Shown: piece after piece, positions 1 to 64,000 of the stretch
Layout of the letters: each line of letters starts with the position of its first letter
How positions within the stretch are numbered: position 1 is the stretch's first letter
Sequence record: KF055347
Length of the DNA: 64,000 bases
Origin: Escherichia phage JH2
Reading direction: 5' to 3' (one strand)
Program-made: the position numbers and the translations under genes
The notes under the pieces: model-generated
Seen by the model: the letters and a program-made list of their open reading frames with translations, nothing else
Told to the model about the DNA's origin: nothing
Databases searched by the model: none

Positions 1-240
1 GCTCTTAGCAACTTGGGTATCTGCTTCCCACTGCCACTTAAGAATCTCAAGCATTACACCTGACATTGATGCTGGTACACTCTCAAAATCAAGACGTGAT
101 TGTTCAAAAGGGAACTCATCTTCTGACCAGTCTTGTGCTTTTTGTTGTTTATATAGTTCAAAGATTTTTGGGTAGTGTTTATTAAGTGAGTCAAACGTCT
201 TTCTCTCACCACCTAAAAAGATTGGGTGTTGGTTAATCAT
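1..240 (-). CDS. nrdB: ribonucleotide reductase small subunit NrdB, N-terminal part (gene continues beyond window start)
   Basis: Reverse-complement translation from ATG at 240 gives MINQHPIFLGGERKTFDSLNKHYPKIFELYKQQKAQDWSEDEFPF..., matching the N-terminal pattern of class Ia NrdB (E. coli / T4) from memory; start overlaps the upstream stop as ATGA. Confidence 0.7.
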   Translation of the reverse strand, partial: MINQHPIFLGGERKTFDSLNKHYPKIFELYKQQKAQDWSEDEFPFEQSRLDFESVPASMSGVMLEILKWQWEADTQVAKS

Positions 241-494
241 AGTGTGATTTCTCCTTTCTTTATCATCTCTAAGGCTTGTTTTCTGTCTAAAACTTCCCAA
301 TTTTCTTTGTTAAACATCTCATAAGGTCTTGCGTAGATTTTACCATCTGCTGTAGAGATGTAAGAGATACCAGCAACCCATGAGTCATCCTTTTGTTTTA
401 TCATCATATCTGTGCTACTCACATAGTACAGCGTTTTCCGAGGTTTATGGAGCAAATATATGGGCCACTCGTGATTTGCTATTAAGTCTTTCAT
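237..494 (-). CDS. hypothetical small protein between nrdA and nrdB
   Basis: ORF trimmed to internal Met (MKDLIANHEW...) preceded by GGAGAAACT; the longer 237..578 version would overlap nrdA. Confidence 0.45.
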   Translation of the reverse strand: MKDLIANHEWPIYLLHKPRKTLYYVSSTDMMIKQKDDSWVAGISYISTADGKIYARPYEMFNKENWEVLDRKQALEMIKKGEITL

Positions 495-549
495 AGTTTC
501 TCCAAAGTTAATTTTAGAGGGTCTTTTACGACCCTCATAGTTATTAAAA

Positions 550-2784
550 CTAAACACCACAACCCTCGCAATAAGCATCTTGCAGTGCAGATTTACCTAC
601 ACCAATGCGACTGTTAAGGTAGTACATGGTTTTCATACCTACTGAGTTGGCATAAATCATGTACTTCAAAGCTTGAGCCAATGATACCTTCTTAGACTTT
701 GCATAGTCAACATAGAAATCTGAAGAGATAGCTTGACCAGTGAACTTTTGAACAATTGCATAACAATCAATCAGGTCAAAGGTGTCAATATCCCAAGCAA
801 TTTCATAGACATACTTCAACTCTTCGTAATCTGGAACAATAAACAGTACGTTACCAGTTGCAGACTTTTTAGTTAAAATAAAGTCACGAATTGGGTACAA
901 ACCATTTGTTGTATTAGTTGCCAGTGAAGAACTCTCATTAGGCATGTAAGCTTCTAATACAGAGTTACGGATTCCACCATTTTCTTTAATACGTTGTGCT
1001 AAGTCATCCCAATCATAACGAAGTTTTGCATCATGCTTCTCATCAATCTTCCTGTTAGCTGTTTTCGGAGGAACCCAACCTTCAGGATACTTAGTGAACT
1101 GCATATACTCAGGTACACCACGTTCTTTAGCAAGTCTTAAAGAAGCTTCGTGTAAGTAGTAAGAGTGCATTTCAGCAAGCTCATGAAGCTTCGTCTTACC
1201 TGCTCTTGAAGAGTAGTTCACGTAGTTTTTCGCAAGGTAATGAGCCACATTTGTAAGGCCAATCCCAACAGAACGACGCTTCTGAACATGGTTGCGCATC
1301 GACGGATACGGATAATCCATAAGGTCGATAACGGAGTCAACCATTGCAAGAGCATAATAAGCAACGTCAGCGTATTCATCTTCTGAAATTCTCCCTGCAA
1401 CCAAACTAGCTAGGAAGCAAAGGGCTACCTCACCATCCTCTTTCACAGCATCATCTCTGTAAAGGTCTGTCTCTTTCTCAAAGCCGTACACTGGCAACAC
1501 AATTTCCATACAAAGATTTGACATCTTCAAAGGTTCTTTAAATGGTGTATGTGTGTTTGCATTATTCGTGAAGAATGGATACACACGACCTGTTGCATAA
1601 CGCTGCTGGATAAACAGTTTAGCAATTTCACGAGCCTTCACCCGTCTGTGCTTAACACCTGAATGTACTGCATGACCAACTGCCATAGCAAACTCATCAG
1701 CAGATGCTGTGTAGAACATGTCATAGAGTTTTGGCGCATCCTTGTAAGAGAATAGCAACCAGTCTGTATCATATTGAACACACTGCCAGAAATAATCATT
1801 TGTACCAAATGAGTAGTCCATCTCGTTAATACGTTTTGAAGGAACCGTTGTAGGGTGCTTCAAACGTAGTAAATCTTCAATCTGCGGGTCTAGAGCAGTG
1901 TAGAAGTTGTTAGCTGAACCACCACGACTCTTCTGTTTGTTTGCCTCTACAGATGAACGTACAAGCTTGTAATAAGGTAGTTTACCCATGTGCTCAATAG
2001 TATTTTGACGAATACCATCACCAATAGTGCGAGTCTCCATCAACATACCAATACCAGCTTGCTTTGTAGTCATATCATAAGCAACCTTTGCAGCAATACC
2101 TAGAGATTCAGCAGTATCATTTGCCTTAATCAAACAGCATGACGCATAACCTGATTTAGTAGCTCTTAAACCATTCAGATAAGGCGTAGGAGCGTTAATC
2201 TTCAGGTCAGATAGGTAAGTGTACAGCTTGATAACATCTTGCAGTCTACGGTGCTTTGGTTGCTTCTCGAAGGCTTTCATAGCCATACCCATAAACATAA
2301 ACTGCGGTGACTCAAAAAGTCTTCCCGTTTTAATATCACGGATACCATACTTGTCTCTGAACTGTTTCAGGACTGCATAGCCGTAAGAGATATCTTTTGA
2401 GTGTACGATGTAACCTTGCAGATATTCAAGTTCTTCCTGTGAATAATCCATCTTCTCCCAAAGTCCTGCTCTCTCCATATTTTTAACGAAGGTAACCAGC
2501 GTAGGAACCTTAGTAAATCCTCCAAAGGCTTCTTTGTAGATAATACCCAGAAGTAGCCGTCCAGCCATGTCTGAGTACTCTTGAGTTTGTTTATCAACAC
2601 AAACATCAATCATGGCTTGGTGCATCTCTTTTGTGGTACAACCCTCATAGACACGTTTCATAGCTTCCATAGTGACTTCTGACCAGATAATTCCACGCTT
2701 ATCTGCCCATGATGCCCACTTATTCAGTCTTTCTGGGTCAAAGCTTACTACTGTACCGTTTGATTTTTTAATTGTCTTAATCAT
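550..2784 (-). CDS. nrdA: ribonucleotide reductase large subunit NrdA (class Ia)
   Basis: 744 aa ORF with C-terminal CEGCGV redox tail; length and layout typical of NrdA; terminator hairpin upstream at 2801-2824. Confidence 0.88.
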   Translation of the reverse strand: MIKTIKKSNGTVVSFDPERLNKWASWADKRGIIWSEVTMEAMKRVYEGCTTKEMHQAMIDVCVDKQTQEYSDMAGRLLLGIIYKEAFGGFTKVPTLVTFVKNMERAGLWEKMDYSQEELEYLQGYIVHSKDISYGYAVLKQFRDKYGIRDIKTGRLFESPQFMFMGMAMKAFEKQPKHRRLQDVIKLYTYLSDLKINAPTPYLNGLRATKSGYASCCLIKANDTAESLGIAAKVAYDMTTKQAGIGMLMETRTIGDGIRQNTIEHMGKLPYYKLVRSSVEANKQKSRGGSANNFYTALDPQIEDLLRLKHPTTVPSKRINEMDYSFGTNDYFWQCVQYDTDWLLFSYKDAPKLYDMFYTASADEFAMAVGHAVHSGVKHRRVKAREIAKLFIQQRYATGRVYPFFTNNANTHTPFKEPLKMSNLCMEIVLPVYGFEKETDLYRDDAVKEDGEVALCFLASLVAGRISEDEYADVAYYALAMVDSVIDLMDYPYPSMRNHVQKRRSVGIGLTNVAHYLAKNYVNYSSRAGKTKLHELAEMHSYYLHEASLRLAKERGVPEYMQFTKYPEGWVPPKTANRKIDEKHDAKLRYDWDDLAQRIKENGGIRNSVLEAYMPNESSSLATNTTNGLYPIRDFILTKKSATGNVLFIVPDYEELKYVYEIAWDIDTFDLIDCYAIVQKFTGQAISSDFYVDYAKSKKVSLAQALKYMIYANSVGMKTMYYLNSRIGVGKSALQDAYCEGCGV

Positions 2785-2830
2785 TTTTGAATCCTACAGG
2801 TGAAAAGAGCCTCCGAAGAGGCTCCGTAGT

Positions 2831-3169
2831 TTAAATCTTGAAAATTTGCTCGTTCTGCCACATATCGTAAAACTTATCACTTACCTTTATGACTGATGAA
2901 GTGTGCATACAATTCAGGGAGAACCATGATGGTGTATTATCATCCATAAGTGTTTCAAGTTTTTGTGTAACGTCCACATCCATGTCTGCAACAACGTAAT
3001 TGCCTCGCATCTTGCAAACAATTCTTCCAAACAAGATTGCACTTCTGCCTCTTCGGTCATCACAGTACATAACTGTGTCACCGTGCTTAACATCTTGTCC
3101 GATACTATCAACACCTAATTTAGCACCTGAGATAATGTCATCATAAGATAGCTTTTTTGCTTTAGACAC
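2831..3169 (-). CDS. hypothetical protein
   Basis: 112 aa ORF, GTG start after GGAGAAA; same strand and tight spacing with neighbours. Confidence 0.45.
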   Translation of the reverse strand: MSKAKKLSYDDIISGAKLGVDSIGQDVKHGDTVMYCDDRRGRSAILFGRIVCKMRGNYVVADMDVDVTQKLETLMDDNTPSWFSLNCMHTSSVIKVSDKFYDMWQNEQIFKI

Positions 3170-3485
3170 GGTATTTCTCCAAGTTTCTTTTTAGATATAA
3201 CCAACCATAGTCAGTTCTTTCTACACCCATGAATAGTGGAGCCATCACAACTTTACCGAAAGTATTCCTGTGTTGGCAGATTTCAAAGGAATACTCTTTC
3301 TCGATATCAATCCCGTATTTGTACAGAACTGCTTTTAAAACTTGTTCATTATCCAGAAGTGTATCTGGAGTCTCACCATACTTCTCAAGTAACGGGTCAT
3401 ACATAAACACCGTCATAGAGATATTGTAGTTTGAGAAGTGGCTCTTCTGAGCCACAACCTCTTTATTAATGCTCTGTGAATCCAT
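3162..3485 (-). CDS. hypothetical protein
   Basis: ORF trimmed to ATG (MDSQS...) after AAGGGG. Confidence 0.45.
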   Translation of the reverse strand: MDSQSINKEVVAQKSHFSNYNISMTVFMYDPLLEKYGETPDTLLDNEQVLKAVLYKYGIDIEKEYSFEICQHRNTFGKVVMAPLFMGVERTDYGWLYLKRNLEKYRV

Positions 3486-4221
3486 TATAACCAACCCCTT
3501 TTAACCAGCACTTCAGGTTATTAGCATCATAATTCAGTTTCGGGTATGAGGTTACATGGAACTGCTCACCATCATAGTAGACAATATCTGCAATCCATAG
3601 TCCATTCTCTTTACAGAAATCTTTATCTGCTTTAGAGGTAATTGGATTAACTTCTACAAAACCATCTACACCCAAATCCTTTAAGCTACCTACAATACCT
3701 TTGCAGATAACGCATGTCTCAGATACTACCACAAAAAGTTCTTGGCTTTCAAGCTCTACAATGTATTCACCAAGCTGTACTTTAGGGAGATTTGACTGCT
3801 TCATAATCTTCCCATCGGCTGCACGAACAATTGCATACCATTCTTTACCATCAACTACTGACATTCTGATAACACACTCTTGACCAGTACGCTTCTCAAT
3901 ATCTGCAAGACGTTTCAAAGCTTCTTCATAGTCGTCTGTGTACTTCAGGTCATTATTATGGCAAACAGCTTTCATAGCACCGTTATGGTCATGTTGTGAC
4001 AGATAAATCAGACCATCAAGAACATATTGCAAATCTGCCTGAGCATCCAGTGTCTCAATGGGGTCTTTCTCTTCAATTGCTTTTACAAGCTCTTTTGCTT
4101 CTTCAAGCATACACAGGGACTGGGATTTTAAAGATTCCCAATACTCATCACTGTAAGGTTGCTTTTGAGTGTTTCCACAACGAAGATTCCAGTTTTTTAC
4201 TGCTTCTCTTGAGTTAAACAT
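3466..4221 (-). CDS. hypothetical protein (N-terminal region possibly MazG-like NTP pyrophosphohydrolase)
   Basis: 251 aa ORF with AAGGAG RBS; acidic helical N-terminal region EEAKELVKAIEEKDPIETLDAQADLQ resembles MazG-type motifs (weak). Confidence 0.45.
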   Translation of the reverse strand: MFNSREAVKNWNLRCGNTQKQPYSDEYWESLKSQSLCMLEEAKELVKAIEEKDPIETLDAQADLQYVLDGLIYLSQHDHNGAMKAVCHNNDLKYTDDYEEALKRLADIEKRTGQECVIRMSVVDGKEWYAIVRAADGKIMKQSNLPKVQLGEYIVELESQELFVVVSETCVICKGIVGSLKDLGVDGFVEVNPITSKADKDFCKENGLWIADIVYYDGEQFHVTSYPKLNYDANNLKCWLKGVGYNGFTEH

Positions 4222-4444
4222 TTGGACTCCTTAAAAATCTGTTAACCTTTAGCTCTCGTGTTTCAATATATTCCAGATGCTCACGTAACTCTTGACGTTT
4301 GAGCATTAGGTGCTGCATTTGAGATTCAACAGCTTCAACTTCTTTAATTATTGACTCTCTGGCATTTGCAAGAATGCGCTCAAGTTCTTCAATCTTGCTG
4401 TCAACCTTTGCTACATGACTCACAGCTTTACTTTTGTTAAACAT
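4214..4444 (-). CDS. hypothetical coiled-coil protein
   Basis: ORF trimmed to ATG (MFNKSKAV...); charged, coiled-coil-like. Confidence 0.4.
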   Translation of the reverse strand: MFNKSKAVSHVAKVDSKIEELERILANARESIIKEVEAVESQMQHLMLKRQELREHLEYIETRELKVNRFLRSPNV

Positions 4445-4465
4445 TTTATTCTCTCTCAATAGTTA

Positions 4466-4963
4466 TCAAGCACAGTTTGCTTTCATTACCTTATGGATTC
4501 TTCTTTCAGCATCTTCATAAGTTTCTTTAGTGATAAACTTAATTGCTGCAATGTTGGCATTGTAGAAGAGTCTGAGCTTAGAGTCAATCCTTTTTGTCAT
4601 TACATCGAATTTATGTTGGAGGTTTGCTTCACCATAAACTAGACCACCTTTCGTGTAGTAGGTTTGGATAATGTAAAAGTCAAAAAATTCTTTTCCAAAG
4701 CTCTCAATATCTTTTTTAACATACTCAGAAGAAGTCTCATAAGTCATCCAATCACTCTCCTTAGTGACTACCTTCTTCCGAGTCTTGCCAGCAACTTTTC
4801 TTTTGGTCACGCTATTAAACTGTTTCTTTCCTATATAATATTGTCCGGTTTTCTTACAGTATACTAAATAGACAAAACCAAAATGTTTAGTGGGGTCAAC
4901 TTCCCCACATAAAGATACCCAATGACCATAGGTAGGACAATTGCCAAATCCTTTAATCTTCAT
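4466..4963 (-). CDS. putative GIY-YIG family (homing-type) endonuclease
   Basis: N-terminal FGFVYLVYCKKTGQYYIGKK fits the GIY-x10-YIG module; free-standing ORF between replication genes. Confidence 0.5.
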   Translation of the reverse strand: MKIKGFGNCPTYGHWVSLCGEVDPTKHFGFVYLVYCKKTGQYYIGKKQFNSVTKRKVAGKTRKKVVTKESDWMTYETSSEYVKKDIESFGKEFFDFYIIQTYYTKGGLVYGEANLQHKFDVMTKRIDSKLRLFYNANIAAIKFITKETYEDAERRIHKVMKANCA

Positions 4964-5993
4964 TCATACACGGCTCCCAATTATATTTCTTAAAAGAGAA
5001 ATTATCTTTTGGATTTCTCTCTTGATATGCTACCCAGAAATGCTGCTCCATTAACTCTAATGGTGTTTTTGTAACAGTCTGTCCATCCCATGATACATAG
5101 GTATAAGACTCTTTTTTAGCATAGAGTTCATATATAGCGTCAAGACACTCTTTATAGGTCTCTTTACCATCTAAAGCATTCACCACAGCTACTTTTCCAG
5201 CACCTTTAAGGCCGAAGTAGTTGTCTGCATTATCTCCAGCAACAGCCTGATAACACAAGAATTTAAAACCTACACCAACTGTTTTTGCAGCTTTTGGTTT
5301 TGATTTGATAGGACAATCCCAGATATCACCAACATTATTATCAGCGATAAAAATTAGTGGTGATTTTTCATAAGTCATATCAATACAATAGGTTCCTTCA
5401 GCTTGTCGAAGGTCTTTGTCAATACTCATAAGAGCAGCTTTCTTACCCATCTTTTCAGCTTTAGCAATTACGATGGAATCGGCTTCGAAGCCTCCCTTTA
5501 AGAGCTTGAACTCTGGTCTGGATAAAAGATATTCACGACAAGCGACTAAGTGTGTTGGTGTGACAGCATCTTTACGGTTACCTTGATATTGGTGCTCAAG
5601 ACCTTTAATGTCTTTATGTTTATGCACACCCTTCTCTGTTAAGTAACCTACCCAAGTTCTTTCTTTACCAACAACCTTAAGCCATTCCTGAAGAACCTGC
5701 TGAGTAGCCATGATAGCTTCTTTTTCACTCTTAGCTTCTTTCCAAGTCTGCCTTTCCCATTCATCTTCATCAAATGTTAGACCAAGCTCTTCCACAAAGA
5801 TTCTCTGGTCTGCTAACCATCTTGCAGCATCTTTTGCATTATCAAATGGTTCAGATTCTTCTGCTGTGAGTTTATTGACGTATTTATATTTTGCTTTCTC
5901 AACTACACAAGCACCTTTATAGGCAATACTGTCAGAGTCAATAAAGACATGTGTAACTGAATCGGGAAGTTTTGTTAGTGTATACTTCTCCAT
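4953..5993 (-). CDS. 5'-3' exonuclease / flap endonuclease (RNase H-like, T5 D15 / T4 RNase H type)
   Basis: N-terminal VFIDSDSIAYKGA (FEN metal-site I) and VAGDNADNYFGLKGAGKVA (GDxSDN + H3TH-like) motifs; GGAGAG RBS. Confidence 0.6.
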   Translation of the reverse strand: MEKYTLTKLPDSVTHVFIDSDSIAYKGACVVEKAKYKYVNKLTAEESEPFDNAKDAARWLADQRIFVEELGLTFDEDEWERQTWKEAKSEKEAIMATQQVLQEWLKVVGKERTWVGYLTEKGVHKHKDIKGLEHQYQGNRKDAVTPTHLVACREYLLSRPEFKLLKGGFEADSIVIAKAEKMGKKAALMSIDKDLRQAEGTYCIDMTYEKSPLIFIADNNVGDIWDCPIKSKPKAAKTVGVGFKFLCYQAVAGDNADNYFGLKGAGKVAVVNALDGKETYKECLDAIYELYAKKESYTYVSWDGQTVTKTPLELMEQHFWVAYQERNPKDNFSFKKYNWEPCMNED

Positions 5994-6055
5994 TGTGACT
6001 CTCCATATGAAAAAGCCCCATACTAAGTACAGGGCTTTAAAGTAACTTTTAGAGA

Positions 6056-6913
6056 TTAGTCTTCTGTATCGAAGTCTTCATCTTCTTCGTCATCTGGGTC
6101 TGGCAAGTCTTCATCGTCACCATCATCAGAATCATTAGAAGGTTTGTGGTCTTTTGCGTCTTCTTCAGTGATTTCACCGTTATCTTCAACACCATCAAGA
6201 CCAAGCATAGCCAGTTCGTCTTCATCCAGTTCAGGTTCACCGTTAGCACCGTTACCACCAGTGTAAGGTACAAGGGTATCAATGATAAACTGTTCCTGAA
6301 TAGGTTTTGTCAGAACATTGTTCTCAAAAGTGTAGAAGTGAGTAGAAAGAATCACACTACCAAAAGAACCGTTACCGACTGCAATATCTGGATGAATTAC
6401 ATCATAGTTCTTGTCATCTTCATGTTTGTCAGATGCTTGAGCTTTGATTTTCTTCATCGGCTGTTTAACAGCTACACGCTTACCATTTACTTCTTCAATC
6501 AGCATTACAGGGAATGACTGTTTAGCTGTCCACACAGCACCATCTTTATAAGCTGCTGCACGACTTACTTTCAAGATGTGGTAAGTGTCTGCTTCAAATG
6601 GTGGTTTGCAACCAAACTTCTCTTCGAAGTCATCTGCATCAACTGCTTCAGTAGTAACTTTATCCCAACCTTCTGGGTTTTTCTTAGACTTAGTAAACTC
6701 TTTAAACAGCTTGTTACCATCCTCTGCCAGAATTGAAACACTGTAGTTACAATCTTTTCCTGGGAATTTCTTATCAATGGATTTACCTTTTGCCGGACGT
6801 GGTGAAGTGTTCAGGTAATAAAACCAAACATCTTTCAGCAGGTAACGCAGAGTTTGACGTTCAGTACCATTGTACTTCTCTACCGGGGCTTTCATTTTAA
6901 CAACTTTAGACAT
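6056..6913 (-). CDS. single-stranded DNA-binding protein (T7 gp2.5-like)
   Basis: 285 aa with extremely acidic C-terminal tail ending ...DEEDEDFDTED (aromatic near terminus), as in gp2.5-type SSBs; sits next to a T7-like primase-helicase. Confidence 0.55.
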   Translation of the reverse strand: MSKVVKMKAPVEKYNGTERQTLRYLLKDVWFYYLNTSPRPAKGKSIDKKFPGKDCNYSVSILAEDGNKLFKEFTKSKKNPEGWDKVTTEAVDADDFEEKFGCKPPFEADTYHILKVSRAAAYKDGAVWTAKQSFPVMLIEEVNGKRVAVKQPMKKIKAQASDKHEDDKNYDVIHPDIAVGNGSFGSVILSTHFYTFENNVLTKPIQEQFIIDTLVPYTGGNGANGEPELDEDELAMLGLDGVEDNGEITEEDAKDHKPSNDSDDGDDEDLPDPDDEEDEDFDTED

Positions 6914-6985
6914 TATTTAAACCTCTATCTCAATTTATGAAGAGTACCAATTCTAATTTGTTGATACTCTATTGTCAAACATTAA

Positions 6986-7135
6986 TTACTGGAAGTTGTG
7001 CTTATCTTTAGAAGCTGCTTTACGTGCAGTTTTTCCAGTTCTTACACGCTTCTCTTCATAGTATTTTGCTGGTTTACCAGCAGTGGCTTTTAAGGAATCC
7101 CCAAAAACTTTTTCAAATGCTTTAGAGTGTTTCAT
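6986..7135 (-). CDS. small basic hypothetical protein (49 aa)
   Basis: Not in the ORF track (<60 aa); ATG preceded by GGAGAATATC; its start overlaps the upstream stop as ATGA. Confidence 0.3.
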   Translation of the reverse strand: MKHSKAFEKVFGDSLKATAGKPAKYYEEKRVRTGKTARKAASKDKHNFQ

Positions 7136-7413
7136 GATATTCTCCGATATACTTGATATTCAAACCCATTTTCTTTAATTATAAACAGCCAACTAATATT
7201 ATGCTGAGGCAGTGTAATGATGACTGTAATCGTGCTTTGGTAGAAATCTTCTTTTATCTCAACTTCTCCATTGCATTTCATGAGGAGCATTCTATAGAAC
7301 CTATCAACCTTTGTCAAACACTCTTCATGAAATTTATTTAAACTTTTTTCTTCAAAGAAGGGTGTGAACCCCTCTCTTTTATAACTGTCACTCAGTTTCA
7401 AATGGGCAGTCAT
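7132..7413 (-). CDS. hypothetical protein
   Basis: ORF trimmed to Met (MTAHLKLSD...) after GAGGA. Confidence 0.4.
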   Translation of the reverse strand: MTAHLKLSDSYKREGFTPFFEEKSLNKFHEECLTKVDRFYRMLLMKCNGEVEIKEDFYQSTITVIITLPQHNISWLFIIKENGFEYQVYRRIS

Positions 7414-9373
7414 CTGCATCCTCACTTAATACGGGTGGAATCGTTGAGCTTTGACGCTGTTCTTCAGTATAGACTTCACCAGTCTCACGGTCAAACACTT
7501 CATCCTCATAATGAGGTAAAGAGTCATCATAATGGTCTTCAGCTTCACCAATGCCAAACTGTTGGCGAATATTTTCTGCTGCGCCATCAATGTCAACACC
7601 ACATCCCGAAGCTTTGATGAGGCGTCCTGTGTCTGGATTGTACCAAGTATGACCAGCGATACCTGTTGACTTACCATGACGACGACACTTAGTTAACTTG
7701 ATTTTTGTCAAGTTTTTCTTAACAGGGTCTGGGTCAACCTTGTTACGCATTAACAGAATGTTATTCATAGAAATCTGGAAATACGCACCAGAACCCTTAA
7801 TATCCTCTTCAGAAATATCCCCACCTTCAGAGTTAGCTTTCTGACCACCTGCACTCTTACGAACGTGACAGACGTTCACCTGTGCATACTGGTAGCGTTT
7901 GCAACGACGCAATAGCTCAGACAAAACTTCCTCTTCATCCGTATCTGAGCGTGACAGAGCCAACGTGATAGGGTCAAGAATGATAATCTTACAGTCTAAA
8001 CTGTTAACAAGATAGTCAACAAACTCCAGCAAATTATCTTGGTCAATTGCCCCTTGATGGTCAACGATATGTATACGACGGCCTTTAGACAGTTCTGCGT
8101 GTGCTTCCTTCAATTCATCCCAATCTCGTTCATCATAAGGAATCTCAGAAATCTGCTTGCTCAGGTGAATTGCACAGAGCATCTCCATCAACTCTTCATA
8201 GGTATCTTCAACTGGAATTACACCAATATTGTAATCGGTTTCCTTCCAAGCAGTGTAAATCATTTCACGGGTATATGCTGATTTACCTACTGAAGATGGT
8301 GCTGCCAGAGTTGTAATCTCACCTAAACCATAACCACCATAAGTCAACCTGTTCAAATCCCCGAAAGATTCTGGGAAAGGAATCAATGGAATCTGACCAC
8401 GATTCTTCATTGCCTCAAAACCATCTGCGAAGTTCTTGATACCAGCAGGGCAGTAACGAGGTGCGTTGTAGATACGCTGTTTAAATCCTTCCAGAACTGT
8501 GTCTTTCTCTTTATAGAACTTTGTCCACCATTCGTTAAGGTCTTTTACGCCTTCTGGATACTGGAATAAACGAACCTTCTCAATAGGTAGTATGCCAGCC
8601 GCCTCTTTGGTAGCTTTAGCACCTGCTTCATCGTTATCAAAGCACAAGTAAATCTCATCAAATGATGTGATGTACTGATAGTTGTCTTTGATGGACTTAA
8701 TGTTTGCACCTGATGGAACAGATACGTGACAGTAATTCTTACGACGAGACTTATCTTTAATCGCCAAAGAAGTCATGTAGATAGCTGTCGCACATTCCAT
8801 CTCACCTTCCCAGATGAACAGTCGGTTCCCACCTTCTGGAGCAATCCATGAACCGAACATTGCCAGTTCACCTTTAATATCTCCAACACCACCTGAAAAG
8901 TCTTTTAACTTACCACGTAGGTGTTCTTTTGGATGGTCTTCTGGGTAACGGTGACGAACACGATAACCAACATGTTCTAGCTTGCCATCTTCATTACGCT
9001 TGTAAGTCGGATAGAAATGTGCATCAATTTCACCGTCACTATCAATATCAACCTTGATACCTAAACGTTCAAGGACTTTTGCAGGAATCTTCCTATCTTT
9101 CAAGTCCATTGCTTCTAGGTTTTCTTTTACATCGTCTAAATCCATTCCACGGAAAGTACGGTTTTTATTATCTGAACCAGTAGAATAAGTGCTCACGATT
9201 TGTCCTTTATCAAAATCCCACTCTGGGAAACCTTTGTTACAACTAAAGCAAGTCATCGAATAAGAATCATCGTCATGATGGTAGATTGAACCAGCATCTG
9301 ATGAACCACAACGTGGACATGCACAATGACCAATAAACTGACCAGCCTCTTTCAATTTACGACCTTTAGACAT
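7388..9373 (-). CDS. DNA primase-helicase (T7 gp4-like)
   Basis: N-terminal Cys4 zinc ribbon (CACPRCGSSD...CFSCNKG), TOPRIM-like middle, C-terminal DnaB-type helicase with Walker A GLGEITTLAAPSSVGKS. Confidence 0.85.
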   Translation of the reverse strand: MSKGRKLKEAGQFIGHCACPRCGSSDAGSIYHHDDDSYSMTCFSCNKGFPEWDFDKGQIVSTYSTGSDNKNRTFRGMDLDDVKENLEAMDLKDRKIPAKVLERLGIKVDIDSDGEIDAHFYPTYKRNEDGKLEHVGYRVRHRYPEDHPKEHLRGKLKDFSGGVGDIKGELAMFGSWIAPEGGNRLFIWEGEMECATAIYMTSLAIKDKSRRKNYCHVSVPSGANIKSIKDNYQYITSFDEIYLCFDNDEAGAKATKEAAGILPIEKVRLFQYPEGVKDLNEWWTKFYKEKDTVLEGFKQRIYNAPRYCPAGIKNFADGFEAMKNRGQIPLIPFPESFGDLNRLTYGGYGLGEITTLAAPSSVGKSAYTREMIYTAWKETDYNIGVIPVEDTYEELMEMLCAIHLSKQISEIPYDERDWDELKEAHAELSKGRRIHIVDHQGAIDQDNLLEFVDYLVNSLDCKIIILDPITLALSRSDTDEEEVLSELLRRCKRYQYAQVNVCHVRKSAGGQKANSEGGDISEEDIKGSGAYFQISMNNILLMRNKVDPDPVKKNLTKIKLTKCRRHGKSTGIAGHTWYNPDTGRLIKASGCGVDIDGAAENIRQQFGIGEAEDHYDDSLPHYEDEVFDRETGEVYTEEQRQSSTIPPVLSEDADDCPFETE

Positions 9374-9566
9374 TAGCACCTCTTCGTTGTAGTTCTGCCT
9401 TCAATCCGTTTTCAATCTTGTCCAGTTCATGAATTTCATCTGCAATCTCTTTCCTTCGTGATTCAACTCTCTTAAGACGTTCAATCATTACCTCATTGGA
9501 AAGAGATGAGAGTTCCACTAAACGATGGTCAATAACTTTAAAATTATCTTTTACTCTCATCTTCAT
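9366..9566 (-). CDS. hypothetical coiled-coil protein
   Basis: 66 aa ORF directly upstream of the primase-helicase gene. Confidence 0.4.
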   Translation of the reverse strand: MKMRVKDNFKVIDHRLVELSSLSNEVMIERLKRVESRRKEIADEIHELDKIENGLKAELQRRGANV

Positions 9567-9574
9567 CCTCTCTT

Positions 9575-10318
9575 TTAAATTTTCAGGATAGCTCTTAGCT
9601 TGCTTTCAAGGTCTTCAAGAGTACCATTATTCTGAATAATGTCACGCGCATATTTGGTAGAAATTCCATTTTCTGAAACATGTGATGAAACCTTGTCCAC
9701 ATTGTCTCTTTTTACTTCAATAGTCTGGTGTGCAAATCTACTCAGCCACTCAGCTTCAGAGTCAAACCTTAAGTCACTGATTAAAACAACACCTTCTTGA
9801 TTCCTAAGTGAGCAAACGTCAAAGAAATTTGCCATTCGTTTTTCTAGGTCTTTAGCCCAGAACTTGTCACCCATAACTTTACGGATAACTTCAGTACCCC
9901 AAATCTGTTGAATTTGCCTTGATGAGAATTTATACTTTTTACCAAATCCCAGACGTGTTAATAGAGTTGGTTTAGCAACCCTCTTAAGTTCCATGATTAA
10001 TCGTCCGGTTAACTCAGACATAAGCTTAAAGTCCATATGGTAACGTTCATCTCTGAAGGTGAACTCCATAGCTTCCGTAACTTTACTCATAAGTTCAGGG
10101 TATGATAAATCAAAAACCTGTGGGGTCTCTTTAGTTTCTCCGTAAAGGTCATTCCATGTCAAGTCAAATATCTTTGATGCAGATAGCTTAAGATTGTCTG
10201 CATAAGCCATTACTGCAACATTGTAGCCATACTCATCTTCTAAGATATTCTTAACAATAGAACATGAGGTGTCTTTTCCAGAACGTGCCTTTCCAGTAAA
10301 TGCAATAATACTACTCAT
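9575..10318 (-). CDS. deoxynucleoside monophosphate kinase (T5-like)
   Basis: P-loop IIAFTGKARSGKDT and C-terminal IQNNGTLEDLESKLRAILKI resemble T5 dNMP kinase; start moved to ATG after AAGGGAAATAGA. Confidence 0.7.
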   Translation of the reverse strand: MSSIIAFTGKARSGKDTSCSIVKNILEDEYGYNVAVMAYADNLKLSASKIFDLTWNDLYGETKETPQVFDLSYPELMSKVTEAMEFTFRDERYHMDFKLMSELTGRLIMELKRVAKPTLLTRLGFGKKYKFSSRQIQQIWGTEVIRKVMGDKFWAKDLEKRMANFFDVCSLRNQEGVVLISDLRFDSEAEWLSRFAHQTIEVKRDNVDKVSSHVSENGISTKYARDIIQNNGTLEDLESKLRAILKI

Positions 10319-10379
10319 TCTATTTCCCTTCATTACTAAAAAGCCCCCAACTAAGGAGGCTTGTAAGGTTTATAAAGAC

Positions 10380-11192
10380 TTAGTGCAGTTGGCCACTGGT
10401 AATCTGTGAATGCTCTTTTTCAGCCATAGCTGAGATTTGCTTCACAAAATCATCACCGAAGTTAATGCGTAGCTTCTCTTCAATGATTGAAGCGCCAATG
10501 TTTACCAAAACATCATTGATTGCTTGCATACTTACACCGCCAGTCATCTCCTCAACGAACTCAATGGTTACCCCCAACATCTGAGAAAGTTGGATTAGTG
10601 CAACGATATTCATCATTGTAGAGATAGCTGGAATCATCAGAGCAACCTTCACCTGTAGTGGTTCTACATCAGCTACAGAGTCATCTTTCACAGCTTCTTC
10701 TAAAGAGTCTTTAGTTTGCTGGATAATCTCTTGGATTCGTGGGTTTAACTCTTCTACACCCCAATCAAGTTTTTCATATCGTGACAGCTTCTCTTCCATT
10801 CGCTTCTCAAGAGCAGCCATAACAGAACTTGTTGATGAAATTATCATGGAAACTAACTCATTATCACCTAATGAGAGTAACAAGTCCTTTTCTTCAGAGT
10901 TAAGGGAGATATAGTCATTTTTCTGCATCTCATAAAAAATGAACTCTGCAAGAGCATCAACACCTACAACGATAGATGCTAAGGCAAGTGTTTTGTCAGA
11001 CAGCATCATATTAACCTGTTCTGCAAAAGCACCGTTATCAGACTTATCTTTAGGCAAGTTATAGCTTGCAGGCATAAACTGCTCTGTGTAGTTGTTTCCA
11101 CGAAGAATCATAGCCATGCTTTCTACGGCATTGATTAAGAAAGCTTCGTCAACACCTTTTTCTTTAAGCATCTGGTCTACAGTAGTATTCAT
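10380..11192 (-). CDS. hypothetical protein
   Basis: 270 aa ORF with upstream RBS; weak hairpin/T-run downstream. Confidence 0.5.
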   Translation of the reverse strand: MNTTVDQMLKEKGVDEAFLINAVESMAMILRGNNYTEQFMPASYNLPKDKSDNGAFAEQVNMMLSDKTLALASIVVGVDALAEFIFYEMQKNDYISLNSEEKDLLLSLGDNELVSMIISSTSSVMAALEKRMEEKLSRYEKLDWGVEELNPRIQEIIQQTKDSLEEAVKDDSVADVEPLQVKVALMIPAISTMMNIVALIQLSQMLGVTIEFVEEMTGGVSMQAINDVLVNIGASIIEEKLRINFGDDFVKQISAMAEKEHSQITSGQLH

Positions 11193-11193
11193 A

Positions 11194-11616
11194 TTATTTC
11201 TCTCTCAGTTGGTTAAGTTTCTTTCTAGAACATTTTAAGTTTTCAGATGAAGAAAAGTCAAGCGTCTTTTCAGAACGTGGATAGTAATGTCTATCCCAAG
11301 AAGTTTCAACATCGTTAATCAGTGACGCTAGACTACACAGGTCTGTACCACTTTGCAACCTCTTTTTAAGAGAATCTAGTAAAGCAACTGTGTCTTTAGC
11401 TTTACGTCTCGCTGTAGCAACATCTTTCATATGCTCAAATACAGAGCATTTTAAGTCATCTTCGTAGTTTTCAGACAACTCTATTTCATGTTGTATATCA
11501 ACCATTCTCCTGTGATGGTGAGCATATTCCCGTTGAGCAGCAATGTCAAGTTCTTCCAACTTCTGCAAAGCCCTAACAAAGTCAGCTATGTCTGGGTGAA
11601 CAAACATTTTCTGCAT
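11194..11616 (-). CDS. hypothetical protein (first gene of leftward operon)
   Basis: 140 aa ORF with AAGAGG RBS; divergent from the polymerase gene across an AT-rich control region. Confidence 0.5.
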   Translation of the reverse strand: MQKMFVHPDIADFVRALQKLEELDIAAQREYAHHHRRMVDIQHEIELSENYEDDLKCSVFEHMKDVATARRKAKDTVALLDSLKKRLQSGTDLCSLASLINDVETSWDRHYYPRSEKTLDFSSSENLKCSRKKLNQLREK

Positions 11617-11873
11617 GTAAGCCTCTTTTAAGTAACTATTAAGTTTTAATCTTTTATCTTAACGTATTCTATACGTTATACTTTAAAGCTTTTTAAAAGC
11701 TATTAAATAATCTTTTAAGAGTTTTAAAGTATCTGTATAGTTAAACTGTTAAGTAACCTTTTAAGTAAAAACCCACTTCGCAAAGATTAACACCTTGTCA
11801 AGTACATTGTCAACTTGCTTTTTATAATTTTTTGCAGTAATGTATGTGGTTAATGATTTTAGAGGGAGTAAAA

Positions 11874-14016
11874 ATGGAAAACGTAGATTTTAAAAACTTA
11901 CATTTAGTTGGCGATACAGAAACTGATGGTTTACTCCTTGAGTTCACTAAAGTGCACGTAATGGCTTTCGCAGACTATAAATCTGACGATGAAGAGCCAC
12001 CTGTATGGGTCTTTACAGATGAGCCTATCCTCGGCCACAAGTATACCAAGTACATTAAAGGTGGTTTGCGTGAAGGTGTCGAGTTTGCGTTAAAGGCAAA
12101 ACGGCTTTGCATCCATAATGGTCTGGGGTATGACTGGTGGGTTTTCAATCACATTGCACCTGATTTGTGGAACTTTGATAATCCAAAGTGTAAACCGTGG
12201 AGTAATTTCTTTCAGGATTCTCTTATCCAGTCTCGTGTTCAGTGGATGGATAGACCAACTCCAAAGGGTTATAAAGGTGCTCATGGTTTGGCTGCATGGG
12301 GTGCTCGTGTTGGTGTACGTAAACCAGAGATTGAACATTGGGGTGTGTGGAATGCAGAAATCTTCACTCGTGTTGTAGAAGATATCCGTATTAACGCCAA
12401 AACTAAACGTGCACTGGATAATGAATATCTCAAGCTGAAGAAGTGTGGCGTAGATACTTATGAAACCTACATGCGAGCTAAAGAAACATCTTTCTGGATG
12501 AGTCAACAAGCTATCAATGGTTGGAAAGCTGATAAAGAACTTATGGAGTTCCATGTAAAGGAACTTGACAAGTTGACTAATGAGCTTGCTTCAGAAGTTG
12601 AACCACATCTTCCTCCAACTATTAAGACCAAAGGTAAAGTCACTGGAGAAGAGTTTGCAAAAGCTTGGAATGAGTATGTTGAAGCATTCGGTCATGCAGA
12701 TGGACTGAAGAGAATTACCAAGTACCCTAAGACAAAGTATCGTCAGCAGGTACGTAACGGTGAGATGCAGACATATGAAATTAAGCCATTTGGTAAGCCA
12801 ACTACAAAGATTTTTAACATTGAAAAGCGGAATTGCTATACACCAACCAACTCTGTAACTGGTGAAGAGTACAAGGAAGGTTTTGTAGCAATGAAGGATG
12901 CTCGTGCAATTTGCAATGAGTTGAATGCAAAGATTGGTAAGAAATGCAAAGACTGGAAGCCAGTAAAAACAGTTAAAACTGTGAAGTACTATAACAGTCA
13001 TGTTGTGAACCACTTTGAGCTTGAGTCAAGTCGCTACACAGGTTTGATTGATGCACCATATACACCAATTGAGTTTGAAGTTTCTCGAATGACTCAGGTG
13101 GCTGTTGTGAAGGACTACTTGAAATCAGTTGGTTGGATTCCTGATGACTGGAACTATAAGAAAGACTCTGATGGTCGTCCTGTTAAGGTTTGTCGTTTCA
13201 AAGACAACAAAAAGATGATTACCAAACATCCTAAATGGGATGAGATGGTTGAACGGTGCGGTTTGAGTTATGTTGAACATGAAGGTGTACAGTACATTGA
13301 GCATAACTGGTCTGTTAAGAAGTACACAGATTTGCTTGAACCTTGCTTAATCCGTACTTCACCAAAACTTACTGAATCATCTTATGATACGATTGAAGGT
13401 GAGCTTGGGCAGAAGATTGCAAAATACTATACCTTGATGCACAGACGCAGAACTATTGAGAACTCAAAGGATGATGAAAAAGGTTGGTTAAACCAGATTC
13501 GTCCTGATGGTCGCCTTAGTGCTGGTGCAATGGTGTTTGGTACTTCAACTGGACGTATGACACAATATGGTATTGTAAACGTACCGTCTGGCGCTGCTGT
13601 CTATGGAGCACCCATGAGGGAAGTTTGGACTTGTGAAGAGGGTACTAATATTGTTTCAGCCGACATGAATAGCGCCCAACTTGTGCTGCTGTGTAACTTT
13701 ATGGGTGATAAAGATTTCACTAAAGCGGTGACAGAGGGTAAAGAAGAGGTTGAGTTTGTCAAACAAGAGGATGGTAGATACTATTGCAAACATTTTAACC
13801 AGTATCTAAACCCAGCTATTGACAAGTATTTACATTATGATTCTGAAAATGACTTATACGTGGTGTACTCAGGGACTGATGCACATACTTTAAACAGTAT
13901 CTACTTCAGCCTTAATAAAGAGGAAGACATCTTGACATGTCGAGCTACTCAGGATGCAAATCTTCTTCAAGAAATTAGTAAAGGCCGTAAGAAAGCCAAA
14001 AATGGCATTTATGCGT
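11874..14016 (+). CDS. DNA polymerase, family A (T7 gp5-like), exon 1
   Basis: ATG at 11874 after AGGGAGTAAAA; Exo I DTETDG and Exo II HNGLGYD motifs; ends in ...RKKAKNGIYA (motif B region, T7 RDNAKTFIYG). Exon boundary inferred from P1 pairing. Confidence 0.85.
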
Positions 14017-14818
14017 CAGTGGCGCATGTAAAACGTTGTGAATTGCTGGAAGCCTAAGTCTGTAAAGATATGGTAATCAGCAGCGAAGTCTCTGTTAGGA
14101 CTCCTAAAACAAAGGAGAGAGACAATGGCAGGTTACGAAGAGAGATTATGCACTGAGTGTGGTACGGAGTTTAAACCATATCAATACAATCAGAAACGGT
14201 GCAGAAGTTGTGTATTAAAGTTTGACAGAAGGGCAGAACACAGGGTTCTTACTAAGAAATGCCCTAGTTGTGAGAAGGTGTTCATGCCGAGAACAGCAAG
14301 GCAAGTTTATTGTTCGTCACATTGCGGTGAGAAAGGTAGAGTTAAGAATTACTACCTAAGAACATATGGATTGGAAAGAGAAGAGGTTGAGTCTCTACTC
14401 CGTGACTGTGATTACAAATGTCAAATTTGTGGCGGCGAAGGTTTTATCATGAATGGTTCACGACACAAGGCTAAACTTGTTGTTGACCATGACCATAAAA
14501 CCGGAAAGGTAAGAGGTATGTTATGCCACAATTGCAACAGAGCTTTGGGGTTGCTTGCAGATAGTGTTGATAACATGCAAAGAGCGATTGACTATCTAAG
14601 CAAATGATATAACTATAGAGATTCCTAACAGAGAAACGTTCAGAGACTATCGAAAAGCATACTTAACGTATGAACTGAGTAGAGTAGGGTGGTAAGCTAA
14701 TGACCATCCCCAAGTGCAACGGTAGCATCACTGCTACGTGATATAGTCCGACACTCCGTAGAAATGCGGAGAAGTTCATAAGAGAACTGGTACACCTTGC
14801 GAGTGTATTGACCAGATG
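14017..14818 (+). mobile_element. group I intron in the DNA polymerase gene, carrying an HNH endonuclease ORF
   Basis: Exon end ATGCGT (14011-14016) pairs with intron GCGCAT (14022-14027) across a 5-nt loop with U.G at the splice site (P1); proposed 3' end is G at 14818; splicing restores ...NGIYALLFGAGDEK... colinear with T7 ...FIYGFLYGAGDEK. Confidence 0.6.
14125..14607 (+). CDS. HNH homing endonuclease (intron-encoded)
   Basis: Strong RBS AAAGGAGAGAG; Cys-rich N-terminus and HNH core VVDHDHKTGKVRGMLCHNCNRALG. Confidence 0.85.
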   Translation: MAGYEERLCTECGTEFKPYQYNQKRCRSCVLKFDRRAEHRVLTKKCPSCEKVFMPRTARQVYCSSHCGEKGRVKNYYLRTYGLEREEVESLLRDCDYKCQICGGEGFIMNGSRHKAKLVVDHDHKTGKVRGMLCHNCNRALGLLADSVDNMQRAIDYLSK

Positions 14819-15375
14819 TATTGTTCGGGGCTGGCGATGAGAAATTTGCTAAGACGATTAAAGCATCTACAACTGAGGAAGGTGCTTTAACTAAGCAAAC
14901 ATACTTTGTACGTCTCCCTAAAATTAAGAAGTTGATAGATAATTTAGAAGCAGACTTCAAAGCCACTAAGAAGGCTCTTGAAGAGGTATTTGGTAAGACT
15001 GCCGCAATCTCTAAAGGGGGGTTTGTAAAGGTTGCTGGAGCTTGGTTGTGGTGTAAATCTCCACATAAGTTATTGAATTATTTGCTTATGGGTTCGGAAA
15101 GTCAGGTTCAGAATGAAGCCATCAACCTCGCTTGTAGAAGAACTTGTGAAGAGGGTCTTACAAAGTTGAATGGTCGAAAACCAGCTATTGGCGCTAGATT
15201 GCTTTTAGCATATCACGATGAGAATAGTTGGGAGTGTCCAGAAGACATGACGCAGGATGTTAAAGCAGTAATTGACTGGATGTATGGTCAAGCATCAAGA
15301 AATTTAGGGCTTAAGGAGGAAACTCTCGTAACTGGCACTGGTAAAGTTGGTAAAAATTGGCTTGAGGTACACTGA
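14819..15375 (+). CDS. DNA polymerase, family A, exon 2
   Basis: Begins ...LFGAGDEKFAKTIK and contains YHDE (motif C); matches the T7 gp5 C-terminal region; no independent ATG start. Confidence 0.8.
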
Positions 15376-15436
15376 TTAGTATTGACAAGGTGCTCATGGA
15401 AGAGTACCTTATACAATATCTTATATAGGAGGTCAC

Positions 15437-15655
15437 ATGACGCTTTCAGAGATTGAAGTTCAGTTGCAATGTGCAGGTTATTCTCAAAAAGAGATTGAAG
15501 GGATGTTTATTGTTCTTTGCAGTAGCTGTAGGAATTTGAAGGTAAAACCTGAAGTTCTACGTAGAGTCGATATCTTTATTGCTGGAGGCAAAATCGCAAA
15601 AGATAAGACGGGTTACTTAAAAGGTGAGCGTGTAAACATTGAGACTTTACTATGA
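15437..15655 (+). CDS. hypothetical protein (paralog of 15858..16070)
   Basis: GGAGGT RBS; C-terminal IFIAGGKIAKDKTGYLKGERVNIE parallels IIIVDGKIARDRTGVLKGERISID in the downstream paralog. Confidence 0.5.
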   Translation: MTLSEIEVQLQCAGYSQKEIEGMFIVLCSSCRNLKVKPEVLRRVDIFIAGGKIAKDKTGYLKGERVNIETLL

Positions 15656-15861
15656 GCCACCGTGGAAGAACCCATGCAGCAATGATGAAAGGTGCTTCAA
15701 AGGAAACTATCAAGAATCGTAAACAGAAGTTGTTTGAGAGGATGAACAGGTTAATTGACAATTCATCTCTTTCAGGTTCTGAGAAGGTTTTCTTGAAAGG
15801 TAATCTGAAAAGCATTGCACAAGAACTTATTGACATTGAGTATTGGAGACACCAAAAATGA
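15652..15861 (+). CDS. hypothetical protein
   Basis: 69 aa ORF; start overlaps upstream stop (ATGA). Confidence 0.4.
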   Translation: MSHRGRTHAAMMKGASKETIKNRKQKLFERMNRLIDNSSLSGSEKVFLKGNLKSIAQELIDIEYWRHQK

Positions 15862-16070
15862 CACTTGCAGACGTTATTCAGCAACTTCACAACAACTGCT
15901 ACACTCCAGAGTTGATTCAGGAGATGCTCATTGTAGTAATACCTAGTAAGTTCGTAAAAGGTTTTAATCGTGACTCCTTAATGTCTGCACATATCATTAT
16001 TGTTGACGGTAAGATTGCAAGAGACCGTACAGGAGTCCTTAAGGGTGAACGTATTAGCATTGACATCTGA
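15858..16070 (+). CDS. hypothetical protein (paralog of 15437..15655)
   Basis: ORF trimmed to ATG after TTGGAGACACCAAAA. Confidence 0.45.
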   Translation: MTLADVIQQLHNNCYTPELIQEMLIVVIPSKFVKGFNRDSLMSAHIIIVDGKIARDRTGVLKGERISIDI

Positions 16071-16087
16071 GTATTGGAGATACCAAA

Positions 16088-16243
16088 ATGAAACGCAAAG
16101 TAAAATTCTTTAGTTTATATGGAAGAGTCGGTAAAGGTTTTGATTGGCAACTCCTACGTTCAGATGTTAAAAGCAACGAGTTAGCACAGCTTATTATAAA
16201 CTATCGACGAACGTACAGAGAAGTAGAACATCGTGAACAGTAA
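16088..16243 (+). CDS. small hypothetical protein (51 aa)
   Basis: Not in ORF track; ATG after TTGGAGATACCAAA, a near-repeat of the RBS region at 15840-15857. Confidence 0.3.
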   Translation: MKRKVKFFSLYGRVGKGFDWQLLRSDVKSNELAQLIINYRRTYREVEHREQ

Positions 16244-16256
16244 CAGGAGAAGTATT

Positions 16257-16493
16257 ATGTGGAAAGCAGTAATTGTGCTTAGTGTTATCTTTCTATCTGG
16301 CTGTAATCCCTCTTACGAGGACAAAAACGCTTCTTATAGCCTCCCACCAGAGATGCAAGATTGCAAAGTCTATAAGTTACATGGTGATGCCATAAGCAGA
16401 GACATTGTTGTTGTCAGATGTCCAAACTCTCAAACAACAACATCTTATAGCTATGGTAAAAATGGTCAATCACACACTACTGTTATTGAGTGA
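16257..16493 (+). CDS. putative lipoprotein
   Basis: ORF trimmed to MWKAVIVLSVIFLSGC... (signal peptide with LSGC lipobox) after GGAGAAG. Confidence 0.5.
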   Translation: MWKAVIVLSVIFLSGCNPSYEDKNASYSLPPEMQDCKVYKLHGDAISRDIVVVRCPNSQTTTSYSYGKNGQSHTTVIE

Positions 16494-16503
16494 GGTGTTC
16501 AAG

Positions 16504-16710
16504 ATGGAAGTTCTAGTAAACTATATCTACTGTTATGATACTGTTCACTCCACTACAACGGTAGCCCAACGTAACCCAATCGTCCCACGAGAAGGTGAGT
16601 TGGTTCGAATCGAGGGTTGGACTTACACTGTGGAAAGCATCATTCATAAGTTTGATGTTGCTGGTGATGTTCAAGTTATTGACGTAGAGATTGGTGGTAA
16701 GAGAAAATGA
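16504..16710 (+). CDS. hypothetical protein
   Basis: ORF trimmed to ATG (MEVLVNY...) after GAGGTG. Confidence 0.4.
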   Translation: MEVLVNYIYCYDTVHSTTTVAQRNPIVPREGELVRIEGWTYTVESIIHKFDVAGDVQVIDVEIGGKRK

Positions 16711-16874
16711 AACCTAAGCAAACAATGACAGATGCAACCTTCACAGTACACAGTTTCGATAGATTGCACATCAAAGACACAAAAGATACACCAAAATGCG
16801 TTGTACATTTTATTAAAAGGCATAGTAACATGTCCTATATGAAATCTGACAAAGGCAATATCACAAATGAATAA
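16707..16874 (+). CDS. small hypothetical protein (55 aa)
   Basis: Not in ORF track; ATGA overlap with upstream stop; ends overlapping next start. Confidence 0.3.
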   Translation: MKPKQTMTDATFTVHSFDRLHIKDTKDTPKCVVHFIKRHSNMSYMKSDKGNITNE

Positions 16875-17058
16875 AGAAGACAAGCATAAAAATGCTGTAC
16901 GGACTCCTGATGGAAAGGTTCAATCCTTCATCCTGACAGTTGGTGGAAATCCGTTTCGTTGCCACTGCGGAGCAAACTGTTTTCATAAACCAGATAAAAA
17001 TGACTTAGAGCTTTACGCATGTAATGCTTGCAATACTTGGTATCACTCAGAGGAATAA
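16867..17058 (+). CDS. Cys-rich hypothetical protein
   Basis: 63 aa with CHCGANC...CNACN spacing suggestive of a zinc-binding fold. Confidence 0.45.
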   Translation: MNKEDKHKNAVRTPDGKVQSFILTVGGNPFRCHCGANCFHKPDKNDLELYACNACNTWYHSEE

Positions 17059-17059
17059 A

Positions 17060-18163
17060 ATGACAATACTGTACAAACAAAATAAAGACGGCTCTTTTAG
17101 CGTCTGGTCATGCGTTGCTGTAGGTGACAAAGTTGTTACCACGTATGGCAAAGAAAATGGCAAGATGATGTTTGAAGAGTATACAGCAGAACCTAAAAAC
17201 ATCGGTAAAAAGAATGAGCGTAACGCTGAACAACAAGCTCTCTTTGAAGTTGCTGCAAAGTATAAAAAGCAGGTTGACCGCAAAGGTTATGCTTACACAA
17301 AAGAGTCTGCACAGAATACTGAGAAGGTAGGTGTACAGCTTGCTCATGATGCTGCAAAGGTTAGCCATGCAAAGTATCTGAAGTTCCCTGCTGATGCTCA
17401 ACCGAAACTTGATGGTGTCCGTTGTAGGATTTCAAGGCACTTGAGTATTGGCAGTGTATTTACAGCATATTCTCGTGAGAATACTGTTTACAAAATCCCT
17501 ACTGAACTAATACCTGACATTATGGCAATGTTAAGGCTCCACAAAGATGTTGATGAATTTGATGGAGAGATTTATGCTCATGGGTGGGACTTAGAAGATA
17601 TCGTCTCCATGATTAAAAATGAAGACAATCCTGACAGACACTTGCTCAAGTTTTACTGGTATGATATCTGCGACAGTACTAAGACGTGGCCTGAGCGTAG
17701 AGATATCATTGAGACTTCACCATTGAATGACTTTAGAGACGGCTGTAAAGTTGTTCCTGTTAAGTCTCGTCGTGTGAACTCTTGGGAAGAGTTTGATGAA
17801 GCTCATGATAAGTGGGTTGAAGCTAAGTTTGAAGGTGCAATGTACCGTTCAATCTCTGAAGAATCTTTCTACGAGTGTTGTCACCGTTCATACTTCTTGA
17901 TTAAGCACAAGAAGATGCACACTGAAGAGTTTAAAGTGACTGGTGTCAAGACCGATAAACGTGGTCATGGCAAGTTCGTTGTAGAGACTCTTCCTAACGT
18001 CTTTGTAGATGTATCATGGAAGACTACTCATGAGAAGAAACAGTATCTTGCTGAGCATCCTGAAGAGTTTATCGGGAAACCTTTAACGGTTCAGTTCCAG
18101 AAGATGACTCGTAAGGGGTCTTTACAGTTCCCTGTTGGTCTAGTTATACGAGATTATGAATAA
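17060..18163 (+). CDS. ATP-dependent DNA ligase
   Basis: Motif I KLDGVRC (adenylation lysine); start trimmed to MTILYKQ... after AGAGGAATAAA; size typical of T7-type ligases. Confidence 0.8.
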   Translation: MTILYKQNKDGSFSVWSCVAVGDKVVTTYGKENGKMMFEEYTAEPKNIGKKNERNAEQQALFEVAAKYKKQVDRKGYAYTKESAQNTEKVGVQLAHDAAKVSHAKYLKFPADAQPKLDGVRCRISRHLSIGSVFTAYSRENTVYKIPTELIPDIMAMLRLHKDVDEFDGEIYAHGWDLEDIVSMIKNEDNPDRHLLKFYWYDICDSTKTWPERRDIIETSPLNDFRDGCKVVPVKSRRVNSWEEFDEAHDKWVEAKFEGAMYRSISEESFYECCHRSYFLIKHKKMHTEEFKVTGVKTDKRGHGKFVVETLPNVFVDVSWKTTHEKKQYLAEHPEEFIGKPLTVQFQKMTRKGSLQFPVGLVIRDYE

Positions 18164-18169
18164 AAGTTG

Positions 18170-18197
18170 TTGACATAGAAAATTTGGTGAGTATACT
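18170..18197 (+). promoter_or_regulatory. sigma70-type promoter (TTGACA - 16 nt - TATACT)
   Basis: Consensus -35 at 18170-18175 and -10 at 18192-18197, upstream of a G/T-rich repeat tract and gene 18440. Confidence 0.45.
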
Positions 18198-18439
18198 GAG
18201 CAGCATAAACCAACGGGTACTCACCAGCATCACTTAAGAGTCTTCTAAAAGGGTTTTTAAGTGAGGTTCAGTGTTGTATGTTTTGGTATGGTTTGGTAAG
18301 GTAGGGTTTGGTATGGAAGGATGGCAGTAGCCTTATAAAAATCTGCCAAATAAGCTATAAAATCTGTTGACAAGTCAGGTGTTATAGCTTATTTTTATAC
18401 TCAATGTAATACAAAATTTAATATAACTTTGAGGTCATT

Positions 18440-18823
18440 ATGAAAAAGATTTTATTAGCTGCTGCAATGGTTATGGCAATGAATTTACCAGTCAATGCAA
18501 CAGAACTCCCCAATGTGGACTTATCAGGTGTTCCAGAAGACACTTGCCAGATTGTAAAAGGTGTTGCTCTATCTAATGGTGAGTTACTTAAACCAATCTC
18601 TGAAGAGTCTTTGACAGAGATGACTGATAAGGTAACTGACTATCAGTATCGCGTTCTTGCAGAGTATTTCCTGCAATCTGCAAATATTAAAGAGAAACAC
18701 CATGATGATATTGATGTACAGGCTATGCTCAACCATCGTATTCAGTTTAAAGAAGATTTGATGCAAAAAGCTATGTACGGTGTTGAGTATTTCTTAGAAA
18801 ACAGAAGCTGCACAGGTATTTGA
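18440..18823 (+). CDS. secreted/periplasmic hypothetical protein
   Basis: N-terminal signal peptide MKKILLAAAMVMAMNLPVNA; GAGGTCATT RBS. Confidence 0.55.
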   Translation: MKKILLAAAMVMAMNLPVNATELPNVDLSGVPEDTCQIVKGVALSNGELLKPISEESLTEMTDKVTDYQYRVLAEYFLQSANIKEKHHDDIDVQAMLNHRIQFKEDLMQKAMYGVEYFLENRSCTGI

Positions 18824-18824
18824 T

Positions 18825-19037
18825 ATGGCTCTTAAAAAGTTACATCCCAGAAGCGGTTATGGTAAGATAATTGATGATACAGATGGCTTTACAGTCTTTA
18901 CAGTTATCTGTCAAGATGATTCACAGATTGAAAAGGCTCTTGACGATTATCTTAATGATGAACGTGAAAAGGTTAGGGCTACAAACATAGATTCATTGAT
19001 TGACACTTCACGTAAACGGAAGAAGAAAGATGAATGA
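18825..19037 (+). CDS. hypothetical protein
   Basis: 70 aa ORF with basic C-terminus. Confidence 0.4.
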   Translation: MALKKLHPRSGYGKIIDDTDGFTVFTVICQDDSQIEKALDDYLNDEREKVRATNIDSLIDTSRKRKKKDE

Positions 19038-19329
19038 GGTTTTTGACCCTTATGCTCCACAAGATGATTGGGAGGCTGACAGAGAGGCTGAAATGGAGAG
19101 TTATATTTGTCCAATGGATGTAGACGAAATGAGAGATTTCGTTGCACATCGTTTTAAGAGAGAGATTAAATCCAGAGGTCTTTCTCAAGAGCAAGTTGCT
19201 AAAATTTGTGGTATCTCTCAGGCTCGTGTATCCAACATAATCAATCTCACTGGTAATGTCTCTCTTGAGTTTATGTTGGAAGTATGTGAAAAATTTGGTG
19301 TTAATTTTAATTTAAGGTTGGCAGATTAA
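19030..19329 (+). CDS. HTH (XRE-like) DNA-binding protein
   Basis: Helix-turn-helix LSQEQVAKICGISQARVSNIIN; start trimmed to MNEVFDP... Confidence 0.55.
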   Translation: MNEVFDPYAPQDDWEADREAEMESYICPMDVDEMRDFVAHRFKREIKSRGLSQEQVAKICGISQARVSNIINLTGNVSLEFMLEVCEKFGVNFNLRLAD

Positions 19330-19330
19330 T

Positions 19331-19690
19331 ATGAAACGTGAAAACATTATCCACTCCGAAAACTTTGCATTAGGCTTTTATGGTGTACCTACTCACCTTG
19401 AAAAGTATTATGGTGTGAAGATTCTTTCCAACCTCATTATGGCTTACAAAGATGGTAAGATTAAGCATACTGAGAAGAAACGTGTCATGGGTTACATGGC
19501 TGTAGGTTCAGCAATCTCAAACATTAAGCTGGAAACAACTAGCAGCCAGATTGTGAAAGACCACTTCATCAAAGAGCTTTACCACAATCTTGATGGTGTA
19601 GATGTTCAGGCTGTTTGGCTGGATGTTGACGGTCACAACTACACAAGCTTCGTTTTCAAAAACGATGACATTAAATGTTTGTTCCCATAA
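19331..19690 (+). CDS. hypothetical protein
   Basis: 119 aa ORF, tightly packed in operon. Confidence 0.5.
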   Translation: MKRENIIHSENFALGFYGVPTHLEKYYGVKILSNLIMAYKDGKIKHTEKKRVMGYMAVGSAISNIKLETTSSQIVKDHFIKELYHNLDGVDVQAVWLDVDGHNYTSFVFKNDDIKCLFP

Positions 19691-19703
19691 TAGGTGATTA
19701 ACT

Positions 19704-20219
19704 ATGATTGATATCTACTTACAAGATGCTCATGCAGACTTCCTTAAAGTGATGCTTAAAAAGTTTATGGCTTCACAGTATGAGAATGAAGCATCTTTTA
19801 AAATAGTTACATGTGGCGATGAAGCTGGTTTTGTTGAGATTGAACATGAAGGTACTGGAAAGACTGTTTGCAAGTTACCTGATAGTATGTTCTCTAGCAC
19901 GTTCTTAGCAAAGACTAGTATAAATGTTAAGCTTGTTCCTCAGATTGAAACATACTCTGGTACAGATTATCCTAAAGGCTTTAAGTCACTGATGAAGTAC
20001 TTCTTAGATGACTTTGTGAGCAATCTTATTAGTGAGGTAACAGAAAGCCGTACAATATTAACTGTAGAGAATATCGGAGGGACTATCAGGATTACTTCTG
20101 ACCGCTACTCTATGAGTCTCTTCGACTTCGTTCCTAAGAACTTTGATGGTATTCTGGATGAAGAAGATGACTGTGTAGACTTTATATTGGTTCTTGAACC
20201 AGTTTTTGAGGTTAAATAA
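19704..20219 (+). CDS. hypothetical protein
   Basis: 171 aa ORF with AGGTGA RBS. Confidence 0.5.
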   Translation: MIDIYLQDAHADFLKVMLKKFMASQYENEASFKIVTCGDEAGFVEIEHEGTGKTVCKLPDSMFSSTFLAKTSINVKLVPQIETYSGTDYPKGFKSLMKYFLDDFVSNLISEVTESRTILTVENIGGTIRITSDRYSMSLFDFVPKNFDGILDEEDDCVDFILVLEPVFEVK

Positions 20220-20480
20220 ATGAAAATTGAACACTGCTATGAGTCTGATGGAACACCCATTCGTTGTCCACATTGTGGGTGTACAGACTTGCAAGGTGAA
20301 GTTCATATGATTGTTAATGGTCATATAGCTGAAGAAAGTACTACATGTGTTGGTTGTGGTGAGCATCTATCATTCTGGGCTTATGGTTCATACCAACCTA
20401 CACCACACTTAATCTACCATAGCAATAAAGCTGTGAAGAATGTTATCAACTGGTTCATTAAGAAAGGATTTACAAAATGA
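20220..20480 (+). CDS. zinc-ribbon hypothetical protein
   Basis: CPHCGC...CVGCGEH four-cysteine arrangement; GAGG RBS. Confidence 0.5.
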   Translation: MKIEHCYESDGTPIRCPHCGCTDLQGEVHMIVNGHIAEESTTCVGCGEHLSFWAYGSYQPTPHLIYHSNKAVKNVINWFIKKGFTK

Positions 20481-21022
20481 TTAAATTAATCTTTGCAAGT
20501 GGTGAAAATGGTGAGTTTGGTACTCCAACTGGTATGCCGTGGCCTCGACATAAACAGGATATGCAAGAGTTTAAGAGACTCACTAAAAATAACTTAGTAG
20601 TGATGGGGAATGAGACTTTTAAGACTCTGGGTAGTAAACCTTTACCAGAACGTGCAAACCTCATCTTAACAAATTCTGTACCATACTTAGGCATAGACTT
20701 TGGCAAAGATGACGTAATGTATGCTAAAGCCAGTAAAGAGTCATTTGGAGCATTTTTGAAATATCTTGATAGCTCTATTGATGAAGATATCTTTGTAATT
20801 GGTGGTGCAGGTGTCCTTGTCAATGCTTTACCGTATGCTAGTGTGGTGTTCCATACTGTTTTCCATAAAGTTACTGAAGAAGCCACTGTGTATTTACCTT
20901 TTGAAAACTTCTTTGAGAAGCTGTATGATAACCGTGTATTTACAAAGGTACAGTCAAAACCATCAGAGGATGGTAAAGCAACTTTTGAAATTTATGTTCC
21001 ACAAGTAAAAGGACACTTTTGA
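20477..21022 (+). CDS. dihydrofolate reductase
   Basis: N-terminal MIKLIFA...GMPWPRHKQDMQEFKRLT...VVMGNETFKTLG matches the DHFR fold signature (T4 frd / folA-like). Confidence 0.8.
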   Translation: MIKLIFASGENGEFGTPTGMPWPRHKQDMQEFKRLTKNNLVVMGNETFKTLGSKPLPERANLILTNSVPYLGIDFGKDDVMYAKASKESFGAFLKYLDSSIDEDIFVIGGAGVLVNALPYASVVFHTVFHKVTEEATVYLPFENFFEKLYDNRVFTKVQSKPSEDGKATFEIYVPQVKGHF

Positions 21023-21023
21023 T

Positions 21024-21923
21024 ATGTCACAAGCAGATACAAGTTACAAAAATATCCTGAACCATGTTTTATCCGTTGGTGAACTGCGTACTACACGAAC
21101 TGGAGATGTTATCTCTGCATTTGCTCCACCTCAGTTTCGTTTTGATATGCGAACTGGTTTCCCGCTCTTAACATCTAAACAGGTGTTTACACGGCAAGTT
21201 ATTGGGGAAGCTTTATGGTTCCTGAATGGTGAGAATAAGCTTGGTGAACTCCGTTATCGTACTTGGGGTGAAAATGATGGGGAACGCTGGACTATCTGGT
21301 CAGATGATTTTAAACGCTGGTTAAGCTCTAATTATTCTTCTGAACAAGATTGGTTAGAAGATGCAGGTGGAAGAATCTATGGGGTTCAGTGGAGAAACTT
21401 TGAAGGCCATAACGGTTGTGTTGTAGACCAGTTAGATGCCTTAGTAACAAAGATGAAGGGTGATATCACAGACCGTTACATGCTTGTTAATGCTTGGAAT
21501 GCAGCAGACATTGCAGCAAACTCAATGGCTTTAGCACCTTGTCATGTTCTGTTTCAGATTTATATCACTAATGAGGGTGAAGTTGACTTACAATGGTATC
21601 AGCGTTCAGTAGACACCTTTTTAGGACTTCCATTTAATATTGCATCTTATGGTTTTATTCTGGAAGTTCTTTGTAAGATGACTGGATACACTCCACGGTA
21701 CTTGATAGGTGTCTTTGGGGATACTCAGATTTATCAGAACCATATGAAACAGGTTTATGAACTGATGAACAATGAAGAGTTCCATGCACCAACTTTTGAG
21801 ATTGGTCTACAACTTAATACTTTAAGTGACCTAAAACATCTCACTGCAAGTGACTTTATCGGTGGCATTAACAACTACCAACATGCAGGAAAGATTGAAG
21901 CACCTTTATCAGTAGGTAAGTAA
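21024..21923 (+). CDS. thyA: thymidylate synthase
   Basis: Catalytic LAPCHVLFQ and RSVDTFLGLPFNIASY motifs, near-identical to the ThyA consensus. Confidence 0.9.
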   Translation: MSQADTSYKNILNHVLSVGELRTTRTGDVISAFAPPQFRFDMRTGFPLLTSKQVFTRQVIGEALWFLNGENKLGELRYRTWGENDGERWTIWSDDFKRWLSSNYSSEQDWLEDAGGRIYGVQWRNFEGHNGCVVDQLDALVTKMKGDITDRYMLVNAWNAADIAANSMALAPCHVLFQIYITNEGEVDLQWYQRSVDTFLGLPFNIASYGFILEVLCKMTGYTPRYLIGVFGDTQIYQNHMKQVYELMNNEEFHAPTFEIGLQLNTLSDLKHLTASDFIGGINNYQHAGKIEAPLSVGK

Positions 21924-21924
21924 A

Positions 21925-21960
21925 ACAAAAAAGGCTCCTTTTTATGGGAGCCTTAAATTT
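21925..21960. terminator. bidirectional rho-independent terminator between convergent operons
   Basis: Hairpin AAGGCTCC-TTTTTAT-GGGAGCCTT flanked by A-run on one side and T-rich tract on the other. Confidence 0.65.
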
Positions 21961-22331
21961 TACTTTTCAGTATTCTTTGTGTTCTTTTCAGTAATAGCTT
22001 GGAGGGCTGATACTGATTGAGCCAGATTGTTCACACTATCAGAGAATTTATCAAGGGTCTTAGTAAGTTTTGCGTTCTCACCCTTAACATTCTCTAACTG
22101 GACTTTCTGGTTCTCCATCCCTAGCTGAAGCAGCCTCATATCAGACTGTAAATCACGAATAGCTGAATAATTACTTTTGGAATAATTATCTAACTGCTGT
22201 AACTTTGTTGTGATAGACACTTCTTGTTTACCACTTGCAACCTGCATTGTGGTATACATCCCAATAACACTAAAAATACCAACTACAATTGCACCAATAT
22301 TGTTTTTAAAAGCTTCCTCTAGCCACTTCAT
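21960..22331 (-). CDS. membrane-anchored coiled-coil protein
   Basis: N-terminal TM segment IGAIVVGIFSVIGMYTTM followed by coiled-coil; last gene of the leftward structural operon. Confidence 0.5.
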   Translation of the reverse strand: MKWLEEAFKNNIGAIVVGIFSVIGMYTTMQVASGKQEVSITTKLQQLDNYSKSNYSAIRDLQSDMRLLQLGMENQKVQLENVKGENAKLTKTLDKFSDSVNNLAQSVSALQAITEKNTKNTEK

Positions 22332-22525
22332 TTATTCTCCCCCTTAAAAGCTTTTTCTAAGTTATCTACGAACTCATCATCAATAGGTGTGTCTGTTTTA
22401 CTCGCAAGGTATCTTGCAAGTCTAAAGAACACTTTCTCAATCATGTATTCACTTAGAAGGGATAAAATGAGTTTCCAGAAGAAGCTACCTAGATTTTTTA
22501 GAAGAATTGCTAGGATTGTAGGCAT
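22328..22525 (-). CDS. small hydrophobic protein
   Basis: 65 aa, hydrophobic N-terminal half; GAGGTG RBS. Confidence 0.45.
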   Translation of the reverse strand: MPTILAILLKNLGSFFWKLILSLLSEYMIEKVFFRLARYLASKTDTPIDDEFVDNLEKAFKGENK

Positions 22526-22604
22526 TTAATCACCTCATCAGCCAAGATGGTGAGAATACCCATAAAGAATATTAACACCATCTTAACAATCAGTCAACAA
22601 GGGA

Positions 22605-24950
22605 TTAAGCAGTTCTCACCCAAGCCATTAACTTATAGAACTGGTTAATTACACTAAATGCTGAACCAGAACCTGTACCACCAGTGTTACCACTTACTGT
22701 GTGGCTGTGAGCACCAATACCAACTGAGTGAGCGTGGTTACCATTTGATGCAGCAGTACCACTTACTGAGTGTGAGTGATTCCCAGCACTACCCGTTTGT
22801 ACGGTATTTCTGTTACCATCAGAATCCCAATCACCCCTTGTACCACTTGGTTGCGCACCAGTAATATAACCATGTGTATGAGCACCTGTTGTATTCGTTG
22901 AACCACTCACTGAGTGGGTGTGAGCACCAGTAGTGTTAGTGGTTTTAGTACCGTAGTCAAAGCTAGAGGTTGTCGCAGAGAAACTATGCGTGTGTGAAGG
23001 TAAGTTACCAACAGCTAACGTCACAGAATCTGAACCACCTGTTGTAGCAACATCTGAACCGTTTGCTGCTGCAATTCTGATAGTTCTACCAACACCATTG
23101 TTGAGGTACGTCCAAGTTAGACCAGGAAGTGCTGTATTAGGGTTAACATTGCTGTTAAACCAAGTTACAATACCTACTGGATAGATTTTATTAAGGTCTG
23201 TAGAGTCACTAATTGCCTGTGCAATCTTCTGGTCAGTTTCAGCTTTAGTGTATGCACCAATATCTGAAGGGGTTGGTTTAAAATCAGTTGTGTAAAGCTG
23301 TGCTTCCCCAGCATATCTGCCGTCTTTGTCATAGGCATAGGTGAATGTTGCCAGTCCATTTGAGCCATACACAAAAGAGATTCCTCTTGCATGTGCAGCA
23401 GTCTTATTAGAGTGAGCAACATGAATTGCCAACTCTTTCAGTCCACTAGTAACAGCATTGTTTCTGACAAAACCTGAGTACCCAAGATTAAACCCTGAAG
23501 GGTTTTCAAGGTTATCTACAGATAATGTCATTAAGGATTGGTTTAATAACTGAGTTTTAACAAAATATCTAGCATCTAAGTTAGAAAAGTTCGAAGGTTG
23601 AACTTGACCAGTGATTGCTAAATTCTTATTCGCAACAATTGCTGATGGTTCAAGGGCAATTTGAGTACCAGAGTAACTATTGTTTAAGGTTACCACATTA
23701 GAGTTTGGGCCACCTACACCTAACCACCACCTCGATACGTTCGCGGTATCCACACCACGGATATATAGCGGTTGCCCCTGTGTCAAGTTTCTTAATACTA
23801 AACCTTCGTTATTTGATACGATAGTCTGCACATTCACGAAAGTGTTTGCCACATTAAGTTTAGGGAGATTACTCAAAGTAGCTGCTGGAATATATCTAGA
23901 GTCAATATTAGCCCAATCAGAAGGTTGAACTTGACCAGTGATTCTGAAGTCCTTGTTTACTGCGACATGCCCATTGTCAAGTCTAAGATAAGAACCATAC
24001 ACATAGTTGCTGATGAATACAGCAGGTGTATTATCACCATTTCCTACATACCACTTACCAGAACCATCATTAGCTTCGGCTTTAACGTATAGTGCAGCAT
24101 TTGCTACAGTATTTTTCAACCTTAAAGCAGCACTGTCACTAATAATAAGTAGGTTTCTGCTAAACGTGTTAGTGCCAGTGAAATTGTTATTAGCAGCTAA
24201 CTGTGCAAATCTCTGATTAGCAACTGTCTGTGTGAAGTATCTAGCATCTAAGTTAGAGAAGTCAGAAGGTTGAACTTGACCAGTGATTGCTAAAGACTTA
24301 TTAACAGAGACATTGCTTGCAATAGTCAAAGCTGAGTCATATTTATTATTGTACAGTTGCACTGCATCAGAGCCATTTTTACTAATACCAACCAACCATC
24401 TAGCTGAACCATCTAGGTTTACACCTTCAATATATTGTGCATTGTTTGCATTTTGGTTTCTAAGGCGAAGTAAGTTAACATCACCTTGAATGTTCTGAGT
24501 TCCAGAGAATGTGTTTGTGACAGCAAGCCTTGCATATCTTGCATCATTCTCTTCATTAGTTCTCATACCAAGCTCATTAGGGCTTGGCTTATTCAGAGTA
24601 TGATAAACAGTTGCCGACCTTGAAGCATCTGCAATAGTTAGTTTAAGACCATTTGCGTTGATTTTAAAAGTCTTTAAAACATCCCCAATATTAATCTCAG
24701 AAGAACCTGTAGGGTCAAAGACTGCCTTACCACCATAAAGTAACTTAACAATACCTAAGTCACCCGTCATAGTACTACCAGCAATCTGAACAAATCTCTC
24801 AAGTTTAAAAGACGCTAAGAAGTCTTGATAGGTCATTCGACGGTCTTCATCACCTAGCATTTCAGGTCTCTTTTTAACCCTGACATGAAGAAGGTCATCT
24901 GAACGGATTGTGTCGATTGAGTTTAATTCACTCAACTTGTAATCTGCCAT
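22605..24950 (-). CDS. tail fibre protein (long) with HxH-rich C-terminal tip domain
   Basis: 781 aa; repeated internal segments; C-terminus rich in GAHTHS / GNHSHS / GAHSHT HxH motifs like the metal-binding tip of T4 gp37-type fibres; AAGAGGAAAA RBS. Confidence 0.75.
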
Positions 24951-24996
24951 TATAAATTTTCCTCTTAAAAGGGGCTATAAAGCCCCTGTAAAGAAA

Positions 24997-26166
24997 TTAA
25001 GCTGTTCTTTGCCATACATAAACTACAAAAGATGGTTGCTCAACACTAAATGCTTGACCAGCACCAACAGACCCTGTAGTTCCTGAATGGGTGTGTTCTC
25101 CAACTCCAGTAATGCTAACCGTTACATTGTGTGAATGTGCCCCGATAGCAACAGTGTGTGAGTGCGAGCCAATAGCCACCGTGTGATTATGATTACCATT
25201 AGACGCAGCAGTACCACTGATGGAGTGAGAGTGGTTACCAGCACTATCTGTCTGAACAGTATTCCTGTGCCCATCCCTATCCCAGTCCCCTGACGCACCA
25301 GTATCTTGGTAACCAGTGACATATCCATGCGTGTGAGCACCTGTTGTATTTGTTGAACCACTCACAGAGTGTGTATGAGCACCAGTAGTGTTTGTGGTCT
25401 TAGTACCGTAATCAAATGACGAGGTTGATTTAGTACCATAATCAAACGCACTAACTGAGACATTTGCACCATGACTATGATTTCCACCTGTTAGGTAGAT
25501 AGAATGACTGTGTGATGGTAAATTGTTGCTAGACAAACTAACACTACTAGAGCCAAAGTTACTACCGACTGGCCTTGAGTTATCACTGTAGCCTACTAAT
25601 GCCCGACCTTTTGATACCAACTCCCAAGTACCTCCACAAATTAGGTAGGTAGCTGGGTTAGCAGAGTTCATCGAAAGGTGCAATGTACCAACAGGATAAG
25701 AAGCCTGAACAGCCTTATACAAGTTATTTACTGCTCTTGCTGTAGCGTACTTATCTGCATCCTCATTATAAAGGTTAGATGTTGTCCAGTTCTGGACATT
25801 ACTTAAACCAACCTGCGCCTTAGTTGTATTGTGTGGGTTGCTCTTGTCATTAATATGCTGTTGAATAAGGCTATTAACCTCTTCTGAAGACATAATCTGT
25901 AGATTTGCTCTTGCCTCAGCTACATTAACAATATCTGATAAGTTATTTGCAGCAACTAACTGAAGAGCATTAATAACATTGTCTAGACCAATTTGTGTCT
26001 TAGTAACACCATGAGGGTTATTTCTTAGGCTTGAGTGTGGAGCAAGTAGTTGCTCAAGAGTACATCTCTTATCCTCAATACCCTGCTTAAGATGGAAGAT
26101 ATCACTAAGGTCAATTGGTAAGGCTGCTTGAGGCAAGGCACTAATTTGAATTTCACCTACTGCCAT
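24997..26166 (-). CDS. tail fibre protein (short) sharing the C-terminal tip module
   Basis: 389 aa; C-terminal ~130 aa nearly colinear with the 22605..24950 C-terminus at protein and DNA level. Confidence 0.7.
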   Translation of the reverse strand: MAVGEIQISALPQAALPIDLSDIFHLKQGIEDKRCTLEQLLAPHSSLRNNPHGVTKTQIGLDNVINALQLVAANNLSDIVNVAEARANLQIMSSEEVNSLIQQHINDKSNPHNTTKAQVGLSNVQNWTTSNLYNEDADKYATARAVNNLYKAVQASYPVGTLHLSMNSANPATYLICGGTWELVSKGRALVGYSDNSRPVGSNFGSSSVSLSSNNLPSHSHSIYLTGGNHSHGANVSVSAFDYGTKSTSSFDYGTKTTNTTGAHTHSVSGSTNTTGAHTHGYVTGYQDTGASGDWDRDGHRNTVQTDSAGNHSHSISGTAASNGNHNHTVAIGSHSHTVAIGAHSHNVTVSITGVGEHTHSGTTGSVGAGQAFSVEQPSFVVYVWQRTA

Positions 26167-26168
26167 TA

Positions 26169-34199
<8,031 letters not shown>

Positions 34200-34200
<1 letters not shown>

Positions 34201-34439
34201 TACATTTTTCCTGCTCTTCTAAGTTCGTTGTAAGCAATTTCCTCTTTATACGACCTCTGAATTTCAAGAAATTGTCTCAATGATAATAAATCAGAGAATG
34301 TCATAGCAAAGAGTTGGTCAAGTGTTTCTTTACACCCTTCCATACCATAAATAGCAAGCACAAATTTCATCTCGTCTGCTTCTTCATAGGTTGACTCTAC
34401 AGCAGCATCAGTTAGTGGTGTCTGTAGAGTGTTACCCAT
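34200..34439 (-). CDS. tail assembly chaperone, downstream ORF (possible frameshift extension)
   Basis: 79 aa ORF abutting the 34442..34840 stop with a weak RBS of its own; classic G/GT arrangement before tape measure. Confidence 0.4.
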
Positions 34440-34441
34440 GT

Positions 34442-34840
34442 TTACTGAGAAGTTAGGCTTTTGAAAATGCTTGCTTCGAAAAAACTTCCGAAGTTTGCCT
34501 CCAGCGCAAATGCTAAGTAATCAATAAATTCACCATAGTTTGCTTGGAAGTATGTATCAATATTAAGTGGGAAGTCATCAACAGTTGCCCCTTGAAATAA
34601 CATGGTAGCCATTTCTTCAAGGTTAATTTCTTCAATTCTGTCAAAACAAGCTTCAACAAGTTCTTTAAATGGAACCATTGGAACATCTTTCTTACCTTTA
34701 TCAGTCAGACTTGATAGCATCTGTGCAAAAGTTGGAACAACAATTTTACCCAACTTCATAGACATCTTAATACCATCTCTTGCCCCAAGCAGAATGATAT
34801 TTACTTTCTTACCATTAATTACTCTAGATTCTGTTTTCAT
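34442..34840 (-). CDS. tail assembly chaperone
   Basis: 132 aa ORF between tail tube and tape measure; AAGGAAT RBS. Confidence 0.5.
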   Translation of the reverse strand: MKTESRVINGKKVNIILLGARDGIKMSMKLGKIVVPTFAQMLSSLTDKGKKDVPMVPFKELVEACFDRIEEINLEEMATMLFQGATVDDFPLNIDTYFQANYGEFIDYLAFALEANFGSFFEASIFKSLTSQ

Positions 34841-34860
34841 TGTGATTCCTTAATACTTTT

Positions 34861-34900
34861 AAAAGAAACAAAAAAGGGGAAGACCTTTTAAAGTCTCCCC
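34861..34900 (-). terminator. rho-independent terminator (minus strand)
   Basis: Minus-strand hairpin GGGGGAGAC-UUUAAAAG-GUCUUCCCC followed by UUUUUUGUUUCUUUU, downstream of the tube gene. Confidence 0.6.
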
Positions 34901-34913
34901 CTTATAGGATATA

Positions 34914-35360
34914 TTAAACACTTGACGCTGGAATTGTAGAAGTGTAGTCTAGCTTCTCACAACCAAAAATCCAAGTTTTAGAGTTCTGGTCACGACCAAG
35001 TTCAATCTGTGGTAATTCCTGCAACCAAGCATTAATACCAGTTGCCAGAACAGAGCCTGATGGGTCGTAGATTACGAAGTTAGAAGAGATATCTTCTTCA
35101 AGTTCCATATTGTCTTGTTTAGCTTGAATTGCAGAAAGCATCTGGTTAGAGAGAGAAGTCTGCATTAGCTCAATCTCAATAGTACCTGTCTTGTCTGCAT
35201 TTCTTGTCAGAGCAACTTGACCACCTGCACCTACAACTGGTGTAATAAGTGGTGATGTTCTCTGTAGACGTAAGAATGAGTCTGGGGCAAAGCCTTCAAT
35301 AGCAATGCCGTTCCAGCTACATACAACGTCTTTAGGGGAATATTGCTGATACATAGCCAT
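34914..35360 (-). CDS. tail tube protein
   Basis: 148 aa ORF immediately downstream of the sheath gene (synteny; contractile-tail order). Confidence 0.55.
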   Translation of the reverse strand: MAMYQQYSPKDVVCSWNGIAIEGFAPDSFLRLQRTSPLITPVVGAGGQVALTRNADKTGTIEIELMQTSLSNQMLSAIQAKQDNMELEEDISSNFVIYDPSGSVLATGINAWLQELPQIELGRDQNSKTWIFGCEKLDYTSTIPASSV

Positions 35361-35375
35361 TCCAATTTACCTCTA

Positions 35376-36728
35376 TTATTCGTAAGCCACTGTACCTTTC
35401 AAGTCAACATCCAAGATAGCGCCTGCTAAGATACCTGCAAAGGTAATGTCTTTCAGGATACGAGCTTTCTTGTCTGCCAAAGCAACTTGAGAGGCTTTAG
35501 GAACATTAACTGTGTAAGATGACAGGAAGTTTCTGTTGACTGCTCTTTGTAGAGAGGTTTCAATGACTTGACGAATACGAGTAATACCAGTATCATCATA
35601 AGTAATCTTACCACCCTTCTGGTTAATTAGCAAGTCTCTCAGAGAAGTTTTCAGGTCTGATTCTAACCAGTCAACACCACGGATGATATCAATCCATTCC
35701 CCACCAGAAGTAATCCCTCTACGAACCACTGGAACACCACCATCAAGGTCAATAAAGTTACAGTGACGTGCATCTAAAGCTGACTTCTGAATACTTGTCA
35801 GAGGTCTCTGATTAGATGGTTGTAGAGAAGCAGCTACACCAGTTAACTGTGCGTTACCCCAAGCAATTGAACCTGCATCATATGGAGCACCATAAGCAAT
35901 GTATGCCATTTCTGGATAATCTTCTGCTGCTGTGTGATGCCATAAGCAAACTGTACGAGTGTACTTATTCTTAGCAAGTTGTGCTGGAACATCATTTGCA
36001 CTGGCTAATTCTGTACCTTGCAGTGCTGCTACATCAGAGTTAGCTGTAAAGAAAATCTTCTTGCGAGCCTGAATCTCAGAAGCCATTGCTAAGACAAACT
36101 GTTGAGTTCTATCTTCTGCTGCAATGAAATACCAGTCGGTAGAATAAGCTTCGATGGCTGCCAGAGCAGTTGATGCTGTATCAGCAGTTGTGCTTGCAAT
36201 AAATACAGTCTGTGCTATAGTTGTTACTTTCACGAAATCATTGTCACCAGCTTTGGTAATAATCATTGTGGCAGAACCAGCACTACCAGTTACGTTCACA
36301 GAAACCTTATCTTTGATTGTTGGGTCAGCTTCAATCTGTGTTTTAAACTGTTGCAATACTTTTTCAGCAGTGTCTGAGCTTTTCGCTGTATACTGATATG
36401 GTTGAGAAACTCCACCGCCCACAGCTACAGTTAAAGAATAATCGGTACTTTCAGTAACAGAGTCAGGAATTGATACAGTATACTGCATAGCACGTCTACC
36501 AATATAAAGCTGAGTTACTTTAGGAGTTTGACTCCAAAGTTGTTTAGCAGCCTTATATGCAGCAGACTTCTCATCGAAATCTTCAGCAACTTCAGTTAAG
36601 GAAGTGTAACCACGCACTCTTTCTTCAAAGTTATCTGTTGAAGCTAAGAATAGTGGCAAACCAAAACCTTCTCTTGTAGTTCCTGCGGTGTTCAATGTAA
36701 TATCTACATTAACAATTGGATTCCACAT
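35376..36728 (-). CDS. tail sheath protein
   Basis: 450 aa ORF preceding the tube gene; size and position typical of contractile sheath; AAGGGG RBS. Confidence 0.6.
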   Translation of the reverse strand: MWNPIVNVDITLNTAGTTREGFGLPLFLASTDNFEERVRGYTSLTEVAEDFDEKSAAYKAAKQLWSQTPKVTQLYIGRRAMQYTVSIPDSVTESTDYSLTVAVGGGVSQPYQYTAKSSDTAEKVLQQFKTQIEADPTIKDKVSVNVTGSAGSATMIITKAGDNDFVKVTTIAQTVFIASTTADTASTALAAIEAYSTDWYFIAAEDRTQQFVLAMASEIQARKKIFFTANSDVAALQGTELASANDVPAQLAKNKYTRTVCLWHHTAAEDYPEMAYIAYGAPYDAGSIAWGNAQLTGVAASLQPSNQRPLTSIQKSALDARHCNFIDLDGGVPVVRRGITSGGEWIDIIRGVDWLESDLKTSLRDLLINQKGGKITYDDTGITRIRQVIETSLQRAVNRNFLSSYTVNVPKASQVALADKKARILKDITFAGILAGAILDVDLKGTVAYE

Positions 36729-37328
36729 TTATTTTACCCCTTTGGAGTCTACATCTAGATGGATAGTATATTCTGGTGGCTCTTGTCCTTCTTCATAAAC
36801 TAACTCACCATCAACAATGACACGCTCAATAATACTTCCACGTTCATCTTTCAGGACTGAGTTTTTTACAAGAGTTACAACAAGAGGTGCAGAATTTTCG
36901 AAATCTGTATTGAGATAAGTGTAATCATTCGGGATTGCTCCAGTGTCTAGTACTGTAGCTCCTGTCTCTTCAAGAATTAAATCTCTGACTGAACTCATCT
37001 CTAATCGTTGTTTAAGCTCAAGCATAATACTGTGAGCACCTTTACCATTCACCGTAATCAATACAGGAATCTGAAAAGCAATTCTGTAGCAAACTACATC
37101 ATCCTCAACAAACTTATCAAGAACCCAACCATAAGGTGTTGCAGCATCTTGACAATATACGGTGATAAATGGCTGGTCAGGTTTTAAACCTTTGTCATTT
37201 GAGTTATCAGAAGGGTAAGCTCTAATTACATTTGGTCTATTATTTTTATCACGAGCTAGTCTGTGACCAATAACATCCACTAAGGTTCTAACTAGACCTT
37301 TTTCAAGTTCTGCTGTTTCTAACTGCAT
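36729..37328 (-). CDS. neck / tail completion protein
   Basis: 199 aa ORF between head and tail modules. Confidence 0.45.
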   Translation of the reverse strand: MQLETAELEKGLVRTLVDVIGHRLARDKNNRPNVIRAYPSDNSNDKGLKPDQPFITVYCQDAATPYGWVLDKFVEDDVVCYRIAFQIPVLITVNGKGAHSIMLELKQRLEMSSVRDLILEETGATVLDTGAIPNDYTYLNTDFENSAPLVVTLVKNSVLKDERGSIIERVIVDGELVYEEGQEPPEYTIHLDVDSKGVK

Positions 37329-37704
37329 TCATTTTATCCCTTCTAATAATGATATATTCATAATGGGACGTATGGGCTAATTGCTGTGACCAATCCATAG
37401 TCATAAATACTTCATACTCATGACCATCAATCATAACAATGTCAGACTCATTCCACTCTACATCGTCTGAAGTTCTAAGTTTGTATGTAGTATACAGGAT
37501 TCTTGTGTCGGTAAGTCTAATACCTTCCGGTAAAGCAATCTGTGTACCATTCTTTACAGAACCTTTGATATATGGCTGGATATTACCTTTACAGTTAACC
37601 TCTACAATATCTTGTGAAGCTACCCAATCACCATCATCATTATAATAACCGTCTTCAGAGACTTTACGCTTTACTACAAAGCTGTGCCTGTTTAAGAGTC
37701 TCAT
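37303..37704 (-). CDS. neck / head-tail joining protein
   Basis: 133 aa ORF, AAGGG RBS. Confidence 0.45.
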   Translation of the reverse strand: MRLLNRHSFVVKRKVSEDGYYNDDGDWVASQDIVEVNCKGNIQPYIKGSVKNGTQIALPEGIRLTDTRILYTTYKLRTSDDVEWNESDIVMIDGHEYEVFMTMDWSQQLAHTSHYEYIIIRRDKMNAVRNSRT

Positions 37705-38183
37705 TTTTTAATACCCTTCTTAGTAGAAATTTTATAAGCAAGGTTATCCCTTAAGTCACCTGTCTCAACAAGAGGTGCGTTAAAGCCTTTTTTCTTGACT
37801 GTGGAAGGTGCGTTAGGAGGGAGGATAGCAGAATTACCAAAACCTCTTTTAATTGCCTTCTGAGCATTCTTTGCAAATGCTTCTAAGGTATTTGAAGGGT
37901 CTGTGTTGAGACTGCTAAGTTGCTTATATAGATTCTTCTTAGTCTGCTCTAACAAGGTCTGTTTGTTTAGCATCATAGTGATTTCAAACAACCTACGATA
38001 TACTTTACCAGAAGCTGAAGGAACCCCAATAACTTCTTGTAAATACATTAAAGCAGGATAAGAAAAACCAGAGCTATGTTGACCTTGTTCTTGAAAATAC
38101 CCAACTTGAGCATTAGCCGTGTGCAAGTTCTTCATAGCCCCGACTAATTTTGCTCTAGCGGGGTGAATAACCCTTTTAACCAT
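37701..38183 (-). CDS. head completion / neck protein
   Basis: 160 aa ORF. Confidence 0.45.
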   Translation of the reverse strand: MVKRVIHPARAKLVGAMKNLHTANAQVGYFQEQGQHSSGFSYPALMYLQEVIGVPSASGKVYRRLFEITMMLNKQTLLEQTKKNLYKQLSSLNTDPSNTLEAFAKNAQKAIKRGFGNSAILPPNAPSTVKKKGFNAPLVETGDLRDNLAYKISTKKGIKK

Positions 38184-38632
38184 TATTCATCTCGCTCGAT
38201 AATAAATACGCCATTAACACGGTTGCAGTAATCTCTGCCTTCGTATCTGGCAGCATCACCATATTCTGTGTATTTCTTGACAGAGCAAGGATTCTGACGA
38301 CGCATGTCAATATCACACTGGCTAATACCACCCGCATAGGGTAGTCCTGAAACAGAGCTTTTAATAAGGTCGTCATAAACAGCTTTCAGAGATTTGAATC
38401 TGGAAGAGTTACGTAAGTAAACACCACCAACTTTCTCATCTCCCATCTTGGCTACTTGAAAGAGTAAATATTTAAGAGCTTTGATGGCTGCTTTCTTTTC
38501 ATCCTTTCCAGATTCTAGATAGAACCACTCTAGCACAGACTGCTCAATAAGAATTTCATCATTATTGGTGTCTGTGCAGAGGATTCTTACTCTATCAAGA
38601 GGGTTATTGGCTGGGTCGCCTGTATAACACAT
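38183..38632 (-). CDS. head-tail connector protein
   Basis: 149 aa ORF directly downstream of the major capsid gene; strong AGGAGGG RBS. Confidence 0.45.
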   Translation of the reverse strand: MCYTGDPANNPLDRVRILCTDTNNDEILIEQSVLEWFYLESGKDEKKAAIKALKYLLFQVAKMGDEKVGGVYLRNSSRFKSLKAVYDDLIKSSVSGLPYAGGISQCDIDMRRQNPCSVKKYTEYGDAARYEGRDYCNRVNGVFIIERDE

Positions 38633-38652
38633 TCATAACCCTCCTAAGTTTA

Positions 38653-39759
38653 TCAGCCACCTTGAGCGTCAGCGCGAACATCTACCAGCAACTGAGGGCG
38701 AGTGCAGTATGGCAGCATGTAAGAGTGAGCTTCGAAGTCAATACCTTCGTCACGGTCTTTTTCGTATTCAAATACGTACAGTTCCTGACCAAGTGTATTT
38801 GCATAACCCATCTTAGGACATGGGCCATATGCCACTTCGAAGATGTTGTTAGCTTCACCCAGCATAGATACGTTAGGGAAGGCATGACCAACACCAACAG
38901 TTGCTGCTACATCATCAATGCCCACCAGAGTGTGAACCTTACCACGCTTGTCTTTGAACTTACCGTTGTACTGGACAAACTTAACACCACCGTAGTAGAA
39001 GGTGTTCATGTGAGCCTGAACGCCGTCAGTACCACCAGTTCTCAGAGAACCAGTAATCTGTTGCCAAGCCAGCGGAGTCTGCTGTGCAAGATAAGCGTCA
39101 CGAATCTTAGGATGCTTAACCAGTTTGCTGAAGAATACACGGTCAACAACTACGTGAATTTCTTCGCCGTTGATTACAGTGCCAGTCTTAGCTTCGTCTT
39201 CCATGTGCATACGCAGTTCTTCGATAGAAGCGTCGATGTCAGCATTAGGGTTGGCAAGGTCGAAGTAAACAGTCTTCTTCTCAACGTCGAACTGCTTGTA
39301 CAGGTCAGCGTACAGAGTACCACGAGCATCAACAACTTTACCCTTCAGAGCTTGCATAAACAGGAACTCACGAGTAATATCGAACTTGGTACGAATCTTC
39401 ATCAGCTTCTTAGCACGTACTACAGCTTCAGTAGTCAGTTCGTTTGCAGTGCCTGGCTGACGTACACCCTGAATCTCATCAGGAGTAATGCTTTCAACTT
39501 CTTTGAAGTACATCATTGGGAAGCTGATTTGACGAACACGCTCAGGTGCGCTAGTCTCTGCTTTACGGCTATCACGGTCTACCGCATCAAGTAAGCTAAC
39601 ATCCCAATCAGTCAAGTCCATAAGGAAAGTGGTTTGGGTGATTGGTGCTGAACGGAACAGACCTAAGTTGGAAATATACCCATAAGTATTTGGGATAGAC
39701 TGGACTTCACCAGTCAGGTCAGCAAGGAAAAATCTGCTTTTTTCAGAATTAGTCAACAT
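38653..39759 (-). CDS. major capsid protein (lambda gpE-like)
   Basis: 368 aa; position after protease/scaffold and decoration genes; GGAGAA RBS; composition consistent with E-type capsid proteins. Confidence 0.8.
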   Translation of the reverse strand: MLTNSEKSRFFLADLTGEVQSIPNTYGYISNLGLFRSAPITQTTFLMDLTDWDVSLLDAVDRDSRKAETSAPERVRQISFPMMYFKEVESITPDEIQGVRQPGTANELTTEAVVRAKKLMKIRTKFDITREFLFMQALKGKVVDARGTLYADLYKQFDVEKKTVYFDLANPNADIDASIEELRMHMEDEAKTGTVINGEEIHVVVDRVFFSKLVKHPKIRDAYLAQQTPLAWQQITGSLRTGGTDGVQAHMNTFYYGGVKFVQYNGKFKDKRGKVHTLVGIDDVAATVGVGHAFPNVSMLGEANNIFEVAYGPCPKMGYANTLGQELYVFEYEKDRDEGIDFEAHSYMLPYCTRPQLLVDVRADAQGG

Positions 39760-39792
39760 TGTAAAATTCTCCAGAATGTCTTATTATTGTTA

Positions 39793-40170
39793 TTACAGGC
39801 CAGTTGGTACGAAATCAATACCTTTAGCAGCCAGAGCTTTCTTGACTTCAGCAGCATCAACGCTTGATTCAAGAATTAGCAGGTCTTTTAGCTCTGCATC
39901 ACGGTGGATACCAACAACTTTCAACTGACCGTGGTAAGACAGTTGCAGGTCTGCATAAAAGTTAACGATACATACAGAATCAGCCTGAGATTCTTCTCCT
40001 GCTGCAACTTTAGAGCCATCTGCTTTCAGAACTTCACCTACACGGTATTCTGTAGAAGCTTTTGGAGTATACTCTTTACGAGAGTGGCCTGTTGGGGTAA
40101 CCTGTTCCCAAAGAATGATATCATTCAGAGGTTCTCTTTTACCTAGCTTAGTAAAACCTTCATATGCCAT
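39793..40170 (-). CDS. head decoration protein (gpD-like)
   Basis: 125 aa ORF between protease/scaffold and capsid genes, as in lambda C-D-E order. Confidence 0.5.
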   Translation of the reverse strand: MAYEGFTKLGKREPLNDIILWEQVTPTGHSRKEYTPKASTEYRVGEVLKADGSKVAAGEESQADSVCIVNFYADLQLSYHGQLKVVGIHRDAELKDLLILESSVDAAEVKKALAAKGIDFVPTGL

Positions 40171-40181
40171 TATTGTGTTCC

Positions 40182-41528
40182 TTATTTAATAAGAGATTTT
40201 AGAGCATTCTGGAGAGCCAGTTTGCGTTGTTCAGCGGTGTCTTCGGAAGCATTCTTAGCTGGTTCTTTTTCTTCTTCAACCAAATCAGCTTCGCCGTCAT
40301 TACCCACTTCTTCCATAGCGTTGGAATGTTCAAGAACAGCACCAGCAGTTTCTTTCAACTTGGTAATTTCTGATTCTTTTTCTTCCATTGCAGAAGCATG
40401 GGATGCGATAGTTTCATTAAGTTTCTGGTTAGCACCTTCCATAGCATTCATAAACAGAACACTCAGAGGGTTATCAAGACCAGCACCTAAAATAGTCGTT
40501 GCAGCTTCTTTTGCATCAAATCCAAAAGCTTCAGCAGAAGCAGAAATCTTATTAGTCAAATCTGACAAAGCAGCTTCCTGTTCTTTAGCTTTCATTTGAG
40601 AAACCTGAAGACGCAAAGCTTCTAGTTCTTGCTTTTCTTGTTCAGTCATTTCTTCACCTGAATTGTTAACGTTTAAACTTACAGGAGCCTCTTCAGAACC
40701 TTGTAAGTAATTTAAGAAATCATCTTGAGACATGATTGAGTTAATTAAACCAAGTTCAAGAGCTTCCTGAGCAGAATAAACATTCGCCTCAGTATTCTTT
40801 ACAGCTTCTTCAGAGAGATTACGAGATTCGGCTACAAAACCTGTAAAGGTTGCGTAGGTATCATTAATTCTCTTTTGAAGTCTTTCTTTGCTTTCTTCTG
40901 AAAGTGCTTGGAATGGTGAACCCATACCTTTAAACTCACCAGCTTTGATGACGTTAATTGTTACGCCATTCTTTTCAAATGCTTTAGTTAATTCCTGATG
41001 AACCATGATTACACCAATAGAACCAACATCTGCATCTGGTGATGCAATAATTTCTTCAGCAGAAGATGCAAGAGCATATGCAGCGGAACAAGCGAACTCA
41101 TCTACATAAGCAATAATTTTCTTTTGGCCTCTTGAAGCCATAATGTGACGTGCTAATTCAAAGCAACCTGAAGCTTCACCACCACCAGAATCAATATGCA
41201 GAACAATAGTCTTAATTGACTCATCTGCTAAAGCTTCGTCAAAGCCTCTACGCAAACCTTCATAAGAGCTTAATCCACCTGTACACATTGCATCAATGAA
41301 TGTCATACGATGAGTTAAACCACCCATAATAGGAATAATAGCAATGTCATCTTTTACTTTTAAAAGACTTCTTGCTTCACCTTTGGGTTTATCAAAGTTT
41401 ACTGCTGCTTGGACATCACCCAGCAATCTGTTATTCACATAAGTTGCTGCTGAGTGAGCTAATGATTCAGTGGCTAGTAAAGGTTGGTTGAACAATCTAT
41501 CAGCAAGTCTGAAGATATTCGAACTCAT
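40182..41528 (-). CDS. prohead protease (S49/ClpP-like) fused to scaffold-like coiled-coil domain
   Basis: S49-type core (IIAYVDEFACSAAYALAS ... SIGVIMVHQE) followed by long acidic coiled-coil C-terminus; lambda gpC-like. Confidence 0.75.
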   Translation of the reverse strand: MSSNIFRLADRLFNQPLLATESLAHSAATYVNNRLLGDVQAAVNFDKPKGEARSLLKVKDDIAIIPIMGGLTHRMTFIDAMCTGGLSSYEGLRRGFDEALADESIKTIVLHIDSGGGEASGCFELARHIMASRGQKKIIAYVDEFACSAAYALASSAEEIIASPDADVGSIGVIMVHQELTKAFEKNGVTINVIKAGEFKGMGSPFQALSEESKERLQKRINDTYATFTGFVAESRNLSEEAVKNTEANVYSAQEALELGLINSIMSQDDFLNYLQGSEEAPVSLNVNNSGEEMTEQEKQELEALRLQVSQMKAKEQEAALSDLTNKISASAEAFGFDAKEAATTILGAGLDNPLSVLFMNAMEGANQKLNETIASHASAMEEKESEITKLKETAGAVLEHSNAMEEVGNDGEADLVEEEKEPAKNASEDTAEQRKLALQNALKSLIK

Positions 41529-41539
41529 TTTTACTCACC

Positions 41540-41872
41540 CTATTTGTTTAAATCTACAGAGACTGAAGAGATAACATAGATACCTTCTTCAGCAAAGAAT
41601 TGAGGTTTGCTAAGAGCACCAGTTGCCACGCATTTATCGTTAGCATCCCACAAGCTATAGTGTGAGACCGTTGCAGAAGCTGGAACAGTAATATTAACTG
41701 TATCTTCTGAGGCAATTAAGCCATTATCCGGTTCAGAAAAATAAATAGCCACTGGCTGAGTAACCTTATTTGCTGTAGGGTCTGCCGTTGGGTCTACATT
41801 GTGTAAAATAATAGTCGTTGGGGTTAGCGTGGCGAGGATTTTATTCTTACCATCAATAGTTAATGTTCCCAT
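41540..41872 (-). CDS. hypothetical head-module protein
   Basis: 110 aa ORF between portal and protease. Confidence 0.45.
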   Translation of the reverse strand: MGTLTIDGKNKILATLTPTTIILHNVDPTADPTANKVTQPVAIYFSEPDNGLIASEDTVNITVPASATVSHYSLWDANDKCVATGALSKPQFFAEEGIYVISSVSVDLNK

Positions 41873-42372
41873 TAATTAAACCTTACTTTTTGTTTAAGGA
41901 CTGTTGAATGGTTACCAGATTCATCTACCACATTTACAATCATATCATATACTTTACCTTTGACAAGTACTTTGTAATCATTTTGTGAAAAAATGTATTC
42001 AAGTCTGTTTGTTTCTTTATTAACTGTCATTGGAGATTGAAATGCAGTGTCGAGGGTAATGAAAGCGGCTTCAATGCTGTTAACATTAATACGTTTATTC
42101 TCGCAGTTATATAACTTTACACCCAAAAGGCATGAACTGTCAAATGGAATTTTAACAATTTCACTACAATTTCCTGAAATAAACGGTTTTCCACTCATCG
42201 GTGCATCAAGTAACCTGCAAATAGTGAAAACGTCAGAGGTTCCACCGTCACTTACATAACCTGAAAGGCTGACCCTTGAGCCAGCCTCTACAGATAACTT
42301 GTCAGTAATGATAAGAACACCTCTATACGAATGCACTCGTGTAGCATTTGAAATAGAGATAACTTCAGCCAT
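41872..42372 (-). CDS. hypothetical head-module protein
   Basis: 166 aa ORF downstream of portal. Confidence 0.45.
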   Translation of the reverse strand: MAEVISISNATRVHSYRGVLIITDKLSVEAGSRVSLSGYVSDGGTSDVFTICRLLDAPMSGKPFISGNCSEIVKIPFDSSCLLGVKLYNCENKRINVNSIEAAFITLDTAFQSPMTVNKETNRLEYIFSQNDYKVLVKGKVYDMIVNVVDESGNHSTVLKQKVRFN

Positions 42373-43835
42373 TATTTATTTGCCTTATTTGCTGTGCTTG
42401 GGTCTTTCGCTGAAGGTGTCTTTGCAGTACCTTCTCCAGCGGTCTTATAACCATCTCCTGAACGGCTTTGGGTATTTGGAGAAAGCTTTTCAGATACTGG
42501 CTGAGACTCATCAGCAGGAGGAAGACCAATATGCTCTCTAAGCTTGTTAGATAGCTCTTTGTCAACTTCCAAAGCACCTACTGCAACAGTCTTCTGGATA
42601 TAAGAACCAATTACTTCAAGGTCTGGGGTTTCGATATCATCATATGTGATTTGTACATGTTCTTCATCGTCCCACATATTAAGAGCATAAGTCTGTGCAA
42701 CTAAATCACGGTTAATTACGTTCTTAATTTGCTTCAGCAGAATATCTACTGACATTGCTAATAAGCTTGTCTTAGAATCTGCAAGAGAGAATGAACCATA
42801 TTTTGATTGACCCATAGCAAGAACATCTGACATAAATGCCATCATAATCTGCTTGGAATATCTGTCAATGATAGAGCCTGTATCATATGCTTTAGCACCC
42901 TGTCTAGAAACTAATGAGAACTCGAAAATATCCTCTTTAGTATCTGGGTCGATATATCTAGGCCAGATTAAACCTGCTCTGTCGTTAGCAATCATATCAT
43001 TAACAACAGTTTTGCAGTATTGTACGAAAGCTTTCTTTTCAGGTTCTGCATTTTCATCCAGATAATCTGGTGGTAAACCAATCTTTGGCATACCTACTAA
43101 GTCTCTTGAAACACCAACAGCTTCATACTCTTCAATCTGTACTTTATACTTCCACGGTACATAAGCATTAAGCAATGGTGAACGACCTTCTGGGTTACCA
43201 TACTCATCGTCATACTTAAACAGCATGAACTTAGCTCGTGGGAGTTTTCTTGTTAGTGGTCTTTCTCCAAGATTAATTGCTCCAGCAATATGCGAAACAT
43301 TTCTTAGATTTTGTCTGACACCAGTAACTTTTCTAAAGTCTTCGTCAAAATACCATTTATCAAGTGTTGATTGGTTTCTGATTGGTAATTTAGCCCACCC
43401 AATTAGACCGTCATCAAATTTTGACTGGTACTTTCCTTTTTTACCCTGACGTTTCTTATAAACCTTTTCGTTAACACAGAACCCATAAGTGCAGAATGAC
43501 ATTACAGAGTTAATAAAATCTGCCCAATCATGCTCCATGTCATCCATTAAAGAATTAAAGAAGTCTGCTCTTTCAAGCATTTTAGGGTCTTGCTCTTTTC
43601 CCTTTGGAGGTACGAATCTCCAGTTGACTTTTCTGACAAACATCTTAATAATATTTACAGATGCTGCTACAGCAGGGTCACGCATCATTAATTGGAAAGT
43701 TTTAATACTTTCAGGGAACCTTAGTGCCTGACGAGGTTCTTCATAGATTCTACCATTCTTAACCTTCAGACCCAAAGAACCTACTTCACCCATTCTAAAT
43801 GGTGGTAAGCTTTCTTGTGTTTCTGTAATATCTGC
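42372..43835 (-). CDS. portal protein
   Basis: ~487 aa ORF directly downstream of TerL; start trimmed to MADITE... after GGTGAGAAGA. Confidence 0.7.
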   Translation of the reverse strand, partial: ADITETQESLPPFRMGEVGSLGLKVKNGRIYEEPRQALRFPESIKTFQLMMRDPAVAASVNIIKMFVRKVNWRFVPPKGKEQDPKMLERADFFNSLMDDMEHDWADFINSVMSFCTYGFCVNEKVYKKRQGKKGKYQSKFDDGLIGWAKLPIRNQSTLDKWYFDEDFRKVTGVRQNLRNVSHIAGAINLGERPLTRKLPRAKFMLFKYDDEYGNPEGRSPLLNAYVPWKYKVQIEEYEAVGVSRDLVGMPKIGLPPDYLDENAEPEKKAFVQYCKTVVNDMIANDRAGLIWPRYIDPDTKEDIFEFSLVSRQGAKAYDTGSIIDRYSKQIMMAFMSDVLAMGQSKYGSFSLADSKTSLLAMSVDILLKQIKNVINRDLVAQTYALNMWDDEEHVQITYDDIETPDLEVIGSYIQKTVAVGALEVDKELSNKLREHIGLPPADESQPVSEKLSPNTQSRSGDGYKTAGEGTAKTPSAKDPSTANKANK

Positions 43836-43854
43836 CATTCTTCTCACCTAGCTA

Positions 43855-45456
43855 TCAACGTCTAAGCCCCTCATATGGGTTTCCTCTCACTAAGTCTGTA
43901 TGAGCACCCATTGATGGTGGCTTGAATAATTTAACTTCGTTAAGACTGTTGAAAGCATCACTGGTAGCATCCACTTGGTCATCTTTAGTTTTACCATCAC
44001 CACAAAAACCTTCAAGTTCTTGGAAGTAAGCTTCGTTCCAACTACCTCTCAAGACTTTTACAAGTCCAGCTTCAGAAGCAGCAGAAAATCCCGCAAAGCG
44101 GGTAACTTTATCTTTATTTGTTGGTTTAGCTCTTGCGCGATAACCTTTCTCGGCAAGTTTCCTGATGAGGGATGTTGCATAGGATTTACCAGCAGCGCCT
44201 GGGTCTTGAGGGATAAAAATACCAGTTCGCTTACCGTCACTTTCAGCAGTCAAATTAATTTGTGTTTCGACTCCAGAGGGTCTATCTCTAAATCTTACTA
44301 CATCAATGATATAATAGCAACCGTCTTTTTTAGATTTACCCATCTTAACACCCGCTGTCCAGTCTGGGTTAGGGTTAATTTCAGATGGTAAAGTCGCTGC
44401 TAAGTCCCATGCTCTGACATCAAACACATCTTCTGGGAGTGAATCAACAATCTCACACCATTGTCTTTGCCAATAGTTTGAACCTTCTGCACGAGCCTTC
44501 CAGTTACCGAAACGAAGTCTTGCAACGTTTACAGGTGTGTTGTTTTCCAACTTACCACGATATTTAGGCTCTAAGAAGTCAAGAATTGGGTTATCATCAA
44601 TCGTACCAGAGATGAAGGTGTATGTCTGAGGAATCTCAAGAGGGAACATTTCAAGAATCTTGTCTCTTTCCCAATCAGAAACCATCACACCATCATTCAT
44701 AACATACCAACGAATACGACCACACTTCTCAGGGTCTGGGTAACCTTCTTCATCTAAGAAGGGTTCTACCCAATCATAAATGAAGTGGTCTCTATCTGGG
44801 TTCATAGAAATCTTCATGTATGAGTCACCTTCAGCACCGGAACGTAGACGGGTCTGTAGGTATGAAATCTGTGAAGCAGAGAAGTGTGTACCTTCGTCAA
44901 AGTAGATAGCTGAGTATTCAATACCCTGATGACCTTCAGCGTGCTTTTCAAGTTCTAGGTAGGTGAACTTAATAGTTGCCCCAGAAGGGAATGTGATAGT
45001 CATCTTCTGCTCGTGAGGAACCCCACCAAACTTACCAAATAGTTTCTTTGCAGCAGGCCATAAACCACCTTGTAACTGTGTTGTATTTCGACGGAAATAT
45101 ACAGCATTATAGTTAGGGTCTTCAATAAACCTTAAAGAGTCCATTAACAATGCAGCAGTTTTACCAGCACCAGCAGCACCACCATATAAAACCAAGTCAG
45201 CATTAGTATTTAAAAACACCTCTTGAGAACCCGGCTGAGGGGCTACATAGTTCTTATCAGTCATCAATTTGAAGATAAGTCTAACTTGGTCTGGTGTATA
45301 TCTTAATAAAGTCAGAATTTGAGTTGGAAGGAATTTAGAGGGGTCTTTACCGAATGATTTGATAATTTCTTTTACTTCATCAGAAAGCCCCAACTCTCCA
45401 GCTAGGACTTTCCTAACATCTTCCACTCGCTTCTGCTTAACAGCATTTAAGTCCAT
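43855..45456 (-). CDS. terminase large subunit
   Basis: Walker A LVLYGGAAGAGKTAAL, Walker B-like IYFDEGTHF, C-terminal RNase H-like nuclease region; start trimmed to MDLNAVK... after GGAGGTG. Confidence 0.88.
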   Translation of the reverse strand: MDLNAVKQKRVEDVRKVLAGELGLSDEVKEIIKSFGKDPSKFLPTQILTLLRYTPDQVRLIFKLMTDKNYVAPQPGSQEVFLNTNADLVLYGGAAGAGKTAALLMDSLRFIEDPNYNAVYFRRNTTQLQGGLWPAAKKLFGKFGGVPHEQKMTITFPSGATIKFTYLELEKHAEGHQGIEYSAIYFDEGTHFSASQISYLQTRLRSGAEGDSYMKISMNPDRDHFIYDWVEPFLDEEGYPDPEKCGRIRWYVMNDGVMVSDWERDKILEMFPLEIPQTYTFISGTIDDNPILDFLEPKYRGKLENNTPVNVARLRFGNWKARAEGSNYWQRQWCEIVDSLPEDVFDVRAWDLAATLPSEINPNPDWTAGVKMGKSKKDGCYYIIDVVRFRDRPSGVETQINLTAESDGKRTGIFIPQDPGAAGKSYATSLIRKLAEKGYRARAKPTNKDKVTRFAGFSAASEAGLVKVLRGSWNEAYFQELEGFCGDGKTKDDQVDATSDAFNSLNEVKLFKPPSMGAHTDLVRGNPYEGLRR

Positions 45457-45477
45457 TAAGCACCTCCGCAAATAGAA

Positions 45478-45678
45478 TTATTCAGAGTCTGTAGCAGTCT
45501 CTTCTTTCTTAACTTCGAACTTTGCATCAACAGCATCAAGAAGTGCATCCATAGAGGCTTCTTTAATATCAATACCTGTTGCTACAGATAATCTGTCTGC
45601 AATTGCCATGATAGTATTCTGCATAAACACTAACTTCTTGTTAGCTTCATAAAGTTCTTTATAAACGTTCTCGCTCAT
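45478..45678 (-). CDS. hypothetical protein upstream of terminase
   Basis: 66 aa ORF with GGAGAAAAC RBS; too small to call a small terminase subunit. Confidence 0.45.
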   Translation of the reverse strand: MSENVYKELYEANKKLVFMQNTIMAIADRLSVATGIDIKEASMDALLDAVDAKFEVKKEETATDSE

Positions 45679-45710
45679 TATGTTTTCTCCAAATAATTAA
45701 TTATGTTTCC

Positions 45711-45738
45711 CCTTAAAAAAGACGGCACAGAGACCGTC
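45711..45738 (-). terminator. rho-independent terminator-like hairpin at 3' end of tRNA array (minus strand)
   Basis: Minus-strand hairpin GACGGUCUCUGUGCCGUC followed by UUUUUUAAGG. Confidence 0.5.
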
Positions 45739-45900
45739 AAGGAGAAACCACAATGTACGTCAGAGACATACTGTATAAGTCTTCTTATAAAGTATAACTC
45801 TGTAAAAAAGCCCTGTCTAAAAATACTCTTCGGTAGCGAAAGGAAGAATACTTATAGCAGGGCATTATTATTATTTTAATTGAGAGAGAGTAAAATAACT

Positions 45901-45976
45901 TGGAGAATCCGAAGGGACTCGAACCCTTATAAACCTGTTTTGCAGACAGGCACATATCCATTTCTGTCACGGATTC
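45901..45976 (-). tRNA. tRNA-Cys (anticodon GCA)
   Basis: Cloverleaf read by eye: CCA encoded, T-arm AAGGG/CCCTT with TTCGAGT loop, anticodon loop CUGCAAA, acceptor 7 bp. Confidence 0.7.
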
Positions 45977-45980
45977 AAAT

Positions 45981-46073
45981 TGGAGGAAGATACCAGACTT
46001 GAACTGGTACACCGATTTCTCAGCTACTGGCAGTTTAGCAAACTGCTCCCTTACCTTTTAGGGTTAATCTTCC
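45981..46073 (-). tRNA. tRNA-Ser (anticodon GCT), long variable arm
   Basis: T-arm ACCAG/CTGGT, anticodon arm GCAGT-UUGCUAA-ACUGC, ~21-nt variable arm, perfect 7-bp acceptor. Confidence 0.7.
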
Positions 46074-46074
46074 A

Positions 46075-46809
46075 TTATTTCTGTAATGCGTTCTTCATTT
46101 CTGGTGTTGCAATAGTGTCAATCACACCAGTTTTACAAGCATCATCAAACCAGTCTGGTAAGATACCTGCTAAGAACCCATTGATATTCGTTTTAAGGTA
46201 CTCTGCAATAAGGGCAGCTTCTTCTTCAATCATCTGCACAACTTCATCTGCATAAGCTGTAATCTTTGAGATACCTTCATTAATCTTGCTAACAGCTTGG
46301 TTAGCTAAATCAGAAATAGTATCAAGACCTTCATCAATAGCATCTTGTAAGTCACTTAATACACCATTAACACCATCTAGTGCGCTGTTAATTGTGTCAA
46401 TAGCTTTTTGACCATACTCTGTAGCAACACCCATAATACCACTAAATGGTGTACAACCGACTTGCTCTCCTGCTGCACCCATAACATTGGAATACCCCTT
46501 TGCTACCTGCATACGTGATGAAAACTCATCAATAGACTTTTGACCATAGTCTGTTAGGGTCTTAGTAGTTGCTGTAGTGCTTGTAAGGCTTGTTGTAAAG
46601 CTGTTTAGAAGGGCTGTTGTGAGTCCAGCAGCAACAAGTTTATCCTTTATTGTAGGGTCTGCTACAGAGCTAATAGAGCTTACAAGTGATGTAGAGGCAG
46701 CTACGGTTCCACCGAGAACTGCTGCACCAGTAATAAGGGGATTAGAAAACCCTCTACCGGTTTTTAAGAGATTAAAAATCTCCTTACCTTGTTCTGTCAT
46801 CTCTTTCAT
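46075..46809 (-). CDS. hypothetical Ala/Ser/Thr-rich protein embedded in tRNA array
   Basis: ORF trimmed to MKEMTEQ... after AAAGGTG to avoid overlapping the upstream tRNA. Confidence 0.5.
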   Translation of the reverse strand: MKEMTEQGKEIFNLLKTGRGFSNPLITGAAVLGGTVAASTSLVSSISSVADPTIKDKLVAAGLTTALLNSFTTSLTSTTATTKTLTDYGQKSIDEFSSRMQVAKGYSNVMGAAGEQVGCTPFSGIMGVATEYGQKAIDTINSALDGVNGVLSDLQDAIDEGLDTISDLANQAVSKINEGISKITAYADEVVQMIEEEAALIAEYLKTNINGFLAGILPDWFDDACKTGVIDTIATPEMKNALQK

Positions 46810-46825
46810 TAAGCACCTTTGAAAT

Positions 46826-46902
46826 TGGTAGTCCAGTGGGATTTGAACCCTCTTCTCATGTTTTTCAGACACGCGCTTTAACCATATAAGCTACTTGGAC
46901 TG
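46826..46902 (-). tRNA. tRNA-Phe (anticodon GAA)
   Basis: Anticodon arm CGUGU-CUGAAAA-ACAUG; T-loop UUCAAAU; T-stem and acceptor each carry one mismatch, ends approximate. Confidence 0.6.
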
Positions 46903-46907
46903 TAAAT

Positions 46908-46983
46908 TGGGGTGACCTACGGGATTTGAACCCGTATAGACCATGTTCACAGCATGGGTCATTACCTTTTATGATAAGGCCAC
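46908..46983 (-). tRNA. tRNA-His (anticodon GTG)
   Basis: Perfect T-arm ACGGG/CCCGU, anticodon loop with GUG, 76 nt. Confidence 0.7.
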
Positions 46984-47014
46984 ATTTAAGGACTCTCGTA
47001 AGAACCCTTAGAAG

Positions 47015-47090
47015 TGGCAGCGGCATAAGGATTTGAACCTTAATAAGACAGCTTCAGAGACTGCTGCATTGCCAGTTATGCTATACCGCT
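47015..47090 (-). tRNA. tRNA-Gln (anticodon CTG)
   Basis: T-arm TAAGG/CCTTA, D-arm GCAT/ATGC, anticodon stem with two G.U pairs, loop CUCUGAA. Confidence 0.6.
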
Positions 47091-47095
47091 AAATT

Positions 47096-47174
47096 TGGTA
47101 CTCCATATCGGATTCGAACCGATACATAACACAGATTTTAAGTCTGGCCTCTCTGCCAATTGGAGTAATGGAGC
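47096..47174 (-). tRNA. tRNA-Leu (anticodon TAA), atypical short variable region
   Basis: Perfect T-arm; anticodon loop CUUAAAA; ~7-nt variable region instead of a long arm, so identity is tentative. Confidence 0.5.
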
Positions 47175-47176
47175 AT

Positions 47177-47252
47177 TGGCGGGGGATGTTGGAATTGAAC
47201 CAACTTCTTCGATTTCAAAGACCGAGGTTTTAACCTTGTAAACTAATCCCCT
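47177..47252 (-). tRNA. tRNA-Gln (anticodon TTG)
   Basis: Perfect T-arm GTTGG/CCAAC; anticodon loop CUUUGAA. Confidence 0.6.
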
Positions 47253-47260
47253 TTAAATCT

Positions 47261-47818
47261 TTACTTTCTCAGTGGATGAATAAAGAATGCCAACATAACT
47301 CTTTCCCTTGAGAATGCTCTTTCTTCTGGGACAACACTTTTTAGTTTCCACCCAACATAAATTCTCCAGTAAAATTGTTTACCAAAGACTTTGATTGATG
47401 GGACAAAAGCGAATAATCCCCAAGCATTGCTGTTCCACATTAGGAGATAACCAGTCTGATTATCTTCAGGGTCAGAACTTACGTTGATATTACCTTTCCA
47501 CTTAGTAACATCTTTTACATCTCTTCCTAATACATGGTAAGAGAAGTTATAAGCTTTGTTTCTCCAGAGCCATCCAACTCTCTGCAAATAGACACCAAGC
47601 TTACCAATCTTTCTAATCTTAGCCCATCGTTTAATGTGACCTTCATCACCATCAATAGGGTTGTCATATGTCTCCATCCATCTGAATCCAAAAGGTAGAT
47701 GTCCTTTCTTCTCACTATAGAATGGAACTACAAAAGGTGCTAAGATAACTGCTAAGGTTGCTGCCAATGGGTCTAACAAAGCTAGGAAAATCCATGAAGC
47801 ATACTTCAAATATCTCAT
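47261..47818 (-). CDS. hypothetical membrane protein embedded in tRNA array
   Basis: 185 aa, N-terminal TM helices (WIFLALLDPLAATLAVILAPFVVPF); AAGAGG RBS. Confidence 0.5.
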   Translation of the reverse strand: MRYLKYASWIFLALLDPLAATLAVILAPFVVPFYSEKKGHLPFGFRWMETYDNPIDGDEGHIKRWAKIRKIGKLGVYLQRVGWLWRNKAYNFSYHVLGRDVKDVTKWKGNINVSSDPEDNQTGYLLMWNSNAWGLFAFVPSIKVFGKQFYWRIYVGWKLKSVVPEERAFSRERVMLAFFIHPLRK

Positions 47819-47830
47819 TTAAATAGCCTC

Positions 47831-47906
47831 TTTAAATTGGTGCAGGATAAGGGATTCGAACCCCTATTAACAGCTTCGTAGACTGTTGCTCTATCCATTT
47901 GAACTA
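47831..47906 (-). tRNA. tRNA-Arg (anticodon ACG)
   Basis: T-arm with TTCGAAT loop; anticodon loop CUACGAA; acceptor 7 bp. Confidence 0.65.
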
Positions 47907-47911
47907 ATCCT

Positions 47912-47989
47912 GCAAAATTGGTGTTCCAAGACGGATTCGAACCGTCACTAATACAAGGTTTGAGCTTGCATCCTCTGCCAATTGGGATA
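47912..47989 (-). tRNA. tRNA-Leu (anticodon CAA), atypical short variable region
   Basis: Perfect T-arm GACGG/CCGTC; anticodon loop CUCAAAC; 78 nt without long extra arm. Confidence 0.5.
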
Positions 47990-47990
47990 C

Positions 47991-48065
47991 TGGAACGTGG
48001 TACTCACTAAAGGACTTGAACCTTTTTCTTCATCTTGTAAGGGTGATGTTTTACCATATAAACTA
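47991..48065 (-). tRNA. tRNA-Val (anticodon TAC)
   Basis: Perfect T-arm AAAGG/CCTTT; anticodon loop CUUACAA. Confidence 0.65.
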
Positions 48066-48160
48066 AGCGAGTATGAAAGAGGTCTGAAGTTGTGCCGCTA
48101 ACTCAACTCCGTGGAATTTGTTACGGTCTTCAGTTGACACCAGCGGTCTTTCACTTGACC

Positions 48161-48236
48161 TCTGAATTGGTGCTCCCACAAGGATTCGAACCCTGATAAG
48201 TTGCTTACAAGGCAACCGTAATAGCCAATTATACGA
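48161..48236 (-). tRNA. tRNA-Thr (anticodon TGT)
   Basis: Perfect anticodon stem GTTGC/GCAAC; loop CUUGUAA. Confidence 0.7.
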
Positions 48237-48243
48237 TAGGAGC

Positions 48244-48318
48244 ATTAATTTGGAGCATCCAGAGGGAATCGAACCCTCAACCTCAGTTTGGAAGACTGTA
48301 ATTTTCCCGTTTAAACTA
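48244..48318 (-). tRNA. tRNA-Gly (anticodon TCC)
   Basis: Perfect T-arm GAGGG/CCCTC and perfect acceptor GCATCCA/TGGATGC; anticodon loop CUUCCAA. Confidence 0.7.
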
Positions 48319-48324
48319 TGGATG

Positions 48325-48400
48325 CACTAATTGGTGGAGTCACTGAGAATTGAACTCAGTTCCCGAGTTTGCAAAACTCGAATTTTAACCATATAAACTA
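48325..48400 (-). tRNA. tRNA-Ala (anticodon TGC)
   Basis: Perfect T-arm CTGAG/CTCAG and anticodon stem CGAGT/ACTCG; loop UUUGCAA. Confidence 0.7.
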
Positions 48401-48406
48401 TGACCC

Positions 48407-48482
48407 CAATGTTTGGTGCAGGTGGAGGGAATTGAACCCATCGTCTTACTGATTAAGAGTCAGCCGCATAACCATTTTGCTA
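48407..48482 (-). tRNA. tRNA-Lys (anticodon CTT)
   Basis: Perfect acceptor GCAGGTG/CACCTGC; anticodon loop CUCUUAA; weak T-stem; paralog of the tRNA at 49729. Confidence 0.6.
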
Positions 48483-48489
48483 CACCTGC

Positions 48490-48567
48490 ATTAATTTGGT
48501 AGGAGACAAGGGATTCGAACCCTCAAACACCAACTTCTAAGGATGGTAGGTTTACCAATTACCGTCA
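48490..48567 (-). tRNA. tRNA-Leu (anticodon TAG), atypical
   Basis: T-arm AAGGG/CCCTC; anticodon loop CUUAGAA; acceptor pairing needs 2 extra nt near the D-arm; no long variable arm. Confidence 0.5.
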
Positions 48568-48829
48568 ATCTCCCATTAAATCTTTTTAGAGAACTTCTAA
48601 GAACCTAAGCAACAAGGTTCCACAACAAGCTGTAATAACCTTAGAAGCCCTCTAAAAAGACCTAAATTGGTCTTTGCATAGTCTTGTTTAATCCGGTGAC
48701 TAGAACCTTTGGAGAGCTTGATATTATCTCTTCTCCGTGACACCTACTAGGTGCTTTATCAGTGTGTACGACAATACACGAGGGATACCAAAGCAACATC
48801 CGAATGAAGCTTGGCTTTAAATCTTATTA

Positions 48830-48919
48830 GGCGGTAAGTAAAGGAGTCGAACCCTCACCGTATCTCTACAGTGGCAACAGTTTTCAAGACTGTTTGGCTG
48901 CCATTAGCCGCTACCTACC
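48830..48919 (-). tRNA. tRNA-Ser (anticodon TGA), long variable arm
   Basis: Perfect anticodon stem ACAGT/ACTGT with loop CUUGAAA; ~20-nt variable arm; CCA only partly encoded. Confidence 0.6.
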
Positions 48920-48932
48920 CCTAATAAGACTT

Positions 48933-49015
48933 TGGCATGGGACGGAGGAGTTGAACCCCTTTGAAACGGTTTTGGAGGCCGTTGCTCATGCCTTAGAGTC
49001 TTAACATCGTCCCAC
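48933..49015 (-). tRNA. tRNA-Trp (anticodon CCA), with ~7 extra nt between D-arm and acceptor
   Basis: Anticodon arm ACGGC-CUCCAAA-ACCGU; acceptor strands pair only if the gene is ~83 nt. Confidence 0.5.
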
Positions 49016-49157
49016 ACTATAATTCGAAGCTTACCGTATTTTCGCAACACTGTAAAGCCCCTTCTCAGATTATTTACATGTTCTGGAAAACATGAGATAC
49101 AGACCACCTCCTTACACGGAGACCCGATAAGGTCGTCTAAGCAATCTGCTAACTATT

Positions 49158-49234
49158 TGGCACACCCTACAGGATTCGAACCTGTAACTCAATGATTAGA
49201 AGTCATTTGCTCTGTCCAGTTGAACTAAGGGTGC
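49158..49234 (-). tRNA. tRNA-Arg (anticodon TCT)
   Basis: Perfect T-arm ACAGG/CCTGT and anticodon stem AATGA/TCATT; loop CUUCUAA. Confidence 0.7.
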
Positions 49235-49570
49235 ATTAATCTTTAAAGACTCTCTTAGAAAGCCCTTAAAGATGCCCACCTTATTAATCATACCGTGGGC
49301 GAGTACGCCAAATTCTTTGATGAGGGATTGGAAGACCTCACTGGTGTTTAGCCTATCAAGCTACTGCCAGAAAAACATTGTCGTTTGCATTTATTTTAAA
49401 TTTGCAAAATAGACGCTACGCAACGAAAACTATTCAGAATATGTACAACAAATTTCCCCACATTGTGTTACGTCTAACGCTCATGTATTGGTGTTTGAAT
49501 TATACATATTATGAAGTATTTTAGTTACTATAAAGTGGTCACATCTCAATGTCAACAACTTTATTGAAAT

Positions 49571-49645
49571 TGGTTGTAGGTGAGGGTATCGAACCCTCTT
49601 CTAACGGTTATCAGCCGTTTGCATTACCATTTATGCTAACCCACA
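49571..49645 (-). tRNA. tRNA-Ile (anticodon GAT)
   Basis: Perfect T-arm GAGGG/CCCTC and anticodon stem AACGG/CCGTT; loop CUGAUAA. Confidence 0.7.
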
Positions 49646-49647
49646 AT

Positions 49648-49724
49648 TGGAGGTTCAGATGGGAATCGAACCCACATTCATAGGGCTTATGAAACCCTTG
49701 CATTACCTTATCTGCGACTGAACC
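49648..49724 (-). tRNA. tRNA-Met (anticodon CAT)
   Basis: Perfect acceptor GGTTCAG/CTGAACC; anticodon loop UUCAUAA. Confidence 0.6.
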
Positions 49725-49728
49725 ATAT

Positions 49729-49804
49729 TGGTAGAAGTGGAGGGATTCGAACCCATCGCCTGTCAGATTAAAAGTCTGCCGCATCACCATTCTGCTACAC
49801 TTCC
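49729..49804 (-). tRNA. tRNA-Lys (anticodon TTT)
   Basis: Paralog of the tRNA at 48407 with the same atypical T-stem; anticodon loop CUUUUAA. Confidence 0.6.
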
Positions 49805-49810
49805 ATTAAA

Positions 49811-49950
49811 TTATCTTTGTAGATAAGCTACCCAGACTTGCTTAAGGTCTGTAGCGATGTGCTTTGTTGGGTTTAAATCTAGAATTTACCCTTTCACCCT
49901 TTGTGGTCGCATACTCACAGGTAAGCTTAATAACTTATCTACAAAGATAA
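49811..49950 (-). ncRNA. candidate structured ncRNA closed by a perfect 17-bp long-range stem
   Basis: TTATCTTTGTAGATAAG (49811-49827) is the exact reverse complement of CTTATCTACAAAGATAA (49934-49950), enclosing 106 nt with internal hairpins; no ORF or tRNA. Confidence 0.35.
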
Positions 49951-49953
49951 TTA

Positions 49954-50084
49954 CCAGACCGTTGTTTATCATCTTAAGTGCTACCATTACACCAACTCGA
50001 CATCTGCCGAGTGAAGGAATCGAACCTTCGCCTTTTCTTTACCGAGAAATAGATTGTTTAAGTTTTGCTGTAAACGGTCTTCTG
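49954..50084 (-). ncRNA. candidate Y RNA-like ncRNA with circularly permuted tRNA-like module (YrlA-type)
   Basis: Minus-strand RNA: closing stem CAGAAGACCGUU...AACGGUCUGG; internal canonical T-arm GAAGG-UUCGAUU-CCUUC; acceptor-like stem CUCGGC-AGAU-GUCGAG capped by a tetraloop; D-arm-like GUG-UAAUGGUAG-CAC; no anticodon arm. Confidence 0.45.
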
Positions 50085-50097
50085 TAAATTTGTTGAG

Positions 50098-50174
50098 CCA
50101 GACCAAGTTTTAAATTTTTTCAAAATTAAATTGGCTTGAAAATATCATACGTACTTGCTGAATTTGGTCTTCTG
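50098..50174 (-). ncRNA. structured intergenic element with the same closing stem (CCAGACC / GGTCTTCTG family)
   Basis: Terminal inverted repeat CCAGACCAA ... TTGGTCTTCTG as in the 49954-50084 element; AT-rich interior. Confidence 0.3.
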
Positions 50175-50261
50175 CTCCTTTAAAGAATACTCGTAAGAAC
50201 TCTTTAAGGGAGGGGCTAAATAGCCCTCTCAAAACATCATCTTGAAATACTTATTATAATT

Positions 50262-50339
50262 TGGCGGTTACGAAGGGATTTGAACCCTCATCATCTCCCG
50301 TGACAGGGGAGTATTTTAACCAGATTAAACTACATAACC
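50262..50339 (-). tRNA. tRNA-Asp (anticodon GTC)
   Basis: Perfect anticodon stem CTCCC/GGGAG; loop CUGUCAC. Confidence 0.65.
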
Positions 50340-50345
50340 TTTATT

Positions 50346-50433
50346 TGGTGTGCCGTGTAGGAGTCGAACCTACCGAGTCTCAATGACAAGGGATTTACAG
50401 TCCCCACCGCTACCATCTACGGGATAACGACAC
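50346..50433 (-). tRNA. tRNA-Tyr (anticodon GTA), long variable arm
   Basis: Perfect T-arm GTAGG/CCTAC; anticodon loop CUGUAAA; ~15-nt variable arm. Confidence 0.6.
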
Positions 50434-50493
50434 ATTTTATTTTCTATTCAGGCTAAGGACTTGCACCTTACAAATCGGTGAGCAATCGCTTCT

Positions 50494-50570
50494 CTCCTAA
50501 ATTTGGCGGTTAGTCAGGGATTCGAACCCTGTGCCATTCGCTTAACAGGCGACCGCACATACCTTATGTG
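50494..50570 (-). tRNA. tRNA-Asn (anticodon GTT)
   Basis: Perfect T-arm CAGGG/CCCTG; anticodon loop CUGUUAA. Confidence 0.65.
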
Positions 50571-50591
50571 CTTCCTAACCTTAATACATTG

Positions 50592-50651
50592 CCAGACCGT
50601 GTTTTTTCTTTTATCCGCAAAAAGTAGTTTGTTGCTGCATACGGTCTTCTG
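50592..50651 (-). ncRNA. structured intergenic element (CCAGACC / GGTCTTCTG family)
   Basis: GCCAGACCGT ... ACGGTCTTCTG terminal inverted repeat enclosing ~45 nt with an internal hairpin. Confidence 0.3.
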
Positions 50652-50657
50652 CAAAAT

Positions 50658-50733
50658 TGGAGGCGGGTGCAGGAGTCGAACCTGCCGATACCATGCTAAT
50701 GAGACATGTGAGACGCCCTTTCTCTATACCCGC
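50658..50733 (-). tRNA. tRNA with CAT anticodon (Met, initiator or Ile-lysidine type); unusual U37
   Basis: Perfect T-arm GCAGG/CCTGC, D-arm GAGA/TCTC, anticodon loop CUCAUUA. Confidence 0.5.
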
Positions 50734-50745
50734 AATTCTTAATGA

Positions 50746-50818
50746 CCAGACCAAATCTCTTCTTTGTCCGATTTATCTTCAGATGAATAAGATTAAGTTT
50801 GCTGTAATTGGTCTTCTG
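50746..50818 (-). ncRNA. structured intergenic element (CCAGACC / GGTCTTCTG family)
   Basis: CCAGACCAA ... TTGGTCTTCTG terminal inverted repeat as in the other three family members. Confidence 0.3.
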
Positions 50819-50825
50819 TCAAAAC

Positions 50826-50903
50826 TGGCGTTCCAGAAGGGATTTGAACCCTCAAATATCCACTTTGAAAGAGTGGTGACTTTACCATTTTGTCTACTGG
50901 AAC
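50826..50903 (-). tRNA. tRNA-Glu (anticodon TTC)
   Basis: Perfect anticodon stem CCACT/AGTGG with loop CUUUCAA; perfect acceptor GTTCCAG/CTGGAAC. Confidence 0.65.
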
Positions 50904-50910
50904 ATTAATT

Positions 50911-50987
50911 TGGTCTCTGTTGGAGGACTTGAACCTCCGGCCTTACCGCCCCAAACGGAACGCTCTACCAAGCTGAGCTAAACAGAG
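50911..50987 (-). tRNA. tRNA-Pro (anticodon TGG)
   Basis: Perfect T-arm GGAGG/CCTCC and perfect acceptor; anticodon loop UUUGGGG. Confidence 0.65.
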
Positions 50988-51104
50988 ATAAACTTTTCAA
51001 ACTCTATGTAACCACTTTAACATTATTTTTTAGTGGTTGTCAAGAACTTTTTTAAAATATTTTTCAGTATCTTAGAAAAGCTCTCATTTCGTTTCTATGT
51101 AGAA

Positions 51105-51133
51105 CATATTAAAGGGTATCAAACACATTGTCA
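51105..51133 (-). promoter_or_regulatory. sigma70-type promoter heading the tRNA array (TTGACA - 17 nt - TAATAT)
   Basis: Minus strand: TTGACA (plus 51128-51133), 17-nt spacer, TAATAT (plus 51105-51110); the -35 sits in the loop of an inverted repeat AGGGTAT/ATACCCT. Confidence 0.45.
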
Positions 51134-51152
51134 ATACCCTTTTTAAAACTTT

Positions 51153-52568
51153 TTACCAGATGTAACGGTCAATCATTACTGCTTTGAGCATTACGCTGAT
51201 TGGGTCAAACTTCTCACCACCAAGCAGAGCTTTTAAAGTGGCTGGAGAAAACCCTGATACCATTGCTACACCATTATCCTTAACAGACACTTCGCAAGTA
51301 CCATTACGGTTTGCTAAGTACCAGAATACTAGTTGTGGCATTTCATATCCAGCTTTTTTGTACTTACTCTGAATTGCTTCAAAGTTTGTACGACCGTTAG
51401 CTCCATCAACCTGATTGAACTCCATATCGGAGAAGATGATAAGCTTACTTGGCATATCTTTCTGAGTCAAGTTGTTTCTCTTACCTATTTCAAGAATACG
51501 GTCAAAAGCTGCTTGTAAGTTAGTTGAACCATATTCAACATGACGCATTACCTGACGATGACGGTTTCGTAAATCGCCACTCAGTTCAATGAAGTGAGGG
51601 TTTGTTGAATAAACCATTAACTCATTCTTAAAGCAGCCTGTATTGCGTTCTGCTACATACAAGGCAAGTGATACACCAATATCAAGGGCAGTGATTGAAC
51701 CAAGATTCACCCAAGACATTGAGCTTGAAACATCAGTCATACACAAGATGTTTTCACCTTCTGCCATCCAGTTTGGTAGTGCTTTCCACTGCTCATTAGC
51801 AACATCTGCATTACCATACTTAATAGATTTAATCACATCGTATGGGTAAACAGCACCAGCGTTAATCTTAGCCTCACCTTTTGAGAGTGACTCGATGTAA
51901 GCTTTGTAACGTTCCCCATCTTTACGGTTAAAGAGCTTTTGGTAACGCGCAGCAGCGAGTGAAGGAATCTTGCTGTAGTCAATCTTACCAAACTCATTAG
52001 CAGAGATTTTTTGCTCAACCGTATCAGACAGTGCAGATAACAGTGTGCGATACTCCTTCTCGCTTAAGTTTGCAAACTTACAGAAACGTTTTACAAACTG
52101 TTTGTGGCGTGGTTTTACTCGTGGTAACCACTTAGCTGCTAAACCTGCTGTTGCAGGGTCTAGTAATGCTGCTTCTAAATGTTTGAAGGCGTCTGTCTCA
52201 AAACGAGTACCTACGAAGATTTTGAAGTCATCAAAACGACCAAGCTCTGCAATCTTATCCATAATGCGAAGAACCTGTGTAGGTTCTAAAACCTTATCTT
52301 CAATCGCTTGAAGTAAAACAGTTCGGAAAGCTTTACGCTCACCCATACCTTCTCGTACATCTCGCATATGCAGTAAAATACGAACTGCAACATCAACATC
52401 CTCACGCAAAGCTTTGTAGAACAGGTCTGGTAAGATTTCTACATTGCTACGGCTTGAGCCAGCGGCTTTGTAAAAGTCTACCAGAGCAGACATTGATGAA
52501 GTATGGTTTACAGCACCATTTTCAGTTCGACCTGCATGAAGGTGCGCATGTTTAAATAACTCGCTCAT
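51153..52568 (-). CDS. Ro60/Rsr-like protein (TROVE-like helical N-domain + vWA domain with MIDAS motif)
   Basis: C-terminal vWA with MIDAS DVSSSM (human Ro60 DVSASM, recalled) and LIIFSDMEF (VFIVFTDNETF); upstream GERKAFRTVLLQAI and VYPYDVIKSIKYG resemble Ro60 TROVE segments; GAGAAGAGAG RBS. Confidence 0.55.
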   Translation of the reverse strand: MSELFKHAHLHAGRTENGAVNHTSSMSALVDFYKAAGSSRSNVEILPDLFYKALREDVDVAVRILLHMRDVREGMGERKAFRTVLLQAIEDKVLEPTQVLRIMDKIAELGRFDDFKIFVGTRFETDAFKHLEAALLDPATAGLAAKWLPRVKPRHKQFVKRFCKFANLSEKEYRTLLSALSDTVEQKISANEFGKIDYSKIPSLAAARYQKLFNRKDGERYKAYIESLSKGEAKINAGAVYPYDVIKSIKYGNADVANEQWKALPNWMAEGENILCMTDVSSSMSWVNLGSITALDIGVSLALYVAERNTGCFKNELMVYSTNPHFIELSGDLRNRHRQVMRHVEYGSTNLQAAFDRILEIGKRNNLTQKDMPSKLIIFSDMEFNQVDGANGRTNFEAIQSKYKKAGYEMPQLVFWYLANRNGTCEVSVKDNGVAMVSGFSPATLKALLGGEKFDPISVMLKAVMIDRYIW

Positions 52569-52649
52569 ATTTTACTCTCTTCTCTCATTTGTTGTTTGAT
52601 GTGACAGACTTTAGAGCAACTTTGTAGAGTCTGTCAACACCTTTTAAAA

Positions 52650-53021
52650 TTATTTTTTGAGAGTCGCTACAGCAGAGAACGTTGGTTTGTTATCTGTCTG
52701 TTGTTGACCACCATTATCAGGAGTCTTCTTAGTGTCTGCTGCAAGTGCTTTCATCTCACCTGCTGAGTGAGTAAAGATAGTTTTACCGACCTCAATCATG
52801 CTCTTGATGGTTACGTCATCTGTGTTTAACCCGAACTCTGCAAGCTTAGCAGCGTCCCTTGTAACAATCGCCTCAAACAGCTTTGCAGCGAACTCAGCAG
52901 AATTATCAATGGTCAGTTGAGCTTTTACGAGTGAGCTTTTGTTACGAGAACCTTTTGGTCTTCCAGATGGGTTACCAGACTGGCCTTTTTTAAACTGGCC
53001 TTTGTTTGTTCTGTTTTTCAT
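52650..53021 (-). CDS. putative DNA-binding protein (possible small terminase subunit)
   Basis: Basic N-terminus with GQSGNPSGRPKGSRNK, a motif common in phage small-terminase-like proteins; first gene of the rightward-region minus operon. Confidence 0.4.
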   Translation of the reverse strand: MKNRTNKGQFKKGQSGNPSGRPKGSRNKSSLVKAQLTIDNSAEFAAKLFEAIVTRDAAKLAEFGLNTDDVTIKSMIEVGKTIFTHSAGEMKALAADTKKTPDNGGQQQTDNKPTFSAVATLKK

Positions 53022-53270
53022 TGGTATGCCTCTTATAAGACCTCTTAAAAGGCTTTTAAGATAAAAGATAGATATCCAGAAAGATATCTGTTTAAATAGC
53101 CTTTTTAGAGGAACCTTTTAAGTTATCTTCTAAGTATTTATAAGCCTACACCTTGTCAAGTCCTTTGTCAACAACTTTTTTAACTTGCAATAGTTCTTGA
53201 CTTGTTGTATGGATTACTGTACCATCTTACTTAAAGCTGTAGGTCTGCCTTGTTCTACAAAGGAGACTTA

Positions 53271-53432
53271 ATGAGAAAATCAAACAACCCGAAGAAAGGT
53301 AAAAATACCAATCACTGTAAGGAATCAAAAAGGGTAGAGTTACTCTACTATTCATCCTCTGAAATTGGTCTGTACCTGTTCTTTCAAAATTACAGAAGAC
53401 AAGAGGATTATCTATGTGTAGTTCCCAATTAG
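53271..53432 (+). CDS. hypothetical small protein
   Basis: ATG after AAGGAGA; overlaps next ORF start by ~19 nt, so uncertain. Confidence 0.3.
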   Translation: MRKSNNPKKGKNTNHCKESKRVELLYYSSSEIGLYLFFQNYRRQEDYLCVVPN

Positions 53433-53647
53433 AAATCGCAGATATTATAGATTTATATAAAACTGCAAAGAGTCATGGCTATATAACCTCAATTGGAAAG
53501 AATAGTCACTACGATGCTTTGACTGGAATGTATTTCAGGGCAATGGCTCAATCTAGTGAACAACACTTAATGGTTTCTTCCAGTGAGTTTACTTCGTTTC
53601 TCTATTGCAGCAAAATCATAAATCGCAGGAGAACTGAAAAATGTTAA
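53414..53647 (+). CDS. hypothetical protein
   Basis: 77 aa ORF, GAGGA RBS. Confidence 0.4.
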   Translation: MCSSQLEIADIIDLYKTAKSHGYITSIGKNSHYDALTGMYFRAMAQSSEQHLMVSSSEFTSFLYCSKIINRRRTEKC

Positions 53648-54231
53648 CAGTAAGTTTTAATTATAATAGTGATGGCTCTGTATCAATTAATTCACCATAT
53701 GCAAATGACCTATTGAAAGAGCTAGTTAATCAGTGTGATAGAGGTCTTCACTATGTTCCAAATTCTTTCAAGCAGAAGACTATTGCCAATAACTTGATGC
53801 GTGTGACGGTTACAACATCAAACCCAAACTATGACATTGATAGTGAAAGTCCTTATTCTTTAGTGGCTCTTGGTGAATGTAGTCAATTCAAACTTGTATG
53901 CCACGACTCAGAAACATTCCTTAAGGTATTTTCAAACCTTATTCACAATAATAAGTATGGGTATGTTGATGGTAGTGCAAACTTCTATCCAGCGAACTAT
54001 ACCTGTCTGTTGATTGATAATATGAGAAGTAGCAAGCAAGAGCCTACAGAGATTTCATTTGATGTGAACTCTAGTCCAGACGCAGAAACAAGCAATAACT
54101 TTGATATGAGTTACGCATTATCACTTAGTAAGAAATCCGAGTTCATTGATTATGTCAATGGATTTGGTTTTAAGTTTGACGAGAGCATGAATCTCAAAAA
54201 GCTTAAGAACCTACTTAAGACCAAAGCTTAA
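53641..54231 (+). CDS. hypothetical protein
   Basis: 196 aa ORF with AGGAGAA RBS. Confidence 0.5.
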   Translation: MLTVSFNYNSDGSVSINSPYANDLLKELVNQCDRGLHYVPNSFKQKTIANNLMRVTVTTSNPNYDIDSESPYSLVALGECSQFKLVCHDSETFLKVFSNLIHNNKYGYVDGSANFYPANYTCLLIDNMRSSKQEPTEISFDVNSSPDAETSNNFDMSYALSLSKKSEFIDYVNGFGFKFDESMNLKKLKNLLKTKA

Positions 54232-54278
54232 GTATAAATAGGGGCTAATGCCCCTTTATCTATTTATAAGGATATTTA

Positions 54279-54650
54279 ATGAAGGCTAAGAGTGCAAAAG
54301 ACTTTTATTGCTTCCTACAATCCTATATCCACTCCGTGGAGAACGGTGAAAGATATAATCTCAACGATGTTATTGCATCACCTTTAACATGGAGAATGAG
54401 TAAATGGCCTGAAGAGGATATTACACCAACTGCCGAACAACCCACCTATAACCCAGAAATTAAACTCCCAGATTCAGATAAGTTACTATACCCAATGTTC
54501 CACATTGTTGGGCTTGGTACGTTTCTTATGGATATTCAGTATGTAATTGGTAAGGGTTATAAAGTTGAAGGTATTGTTGTTAGTGATGTGTCTCCACAGC
54601 ATAAAGACTATTTTAGATTAAACGCACGTTTAGAGGCTAAAAAGAAATGA
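54279..54650 (+). CDS. hypothetical protein (paralog of N-terminal domain of 54647..55279)
   Basis: Shares KAK..F...I..V..G.RY...PLT...WPE.DI...Y.P..K.P.SD.LLY...FM.DLQY.I..G...LNA.L.A pattern with the next gene. Confidence 0.5.
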   Translation: MKAKSAKDFYCFLQSYIHSVENGERYNLNDVIASPLTWRMSKWPEEDITPTAEQPTYNPEIKLPDSDKLLYPMFHIVGLGTFLMDIQYVIGKGYKVEGIVVSDVSPQHKDYFRLNARLEAKKK

Positions 54651-55279
54651 TTAAAGCAAAGACTTACCCAGACTTCAAAGAATTTGTGAAGGGCTTCATC
54701 GCAAATGTAAAGGCTGGTAAGAGATATGATTTTAGAACATATCAAGAAGCTATTTTACCACTCACCTATAGCTCATATTGGCCTGAAGCTGATATCGCAG
54801 AAGTTAAGAAGCTTGACTACAAACCAGACTACAAAGTCCCTTTTAGTGATGAACTCCTTTACAGTGTTGGTGCACAGATGAGGACTGCTGATTTCTTCAT
54901 GGATTTACAGTATGCAATCATCAACGGTAAAGATGTTGACACAATTTACTGTGAATGGCTGGCAAGAGTTAAACCATTCTCAATGTTGAATGCTAAGCTG
55001 AAGGCTGCTGTCAAACCACCAGCAATCACTCAGCAGCCAACCAATCAAGAAATCACTGAAGGTGACACCTTGACATTAAGTGTTGTTGCTACTGATGCAA
55101 CAGGCTATCAGTGGAAGAAGGGTGAGGAAAACATCCCAGACGCAACTGCTGCAACTTACACCAAAGAAAGTGCAACTACTACTGACGCAGGAAGCTACAC
55201 CTGTGTAGTTACTGGTGCAGGTGGCTCTGTAACGTCTAATGCAGCAACAGTTACAGTTAATCCAACAGGGGGGGTATAA
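54647..55279 (+). CDS. hypothetical protein with C-terminal Ig-like domain
   Basis: N-terminal paralog domain plus C-terminal beta-rich segment (PPAITQQPTNQEITEGDTLTLSVVATDATGYQW...SYTCVVTGAGGSVTSNAATVTV) typical of Ig-like domains. Confidence 0.5.
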   Translation: MIKAKTYPDFKEFVKGFIANVKAGKRYDFRTYQEAILPLTYSSYWPEADIAEVKKLDYKPDYKVPFSDELLYSVGAQMRTADFFMDLQYAIINGKDVDTIYCEWLARVKPFSMLNAKLKAAVKPPAITQQPTNQEITEGDTLTLSVVATDATGYQWKKGEENIPDATAATYTKESATTTDAGSYTCVVTGAGGSVTSNAATVTVNPTGGV

Positions 55280-55743
55280 TGCAACTCTCAAGAAAAGGTT
55301 TAGAAGCTATTAAGTTCTTTGAAGGTCTGAAGTTAGAGGCTTACGAAGACTCTGCCGGAATCCCAACAATCGGGTATGGTACAATCCGTATTGACGGAAA
55401 ACCTGTTAAGATGGGTATGAAAATTACTGCTGAACAAGCTGAACAGTATCTTCTCGCAGATGTTGAGAAGTTCGTTGCAGCAGTGAATAAAGCTATCAAG
55501 GTTCCAACTTCTCAGAATGAGTTCGATGCACTTGTAAGTGAAACATACAACATCGGTATCACTGCCATGCAGGATTCTACATTTATCAAGCGCCACAATG
55601 CTGGTAATAAGGTAGGTTGTGCAGAAGCTATGCAGTGGTGGAACAAGGTTACAGTCAAAGGTAAGAAGGTCACTTCAAATGGTCTGAAAAACAGACGTAG
55701 AATGGAAGCTGACATTTATCTTGACAGTGTATATCCAAAGTAA
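55279..55743 (+). CDS. endolysin, GH24 (T4 lysozyme-like) family
   Basis: Catalytic region FEGLKLEAYEDSAGIPTIGYGT (Glu ... Asp ... Thr triad spacing) and downstream NIGITAM motif. Confidence 0.85.
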   Translation: MQLSRKGLEAIKFFEGLKLEAYEDSAGIPTIGYGTIRIDGKPVKMGMKITAEQAEQYLLADVEKFVAAVNKAIKVPTSQNEFDALVSETYNIGITAMQDSTFIKRHNAGNKVGCAEAMQWWNKVTVKGKKVTSNGLKNRRRMEADIYLDSVYPK

Positions 55744-55752
55744 TATCTTCAT

Positions 55753-55780
55753 AGGCTCCTTCGGGAGCCTTTTTATTTTC
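55753..55780 (+). terminator. rho-independent terminator
   Basis: Hairpin AGGCTCC-TTCG-GGAGCCT followed by TTTTTATTTT immediately after the endolysin stop. Confidence 0.7.
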
Positions 55781-55793
55781 TAAGGAGAAAACT

Positions 55794-56192
55794 ATGAAGC
55801 TTTGGGCTAGTGACTTTGGGACTTTTAAGTACACTCGTAATGGTTCGCTTGTACGCATTATTGGAAGTAACATTGTTACAGTTGGTGATAGGGTGCATAC
55901 AATGTTCACCGTTGAGTTGGTTGAACTCTCACCTATTGAGGCTGCTAATAACGGTTTATTCAAGTTTGAAACTTACCATGTAAATGAACATGGACAGTTT
56001 AATACTCTAGGTGAAAGTGGTCTCGATATTATTTCAGAGAACCCATTGACAAGAGAGCAACTTGCAGGTTACTATAAAACCATTCTTGAAAGAACTTTGG
56101 CGACACATGAGAATGAAGCCAGATATCACATTGAAAGGTGTGAAGTTCTAAAAGCAAAAATCGAACAAGCAGAGAGAGGTTTTTATGAATAA
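55794..56192 (+). CDS. hypothetical protein
   Basis: 132 aa ORF, AAGGAGAAAA RBS. Confidence 0.5.
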   Translation: MKLWASDFGTFKYTRNGSLVRIIGSNIVTVGDRVHTMFTVELVELSPIEAANNGLFKFETYHVNEHGQFNTLGESGLDIISENPLTREQLAGYYKTILERTLATHENEARYHIERCEVLKAKIEQAERGFYE

Positions 56193-56583
56193 AGATGTTA
56201 GAGATATCCAAGTCAAGGTGGACACATTTGGTCATGATGGTCGAGAAGACATTGGTTTTGCCGACGCAGTAATATTCAAGTGCAACGGAGATTTATTCCT
56301 TCGTTTTACAGGGTCTGGAAGCACCCTTCATCGAGTGCGAGATGATGAAGATGGCTGCCCTGTATTTGGTTGGTTTGACATGGAGTTTCCTCTTTATGCC
56401 ATCCACTACCCAGATGGTGGAGAAGACTGGACAACTCAATCAATCTTTGATGAGCTTAACGGCATTCCGGTTGAGCAAGAAGAGGAAGAACCTGTTGAAC
56501 TCACCTTCACTTTTATCAAAGAAGAGAAAGTAGGTGAATTGTCCGTCACTGAAGCAATTCAAGTCACACAGGTGATTCGTTAA
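56185..56583 (+). CDS. hypothetical protein
   Basis: 132 aa ORF, GAGAGG RBS, overlapping start/stop. Confidence 0.5.
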   Translation: MNKDVRDIQVKVDTFGHDGREDIGFADAVIFKCNGDLFLRFTGSGSTLHRVRDDEDGCPVFGWFDMEFPLYAIHYPDGGEDWTTQSIFDELNGIPVEQEEEEPVELTFTFIKEEKVGELSVTEAIQVTQVIR

Positions 56584-56876
56584 TGAGTAAAGTACAGGTT
56601 ATTTTCCCAATTTGTGACTTCTCACTAGAGCGTGAACTTGACCTGTACGAAGAAATTACTGACGAAATCATCTGGTCTGTTGTAGAAGAGGCTATCAAGA
56701 AACTGTATGGTGGCCTCTTAAACCCATCAAGTAAGAAGCTCAACACTAAACAAGTAGCTGATACGTACACTTCATATGATGCCTACAACAAACCTTTTGA
56801 GAACACCTGCTTTGACCTTATGGTAGGCAATAACAAAGTCAATTATTTCTTCGTCAGAGAGTTTAACGATGAGTAA
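56583..56876 (+). CDS. hypothetical protein
   Basis: 97 aa ORF coupled to neighbours. Confidence 0.45.
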   Translation: MSKVQVIFPICDFSLERELDLYEEITDEIIWSVVEEAIKKLYGGLLNPSSKKLNTKQVADTYTSYDAYNKPFENTCFDLMVGNNKVNYFFVREFNDE

Positions 56877-57213
56877 GCTCCATGTCACAGTGTACAAAAA
56901 CTTCTCAGACATCAAAGAGTCTTTAACCAATAAACTTGACATGCAACGGAAGAGACTCTTTTTAATGTACGATATCAACAACTATGACCATCCTAAAGAG
57001 TTTAACTACAAAGATGGTACAAAGATTGTCGAATTTGAAGATTCTGTAACGGTGTATGTCAAACACGACTTACCAGCAAAGTATATAGGGATGTTAGAGT
57101 ACTATATATTCAAACATACAGGTATGCGTGGTGAATCTGTTAAGATATCTTCTATAGAAGTTTTTGAGAAACCTAACACACAACTTAAAAAGTATTTAAT
57201 GAGGAAACTGTAA
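56869..57213 (+). CDS. hypothetical protein
   Basis: 114 aa ORF. Confidence 0.45.
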   Translation: MSKLHVTVYKNFSDIKESLTNKLDMQRKRLFLMYDINNYDHPKEFNYKDGTKIVEFEDSVTVYVKHDLPAKYIGMLEYYIFKHTGMRGESVKISSIEVFEKPNTQLKKYLMRKL

Positions 57214-57794
57214 TGTCCGAAGAGCAACAGGATATTATCCCACAAGTAACATTAGTCCAACATTTTGGAAACATTGAAGGGTGTGTTGCACTTTTTCAAC
57301 CAAGTATCAATTCCCCTGCAAAAGTTTGCAAGTTGACTATGAATGTTAATAACATTAGTGTCTGCCTTGTTGATGAAGTCCAGTACTTCAAGTTTAATGA
57401 CAGAGAAGTTGATGCTGCACTTTTGAAGTATCGAGCTAATCTCGAAAAAGACATTGACCATAAAGAACTTGTAACACTGTTCGGTGACCTTCACAAGCTT
57501 CTTGAAAAGGTCATGAAGCGTACATACTACATGAATAATGGTTCAATTATCACCACCCTAATTTCACCGTGTATCTCAGAGCCAATTCTGACCGATGATG
57601 GCGGGTACTATGTTGTAGCATCAGCAGACTCTGACTGGTGGATGAAAAATACAGCACTGAAGACAGTGATTGAAGCTATTCGTGAGCATATCCCTTCATT
57701 CAGCCCGTGGAAAGGCAAAGGTGACGATTTTATCGCACTATTGGGTGAAGAGAGTAACAAGCGTAGCGCATTACTGCCTAAAAAATACTCTTGA
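57213..57794 (+). CDS. hypothetical protein
   Basis: 193 aa ORF, GAGGAAA RBS. Confidence 0.5.
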   Translation: MSEEQQDIIPQVTLVQHFGNIEGCVALFQPSINSPAKVCKLTMNVNNISVCLVDEVQYFKFNDREVDAALLKYRANLEKDIDHKELVTLFGDLHKLLEKVMKRTYYMNNGSIITTLISPCISEPILTDDGGYYVVASADSDWWMKNTALKTVIEAIREHIPSFSPWKGKGDDFIALLGEESNKRSALLPKKYS

Positions 57795-57866
57795 CCAAGT
57801 ATACAATATTAACTATGATGGGAGCTATCGAGAGGTGGTTCCCTTTTTAGTTTCTGGAGAATAGAT

Positions 57867-58412
57867 ATGCCTAAAGTAAAAGAACACGATAAAATTATTT
57901 TGTATGTGAAACAGAACCCTTCGAAGAGTGTTGAGGCTGTTGTGACACATGTTTCGCATACTGGCACAGTTTATTTTCGACCACTGAAGAACTTAGACTT
58001 TGACATAACACAAAACCACACATTTAGTACCTCTGCAAGACTGTGCGCAGGGACTGTATACTCAACTGCTGAGATTGAGTCTTTAGCTTTCACAGGTGCT
58101 TACAAGAACTTTATAGGGATTGCTTTAAAGGACTCTGAAGAATCTTTTAAATTTTTCATGGATGCTGCTAAAGGTGGTCATACACATCTCATGCCAGTAT
58201 TTAAGAAGGCTGACACAGAGCTTACAAGTAAGTGCGAAGAGATTAGTAGTGACCTGAAGGAACTTAAAACATCTGTGCAGAATGCTGTTTACATTATTGA
58301 AAGGAACCACTTAGAAGTTCTTTTCAGAGATATGCTGAAAGCAGGATTTACTCCAAACGAAATTACAAGAGAAACTCAACGTCAGTTCAGAAATGCTATG
58401 GTGAAAGAATGA
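57867..58412 (+). CDS. hypothetical protein
   Basis: 181 aa ORF, GGAGAA RBS. Confidence 0.5.
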   Translation: MPKVKEHDKIILYVKQNPSKSVEAVVTHVSHTGTVYFRPLKNLDFDITQNHTFSTSARLCAGTVYSTAEIESLAFTGAYKNFIGIALKDSEESFKFFMDAAKGGHTHLMPVFKKADTELTSKCEEISSDLKELKTSVQNAVYIIERNHLEVLFRDMLKAGFTPNEITRETQRQFRNAMVKE

Positions 58413-58627
58413 AAAAACTAACTACAGTTGAAGATTACTACAAGCTATCTCTATTAGAACAATATCGTAGAAGTCAGAATATCAGAAAATGCTATGGTAA
58501 ACACGCTGAAGGTGACTTTTACCGTTGCTACGATGCAGATTTAAAAGGTGTAACACCTAGAGGGAAAGTCCTACAAAGACTTGTTGACCTTGAGTGGAAC
58601 AAACGTTTGAGAGAGGTTGGAAAATGA
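58409..58627 (+). CDS. hypothetical protein
   Basis: 72 aa ORF, ATGA overlap with upstream stop. Confidence 0.45.
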   Translation: MKKLTTVEDYYKLSLLEQYRRSQNIRKCYGKHAEGDFYRCYDADLKGVTPRGKVLQRLVDLEWNKRLREVGK

Positions 58628-59127
58628 TTTACGAAGAAAGATACAAAATAGACTACCAAGACACTCGTCATCATACTTCTTTGAGAGTAACCAAACCAAA
58701 TGGAGATACTGGCATCATAGCACATTTCGGTGGTGATTATTGGTACGGTACAGGTTGCTTTGAAGGTTATAGTCAAGAATACTTGAAAGCTTTCTACAGA
58801 GACTTTACAAATGACTACAACAGGGTTGTTGACGAAAAGAATAAGTGCATTAAGCATGAATACCATGCCAGAGGTTGTCTGAGTATTGCTATGATACTGG
58901 TTTTCTTCTTAGCAACATTACTGGCAGTATCAGCAATTAGTTACATAGCTCAAGATTTGACCATTACACAGATTACCGCAAAGGTATATGATGTTTGGTA
59001 CTTGTATGCTGTCCCTTTAGTTGGTATCATCACCTCACTAATGAGATTCAGAGTTCATAAGAAACGACTTAAGGACTCTGAGGTTAAACTTGAAGAGGTA
59101 AGTAAAGAATGCAACCTACAATTATAG
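58624..59127 (+). CDS. hypothetical membrane protein
   Basis: ORF trimmed to MIYEERYK... after GAGAGAGG; two predicted TM segments (LSIAMILVFFLATLLAVSAISYIA; YLYAVPLVGIITSLM). Confidence 0.5.
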   Translation: MIYEERYKIDYQDTRHHTSLRVTKPNGDTGIIAHFGGDYWYGTGCFEGYSQEYLKAFYRDFTNDYNRVVDEKNKCIKHEYHARGCLSIAMILVFFLATLLAVSAISYIAQDLTITQITAKVYDVWYLYAVPLVGIITSLMRFRVHKKRLKDSEVKLEEVSKECNLQL

Positions 59128-59203
59128 CCGTATGTGTTCGTTTTGCAATCGCTGAAATGATTAACAAGGCAATTTTAAAAGATGCCTATGGAGAAACTAA
59201 GTA

Positions 59204-59428
59204 ATGATTAAGACACCTGTACCAATTTTTGGATTCCCTTCTATTGAAGAGTTCAAAGTTTATCTTGACAAAAACTTCTACAATGAGCAGCCTGTTACTC
59301 TGCTGAAGAGTGACCTATCAGAGCTTCTTGATATGATTATCAAGGAAACTTCTGAGAAGGAACCTGAGCAGAAAGCTGAGAAGAAGACTAGTAAGAAATC
59401 TGATAAGAAAACTGAAAAGTCTGAGTAA
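59204..59428 (+). CDS. hypothetical protein
   Basis: 74 aa ORF with Lys/Glu-rich C-terminus; terminator-like hairpin follows. Confidence 0.45.
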   Translation: MIKTPVPIFGFPSIEEFKVYLDKNFYNEQPVTLLKSDLSELLDMIIKETSEKEPEQKAEKKTSKKSDKKTEKSE

Positions 59429-59481
59429 TAACTTGAGGGGCTACTTGATAGCCCCTTTGTAGGAACTTAGAAGGTAGCGAA

Positions 59482-59946
59482 ATGAAAATTAAAGAAGTCG
59501 TTCAAAAAGCAATGCTTAACAATTCAACTAAACATGAAATGTACATAGAGATTTGTGATAAGCTGAATTGTTCAAGACATGCTGCTAAGGTTCTTGTAAG
59601 TTGCTTTATCTGGGAATGCTCAGAAGCTTATATGCAATATGTAGCTTTTGAAAGTTCTAACTTACTAGGTGATGTAGAAGCTGGTGAGAAACTAAAAGAA
59701 CCTGAGATGAAAACAGTTCCTAAAGTTGGTAATGTATACCCTCTTAAAGATTTCAAGACTGGAAAGGTTGTTGCAAAAGGTGTAGTAGAATCTGTTTATC
59801 ACGATGGTAAATACTTACTTAAAATATTTGAGTATGATAGCCACTACACACACTTATGTGGGCTTACATTCTTAGTAACAGAAGAAGACCTCATTAAGAA
59901 CAACAACAACAAGTTTGCAGTACCAGATTACCAAGTTTTACGATAA
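59482..59946 (+). CDS. hypothetical protein
   Basis: 154 aa ORF. Confidence 0.5.
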   Translation: MKIKEVVQKAMLNNSTKHEMYIEICDKLNCSRHAAKVLVSCFIWECSEAYMQYVAFESSNLLGDVEAGEKLKEPEMKTVPKVGNVYPLKDFKTGKVVAKGVVESVYHDGKYLLKIFEYDSHYTHLCGLTFLVTEEDLIKNNNNKFAVPDYQVLR

Positions 59947-59959
59947 TGGTGTGATAGAT

Positions 59960-60508
59960 ATGAAAAAAGATAACTTAAAAGAAGTTGAAGGCAACTACCT
60001 AGTCCTTGACTGGAATGATATTCGGGAAGCACTCTCCGAAGAAAGCCTTGACATACTAGAGCAACTTATCTTCTCAGTACGTCATACCAGAGGTATTGTA
60101 AACGGTAAAGAGCCATTAGAAGGAATCTTTGTAGAGAAGTCTTATCCGTTCTATGAAGACACTTTACAGAAAGTTAAGATGTACTTTAGACAGAAGAACC
60201 GTAAAGTGGTCACTATGGTATCTCTTGGTGGACAGAGTATGTCTGTGATGGAGGATATCAACCCTAAGAGACCAAGTAAAGGTGTCTGTATAAAAATCAC
60301 AGGGCATGAAGAGTATATCTCAGTAGATGACTTTAGTGCATTCTGTAATGGTTCTGCTGTCTTTAATGGGTTCCACTATGATATCCGAGTGTACCCAATC
60401 AAGGGAGATGATATCATGATGCAGATATTTGATAACAACAATGGATTTACTCATTTTTATCAGACAACCAAGTCATCACTGAAGACAGTTCTGGAAACAC
60501 TGATTTAA
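59960..60508 (+). CDS. hypothetical protein
   Basis: ORF trimmed to MKKDNLKEV...; followed by a terminator hairpin. Confidence 0.5.
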   Translation: MKKDNLKEVEGNYLVLDWNDIREALSEESLDILEQLIFSVRHTRGIVNGKEPLEGIFVEKSYPFYEDTLQKVKMYFRQKNRKVVTMVSLGGQSMSVMEDINPKRPSKGVCIKITGHEEYISVDDFSAFCNGSAVFNGFHYDIRVYPIKGDDIMMQIFDNNNGFTHFYQTTKSSLKTVLETLI

Positions 60509-60518
60509 AATATCTTAA

Positions 60519-60551
60519 GAGCCTCCTTAATTGGGGGCTTTTTAATTTTTA
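60519..60551 (+). terminator. rho-independent terminator
   Basis: Hairpin GAGCCTCC-TTAATTG-GGGGCTT followed by TTTTAATTTTT. Confidence 0.6.
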
Positions 60552-62140
60552 TAAAATTTCATCGGTTGTCCCAACCTCTGGGTCACCATCATATGTGAAT
60601 AAAATATCTACCCTTCTTAATAACCTTCTTAAGCTTACTCTCTATATATAGTTATATAGTACTATATAGTATCTTAGTATCTATCTAGTGGTCTTAATAG
60701 CCCCTCTGTATAGCCCTTCTAAACACTCTTCTAACAAGCCTTCTTAACAACCTATACAATCACCTTAACCATCTCTCTACACACTCTTAGAAGCCCCTAT
60801 ACACCTCTTAATCTCTAGGTTACCTGTGTTACTTAACAGTAACCCATCATGTTAGCTATGTTACCCTCTATAGGTGTTCACTAGGTATTACTAAGCCTCT
60901 ATATAGACTGTTTTAACAAACTTAACAGGAATATCTTTACAGACCTTATCTCACAAGGTCTAACACGGTACTAACAAGGTATCTTATAAGCCTGTTTATG
61001 CCTGTATTTTTAGAAGACTGTTTAGGTAATTATTCAGAATTTTAAAATTTTTATAAAATAGGGCTATCAAGTCATTTTTTAGGGTCTTTGAAGGAACTCA
61101 AAAATATCTGTAGAGTTGATTCGGTAGAATCTACCTCATGATGTATATCTGCTTGGTAGCCCTTAACAGCTCCTTAACACCCCCTTTGCAAAATTTTAAA
61201 ATATCATTAACAATCTCTCAACAGTTCTTACAACCTTTTAACATCTCTTCAGAGGTCTTAACAGATTCTTAACAGAACTAACAAGGGTGTAACAAGTTCT
61301 TAACAGTTGATACATAGTCTTTACAGAGTCTTAACAGATGACTAACAATAGCTAACAAGTTAATTTTAAAGAGTTATTTTGTTAAGATAATTAACAAGTT
61401 CCTAACAAGTGTTTAATCTTTTTAACAAGCTGTTAACACGGTCACTATCTCTTTTCTTATCGTTCCCTTTCCCTCTTAGTGATTCTCTAAATAGCCCTCT
61501 TAAAAGCTCTCTATAGCTCCTTGTAAGCTCTTTTAAGCCTCTTCCTAGTAATTACACCCCAACTATGAAGAAAGCTCTTTATAGGGCTTTACAGAGGCTT
61601 TAAAGGCTATGTCAAAGACTCTTACAAGGCTTTTACGTGGTTTTAACAGAGATTTAACAAGGGGCTAACAAGTCTCTAACAAGTGCCTTAAAAACATAAC
61701 TATGTAGGGTTTGTTAAGAAATTGTTAAGAAAATGTTAAGGGGGCTAGCATTTACGTAACTTTTAAGCTACTTCAAAGCAACTTTTAAGCCCCTATAACA
61801 TACTTTTTAGTTACTATCAAGGGGCTTGTTTAGTTATTCACAAGGAACTAACGAGATAATAAAGCTTACACCCTTATAAGATTCTTTTAAGGCTCTAGAA
61901 AGCTTTATAAAGGGCTTTTAAGGGTGAGGTAATGCAATCCCTTAAGTTAGGTTAATAAGGCTGTTATAGGTCTTTATAGAGCGTTTAAATGGTTGCCCTT
62001 CCCTTTCGGGTTATGGGCTTATATTTAAGTTGATTTAATAAAAGGCTATAGAGTAAGCTATAGAGTTATTGCTTTTTAAGGTCTAGTAAGATTCTGGAAA
62101 GGGAAAGGGAAAGGATTGTATAAGGATTGTATAAGACGTA
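60552..62140. repeat. ORF-free, repeat-dense non-coding region (degenerate YTAACAR / CTTTWAAGG motifs, short tandem repeats)
   Basis: No ORF of 60 aa or more on either strand; many copies of CTTAACAG / CTAACAAG / TTAACAAG-like octamers (densest 61200-61450), tandem GGGAAA x3 and GGATTGTATAA x2 at 62098-62141. Confidence 0.6.
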
Positions 62141-62166
62141 AAAAAGCCCCTATTGGAAAGGGGCTG
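62141..62166 (-). terminator. rho-independent terminator ending the early gene array (minus strand)
   Basis: Minus-strand hairpin AGCCCCU-UUCCAAU-AGGGGCU followed by UUUUU; a second hairpin GGGGCUAUUUAGCCCC lies just upstream. Confidence 0.65.
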
Positions 62167-62203
62167 TAAAGGTATCTGGGGCTAAATAGCCCCGTTGCGT
62201 CGA

Positions 62204-62452
62204 TTAGTTATAATCTTGTTTGTTGTAGTACAGGGAGACGATTTTTTCTCCCCAATAGTGATAAGTGTAACCATCTTTAAGAACTTCCTGTTTTGTTTCT
62301 TTCCAGAACTCATCTGAAGGATTATAGTCTTTGATGGTCTGACTGATAAGAACTTTCACCATTTCAAAGGCGTTATCAGTGCCCACAAGGTCGAATTTAA
62401 CATCCAGAGAGTAGAAGCCAAATTCATTAACAGTTGCGCGGATAGTTGCCAT
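62204..62452 (-). CDS. early protein D (hypothetical, 82 aa)
   Basis: ATG 8 nt after AGGAG inside a conserved cassette; the track's longer ORF would read through the 5' hairpin. Confidence 0.55.
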   Translation of the reverse strand: MATIRATVNEFGFYSLDVKFDLVGTDNAFEMVKVLISQTIKDYNPSDEFWKETKQEVLKDGYTYHYWGEKIVSLYYNKQDYN

Positions 62453-62543
62453 TTTCGAATCTCCTAGTTTAAGGATTTTGTTTAGTAGGGAGGTCATCCC
62501 TCCCGTTGATTAGTAATTTACTGCATGTTGGCGTATGTTGCAA
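62453..62543 (-). promoter_or_regulatory. early cassette 1: sigma70-type promoter (TTGCAA - 17 nt - TAAATT) + 5'-UTR hairpin + RBS
   Basis: -35 at plus 62538-62543, -10 at 62515-62520, hairpin GGGAGG-loop-CCUCCC at 62487-62504, AGGAG at 62461-62465; near-identical cassettes precede the next three genes. Confidence 0.55.
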
Positions 62544-62781
62544 GCCTTTTTTCGTTGTATTTTGTAAGAATCTCACAAGATAAAACATCGTAATTTGTAA
62601 CAGCGTTGCCTTTATCGAGGTCAAAGAATCCAAATGTTTTACCATCTTTGAATCCGACAACTTCGTAAGACTCTTTGATGATTTCACCATTGAACAAATC
62701 ACTTTCGATGCGGTGAATTAATGCTACGTTTTCTTTATCGGTTGCAATTTGTAAAAGTGTGGTTAATTCTACGTTTTCCAT
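62518..62781 (-). CDS. early protein C (hypothetical, 87 aa)
   Basis: ATG after conserved CCTTAAACTAGGAG leader. Confidence 0.55.
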   Translation of the reverse strand: MENVELTTLLQIATDKENVALIHRIESDLFNGEIIKESYEVVGFKDGKTFGFFDLDKGNAVTNYDVLSCEILTKYNEKRLATYANMQ

Positions 62782-62872
62782 CTTGATAACTCCTAGTTTA
62801 AGGACTTTACTTAGTGGGGAGGTTATCCCTCCCGTTGATTAGTAATTTACAGATTTTTGATTGTCTCGTCAA
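62782..62872 (-). promoter_or_regulatory. early cassette 2: promoter (TTGACG - 17 nt - TAAATT) + 5'-UTR hairpin + RBS
   Basis: -35 at plus 62867-62872, -10 at 62844-62849, hairpin 62816-62833. Confidence 0.55.
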
Positions 62873-63377
62873 TATCTTTTTCAATATCTTTTAAAGTTTT
62901 TTCTAAGTTCTTGATATTGAATGATAAACCTTCACCGAGAGTCTTAGAGTAACCGCTAGGGCGTAAGTCATGCAGTTCGATTTCTTCCACATTGGATAAG
63001 TTGACCATCCCACCATTTGCAGCATAGGCTATTGACACAGTATTTTCAGGTGCGTTGTAAAACTTGTTTAAGGACTTGATAGAACGTTCATAAGCCATTT
63101 TATAACTGTTTAAAAGGTTTTTAACGTGATTGTGAACGTTTTTACACTCATCTAAGTAAAGCCCTAAAAACATCGGGAGGAGTTCCGCAACGGCTTGCAT
63201 AAAGTGAGAGACTACAACGGTTGCAACATTACGACGATGAATGTAATAAGCCCCATTTTCTGATTTAGTGATGGTTGCAAAGTGTACACCATTACAACGG
63301 AATTCATAGGTGTCTTTAACAGGCTTTGACATAACACTATTTGAGCGGATGTAATTGATGGCTTTGAACTTGTTCAT
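62847..63377 (-). CDS. early protein B (hypothetical, ~176 aa)
   Basis: ATG (MNKFKAINY...) after conserved leader; the stop codon overlaps the -10 of the downstream cassette. Confidence 0.55.
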   Translation of the reverse strand: MNKFKAINYIRSNSVMSKPVKDTYEFRCNGVHFATITKSENGAYYIHRRNVATVVVSHFMQAVAELLPMFLGLYLDECKNVHNHVKNLLNSYKMAYERSIKSLNKFYNAPENTVSIAYAANGGMVNLSNVEEIELHDLRPSGYSKTLGEGLSFNIKNLEKTLKDIEKDIDETIKNL

Positions 63378-63468
63378 TTTTGAATCTCCTAGTTTAAGGA
63401 CTTTACTTAGTGGGGAGGTCATCCCTCCCGTTGATTAGTAATTTACTTGTTTTGATAGCTGATTGCAA
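63378..63468 (-). promoter_or_regulatory. early cassette 3: promoter (TTGCAA - 17 nt - TAAATT) + 5'-UTR hairpin + RBS
   Basis: -35 at plus 63463-63468, -10 at 63440-63445, hairpin 63412-63429. Confidence 0.55.
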
Positions 63469-63597
63469 GCAATTTTTTAAGTTTATCTATAAAGAATCTT
63501 TTAAGTTAATCCCTTTTAGATAAACCCCCTCGAACAAAGTTACCAATGTCAAGAGGGATTGTCAACACTTTTTTAAAAGTTTTTTGTAAGTTATTGA

Positions 63598-63939
63598 TTA
63601 ACTGATGAATATTTTTTCAGGTTTTACATAGCTGATACGCTGACTTTTTAGGAGGTCATCCCAGATTAGCGCGGCAATATGAGAATAGCCGGATTCACGT
63701 AAGAGTTTCATTGCTTTACTTCTCGTTTCGAATCTGGTTGCATAGTACTCACTATTCAAAACAGTTTTATTCCCTTCGTTGTCTGTATGGATAATCTGCA
63801 TTACTTGAAAGGGGCTTGTTTCCTCACCTTTGTTCCATTGCTCAAAGTATTTTAGGCACTGCATAGGTGACATCTTATCGCTTACTTGAGTTGACCAAGA
63901 TGAGCCAGCTTTATCGGTAATTACGGTTACATAAGCCAT
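63598..63939 (-). CDS. early protein A (hypothetical, 113 aa)
   Basis: ATG after conserved leader. Confidence 0.55.
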   Translation of the reverse strand: MAYVTVITDKAGSSWSTQVSDKMSPMQCLKYFEQWNKGEETSPFQVMQIIHTDNEGNKTVLNSEYYATRFETRSKAMKLLRESGYSHIAALIWDDLLKSQRISYVKPEKIFIS

Positions 63940-64000
63940 TTTTGAATCTCCTAGTTTAAGGATTTTACTTAGTGGGGAGGTTATCCCTCCCGTTGATTGA
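63940..64000 (-). promoter_or_regulatory. early cassette 4 (RBS + 5'-UTR hairpin; promoter truncated by window end)
   Basis: Same CTCCTAGTTTAAGGA ... GGGGAGGTTATCCCTCCC element at 63943-63991. Confidence 0.45.

What the first reader, a model, noticed from the sequence alone, without database searches (positions are those of the whole stretch)
51153..52568. Phage-encoded Ro60/Rsr-like protein beside the tRNA and Y-like RNA cluster
The 471-aa product ends in a vWA domain with a MIDAS motif (ILCMTDVSSSM ... LIIFSDMEF). Its helical N-terminal half has segments (GERKAFRTVLLQAI; VYPYDVIKSIKYG) that align by eye with remembered Ro60 TROVE motifs. Ro60 orthologues partner with Y RNAs and act in RNA quality control, so a phage copy next to its tRNA array suggests an RNA surveillance, repair or hijack module.
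Basis: partly seen in the sequence, partly recalled or inferred. Interest (0 to 1): 0.8.

Follow-up and report, generated by a model that had tools for sequence, protein, structure and literature searches.

The report
Phage Ro60-like protein with partner RNAs
This Felix O1-type phage encodes a protein predicted to share the ring shape of the RNA-surveillance protein Ro60, and next to it, inside the tRNA gene array, lie four small structured RNAs of an apparently undescribed family that accompanies this protein across very different phages.

Summary

The RNA partner looks new. Four units on the gene's strand (49951-50821) share a closing helix, an invariant CAGCAA and an unpaired 3' G. One unit encloses a circularly permuted tRNA-like domain, as in bacterial YrlA. 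A covariance model finds this motif in 47 of 61 unrelated loci, always on the gene strand and mostly within 500 nt of the gene. It also finds it in untrained Listeria, Campylobacter and mycobacteriophage loci. Rfam 15 has no match.

tRNAs, tmRNA, and in Listeria phage RtcB plus an RNA ligase, recur nearby. The likeliest reading is a Ro60/Y-RNA-type RNP acting on tRNA-like RNAs. Binding and function remain untested.

The parts
51153..52568 (-). Gene for the 471-aa DUF2828/DUF7788 protein with a predicted Ro60 fold (helical ring plus vWA)
51774..52568 (-). N-terminal all-helical half (about res 1-265): DUF2828, the TROVE-like ring by fold only
51156..51761 (-). C-terminal vWA domain (about res 270-471, DUF7788), with MIDAS D279-x-S281-x-S283 (nt 51720-51734), T349 and D381
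   Evidence: Pfam DUF7788 E=1.8e-43, VWA_2 sub-threshold; MIDAS residues invariant; 11 of 55 members weakly hit the Ro60-specific vWA model PF25045
52608..52637 (-). Sigma-70-like promoter (TTGACA-18-TAAAGT) about 40 nt upstream of the gene's ATG
   Evidence: Consensus scan. The total count in the region is not above shuffles, so this is suggestive only
51014..51134 (-). Two tandem sigma-70-like promoters (TTGACA-17-TAATAT and TTGACA-18-TAAAGT) between the gene and the first tRNA; probable start of the tRNA/Y-RNA transcription unit
50743..50821 (-). Y-like unit A (small): UGAC-AGA-AGACCAA-UUA-CAGCAA...UUGGUCU-G-GUCA. It fills the spacer between tRNA-Glu and tRNA-Met
   Evidence: CM R1 38.3 bits, E=1.5e-5
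50589..50654 (-). Y-like unit B (small), between tRNA-Met and tRNA-Asn. Its outer stem UUGC/GCAA switches to UUAC/GUAA in relatives
   Evidence: CM R1 40 bits, E=5.7e-6
50095..50177 (-). Y-like unit C (small)
   Evidence: CM R1 32.1 bits, E=5e-4
49951..50087 (-). Y-like unit D (YrlA-like). It has the same basal helix and CAGCAA, and its interior is V arm + T arm + closed acceptor-like hairpin + D arm (a permuted tRNA-like domain)
   Evidence: Fold; descriptor scan; ARAGORN calls the circularly permuted form a tRNA after trimming 3 nt of the V region, with 0 of 200 shuffles called. The AS stem covaries in relatives L012 and L014
49805..49950 (-). Fifth, very stable structured RNA directly 3' of unit D. 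It contains a mini AGAC...GUCUGG hairpin with an AGCAA loop. Its membership in the system is uncertain
   Evidence: MFE -46.4 kcal/mol, z=-5.68, 0 of 200 shuffles as stable
45901..50987 (-). Array of 26 tRNA genes in which units A-D are embedded. These tRNAs are candidate substrates, and their processing probably supplies the machinery that excises units A and B
   Evidence: ARAGORN; Rfam

Best explanation
The gene encodes a divergent Ro60-type RNA-binding protein of the DUF2828/DUF7788 family. It has a helical ring of TROVE-like fold, closed by a vWA domain with an intact metal-binding MIDAS site. I propose that it forms ribonucleoprotein particles with phage-encoded Y-RNA-like small RNAs. 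This window holds four such RNAs, all transcribed within the tRNA array from tandem sigma-70-type promoters just downstream of the gene. Units A and B probably get released when RNase P and the tRNA 3'-end enzymes cut the flanking tRNAs. Each RNA presents a terminal helix, a single-stranded CAGCAA and an unpaired 3' G as the likely protein-recognition site. Unit D adds a circularly permuted tRNA-like domain like that of bacterial YrlA. By analogy with the Ro60/Rsr-Y RNA systems, the particle would bind tRNA-like or misfolded/damaged structured RNAs. It would then channel them to, or shield them from, host enzymes such as PNPase or RNA ligases during infection. What is shown: the gene, the domain families, the predicted fold, the RNA motif and its tight genomic linkage to the gene. 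What is inferred: protein-RNA binding, the maturation route and the biological role.

For: RNA in the window. Four same-strand units share the basal structure, and their outer stems covary.

RNA across loci. CM R1 gives 84 hits at E<=0.1 in 1.2 Mb, all on the gene strand. Of 61 non-Felix loci, 47 have a hit. Of 73 hits in those loci, 44 lie within 500 nt of the gene, a zone holding only 6% of the flanking sequence. The model also hits untrained Listeria, Campylobacter and mycobacteriophage loci directly beside the gene (E 7e-7 to 7e-5).

Non-circular helix test. The bare hexamer CAGCAA is 5-fold enriched in the gene flanks. There, 58% of occurrences have a 7-bp closing helix, versus 21% on the opposite strand (Fisher p=6e-12).

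tRNA-like versions. The YrlA-like descriptor gives 21 hits on the gene strand and 0-1 in shuffles, in 6 further lineages. The permuted tRNA is recognised by ARAGORN.

Context. tRNAs and tmRNAs lie on the same strand in 27 of 52 loci. RtcB and an RNA ligase lie beside the Listeria-phage homologue. Published precedent exists: Ro60 orthologues have same-strand Y RNAs within 4 kb, including in phages (PMC4201824), and Thermus phage Ro60 binds Yrl RNAs and host PNPase (PMC12135203).
Against: No member matches Pfam TROVE, so the Ro60 relationship of the ring rests on a predicted structure. No Rfam Y-RNA family matches, even at E<=10. The conserved motif is CAGCAA, not the GNCGAA(N)G or GGUCCGA motif of known Y RNAs. 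The single-sequence folding z-scores of the small units are weak (-0.9 to -1.9). The helix covariation count is partly circular, because the units were chosen with a helix-requiring descriptor. Fourteen of 61 loci have no CM hit, including the Aeh1-like phages. This phage has no annotated RtcB, RtcA or RNA ligase. There are no expression, binding or phenotype data.
Confidence: 0.6

Rival explanations
1. The CAGCAA stem-loops are cis-acting elements rather than free partner RNAs. They would be operator or UTR sites through which the protein autoregulates its own mRNA, or transcript stability and processing signals.
For: In many lineages a single copy sits 25-60 nt after the stop codon or 50-170 nt before the start codon. 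In KVP40-like phages a weak hit overlaps the start codon (L002/L018 9961-10010, E=0.03), which is the position expected of a translational operator.
Against: Felix-type phages place four copies 0.3-1.2 kb away in a separately promoted tRNA array. Some lineages carry arrays of 7-8 copies (L020, L074). Other copies lie 6-9 kb away beside tmRNA/tRNA-Met genes. Some units contain a full tRNA-like domain, which an operator does not need. Units A and B exactly fill inter-tRNA spacers, so tRNA processing would release them. The two roles are not mutually exclusive.
Confidence: 0.2
2. The particle is primarily an anti-defence device rather than a quality-control or repair factor. The tRNA-like Y RNAs would act as decoys for host anticodon nucleases. 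Alternatively, the RNP would sequester or attenuate host PNPase or other RNases to protect phage tRNAs and transcripts.
For: Thermus phage Ro60 with its Yrl RNAs binds host PNPase and attenuates it (PMC12135203). The gene is co-located with phage tRNA arrays, which from general knowledge are thought to replace host tRNAs lost during infection. A tRNA-mimicking domain is present in unit D. The gene is widespread in large virulent phages.
Against: Nothing in the sequence discriminates this from quality control or repair. The RtcB and RNA ligase neighbours in Listeria phage point to repair rather than inhibition. No defence or anti-defence genes were identified next to the gene here.
Confidence: 0.25
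3. The protein is a generic vWA/MIDAS protein-protein adaptor, for example an assembly co-chaperone. Its resemblance to Ro60 and the neighbouring RNA motif would then be incidental.
For: Only the vWA half has sequence-level family support outside the DUFs. Many records annotate it simply as 'vWFA protein'. MoxR-vWA chaperone pairs exist in phages (PMC7824862).
Against: Full-length structural matches go only to Ro60 proteins, with Z twice that of any isolated vWA domain. No AAA+ MoxR partner is annotated within +-5 kb. The gene-linked, strand-specific RNA motif across distant lineages is hard to explain for a protein with no RNA role.
Confidence: 0.05

Closest known systems
Ro60/Rsr-Y RNA ribonucleoproteins (Xenopus and human Ro60; Deinococcus Rsr-Yrn1-PNPase 'RYPER'; Salmonella rsr-yrlBA-rtcBA)
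   Same: Predicted ring-plus-vWA fold with MIDAS. Small structured RNAs are encoded within about 1.2 kb on the same strand. One RNA has a YrlA-style order of V, T, closed acceptor-like stem and D arms, enclosed by a terminal helix. There are also small RNAs without a tRNA domain, like YrlB. RtcB adjacency is seen in one lineage.
   Different: There is no TROVE sequence signature. The protein is shorter (471 vs about 530 aa). The RNA motif is CAGCAA plus a 3' unpaired G, not GGUCCGA or GNCGAA(N)G. No Rfam Y-RNA match was found. The RNAs are embedded in a 26-tRNA array. Nothing is shown experimentally.
Thermus phage phiLo Ro60 with Yrl1/Yrl2 (PDB 9kop, 9l5y; PMC12135203)
   Different: phiLo Ro60 is a canonical TROVE-domain protein with CGAA-motif Yrl RNAs. 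The present family is DUF2828, at only 14-16% identity to it, and has a different RNA motif.
Mycobacteriophage 'Ro-like RNA binding protein' genes (e.g. Whirlwind gp55)
   Same: True full-length homologues (about 33% identity) that are already named Ro-like. The CAGCAA RNA motif is found directly downstream of the Whirlwind gene.
   Different: They are annotation only. I found no described partner RNA for this DUF2828-type group. The YrlA RNAs reported in mycobacteriophages were sought next to proteins annotated as TROVE (PMC4201824).
Pfam DUF2828 (PF11443) + DUF7788 (PF25043); PHROG 850 'RNA-binding protein'
   Same: The protein is a bona fide member. All 55 aligned relatives match both domains.
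   Different: These entries carry no mechanism and no associated RNA.

Membership tests
DUF2828/DUF7788 protein family (Pfam PF11443 + PF25043) | Matches to both Pfam models above their gathering scores | tested here: met
   102.6 bits (cut-off 29) and 148.8 bits (cut-off 27.1). All 55 of 55 relatives match both
Ro60/TROVE family | TROVE domain sequence signature (Pfam PF05731) | tested here: not met
   No hit at E<=10 for the protein or for any of 55 family members. The family profile against PDB sequences touches Ro60 only in the vWA region, at E=0.45
Ro60/TROVE family | Helical-repeat ring closed by a C-terminal vWA domain (the Ro60 fold) | tested here: met
Ro60/TROVE family | vWA domain with MIDAS motif DxSxS...T...D | tested here: met
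   D279, S281, S283, T349 and D381 are invariant in 55 sequences
Ro60/TROVE family | Ro60-type vWA sequence (Pfam PF25045) | tested here: inconclusive
   Eleven of 55 members hit it weakly (best E=1.7e-4). The window protein itself does not
Ro60/TROVE family | Binds Y RNA and misfolded RNAs; partners with exoribonucleases | not testable with these tools
   Requires RIP/CLIP, EMSA and pull-downs
YrlA-type bacterial Y RNA (Chen et al. 2014) | Encoded within about 4 kb of the Ro60 gene on the same strand | tested here: met
   The units lie 0.33-1.2 kb downstream on the same strand. All 84 CM hits in other loci are on the gene strand
YrlA-type bacterial Y RNA (Chen et al. 2014) | tRNA-like domain with the order V, T arm, closed acceptor-like stem-loop, D arm, enclosed by a 5'/3' terminal helix | tested here: met
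   Met for unit D only: fold, descriptor, and ARAGORN calling the permuted form a tRNA once the V region is trimmed 28->25 nt. Units A-C lack the domain, like YrlB
YrlA-type bacterial Y RNA (Chen et al. 2014) | Conserved 5' GNCGAA(N)G motif (metazoan GGUCCGA) | tested here: not met
   The invariant motif is CAGCA[A/C]. The 3' strand GGUCUGG of the Felix units only resembles GGUCCGA and is not conserved in other lineages
Any Rfam 15 family other than tRNA/tmRNA | Covariance-model match | tested here: not met
   No Y-RNA or other relevant hit at E<=10 in window 45000-54000. At E<=1 in five loci that carry the motif, only tmRNA was found
MoxR-vWA chaperone pair | Adjacent AAA+ MoxR ATPase gene | tested here: not met
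   None is annotated within +-5 kb in close relatives

The most novel reading that the evidence does not exclude
DUF2828/DUF7788 proteins, together with the 'helix-CAGCAA-helix-G' RNAs, form a previously unrecognised and deeply conserved viral ribonucleoprotein class. It would be a sister of Ro60-Y RNA. It occurs in phages of Proteobacteria, Firmicutes, Actinobacteria and Campylobacterota (708 of 50,697 phage records and thousands of metagenomic clusters). Its RNAs range from about 50-nt hairpins to permuted-tRNA chimeras, and they can be matured from tRNA arrays. The system may be a general viral means of managing tRNA and tmRNA integrity during infection.
Probability: 0.55. Interest if true: 0.78.

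Novelty: new variant of a known kind. Interest (0 to 1): 0.66.

Why it matters
Ro60 and Y RNAs are conserved from bacteria to humans and are clinically important autoantigens, yet what they do in prokaryotes and their viruses is poorly understood. If the DUF2828 family is a Ro60-type RNP, a very large 'domain of unknown function' gains a mechanism. That family has about 9,000 clusters at 50% identity and is also present in giant viruses. A new RNA family would be defined, and the number and diversity of Ro-like systems available for study would expand greatly. Felix O1-type phages infect E. coli K-12 and Salmonella, so the system is directly testable. The recurring links to tRNA arrays, tmRNA and RtcB also bear on an open question: why large phages carry their own tRNAs, and how they protect them.

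Tried and rejected
1. A relaxed structure-only descriptor (outer stem + AGA/G loop + any helix) across other lineages was dominated by composition noise and gave no coherent family. I dropped it.

2. A MAFFT alignment of the YrlA-like units across lineages anchored only the 5' half, so I used explicit descriptors with strand and shuffle controls instead of a second CM.

3. A profile-profile comparison with TROVE could not be done. Seeding a search with a Xenopus Ro60 fragment returned only short exon fragments.

4. ARAGORN did not call native unit D, or the untrimmed permuted construct, as a tRNA. It did so only after the variable region was trimmed by 3 nt.

5. Single-protein and family-profile searches of PDB sequences gave no significant Ro60 hit.

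6. The afdb50 library was unavailable.

7. The Burroughs & Aravind 2016 RNA-repair paper and the supplements of two other papers are not held. I therefore could not check whether those authors already count DUF2828 as 'ROT/TROVE'.

8. The promoter scan total is not above shuffles, so individual sites are suggestive only.

9. I considered the motif as an intrinsic terminator and rejected it: the loops are 30-60 nt and A-rich, there is no U-tract, and the single-stranded hexamer is invariant.

Full report
OBSERVATION. The ORF is exactly as described: minus strand, 51153-52568, 471 aa. All four quoted peptide strings are present. The window is a Felix O1-type myovirus (Felixounavirus), 96-97% identical to many Salmonella and Escherichia phages. 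Twenty-six tRNA genes lie on the same strand from 50987 down to 45901, starting 166 nt after the stop codon.

WHAT THE PROTEIN IS. Pfam places residues 275-455 in DUF7788 (E=1.8e-43). The helical half falls in DUF2828 (E=2.9e-29), with a sub-threshold generic vWA match and no TROVE match even at E<=10. PHROG 850 ('RNA-binding protein') matches end to end. The family is very large: 2,835 relatives in the indexed search and 8,966 clusters at 50% identity in the exhaustive profile search. In a 55-sequence alignment the MIDAS residues D279, S281, S283, T349 and D381 are invariant. So is a set of charged residues in the helical half: R40, R69, D70, R72, E77, R78, R111 and K146 (R150 is nearly invariant).

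THIS PART IS NOT NEW. RefSeq records already call the gene 'RNA-binding protein', and others call it 'vWFA protein'. tblastn finds it in 708 of 50,697 phage records. These include 95 mycobacteriophages, where full-length homologues at about 33% identity are annotated 'Ro-like RNA binding protein'. Canonical phage Ro60 proteins and their Y RNAs are published (PMC4201824; PMC12135203). I found no paper linking DUF2828 or Felix O1-type phages with Ro60 or Y RNAs.

THE RNAs IN THE WINDOW. Reading the non-tRNA gaps of the array revealed four units on the gene's strand: A 50743-50821, B 50589-50654, C 50095-50177 and D 49951-50087. All share one basal architecture. A 4-bp outer stem differs in sequence but stays complementary in every copy (UGAC/GUCA, UUGC/GCAA, GAGC/GCUC, UUAC/GUAA). 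Above it is an AGA/G internal loop, then a helix AGACCnn/nnGGUCU, then 2-3 nt followed by CAGCAA.

Units A and B fill inter-tRNA spacers, leaving 3-4 nt on the 5' side and 8 nt on the 3' side. Processing of the flanking tRNAs would therefore release them (inference). Unit D's interior folds into a V arm, a T arm (GAAGG-UUCGAUU-CCUUC), a closed 7-bp acceptor-like hairpin and a D arm (GUGU-AAUGGUA-GCAC). That is the element order described for bacterial YrlA. When unit D is circularly permuted into normal tRNA order, ARAGORN calls it a tRNA once the 28-nt variable region is shortened to 25 nt. The native order is not called, and neither is any of 200 shuffles. The four units are conserved in position across the Felix-type loci fetched. 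Compensatory changes occur in unit B's outer stem and in unit D's acceptor-like stem: ACUCGGC/GUCGAGU, ACCCUUC/GAAGGGU and ACACG/CGUGU. Rfam 15 reports nothing but tRNAs and chance-level hits here, even at E<=10.

THE RNA FOLLOWS THE GENE ACROSS PHAGES. I fetched 80 viral loci encoding relatives at 39-99% identity. A descriptor for the YrlA-like form (closing helix + C[A/U]GCA[A/C] + T arm + closed hairpin) gave 21 hits on the gene strand. The opposite strand gave 3: one real element in a reversed locus and two weak matches. Shuffles gave 0-1. Six non-Felix lineages were among the hits.

The simpler form (closing helix + CAGCA[A/C]) gave 157 hits on the gene strand against 47 on the opposite strand, with shuffles near 30 and 20. 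An alignment of 35 small units shows invariant CAGCA and an invariant unpaired G after the helix. The consensus is A-AGRnnnn-(U)UW-CAGCAA-[A-rich interior]-nnnnYCU-G. The 7-bp helix is 96.7% paired, with 90 double-sided changes. That count is partly circular, because the units were picked with a helix-requiring descriptor.

Three tests avoid that circularity.

(i) A covariance model (R1) searched on both strands of 1.2 Mb returns 84 hits at E<=0.1, and every one is on the gene's strand. Of 61 non-Felix loci, 47 have a hit, and 36 have one within 500 nt of the gene. Of 73 hits in those loci, 44 fall in that zone, which holds only 6% of the flanking sequence.

(ii) Loci from lineages never used in training have hits in the intergenic gap directly abutting the gene: Listeria phage LP-083-2 (28% protein identity), Campylobacter phage F352 and mycobacteriophage Whirlwind. 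E-values range from 7e-7 to 7e-5, and all hits show the helix/CAGCAA/G signature.

(iii) Anchoring on the bare hexamer alone, CAGCAA occurs at 1.57/kb in the gene flanks against 0.32-0.33/kb elsewhere. There, 58% of occurrences have a 7-bp closing helix, against 21% on the opposite strand (Fisher p=5.6e-12).

Rfam has no family matching the motif at E<=1 in five loci that carry it.

CONTEXT. In 27 of 52 non-Felix loci, tRNA or tmRNA genes lie within 10 kb, always on the gene's strand. At least five distinct lineages place the gene within 0.3-4.3 kb of arrays of 6-27 tRNAs. In several large phages, further CAGCAA units sit 6-9 kb downstream beside a phage tmRNA and a tRNA-Met. In the Listeria phage the gene lies between a tRNA array and an RtcB-like ligase plus a second RNA ligase. 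In mycobacteriophage Whirlwind, a band-7 protein and a tRNA lie upstream. In the present phage type no RtcB, RtcA or RNA ligase is annotated; only a polynucleotide kinase and a phosphatase lie about 20 kb away. The gene has its own sigma-70-like promoter, and two more lie between it and the first tRNA. Gene and RNA array therefore look like separate, co-oriented units.

MECHANISM. The best-supported reading is a Ro60/Y-RNA-type particle. The ring protein would recognise the terminal helix, the single-stranded CAGCAA and the bulged G of its dedicated RNAs. The RNP would then act on tRNA-like or damaged/misfolded RNAs during infection, either for quality control and repair or to divert host enzymes such as PNPase, as shown for Thermus phage Ro60 (PMC12135203). 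The fold, the motif and the linkage are shown. Binding, maturation and role are inferred. The main rival is that the motif is a cis-acting operator or UTR element. That reading is favoured by single copies hugging the gene. It is disfavoured by multi-copy arrays, by distal copies in tRNA/tmRNA clusters and by the tRNA-like versions.

VERDICT. The protein identification is already implicit in public annotation and is ordinary. The gene-linked CAGCAA RNA family, including permuted-tRNA members embedded in the tRNA array, appears undescribed. It turns a large DUF into a testable Ro60-like RNP system. I rate this a new variant of a known kind.

Noticed in passing
window 49805-49950 (-): A 146-nt, extremely stable structure (-46.4 kcal/mol, z=-5.68, 0 of 200 shuffles as stable) lies directly 3' of unit D and 5' of tRNA-Lys. 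It is closed by a ~22-bp stem. Inside is a mini hairpin AGAC-CUUAAGCAA-GUCUGG that echoes the Y-like motif.
   Followed up: partly
window 48939-49013 (-): A tRNA-like cloverleaf that ARAGORN does not call (weak Rfam tRNA-Sec hit, E=0.64). It has a 9-nt anticodon loop containing CCA. Trp is the only amino acid missing from the 26 called tRNAs, so this may be an unusual tRNA-Trp or a pseudo-tRNA.
   Followed up: partly
window 48073-48167 (-): A 95-nt spacer between tRNA-Val and tRNA-Thr folds into a stable hairpin (-30.7 kcal/mol, z=-2.86). It contains GAAGACCG-like repeats but no CAGCAA.
   Followed up: no
L033, L048, L049, L051, L064, L077, L078, L081 (5-9 kb downstream of the gene); L079 (upstream): Large phages carrying the DUF2828 gene often encode a tmRNA on the same strand. 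In several of them a tRNA-Met and additional CAGCAA stem-loops sit beside it.
   Followed up: partly
L037 11896-12150: Two tRNA-shaped genes in normal (non-permuted) order. In each, the anticodon loop is replaced by a ~60-nt insert carrying a hairpin and the CAGCA motif. This would be a third way of fusing the Y-module to a tRNA body.
   Followed up: partly
L086 (Listeria phage LP-083-2) 7815-11458: An RtcB-like tRNA-splicing ligase and a putative RNA ligase lie 1.3 and 4 kb downstream of the DUF2828 gene. A tRNA array lies upstream, and three CAGCAA units sit between the array and the gene.
   Followed up: partly
window 46074-46825 and 47253-47837 (-): Two protein-coding ORFs are interspersed within the tRNA array. 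Relatives annotate them as a putative membrane protein and a holin.
   Followed up: no
window 52650-53021 (-): A small, very basic DUF5681 protein (123 aa; KGQFKKGQSGNPSGRPKGSRNK...) lies immediately upstream on the same strand. No DUF5681 gene was listed beside the one non-Felix homologue whose neighbours I examined (KVP40-like phage).
   Followed up: no
BFVD hits: Structural relatives of the protein (DUF2828/DUF7788) occur in giant eukaryotic viruses: Pithovirus, Cafeteria roenbergensis virus, Marseillevirus and Mimiviridae. I did not examine whether they have a partner RNA.
   Followed up: no

Follow-up and report, generated by a model that had tools for sequence, protein, structure and literature searches.

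What does a densely coding phage genome keep in a stretch of almost 1.7 kb that holds no gene? The question is raised by a locus of Escherichia phage JH2 (sequence record KF055347), of which 64,000 nucleotides, here called the window, were analysed. A preliminary description, made from the letters alone, had noted a region without open reading frames (ORFs) that is packed with short repeats, and had offered three roles for it: a genome terminus or packaging region, a replication origin, or an array of sites for a DNA-binding protein. These readings are weighed here against the sequence of the region, its relatives and the reported ends of related genomes.

The region and its setting

Judged by its sequence, the DNA of the window is that of a Felixounavirus, a Felix O1-like myovirus. 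For the stretch 60400-62300, matches of 80-92% identity were obtained to 255 phage records, and almost all of these belong to Felixounavirus and its sister genera. Neighbours of the Felixounavirus type are also found in the window, namely the large terminase, portal, capsid and sheath genes and 26 tRNA genes.

The absence of any ORF of at least 60 codons was confirmed for 60509-62203, a stretch of 1,695 bp whose longest ORFs encode 44 aa and 35 aa. It is the largest ORF-free gap of the window, the runner-up being a 749-bp gap within the tRNA cluster. In Markov simulations, 75% of the sequences were likewise without long ORFs, as random AT-rich DNA gives; thus, the gap is notable only against the coding density of the phage. 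The region was correctly placed between the end of a plus-strand operon, with its last stop at 60508, and the early genes, which run leftward and occupy positions from 62204 upward. All features discussed here are collected in Table 1.

Table 1. Features of the non-coding region of phage JH2 and the large terminase gene (window positions; a slash in a sequence marks the DTR boundary)
Feature	Position	Strand	Remarks
Large terminase gene	43855-45471		phrog_979
Left unique non-coding flank of the DTR	60509..61152	.	conserved across three genera
Predicted intrinsic terminator of the rightward operon	60517..60542	+	stem-loop and T run
CCTTCTTAA-type units	60605-60810		left flank; about 12-bp spacing
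TATAG-rich tandem block	60643-60689		left flank
TAACA units	60909-60980	+	left flank
AT-rich stretch	61020-61110		left flank
Small hairpin insertion TGATTCGGTAGAATCTACCTCAT	61117..61139	+	alignment
Left DTR boundary box	61146..61179	+	TATCTGCTT / GGTAGCCC TTAACA gctcc TTAACA
Direct terminal repeat (DTR), placed from relatives	61153..61747	.	UAB_69 DTR, NBEco005 end copies, record starts
Polar array of TTAACA-type units (YTAACARG)	61159..61684	+	20 exact TAACA cores
Inverted triplet TGTTAA	61712, 61723, 61734, within 61709..61745	-	11-bp spacing
Right unique non-coding flank	61748..62144	.	
CTTTTAAG / CTTATAAG-type units	61758-61790, 61869-61926		right flank; 11-bp spacing
Highly conserved blocks	61870-61915, 62000-62075		right flank
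Conserved small hairpin	61995-62018		right flank
Exact tandem repeat GGAAAG x3.2	62096-62114	+	TRF
Exact tandem repeat AAGGATTGTAT x2.3	62111-62135	+	TRF
Two tandem GC-rich hairpins, predicted terminator	62193-62178, 62165-62145	-	second followed by T run

On the left, a terminator is also annotated at the position of 60517..60542 in wV8, KhF2 and Michonne. On the right, the GC-rich hairpins that had been noticed at the edge of the region are indeed present as a tandem pair on the minus strand (62145..62193), with a folding energy of -12.9 kcal/mol (z = -4.4), and they are the predicted terminator of the leftward early operon. The two terminators converge and are expected from sequence to insulate the region from transcription.

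It may still be asked whether small genes or a structured non-coding RNA are hidden here. In some GenBank records, the region has been assigned short hypothetical proteins, and the window has its ORFs of 44 and 35 aa. However, the longer of these is only 26 aa in all relatives, two of which start it with GTG, and it straddles the physical genome end described below, while wV8 has no ORF of at least 30 aa in the region. The small ORFs are not conserved among relatives, in which the region is kept non-coding, and this bears out what the preliminary description would have led one to expect. In the sequence autocorrelation, the region lacks the 3-bp signal seen in the coding background. Furthermore, an Rfam scan of 60300-62400 gave matches at chance level only (E of at least 0.1), the scans ruled out tRNA and RNA-gene readings, and the terminators on both sides point inward. 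Hidden genes or RNAs are, therefore, extremely improbable as an explanation of this locus.

Short repeats in regular spacing

The dense short repeats that had been described occur far above chance. TAACA is found 28 times on the plus strand and nine times on the minus strand of the region. The plus-strand count is a strand-biased excess of about tenfold over the 2.7 copies predicted by the rest of the window, and Markov simulations gave 3.1 +/- 1.7. Similarly, YTAACAR occurs 22 times (about one expected), TAACAAG 11 times (0.2 expected) and CTTWWMAG 19 times (about one expected). When a weight matrix was iterated, the unit came out as nnYTTAACARGnn, for which about 40-54 sites are counted according to the threshold. 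The true tandem repeats that had been reported were recovered by TRF as GGAAAG x3.2 and AAGGATTGTAT x2.3; they are variable and lie where the region is least conserved.

The spacing of the short units had been called irregular, and here the analysis disagrees. The sequence autocorrelation of the region peaks at lags 11 (z = 9.1) and 10 (z = 8.5), harmonics follow at 21-22 and 31-32, and many period-11 mini-arrays were detected by TRF. The region is not a CRISPR array, as was stated at the outset: it consists of contiguous units of 8-11 bp with no spacers, as against CRISPR repeats of 24-48 bp, which alternate with unique spacers of similar length.

Genome ends inside the region

The presence of a direct terminal repeat (DTR) in Felixounavirus is already known. 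For UAB_Phi87, Bal31 digestion together with run-off sequencing established a DTR of 608 bp (PMC4837284), and the large terminase of this phage is reported to group with DTR terminases (PMC4837284). The GenBank record of UAB_Phi87 is not opened at the DTR and thus comes without end coordinates. A DTR of 581 bp was obtained by PhageTerm for Pr103Blw (PMC8303462). PhageTerm DTRs are also reported for six announced phages, and the accompanying GenBank list has PP952733 (H12) and PP886229 (E9) (PMC11737134). In the passages available from the Felix O1 genome paper, short terminal repeats are inferred from the genome size, and the region itself is not discussed (PMC3185647).

The ends of JH2 were placed by transfer from relatives that are 85-92% identical to it. 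The 618-bp 'DTR' feature in the GenBank record of Salmonella phage UAB_69 corresponds to window positions 61153-61747. The record of NBEco005 has 651-bp copies, 100% identical, at its two ends; it begins at window position 61745 and finishes at 61155. The records of H12 and E9 also begin at 61745, and those of NBEco004 and EcSzw_1 begin at 61155/61156. The left end therefore falls at 61153 (UAB_69), 61155 (NBEco005) or 61156 (EcSzw_1) by record, and the reported ends disagree by 1-3 nt among records. By this transfer, the DTR of JH2 would extend from about 61153/6 to 61745/7, a length of 591-595 bp, with each end placed to within 1-3 nt.

Independent records open at the same two points, and the ends in these relatives are fixed and non-permuted. 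The same sequence stands at both genome ends in close relatives, at the homologous position. With the relatives' ends at about 61153-61156 and about 61745-61747, the first of the three roles offered for the region, that of a genome terminus or packaging region, is upheld. Because these physical ends map inside it, the region is read as a concatemer junction, made up of the DTR and two unique non-coding flanks. The assembly of JH2 appears to hold one collapsed copy of the DTR, and both ends of the packaged genome are expected to carry one.

Mirrored boundaries and a phased array

The left boundary box occurs once in the window, and it is here that the region can still be matched to Erwinia phages. 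At the right boundary, the inverted triplet is followed by GGGGGC and then by the end itself (cut after 61745 or 61747). Read as the reverse complement, this end is TAAATGCTA / GCCCCC TTAACA tttt CTTAACA attt CTTAACA. Thus read inward, the two boundaries mirror each other: each has a box and then inward-facing TTAACA units, which sit 6-8 nt inside the box (left TATCTGCTT/GG, right inward TAAATGCTA/GC). Both boxes and their symmetry are kept in all 11 of the 11 aligned sequences.

Between the boundaries, the DTR has 20 exact TAACA cores (61164 to 61677), every one on the plus strand, and only the final three units are flipped. The cores follow each other at 9-11, 20, 31-33, 39 and 210 bp and keep in phase at a period of 10.40-10.45 bp along about 510 bp (Rayleigh R = 0.76 vs a null 99th percentile of 0.62). 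The base-composition periodogram of the DTR has a peak at 10.4 bp with a power of 10.2, the background maximum being 5.4. In the A+T periodogram, background is exceeded in the DTR only (2.33 vs 1.71), and in the AA/TT periodogram no segment exceeds the background maxima. Since AA/TT phasing stays at background level, the periodic signal is mainly that of the motif and not of generic A-tract curvature. From the 10.4-bp coherence it follows that the sites would lie on one face of B-form DNA across about 50 turns.

The same register is kept in 10 of 10 relatives (R = 0.70-0.81), with DTR lengths from 573 to 618 bp; as relatives share ancestry, this conserved phasing is supportive and not independent evidence. 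The passages on the repeats of UAB_Phi87 and Pr103Blw and the GenBank records tell no more of the repeat than its length and position. The passages of the Felix O1 and Felixounavirus literature that were searched yielded no description of the phased array, the boundary symmetry or the conserved flanks.

Conservation across genera

In Felixounavirus, Suspvirus and Mooglevirus, the region stays non-coding at 1.60-1.69 kb, with the same motif counts and periodicity. Its nucleotide identity across genera is 72-74%, as compared with 58-71% for the adjacent protein genes. Across the three genera, the TTAACA cores hold up better than the spacers, positions in the distant set being conserved at 0.88-0.90 in the former and at about 0.6-0.7 in the latter. 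Insertions and deletions among relatives come as units of 11 or 22 bp or as small hairpin insertions. One of the latter, the TGATTCGGTAGAATCTACCTCAT hairpin, is weak and present as a single copy in the window. Among the aligned relatives only KMM4 shares it at this position, and in other phages an insertion of this type occupies other positions of the region.

Such changes might suggest a slippage-prone spacer around the ends with no sequence-specific function, in which only the two cut sites are selected. The copy number of the 11-bp unit does vary in relatives through the 11- and 22-bp indels, small hairpin insertions appear and vanish between them, and conservation does not extend to the exact tandem repeats at 62096-62135. 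However, a mere spacer would not be expected to be conserved as well as or better than the neighbouring genes across genera, nor to have motif cores better conserved than the DNA between them. Its length is constant at about 1.6-1.7 kb in three genera, the helical phase survives the indels and the same architecture is found in Erwinia phages; all of this makes an idle spacer very unlikely. The alignments show instead a DNA sequence under selection, most of all at the two end boxes and the motif cores. The reading of the repeats as an array of binding sites, the third role offered initially, fits the conservation of the cores and the one-face helical phasing, the sites themselves being putative.

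Far more distant is the Erwinia phage phiEa21-4 (Kolesnikvirus), which is organized alike and has a gene-poor stretch of about 1.4 kb with CTTAACA arrays. Its left box is conserved as GTATATCTGCTT, and three inward-facing TTWACA units stand at the right end. The flank motif differs (YTTAGAAG), and the few TAACA sites have their best period at 11.45 or 9.9 bp, not at 10.4 bp. Kolesnikvirus records open exactly at both homologous points (2512-2515 and 2951-2953 of L020), and a DTR of about 440 bp is implied for this genus by these starts. When IMG/VR was scanned with the left boundary box, 86 loci were found. The TTAACA array accompanies the box in 30, all of the Ounavirinae type; the remaining loci lack it and were set aside as chance matches. 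With this left-box query, no lineage more distant than Ounavirinae was found in IMG/VR to have the array.

Replication or DNA entry as other roles

The second role offered, that of a replication origin, could coexist with a terminus. In such an origin, the direct repeats would serve as iterons and the AT-rich stretch at 61020-61110 as the unwinding element, with the DTR overlapping. The region resembles the iteron origins of lambda (ori), P1 (oriR) and plasmids in that many same-orientation repeats stand in helical register and adjoin an AT-rich block. It is conserved and, as predicted from the terminators, untranscribed. It also has two of the ten DnaA-box-like sites of the window, TTATTCACA at 60594(-) and 61834(+), which are relaxed but conserved matches. 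Classical origins, however, have a handful of iterons of 17-22 bp, whereas the units here are much shorter (8-11 bp) and far more numerous, over 40 of them in 1.7 kb. The IHF consensus is absent from the region, and there is no initiator-like gene among the ten flanking proteins, to all of which Pfam and PHROGs searches assigned an unknown function. Moreover, conservation is highest in the two end boxes, and these fall exactly on the mapped genome ends. An origin is, thus, an unlikely account of the region.

A further possibility is that the arrays act after ejection, through a bound host or phage protein that would hold, pause or protect the incoming end, or that they pair terminal repeats into concatemers. 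From either physical end, the arrays are no more than about 1 kb away, and the promoter scan of the region shows no enrichment (12 sites vs 7.2 +/- 2.9 in shuffles). The injection-stop region of phage T5, for which such a role has been proposed, is comparable in that it is a non-coding block in the long terminal repeat with direct and inverted repeats. Like it, the JH2 region is a repeat-packed non-coding block at the terminal repeat, and it has DnaA-box-like sites, which are reported for T5 as well. The T5 terminal repeat is, on the other hand, about 10 kb long and carries pre-early genes. For phages of the Felix O1 type, no two-step transfer of DNA is known to us, and mirrored sites placed exactly at the two cut points are more simply explained by the formation of ends. 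A role in entry or end protection is, therefore, quite improbable.

Comparison with known packaging systems

The DTRs of Felix O1-like phages (UAB_Phi87 608 bp, UAB_69 618 bp, Pr103Blw 581 bp) are homologous in sequence to that of JH2 and have the same genomic position. Beyond them, the concatemer junction of T7 is the closest functional analogue, in architecture and not by homology. Inside the 160-bp terminal repeat of T7 and on both sides of it, 738 bp of this junction contain 13 copies of CCTAAAG. In both phages, a short exact terminal repeat lies in non-coding DNA with a motif of 7-8 bp present more than ten times. When a motif of this size occurring at least ten times in or beside the terminal repeat was looked for in JH2, it was found (TAACA 28 times, YTAACAR 22 times). 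The two systems have no sequence homology, and they differ in the motif (CCTAAAG in T7, YTAACARG in JH2), in its spacing (peaks at 12-13 bp vs 10-11 bp) and in the length of the terminal repeat (160 bp vs about 590 bp). The T7 junction contains promoters, whereas the JH2 region is closed by terminators, and T7 is a podovirus whose replication and transcription strategy is unrelated to that of JH2. To our knowledge, the function of the T7 CCTAAAG repeats is still unsettled.

For the mechanism, the closest model may be found in phased sites for the small terminase. The R sites of lambda cosB and the pac boxes of SPP1/SF6 are bound by the small terminase, which is ring-shaped in SPP1/SF6, and the DNA is bent or wrapped. 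As in these phages, the short repeats of JH2 are about one helical turn apart and abut the cut sites, in this case both of them. There are 3-7 sites over about 100-200 bp in cosB and pac, whereas JH2 has more than 40 units over 1.7 kb and two cut sites. The JH2 region also differs in that it is without an IHF site and no small terminase was found beside the large terminase. Next to that gene, only an uncharacterised ORF of 66 aa (45478-45678), just upstream, could be seen, to which Pfam and PHROGs assign no function. With this ORF and the flanking proteins all of unknown function, no candidate binding protein emerges from them.

A model for end formation

Of the readings considered, the most probable is that a Felix O1-type phage has its concatemer junction here and that phased TTAACA units in it guide the recognition of the ends and the cutting of the DTR. 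From the observed end positions in relatives, the repeats, their phasing, the conservation and the boundary symmetry, we infer the binding of a protein, its likely identity and a nick-and-copy step as follows.

In replicating DNA, a single copy of the DTR would stand between neighbouring genomes, and each packaged genome would have one per end. Lying outside genes, the region would act in cis as DNA, with the terminators on both sides keeping transcription out. The TTAACA-type units, one helical turn apart and on one face, would be the putative binding sites of a phage protein. Its likeliest identity would be the part of the terminase that recognizes DNA, or else an accessory protein of end maturation. 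Once bound, the protein may coat or wrap the DTR and in this way mark it. Since each boundary has a conserved box and inward-facing TTAACA units, the same nuclease could serve both; its cuts, in mirror orientation and on opposite strands, would be separated by about 590 bp. DNA synthesis across the DTR would provide a full copy for each daughter genome, and this nick-and-copy step follows the general scheme proposed for T7-type phages.

A more specific version can be put forward only tentatively, with a modest chance of being right. In it, the DTR of about 590 bp would be both a nucleoprotein scaffold and a ruler. About 20-25 sites on one face, in the 10.4-bp register over about 50 turns, would load a polar filament or a series of rings from the left cut to the inverted triplet. 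The two staggered cuts, and with them the length of the DTR, would be set in this manner.

Implications

Phages of the Felix O1 type are widely used in Salmonella typing, biocontrol and therapy, and their packaging signals are undescribed. Outside T7 and T3, it is poorly understood how phages with short DTRs recognize the junction and duplicate the repeat. The region offers compact, strongly conserved and easily mutated candidate signals, namely the mirror-image end boxes and the phased array, with which this question can be put to experiment directly. For annotators, it shows where genomes of the Felix O1 type may be opened, and the short 'hypothetical proteins' called within it are spurious. 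For phage engineering, these 1.7 kb are to be kept intact, or they may be made use of for transduction. If the DTR does act as a ruler, it would give a defined cis-acting mechanism by which DTR phages measure and duplicate their ends.

Annotated short genes and copy-number variation in the non-coding region

Several GenBank records of related phages place short 'hypothetical protein' genes inside the non-coding region at the concatemer junction (for example, UAB69_gp027/028, Michonne gp118, phiEa21-4 gp32 and H12 CDS0001/0002). These genes are not conserved between the relatives and some of them run across the physical genome end; they are, therefore, probably spurious calls.

The number of copies of an 11-bp TAACAAG unit (window 61660-61691) differs among the aligned relatives; Felix O1 lacks 22 bp, and several others lack 11 bp. 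Such changes are the pattern expected from replication slippage, and the 10.4-bp register is maintained overall despite them. Small inserts of 22-32 bp, weakly hairpin-forming (such as GGATTCGATAGAATCTATCTCAT and GGGATTGGTAACAATACCAATT), were also observed in JH2, Michonne, KMM4, UAB_69 and wV8. Their presence and position in the region differ from one relative to another, and they resemble very small elements, either mobile or carried by recombination.

Features within and around the region

The whole 64 kb contains only 10 DnaA-box-like matches, two of which fall in the terminal-repeat flanks. A small terminase gene would normally be expected directly ahead of the large terminase gene. In JH2 this place is taken by a short ORF of unknown function, and no small terminase could be recognised there.

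An element of 62-84 nt recurs ahead of each leftward early gene. Read on the minus strand, which is the coding one, it shows a GC-rich hairpin (GGGAGGGAT..CCTCCCC) that precedes TAAACTAGGAG and the start codon. Copies of such an element are labelled direct repeats and terminators in the wV8 record, and it is probably a common processing, terminator or translation-initiation cassette.

Features of the JH2 window
Feature	Position	Strand	Remark
DnaA-box-like sequence (TTATTCACA)	60594-60602	-	terminal-repeat flank, conserved
DnaA-box-like sequence (TTATTCACA)	61834-61842	+	terminal-repeat flank, conserved
66-aa ORF, phrog_4397	45478-45678	-	directly upstream of large terminase gene
tRNA cluster	45901-50987	-	26 genes, small ORFs in between
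Early-gene repeated element	62450-62511, 62779-62840, 63375-63436, 63937-63998	-	coding strand
Small hairpin inserts	61117-61139, 60817-60848		

Divergence of the flank unit

In the Erwinia Kolesnikvirus phiEa21-4, the right-hand flank (3060-3380) of the terminal repeat carries YTTAGAAG as its repeated unit, whereas the enterobacterial phages carry CTTTTAAG. The TTAACA units of the terminal repeat itself are retained in both groups. This hints at two separate binding specificities, of which one is conserved and the other has diverged.

Follow-up and report, generated by a model that had tools for sequence, protein, structure and literature searches.

The DNA analysed here (the window, 64,000 nt of Escherichia phage JH2, record KF055347) is the right-hand part of a Felixounavirus genome, and the four-gene stretch at 62204–64000 is the distal end of an array of small early ORFans. 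Our results indicate that each of these genes probably carries its own modular promoter-hairpin-linker-Shine-Dalgarno (SD) cassette, similar to the promoter-early stem-loop (PeSL) cassettes of T4-type phages (Arbiol et al. 2010, PMC2839356; Comeau et al. 2014, PMC4122927). PeSL-type cassettes were previously unreported for Felix-O1-like phages, whose repeats are merely listed as direct repeats: the wV8 GenBank record annotates them as DR_1 to DR_9, and the Felix O1 authors gave them no promoter label. In the class A cassette, an A-tract at about −45 to −40 is followed by TTGnnn, exactly 17 nt and TAnnnT; then come a G+C-rich hairpin at about +4, with about three unpaired 5′ nucleotides (AAC) ahead of it, an A/U-rich linker, and the shared SD leader and ATG. 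An earlier, sequence-only reading of the window had noticed the repeated units and overlooked the PeSL match, the second cassette class and the fact that the cassettes mark gene gain and loss.

Repeated units in the window

The same unit had been proposed to precede four consecutive minus-strand genes, and the repeat search of the window bears this out with a 62-nt family of four copies at 90–100% identity; an 84-nt family of three copies was also found. On the minus strand, GGGAGGGATRACCTCCC occurs four times (62488–62504, 62817–62833, 63413–63429 and 63975–63991; shuffles expect 0) and so does CCTTAAACTAGGAG (at 62461, 62790, 63386 and 63948; 0.59 expected). The features, all on the minus strand, are:

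63975–63994, minus: unit 1 predicted start A (63994) and 5′ hairpin with arms GGGAGG (63991–63986) and CCTCCC (63980–63975), loop GATAA; unit cut by the window end
63948–63961, minus: unit 1 leader CCTTAAACTAGGAG, Shine-Dalgarno GGAG; ATG at 63939
63598–63939, minus: ORF1, 113 aa, PHROG 4318, function unknown; orthologue of Felix O1 ORF21
63440–63478, minus: unit 2 promoter; A-tract 63478–63473, −35 TTGCAA 63468–63463, 17-nt spacer, −10 TAAATT 63445–63440
63413–63432, minus: unit 2 predicted start A (63432) and 5′ hairpin GGGAGG-GATGA-CCTCCC (63429–63413), −12.3 kcal/mol
63386–63399, minus: unit 2 leader and SD, mini-hairpin UCCU-UAAACU-AGGA; ATG at 63377
62847–63377, minus: ORF2, 176 aa, PHROG 4725 / PF26821
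62844–62881, minus: unit 3 promoter; A-tract 62881–62877, −35 TTGACG 62872–62867, 17 nt, −10 TAAATT 62849–62844
62817–62836, minus: unit 3 predicted start A (62836) and hairpin GGGAGG-GATAA-CCTCCC
62790–62803, minus: unit 3 leader and SD; ATG at 62781
62518–62781, minus: ORF3, 87 aa, PHROG 7022
62515–62552, minus: unit 4 promoter; A-tract 62552–62547, −35 TTGCAA 62543–62538, 17 nt, −10 TAAATT 62520–62515
62488–62507, minus: unit 4 predicted start A (62507) and hairpin GGGAGG-GATGA-CCTCCC
62461–62474, minus: unit 4 leader and SD; ATG at 62452
62204–62452, minus: ORF4, 82 aa, PHROG 4559, last gene in the array
62145–62193, minus: array end; degenerate class-B remnant GGGGCTATTTAGCCCC AGATACCTTTAC (62193–62178), then terminator
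62165–62145, minus: intrinsic terminator AGCCCCTTTCCAATAGGGGCT followed by seven T, the sole one called near the array by the terminator scan

In units 3 and 4 the −35 falls within the upstream ORF, and the TAA of TAAATT is the upstream stop codon; the 3′ end of ORF2 holds the unit 3 A-tract, −35 and, as stop codon, −10. A promoter for every unit had been claimed, and three (units 2–4) are complete in the window. Unit 1 is truncated at 'TCAATCAAC' and its promoter lies past the window end, where orthologous cassettes have TAGACA-N17-TAAATT.

Over 3 kb, the window is 88–91% identical to many Felixounavirus genomes. By blastn, the cassette sequence was found at 1135 places in 240 phage records, all of them Felixounavirus or Mooglevirus. 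In IMG/VR, the 14-mer TCCTAAACTGGAGA gave mostly single chance matches, and its multi-copy matches were confined to contigs of ~54–90 kb, mostly 81–90 kb. The comparative set consisted of nine genomes with 107 cassettes, 59 of class A and 48 of class B. The relatives carry 8–18 cassettes of the two alternating classes, with one SD leader common to both, and the expectation that the array runs past the window end was thus confirmed.

Conservation of the promoter boxes

The pattern TTGnnn, exactly 17 nt, TAnnnT is present in 58 of the 59 class A cassettes (one group has TAGACA), and sigma-70-like boxes with a 17-nt spacer are present in 47 of the 48 cassettes of class B. In class A the −10 reads TAAATT, TAAAGT, TAGTAT, TAATAT, TATAGT, TACTAT, TAGAGT or TAAGTT, and the information profile peaks at the A-tract, TTG and T-12/A-11/T-7 and falls to near zero over 38 different spacers. 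The A-tract, at about −45 to −40, occupies the position of an UP element. The −35 lies outside the repeated block and occurs in at least 12 unrelated contexts, coding sequence among them, and where it falls in coding sequence the spacer is just as free to vary. Since boxes and spacing are conserved while spacers and upstream contexts vary, the boxes behave in silico like real sigma-70 elements, in agreement with the earlier claim. Its description of the boxes was right for TAAATT and for the exact 17-nt spacing in units 2–4, but not for the −35, which reads TTGCAA, TTGACG and TTGCAA rather than TTG(C/A)C(A/G).

Each cassette promoter matches the consensus at 8–9 of 12 positions, and 125 window sites score equally (count of TTGnnn-N16–18-TAnnnT). 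A generic promoter scan gave no excess over shuffles (12 vs. 9.8) and did not separate the cassettes from background, so that comparative conservation carries the case for promoters. A test for reduced synonymous change at the −35 within ORF3 had just five distinct sequences to draw on, too few for statistics. The searchable literature on Felix-O1-like phages yielded no transcription start site, reporter, half-life or transcriptome data. Some of the conservation could reflect homogenisation by recombination instead of selection. Taken together, the cassettes are likely host sigma-70 promoters, with activity and start sites predicted from the sequence.

Structure and position of the hairpin

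In nearly all variants, the hairpin begins 10–11 nt past the −10; with the A 8 nt downstream of the −10 hexamer as start site, this would be about +4 of the predicted RNA. The hairpin had been placed at the very 5′ end of the transcript, and the in silico evidence supports a predicted position at about +4 as well as structural selection. On per-variant folding of the class A hairpin, dG ranged from −7 to −15 kcal/mol and z from −3 to −7. Among 44 distinct versions, one stem position goes from A-U to G·U to G-C, and certain indel variants have the stem re-formed in a new register. The hairpins of Mooglevirus have GAAA or GAGA tetraloops (GNRA loops). In Erwinia phage Omen (Kolesnikvirus), an unrelated hairpin (GGUUGA-GCAG-UCAACC) stands again at +4, after TATACT, and the class-B stems have GGUG/CACC in place of GGGG/CCCC, a compensatory change. 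The class-B hairpin spans the spacer and −10. Because of the G·U pairs in the stems, the sense RNA strand is favoured as the one that folds. The three basal G-C pairs are invariant and thus give no covariation signal.

With a MAFFT alignment of 24 variants as input, RNAalifold missed the hairpin and returned only a 3-bp SD mini-hairpin; as stems of unequal length were misaligned, this approach was replaced by per-variant folding and tabulation of pairs. A search of Rfam 15 matched no family, with just two sub-threshold chance matches elsewhere in 60000–64000. Two cassettes of relatives (L005:8897, L007:8541) have lost the hairpin, which is therefore dispensable. As an intrinsic terminator the class-A hairpin was rejected, since no U-tract follows the stem (CACUAAGUAAAG, CACTAAGTAAAG) and the terminator scan does not call these hairpins. 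Selection of the hairpin as a sense-RNA structure appears probable from these patterns. That it is specifically a 5′ stabiliser is a more tentative suggestion, made from its position alone.

The shared leader

One SD leader, with GGAG as the SD in every case, is common to both promoter classes across the 107 cassettes. Part of the SD is covered by a weak, conserved hairpin, UCC(U)-UAAACU-(A)GGA; its two alleles differ by a coordinated U + A insertion that adds one pair, and the Erwinia relative shows a comparable CCU(U)...(A)AGG arrangement. Across orthologous positions, the alleles of hairpin and SD have a patchy distribution, a further sign of shuffling. Ungapped leader identity within vs. 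between genomes (0.585 vs. 0.574) was uninformative.

Gene gain and loss at the cassettes

The gene-order table of the nine genomes showed that genes are gained and lost exactly between cassettes, with chimeric cassettes left behind. ORF3 is missing from warpig, Felix O1 and SP116, with a chimeric cassette at the junction; in warpig this cassette joins the upstream half of unit 3 to the loop and 3′ arm of unit 4. Truncated cassettes in tandem were also observed (L007:7035/7125 and L004:3894/3980), and the class of cassette ahead of a given gene can differ between phages, A in one and B in the next. These arrangements suggest that the cassettes probably mediate gene shuffling.

The encoded proteins and the timing of expression

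The real ORFs are those listed above, of 113 (63939–63598), 176 (63377–62847), 87 (62781–62518) and 82 aa (62452–62204). Calls of 191 and 97 aa were rejected, as they begin at the AUG within the GAUGA hairpin loop; the warpig GenBank record likewise has gene calls extended to the hairpin-loop AUG. The proteins had been described as lacking any recognisable family, and Pfam, PHROGs, PDB sequence search and Foldseek indeed gave no function. For ORF2, one of five AlphaFold predictions was confident (pLDDT 89), and Foldseek found no fold match for the model. The suggested host-takeover or anti-defence role of the four proteins is speculation.

RT-PCR in Felix O1 showed ORFs 16, 20, 21 and 22 to be maximal at 5 min (PMC3185647, Table 3), and the orthologues of ORF1 and ORF2 are thus expressed at 5 min post infection. 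By end-point RT-PCR, on the other hand, ORFs 17, 19 and 23 peak at 25 min, ORF23 being the orthologue of ORF4 (PMC3185647). According to the same genome paper, transcription past many terminators and its timing are not understood.

Proposed mode of action

In the reading that we prefer, host RNA polymerase would initiate at every cassette shortly after infection, so that each ORFan would have its own transcript, and all array transcripts would stop at the single terminator at 62165–62145. At the 5′ end of cassette-initiated RNA, the hairpin may hinder 5′-end-dependent decay (RppH, RNase E) in the manner of the ompA and papA stem-loops, and inside read-through RNA it could form a barrier against 3′ exonucleases. 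The cassettes, of ~60–90 nt, are near-identical and would therefore be substrates for homologous recombination, which could add, remove and re-pair genes and promoters while the expression signals are left intact.

A bolder extension, which as a whole we regard as doubtful, takes the Ounavirinae ORFan array for a self-contained, integron-like system of gene-cassette exchange that works through general homologous recombination and arose independently of the T4-type PeSLs. The two promoter classes would then differ in regulation: class A, with its 5′ RNA hairpin, would be expressed constitutively, and class B would be under the control of a phage repressor and carry a hairpin that acts on upstream read-through. 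Two palindromes, one (TAAAGTACTTTA) covering the −35 and the other (TAAAGAGCTTTA) at +3 to +14, would in that case flank class B. The hairpins would double as RNA stability elements and recombination hot spots.

Alternative explanations

It is possible, if unlikely, that the hairpin acts mainly as a transcription attenuator or insulator and as a 3′-end protector of the upstream cistron, limiting the build-up of read-through, as in the original view of PeSLs. A stem-loop of the RB49/phi1 PeSL, set between promoter and lacZ, cut expression about as much as the rrnB T1 terminator (PMC2839356). As no terminators lie between the array genes, read-through must otherwise accumulate, and the class-B hairpins precede their own predicted start and therefore act only on read-through RNA; one Erwinia phage cassette even has a true terminator, with the −35 in its loop. 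The class-A hairpins, however, lie within their own predicted transcript, where an efficient terminator would abort cassette-initiated RNA; they have no U-tract after the stem and escape the terminator scan. Moreover, the distance between hairpin and −10 is fixed at 10–11 nt even with unrelated stems, whereas that to the upstream stop codon varies from 0 to >100 nt, which ties the hairpin to the start site. A further, improbable reading would see in the conserved 5′ UTR the target of a phage or host RNA-binding factor that, in the manner of T4 RegA/RegB, shuts off the whole array jointly after the early phase. The single SD leader of all 107 cassettes of both classes with its constant GGAG, the weak mini-hairpin whose alleles differ by a paired U + A insertion, and the similar arrangement in the Erwinia relative would suit such a factor. 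Yet no RegA- or RegB-like gene was found among the subset of ORFs scanned, recombinational homogenisation can explain the identity of the leaders, and in the hairpin only folding ability is conserved, not sequence.

The promoters themselves are open to other readings. The array could be one operon read from a strong first promoter upstream of the window, the repeats being conserved modules for ribosome binding and processing, or no more than repeats that recombine. Consensus matching is weak and at background level in an A+T-rich genome, the Felix O1 authors named no promoters, and the wV8 record has only DR_1 to DR_9. We consider this very improbable, as the distance between TTG and TAnnnT is exactly 17 nt in about 15 of 16 unrelated upstream contexts, two coding sequences included, at a chance of ~0.02 per site by base composition. 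An A-tract lies at the UP-element position, the −10 varies only at non-critical positions, and reporter assays show the analogous PeSLs to be very strong promoters (PMC2839356). It is hardly credible that a phage-encoded RNA polymerase or sigma factor uses the conserved block TAAATTACTAATCAACGGGAGGGA as its promoter. High conservation extends over about 24 nt across the predicted start, the RNA would open with a G-rich stretch, and the block looks superficially like T7 promoters, which end in GGGAGA. Against this, no RNA polymerase was found among the 10 largest ORFs of the window, and the Felix O1 genome paper reports neither a phage polymerase nor a specificity factor (PMC3185647). The block also varies freely save at the sigma-70 positions (TAGTATTTGCATCAAC, TAAAGTACTCATCAAC, TATACTCTTTTCATCGG), and T7-type promoters have no need of a −35 conserved at 17 nt. 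The reading as one host-type promoter cassette per gene is the one that we retain.

Significance

Felix O1 and its relatives are in wide use as typing, biocontrol and therapy phages. Reading their 'direct repeats' as one-per-gene promoter cassettes of host type gives a concrete, testable map of early transcription, and gene exchange bounded by cassettes would account for early ORFan content that differs among otherwise near-identical phages. The presence of PeSL-like cassettes outside the T4-type phages points to a general way of fitting new small genes into the early programme. For use in E. coli and Salmonella, the cassettes also offer promoter/5′ UTR parts that are compact and apparently strong. 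Two gene calls (in the window and in the warpig GenBank record) are flagged as over-extended into the hairpin loop.

Comparison with known systems

The early promoters of T4 (with A-rich UP elements), T5 and T7 are clustered and strong, and are used by the unmodified host sigma-70 holoenzyme straight after infection. The array resembles them in the A-tracts upstream of the −35 and in the many promoters within a few kb of small non-essential genes; it differs in having one promoter per gene, in near-identical repeats, with the −10 often serving as the upstream stop. A promoter of the N4 hairpin type or the T7 type was rejected, as no giant or single-subunit polymerase was found in a scan that took in the 10 largest ORFs of the window. 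The hairpins of the T7 early region, which are intercistronic, segment the early polycistronic transcript through RNase III and leave stabilising end stems, offer a further likeness. RNase III substrates need about 20 bp of duplex. The stems here, by contrast, have 4–8 bp and each its own promoter, and they were rejected as RNase III processing sites for being too short. As with the cassettes, the repeated intergenic sequences of halovirus HF2 were at first only catalogued as repeats, and in HF2 they later proved to be promoters (PMC8707807); HF2, however, is archaeal, with archaeal promoter elements and without a hairpin or SD module.

Hairpin 1 of the ompA 5′ UTR and papA provide 5′-terminal stem-loops that stabilise mRNA in E. 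coli (Emory, Bouvet & Belasco 1992; Arnold et al. 1998; Bricker & Belasco 1999; as summarised in PMC3997798). The cassettes would share with them a stable hairpin a few nt from the predicted 5′ end, an unstructured region and an SD, and a hairpin near the 5′ end would fit the sensitivity of RNase E to a base-paired 5′ end. Unlike in ompA and papA, the 5′ end here is a predicted one and about three unpaired nucleotides precede the stem. Three unpaired nucleotides are about the upper limit for protection by a 5′ stem-loop.

The cassettes most closely resemble the PeSLs of T4-type phages and, by this analogy, would not be a new kind of element. In RB49/phi1, the only phages for which such experimental results are known, PeSLs proved very strong promoters in reporter assays and gave mini-circles by recombination (PMC2839356), and their stem-loops were read experimentally as terminators or attenuators, not stabilisers, and also as recombination sites (PMC2839356). 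Both kinds of cassette are intergenic units of ~60–100 nt in plastic, ORFan-rich regions; both run from an upstream stop codon in A+T-rich DNA through −35/N17/−10 and a stem-loop to SD and ATG; and both have G-run/C-run stem-loops with G-T pairs. Of the PeSL consensuses TTGYVH-N17-TAWWAT and TTTACW-N17-TAYWAT (PMC4122927), the former fits class A and the latter class B. The PeSL stem-loop lies between the boxes, over a box or just past the −10, to which classes B and A correspond, and in both systems genes are gained or lost between cassettes to leave chimeric ones. In contrast to PeSLs, two strictly defined classes alternate here in one array with one leader for both, and by prediction the class-A hairpin is part of the transcript, at +4, and does not precede the start. 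There is no detectable sequence homology to T4-type PeSLs, the blastn matches being confined to Ounavirinae. The host genomes are Ounavirinae myoviruses (Felixounavirus, Mooglevirus, Kolesnikvirus), not T4-type, and the cassettes would therefore be PeSL-like elements in a new lineage rather than members by descent.

Array of four small genes and their upstream cassettes

The minus strand carries four small open reading frames in a row between 64000 and 62145, and an intrinsic terminator at 62165-62145, called by the terminator scan, closes the array. One repeated block, or unit, stands upstream of every one of them, with unit 1 nearest the window end.

Genes and promoter boxes of the array (ORF search, starts corrected from the sequence; boxes read from the sequence)
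ORF1: 63939-63598, minus, 113 aa
ORF2: 63377-62847, minus, 176 aa
ORF3: 62781-62518, minus, 87 aa
ORF4: 62452-62204, minus, 82 aa
Unit 2 boxes: minus, TTGCAA / 17 nt / TAAATT
Unit 3 boxes: minus, TTGACG / 17 nt / TAAATT
Unit 4 boxes: minus, TTGCAA / 17 nt / TAAATT

The hairpin motif GGGAGGGATRACCTCCC was found four times and never in shuffles, the leader CCTTAAACTAGGAG four times against 0.59 expected, and the repeat search returned a 62-nt family of four copies (90-100% identity) and an 84-nt family of three. The four repeated cassettes that the sequence-only reading placed before four minus-strand genes are thereby confirmed. Its TTG-type -35, 17-nt spacer and TAAATT box hold for units 2-4; its description of the -35 and its count of complete promoters, which is three, had to be corrected. 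The window end truncates unit 1 immediately downstream of the -10. The ORFs preceding units 3 and 4 contain the A-tract and -35 of these units, and their TAA stops form the first half of TAAATT.

A weak second hairpin, UCC(U)-UAAACU-(A)GGA, partly masks the Shine-Dalgarno (SD) sequence and is conserved (63386-63399 and three paralogous leaders in the window). It exists as two alleles, differing by a coordinated U and A insertion that adds one base pair, and leaders of Erwinia phage Omen show a comparable CCU(U)...(A)AGG arrangement. The GAUGA loops of hairpins 2 and 4 (63422 and 62497, minus) each contain an in-frame AUG for the ORF that follows, and ORF callers therefore give ORF2 a length of 191 aa and ORF4 one of 97 aa, as in the warpig GenBank record (locus L003, 9059-9634 and 9655-9948). 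The true starts are likely the SD-preceded codons 15 codons downstream of the loop AUG.

All four products belong to PHROGs of unknown function. Pfam-A gave no match for ORF1-ORF4, nor did a PDB sequence search give a significant one for ORF1 or ORF2. Homologues of ORF2 (precomputed family PF26821) occur only in Felix-like contigs, the longer of which measure about 85-90 kb. One of five AlphaFold models of ORF2 reached a pLDDT of 89, and Foldseek found no PDB match to the predicted fold. The proteins are thus, as first read, without a recognisable family, and an anti-defence role would be a guess.

Two cassette classes in related phages

Many Felix-O1-like myoviruses (Felixounavirus) share 88-91% identity with the 3-kb region, and a single-cassette query matched at 1135 places in 240 phage records, exclusively of Felixounavirus or Mooglevirus. 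Homologous regions were retrieved from eight related phages (AYO145A, mio, warpig, Michonne, Sf13, Felix O1, SP116 and typing phage 15). Their arrays start beyond the terminator that follows a phosphatase/macro-domain gene and comprise 8-18 cassettes each, as expected if the array extends past the window end. Two classes alternate among the 107 cassettes and share the SD leader (CCTAAACTGGAG or CCTTAAACTAGGAG): class A, the window type, and class B, with TTTACA-N17-TAnnnT and a hairpin GGGG(C/T)TTA...TAAGCCCC that covers the spacer and -10 and is flanked by two palindromes. These lie 47 bp apart, TAAAGTACTTTA over the -35 and TAAAGAGCTTTA at about +3 to +14, at L001 2209-2296 and other loci of related phages; the window is without class-B cassettes of this type. 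Their operator-like form suggests regulation by a dimeric DNA-binding protein. Between the last array gene and the terminator (62178-62193, minus), GGGGCTATTTAGCCCC and then AGATACCTTTAC look like the remains of a class-B cassette.

Gene order in the nine genomes shows that gains and losses fall exactly between cassettes. ORF3 is missing from warpig, Felix O1 and SP116, and the warpig junction cassette joins the upstream half of unit 3 (within the 3' end of ORF2) to the loop and 3' arm of unit 4. Truncated cassettes stand in tandem in SP116 and Michonne. The ORF1 family has class A upstream in six genomes and class B in three, and hairpin and SD alleles are patchily distributed over orthologous positions. 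Where ORF1 and unit 2 are separated by a 175-nt gap in the window, Michonne, Sf13 and SP116 have an ORF of 34-46 aa with a cassette of its own, which suggests loss of this gene from the window phage. The same gap holds an additional promoter-like TTGACA-N17-TAACTT (63547-63575, minus), annotated as a promoter in AYO145A.

Probable promoter function of the cassettes

The three window promoters match only 8-9 of 12 consensus positions, 125 window sites score at least as high, and a generic scan of the array region gave 12 sites vs. 9.8 expected in shuffles. A single consensus match says little; it is the comparative pattern that carries the information. Of the 59 class-A cassettes, 58 have a spacer of exactly 17 nt. 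Their -35 reads TTGCAA, TTGACA, TTGACG, TTGACT or TTGATT (TAGACA in one orthologous group), and the -10 (TAAATT, TAAAGT, TAGTAT, TAATAT, TATAGT, TACTAT, TAGAGT or TAAGTT) keeps T-12, A-11 and T-7 with variable inner positions. Information content peaks at the A-tract (about -45 to -40), TTG and TA...T and is near zero across the 38 different spacers; as the alignment was anchored on the -10, those columns are fixed, with the -35 and A-tract free. The repeated block includes neither of the two free elements; they occur in at least a dozen unrelated contexts, of which two are coding sequences, and the chance of TTG at a fixed position is about 0.02 per site at this base composition. The same logic applies to class B, in which 47 of 48 cassettes have TTTACA-N17-TAnnnT. 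From this pattern we infer that the cassettes probably function as sigma-70 promoters.

Host RNA polymerase would then start at each cassette early in infection, and the single terminator would end all array transcripts. By end-point RT-PCR in Felix O1, ORFs 16, 20, 21 and 22 were maximal at 5 min, and ORFs 17, 19 and 23 peaked at 25 min (PMC3185647); the window's ORF1 and ORF2 are orthologous to ORF21 and ORF22, respectively.

Structure and possible role of the class-A hairpin

With the start assumed at the A that follows TC, 8 nt past the hexamer, the RNA begins with AAC and the stem, and the stem starts at +4 in almost all variants, with a dG of -7 to -15 kcal/mol (z -3 to -7 vs. shuffles). 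All sequences compared yield 44 distinct class-A hairpins. Stem versions include GGGAGG/CCUCCC, GGGAAGG/CCUUCCC, GGGGAGG/CCUCCCC, GGGC...GCCC, GGGA-AACA-UCCC, GGGGC...GCCCC and GGGGAGGG/CCUUCCCC, which contains a G·U pair; Mooglevirus versions carry GAAA or GAGA tetraloops. At one stem position the pair is variously A-U, G·U or G-C, and some indel variants re-form the stem in a different register. Sense RNA is more stable than antisense via G·U pairs in most variants of both classes. The three basal G-C pairs are invariant, and two cassettes have lost the hairpin. Taken together, these features support a sense-RNA structure that is under selection yet dispensable, with no strict requirement for it. 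An Rfam search of the hairpin/cassette region gave no match.

Selection for a hairpin is independently supported by Omen, an Erwinia Kolesnikvirus phage: its class-B stems have GGUG/CACC replacing GGGG/CCCC, a compensatory change, and one cassette has an unrelated hairpin, GGUUGA-GCAG-UCAACC, also at +4 after TATACT. At about 10020-10060 of the Omen locus (L130) lies a true terminator, GGGGGCTTTACAGCCCC plus a T-run, whose loop holds the -35 of the next promoter, TTTACA-N18-TATACT.

Near the 5' end of cassette-initiated RNA, the class-A hairpin could protect from 5'-end-dependent decay, as 5' stem-loops at such a position protect ompA and papA mRNAs from 5'-end-dependent RNase E (literature listed in PMC3997798); in read-through RNA it could stop 3' exonucleases. 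By this analogy a role specifically as 5' stabiliser is conceivable, at slightly less than even chance. The stem-loops of the promoter-early stem-loop (PeSL) cassettes of T4-type phages were read by their authors as attenuators, with a terminator-like effect shown for one (PMC2839356). Attenuation fits class B, where the hairpin lies upstream of the cassette's own start. It is a poor fit for class A, in which efficient termination at the hairpin would cut short the RNA started by that cassette. The class-A hairpin has no U-tract behind it and was not called by the terminator scan.

Other repeats in the window

Between convergent intrinsic terminators (60517-60542, plus; 62165-62145, minus), 1.6 kb without ORFs (60550-62140) is dense in the short repeats CTTAACA, CTAACAAG and CTTTTAAG, whose spacing of 11, 20 and 31 nt resembles helically phased iterons. 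The gap occupies the same place in relatives, much shortened in typing phage 15, and could be an origin, a packaging/terminus region or a protein-binding array. A 35-nt repeat, ACACCTTGTCAAGTnCnTTGTCAAC...TTTTTA, occurs three times (11790-11824, 51111-51145 and 53148-53182), each copy near an end of a large ORF, and may be a further class of regulatory signal. The repeat search also revealed a minus-strand cluster of tRNA-like sequences with repeated T-arm GGTTCGAATCC motifs (45900-50900), in agreement with the ~22 tRNA genes reported for Felix O1.

Comparison with PeSL cassettes

The Felix O1 genome paper lists 57-bp and 39-bp 'direct repeats' without interpretation and states that temporal control and transcription beyond terminators are not understood (PMC3185647). 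In the wV8 GenBank record the repeats are annotated only as DR_1 to DR_9, with some hairpins entered as opposite-strand terminators. The array is a real, conserved regulatory array, so far annotated only as direct repeats. Our literature search found no paper connecting PeSLs to Felix-type phages. The Felix-type cassettes show every sequence-level PeSL feature tested. T4-type PeSLs belong to a different phage subfamily and have no detectable sequence homology to them. The published PeSL promoter consensuses, TTTACW-N17-TAYWAT for T4/PST and TTGYVH-N17-TAWWAT for KVP40/nt-1 (PMC4122927), match class B and class A, respectively; the modular shuffling described for T4-type PeSLs (PMC2839356) is found here alike, and the Omen terminator is a compact case of the terminator/promoter overlap described for one PeSL subclass. 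The best explanation for the array is a series of PeSL-like cassettes that each combine an early promoter, an RNA hairpin and an SD, with their function predicted from sequence. It offers no new mechanism and is of use in Felix-type phage biology and in judging how general the PeSL idea is.
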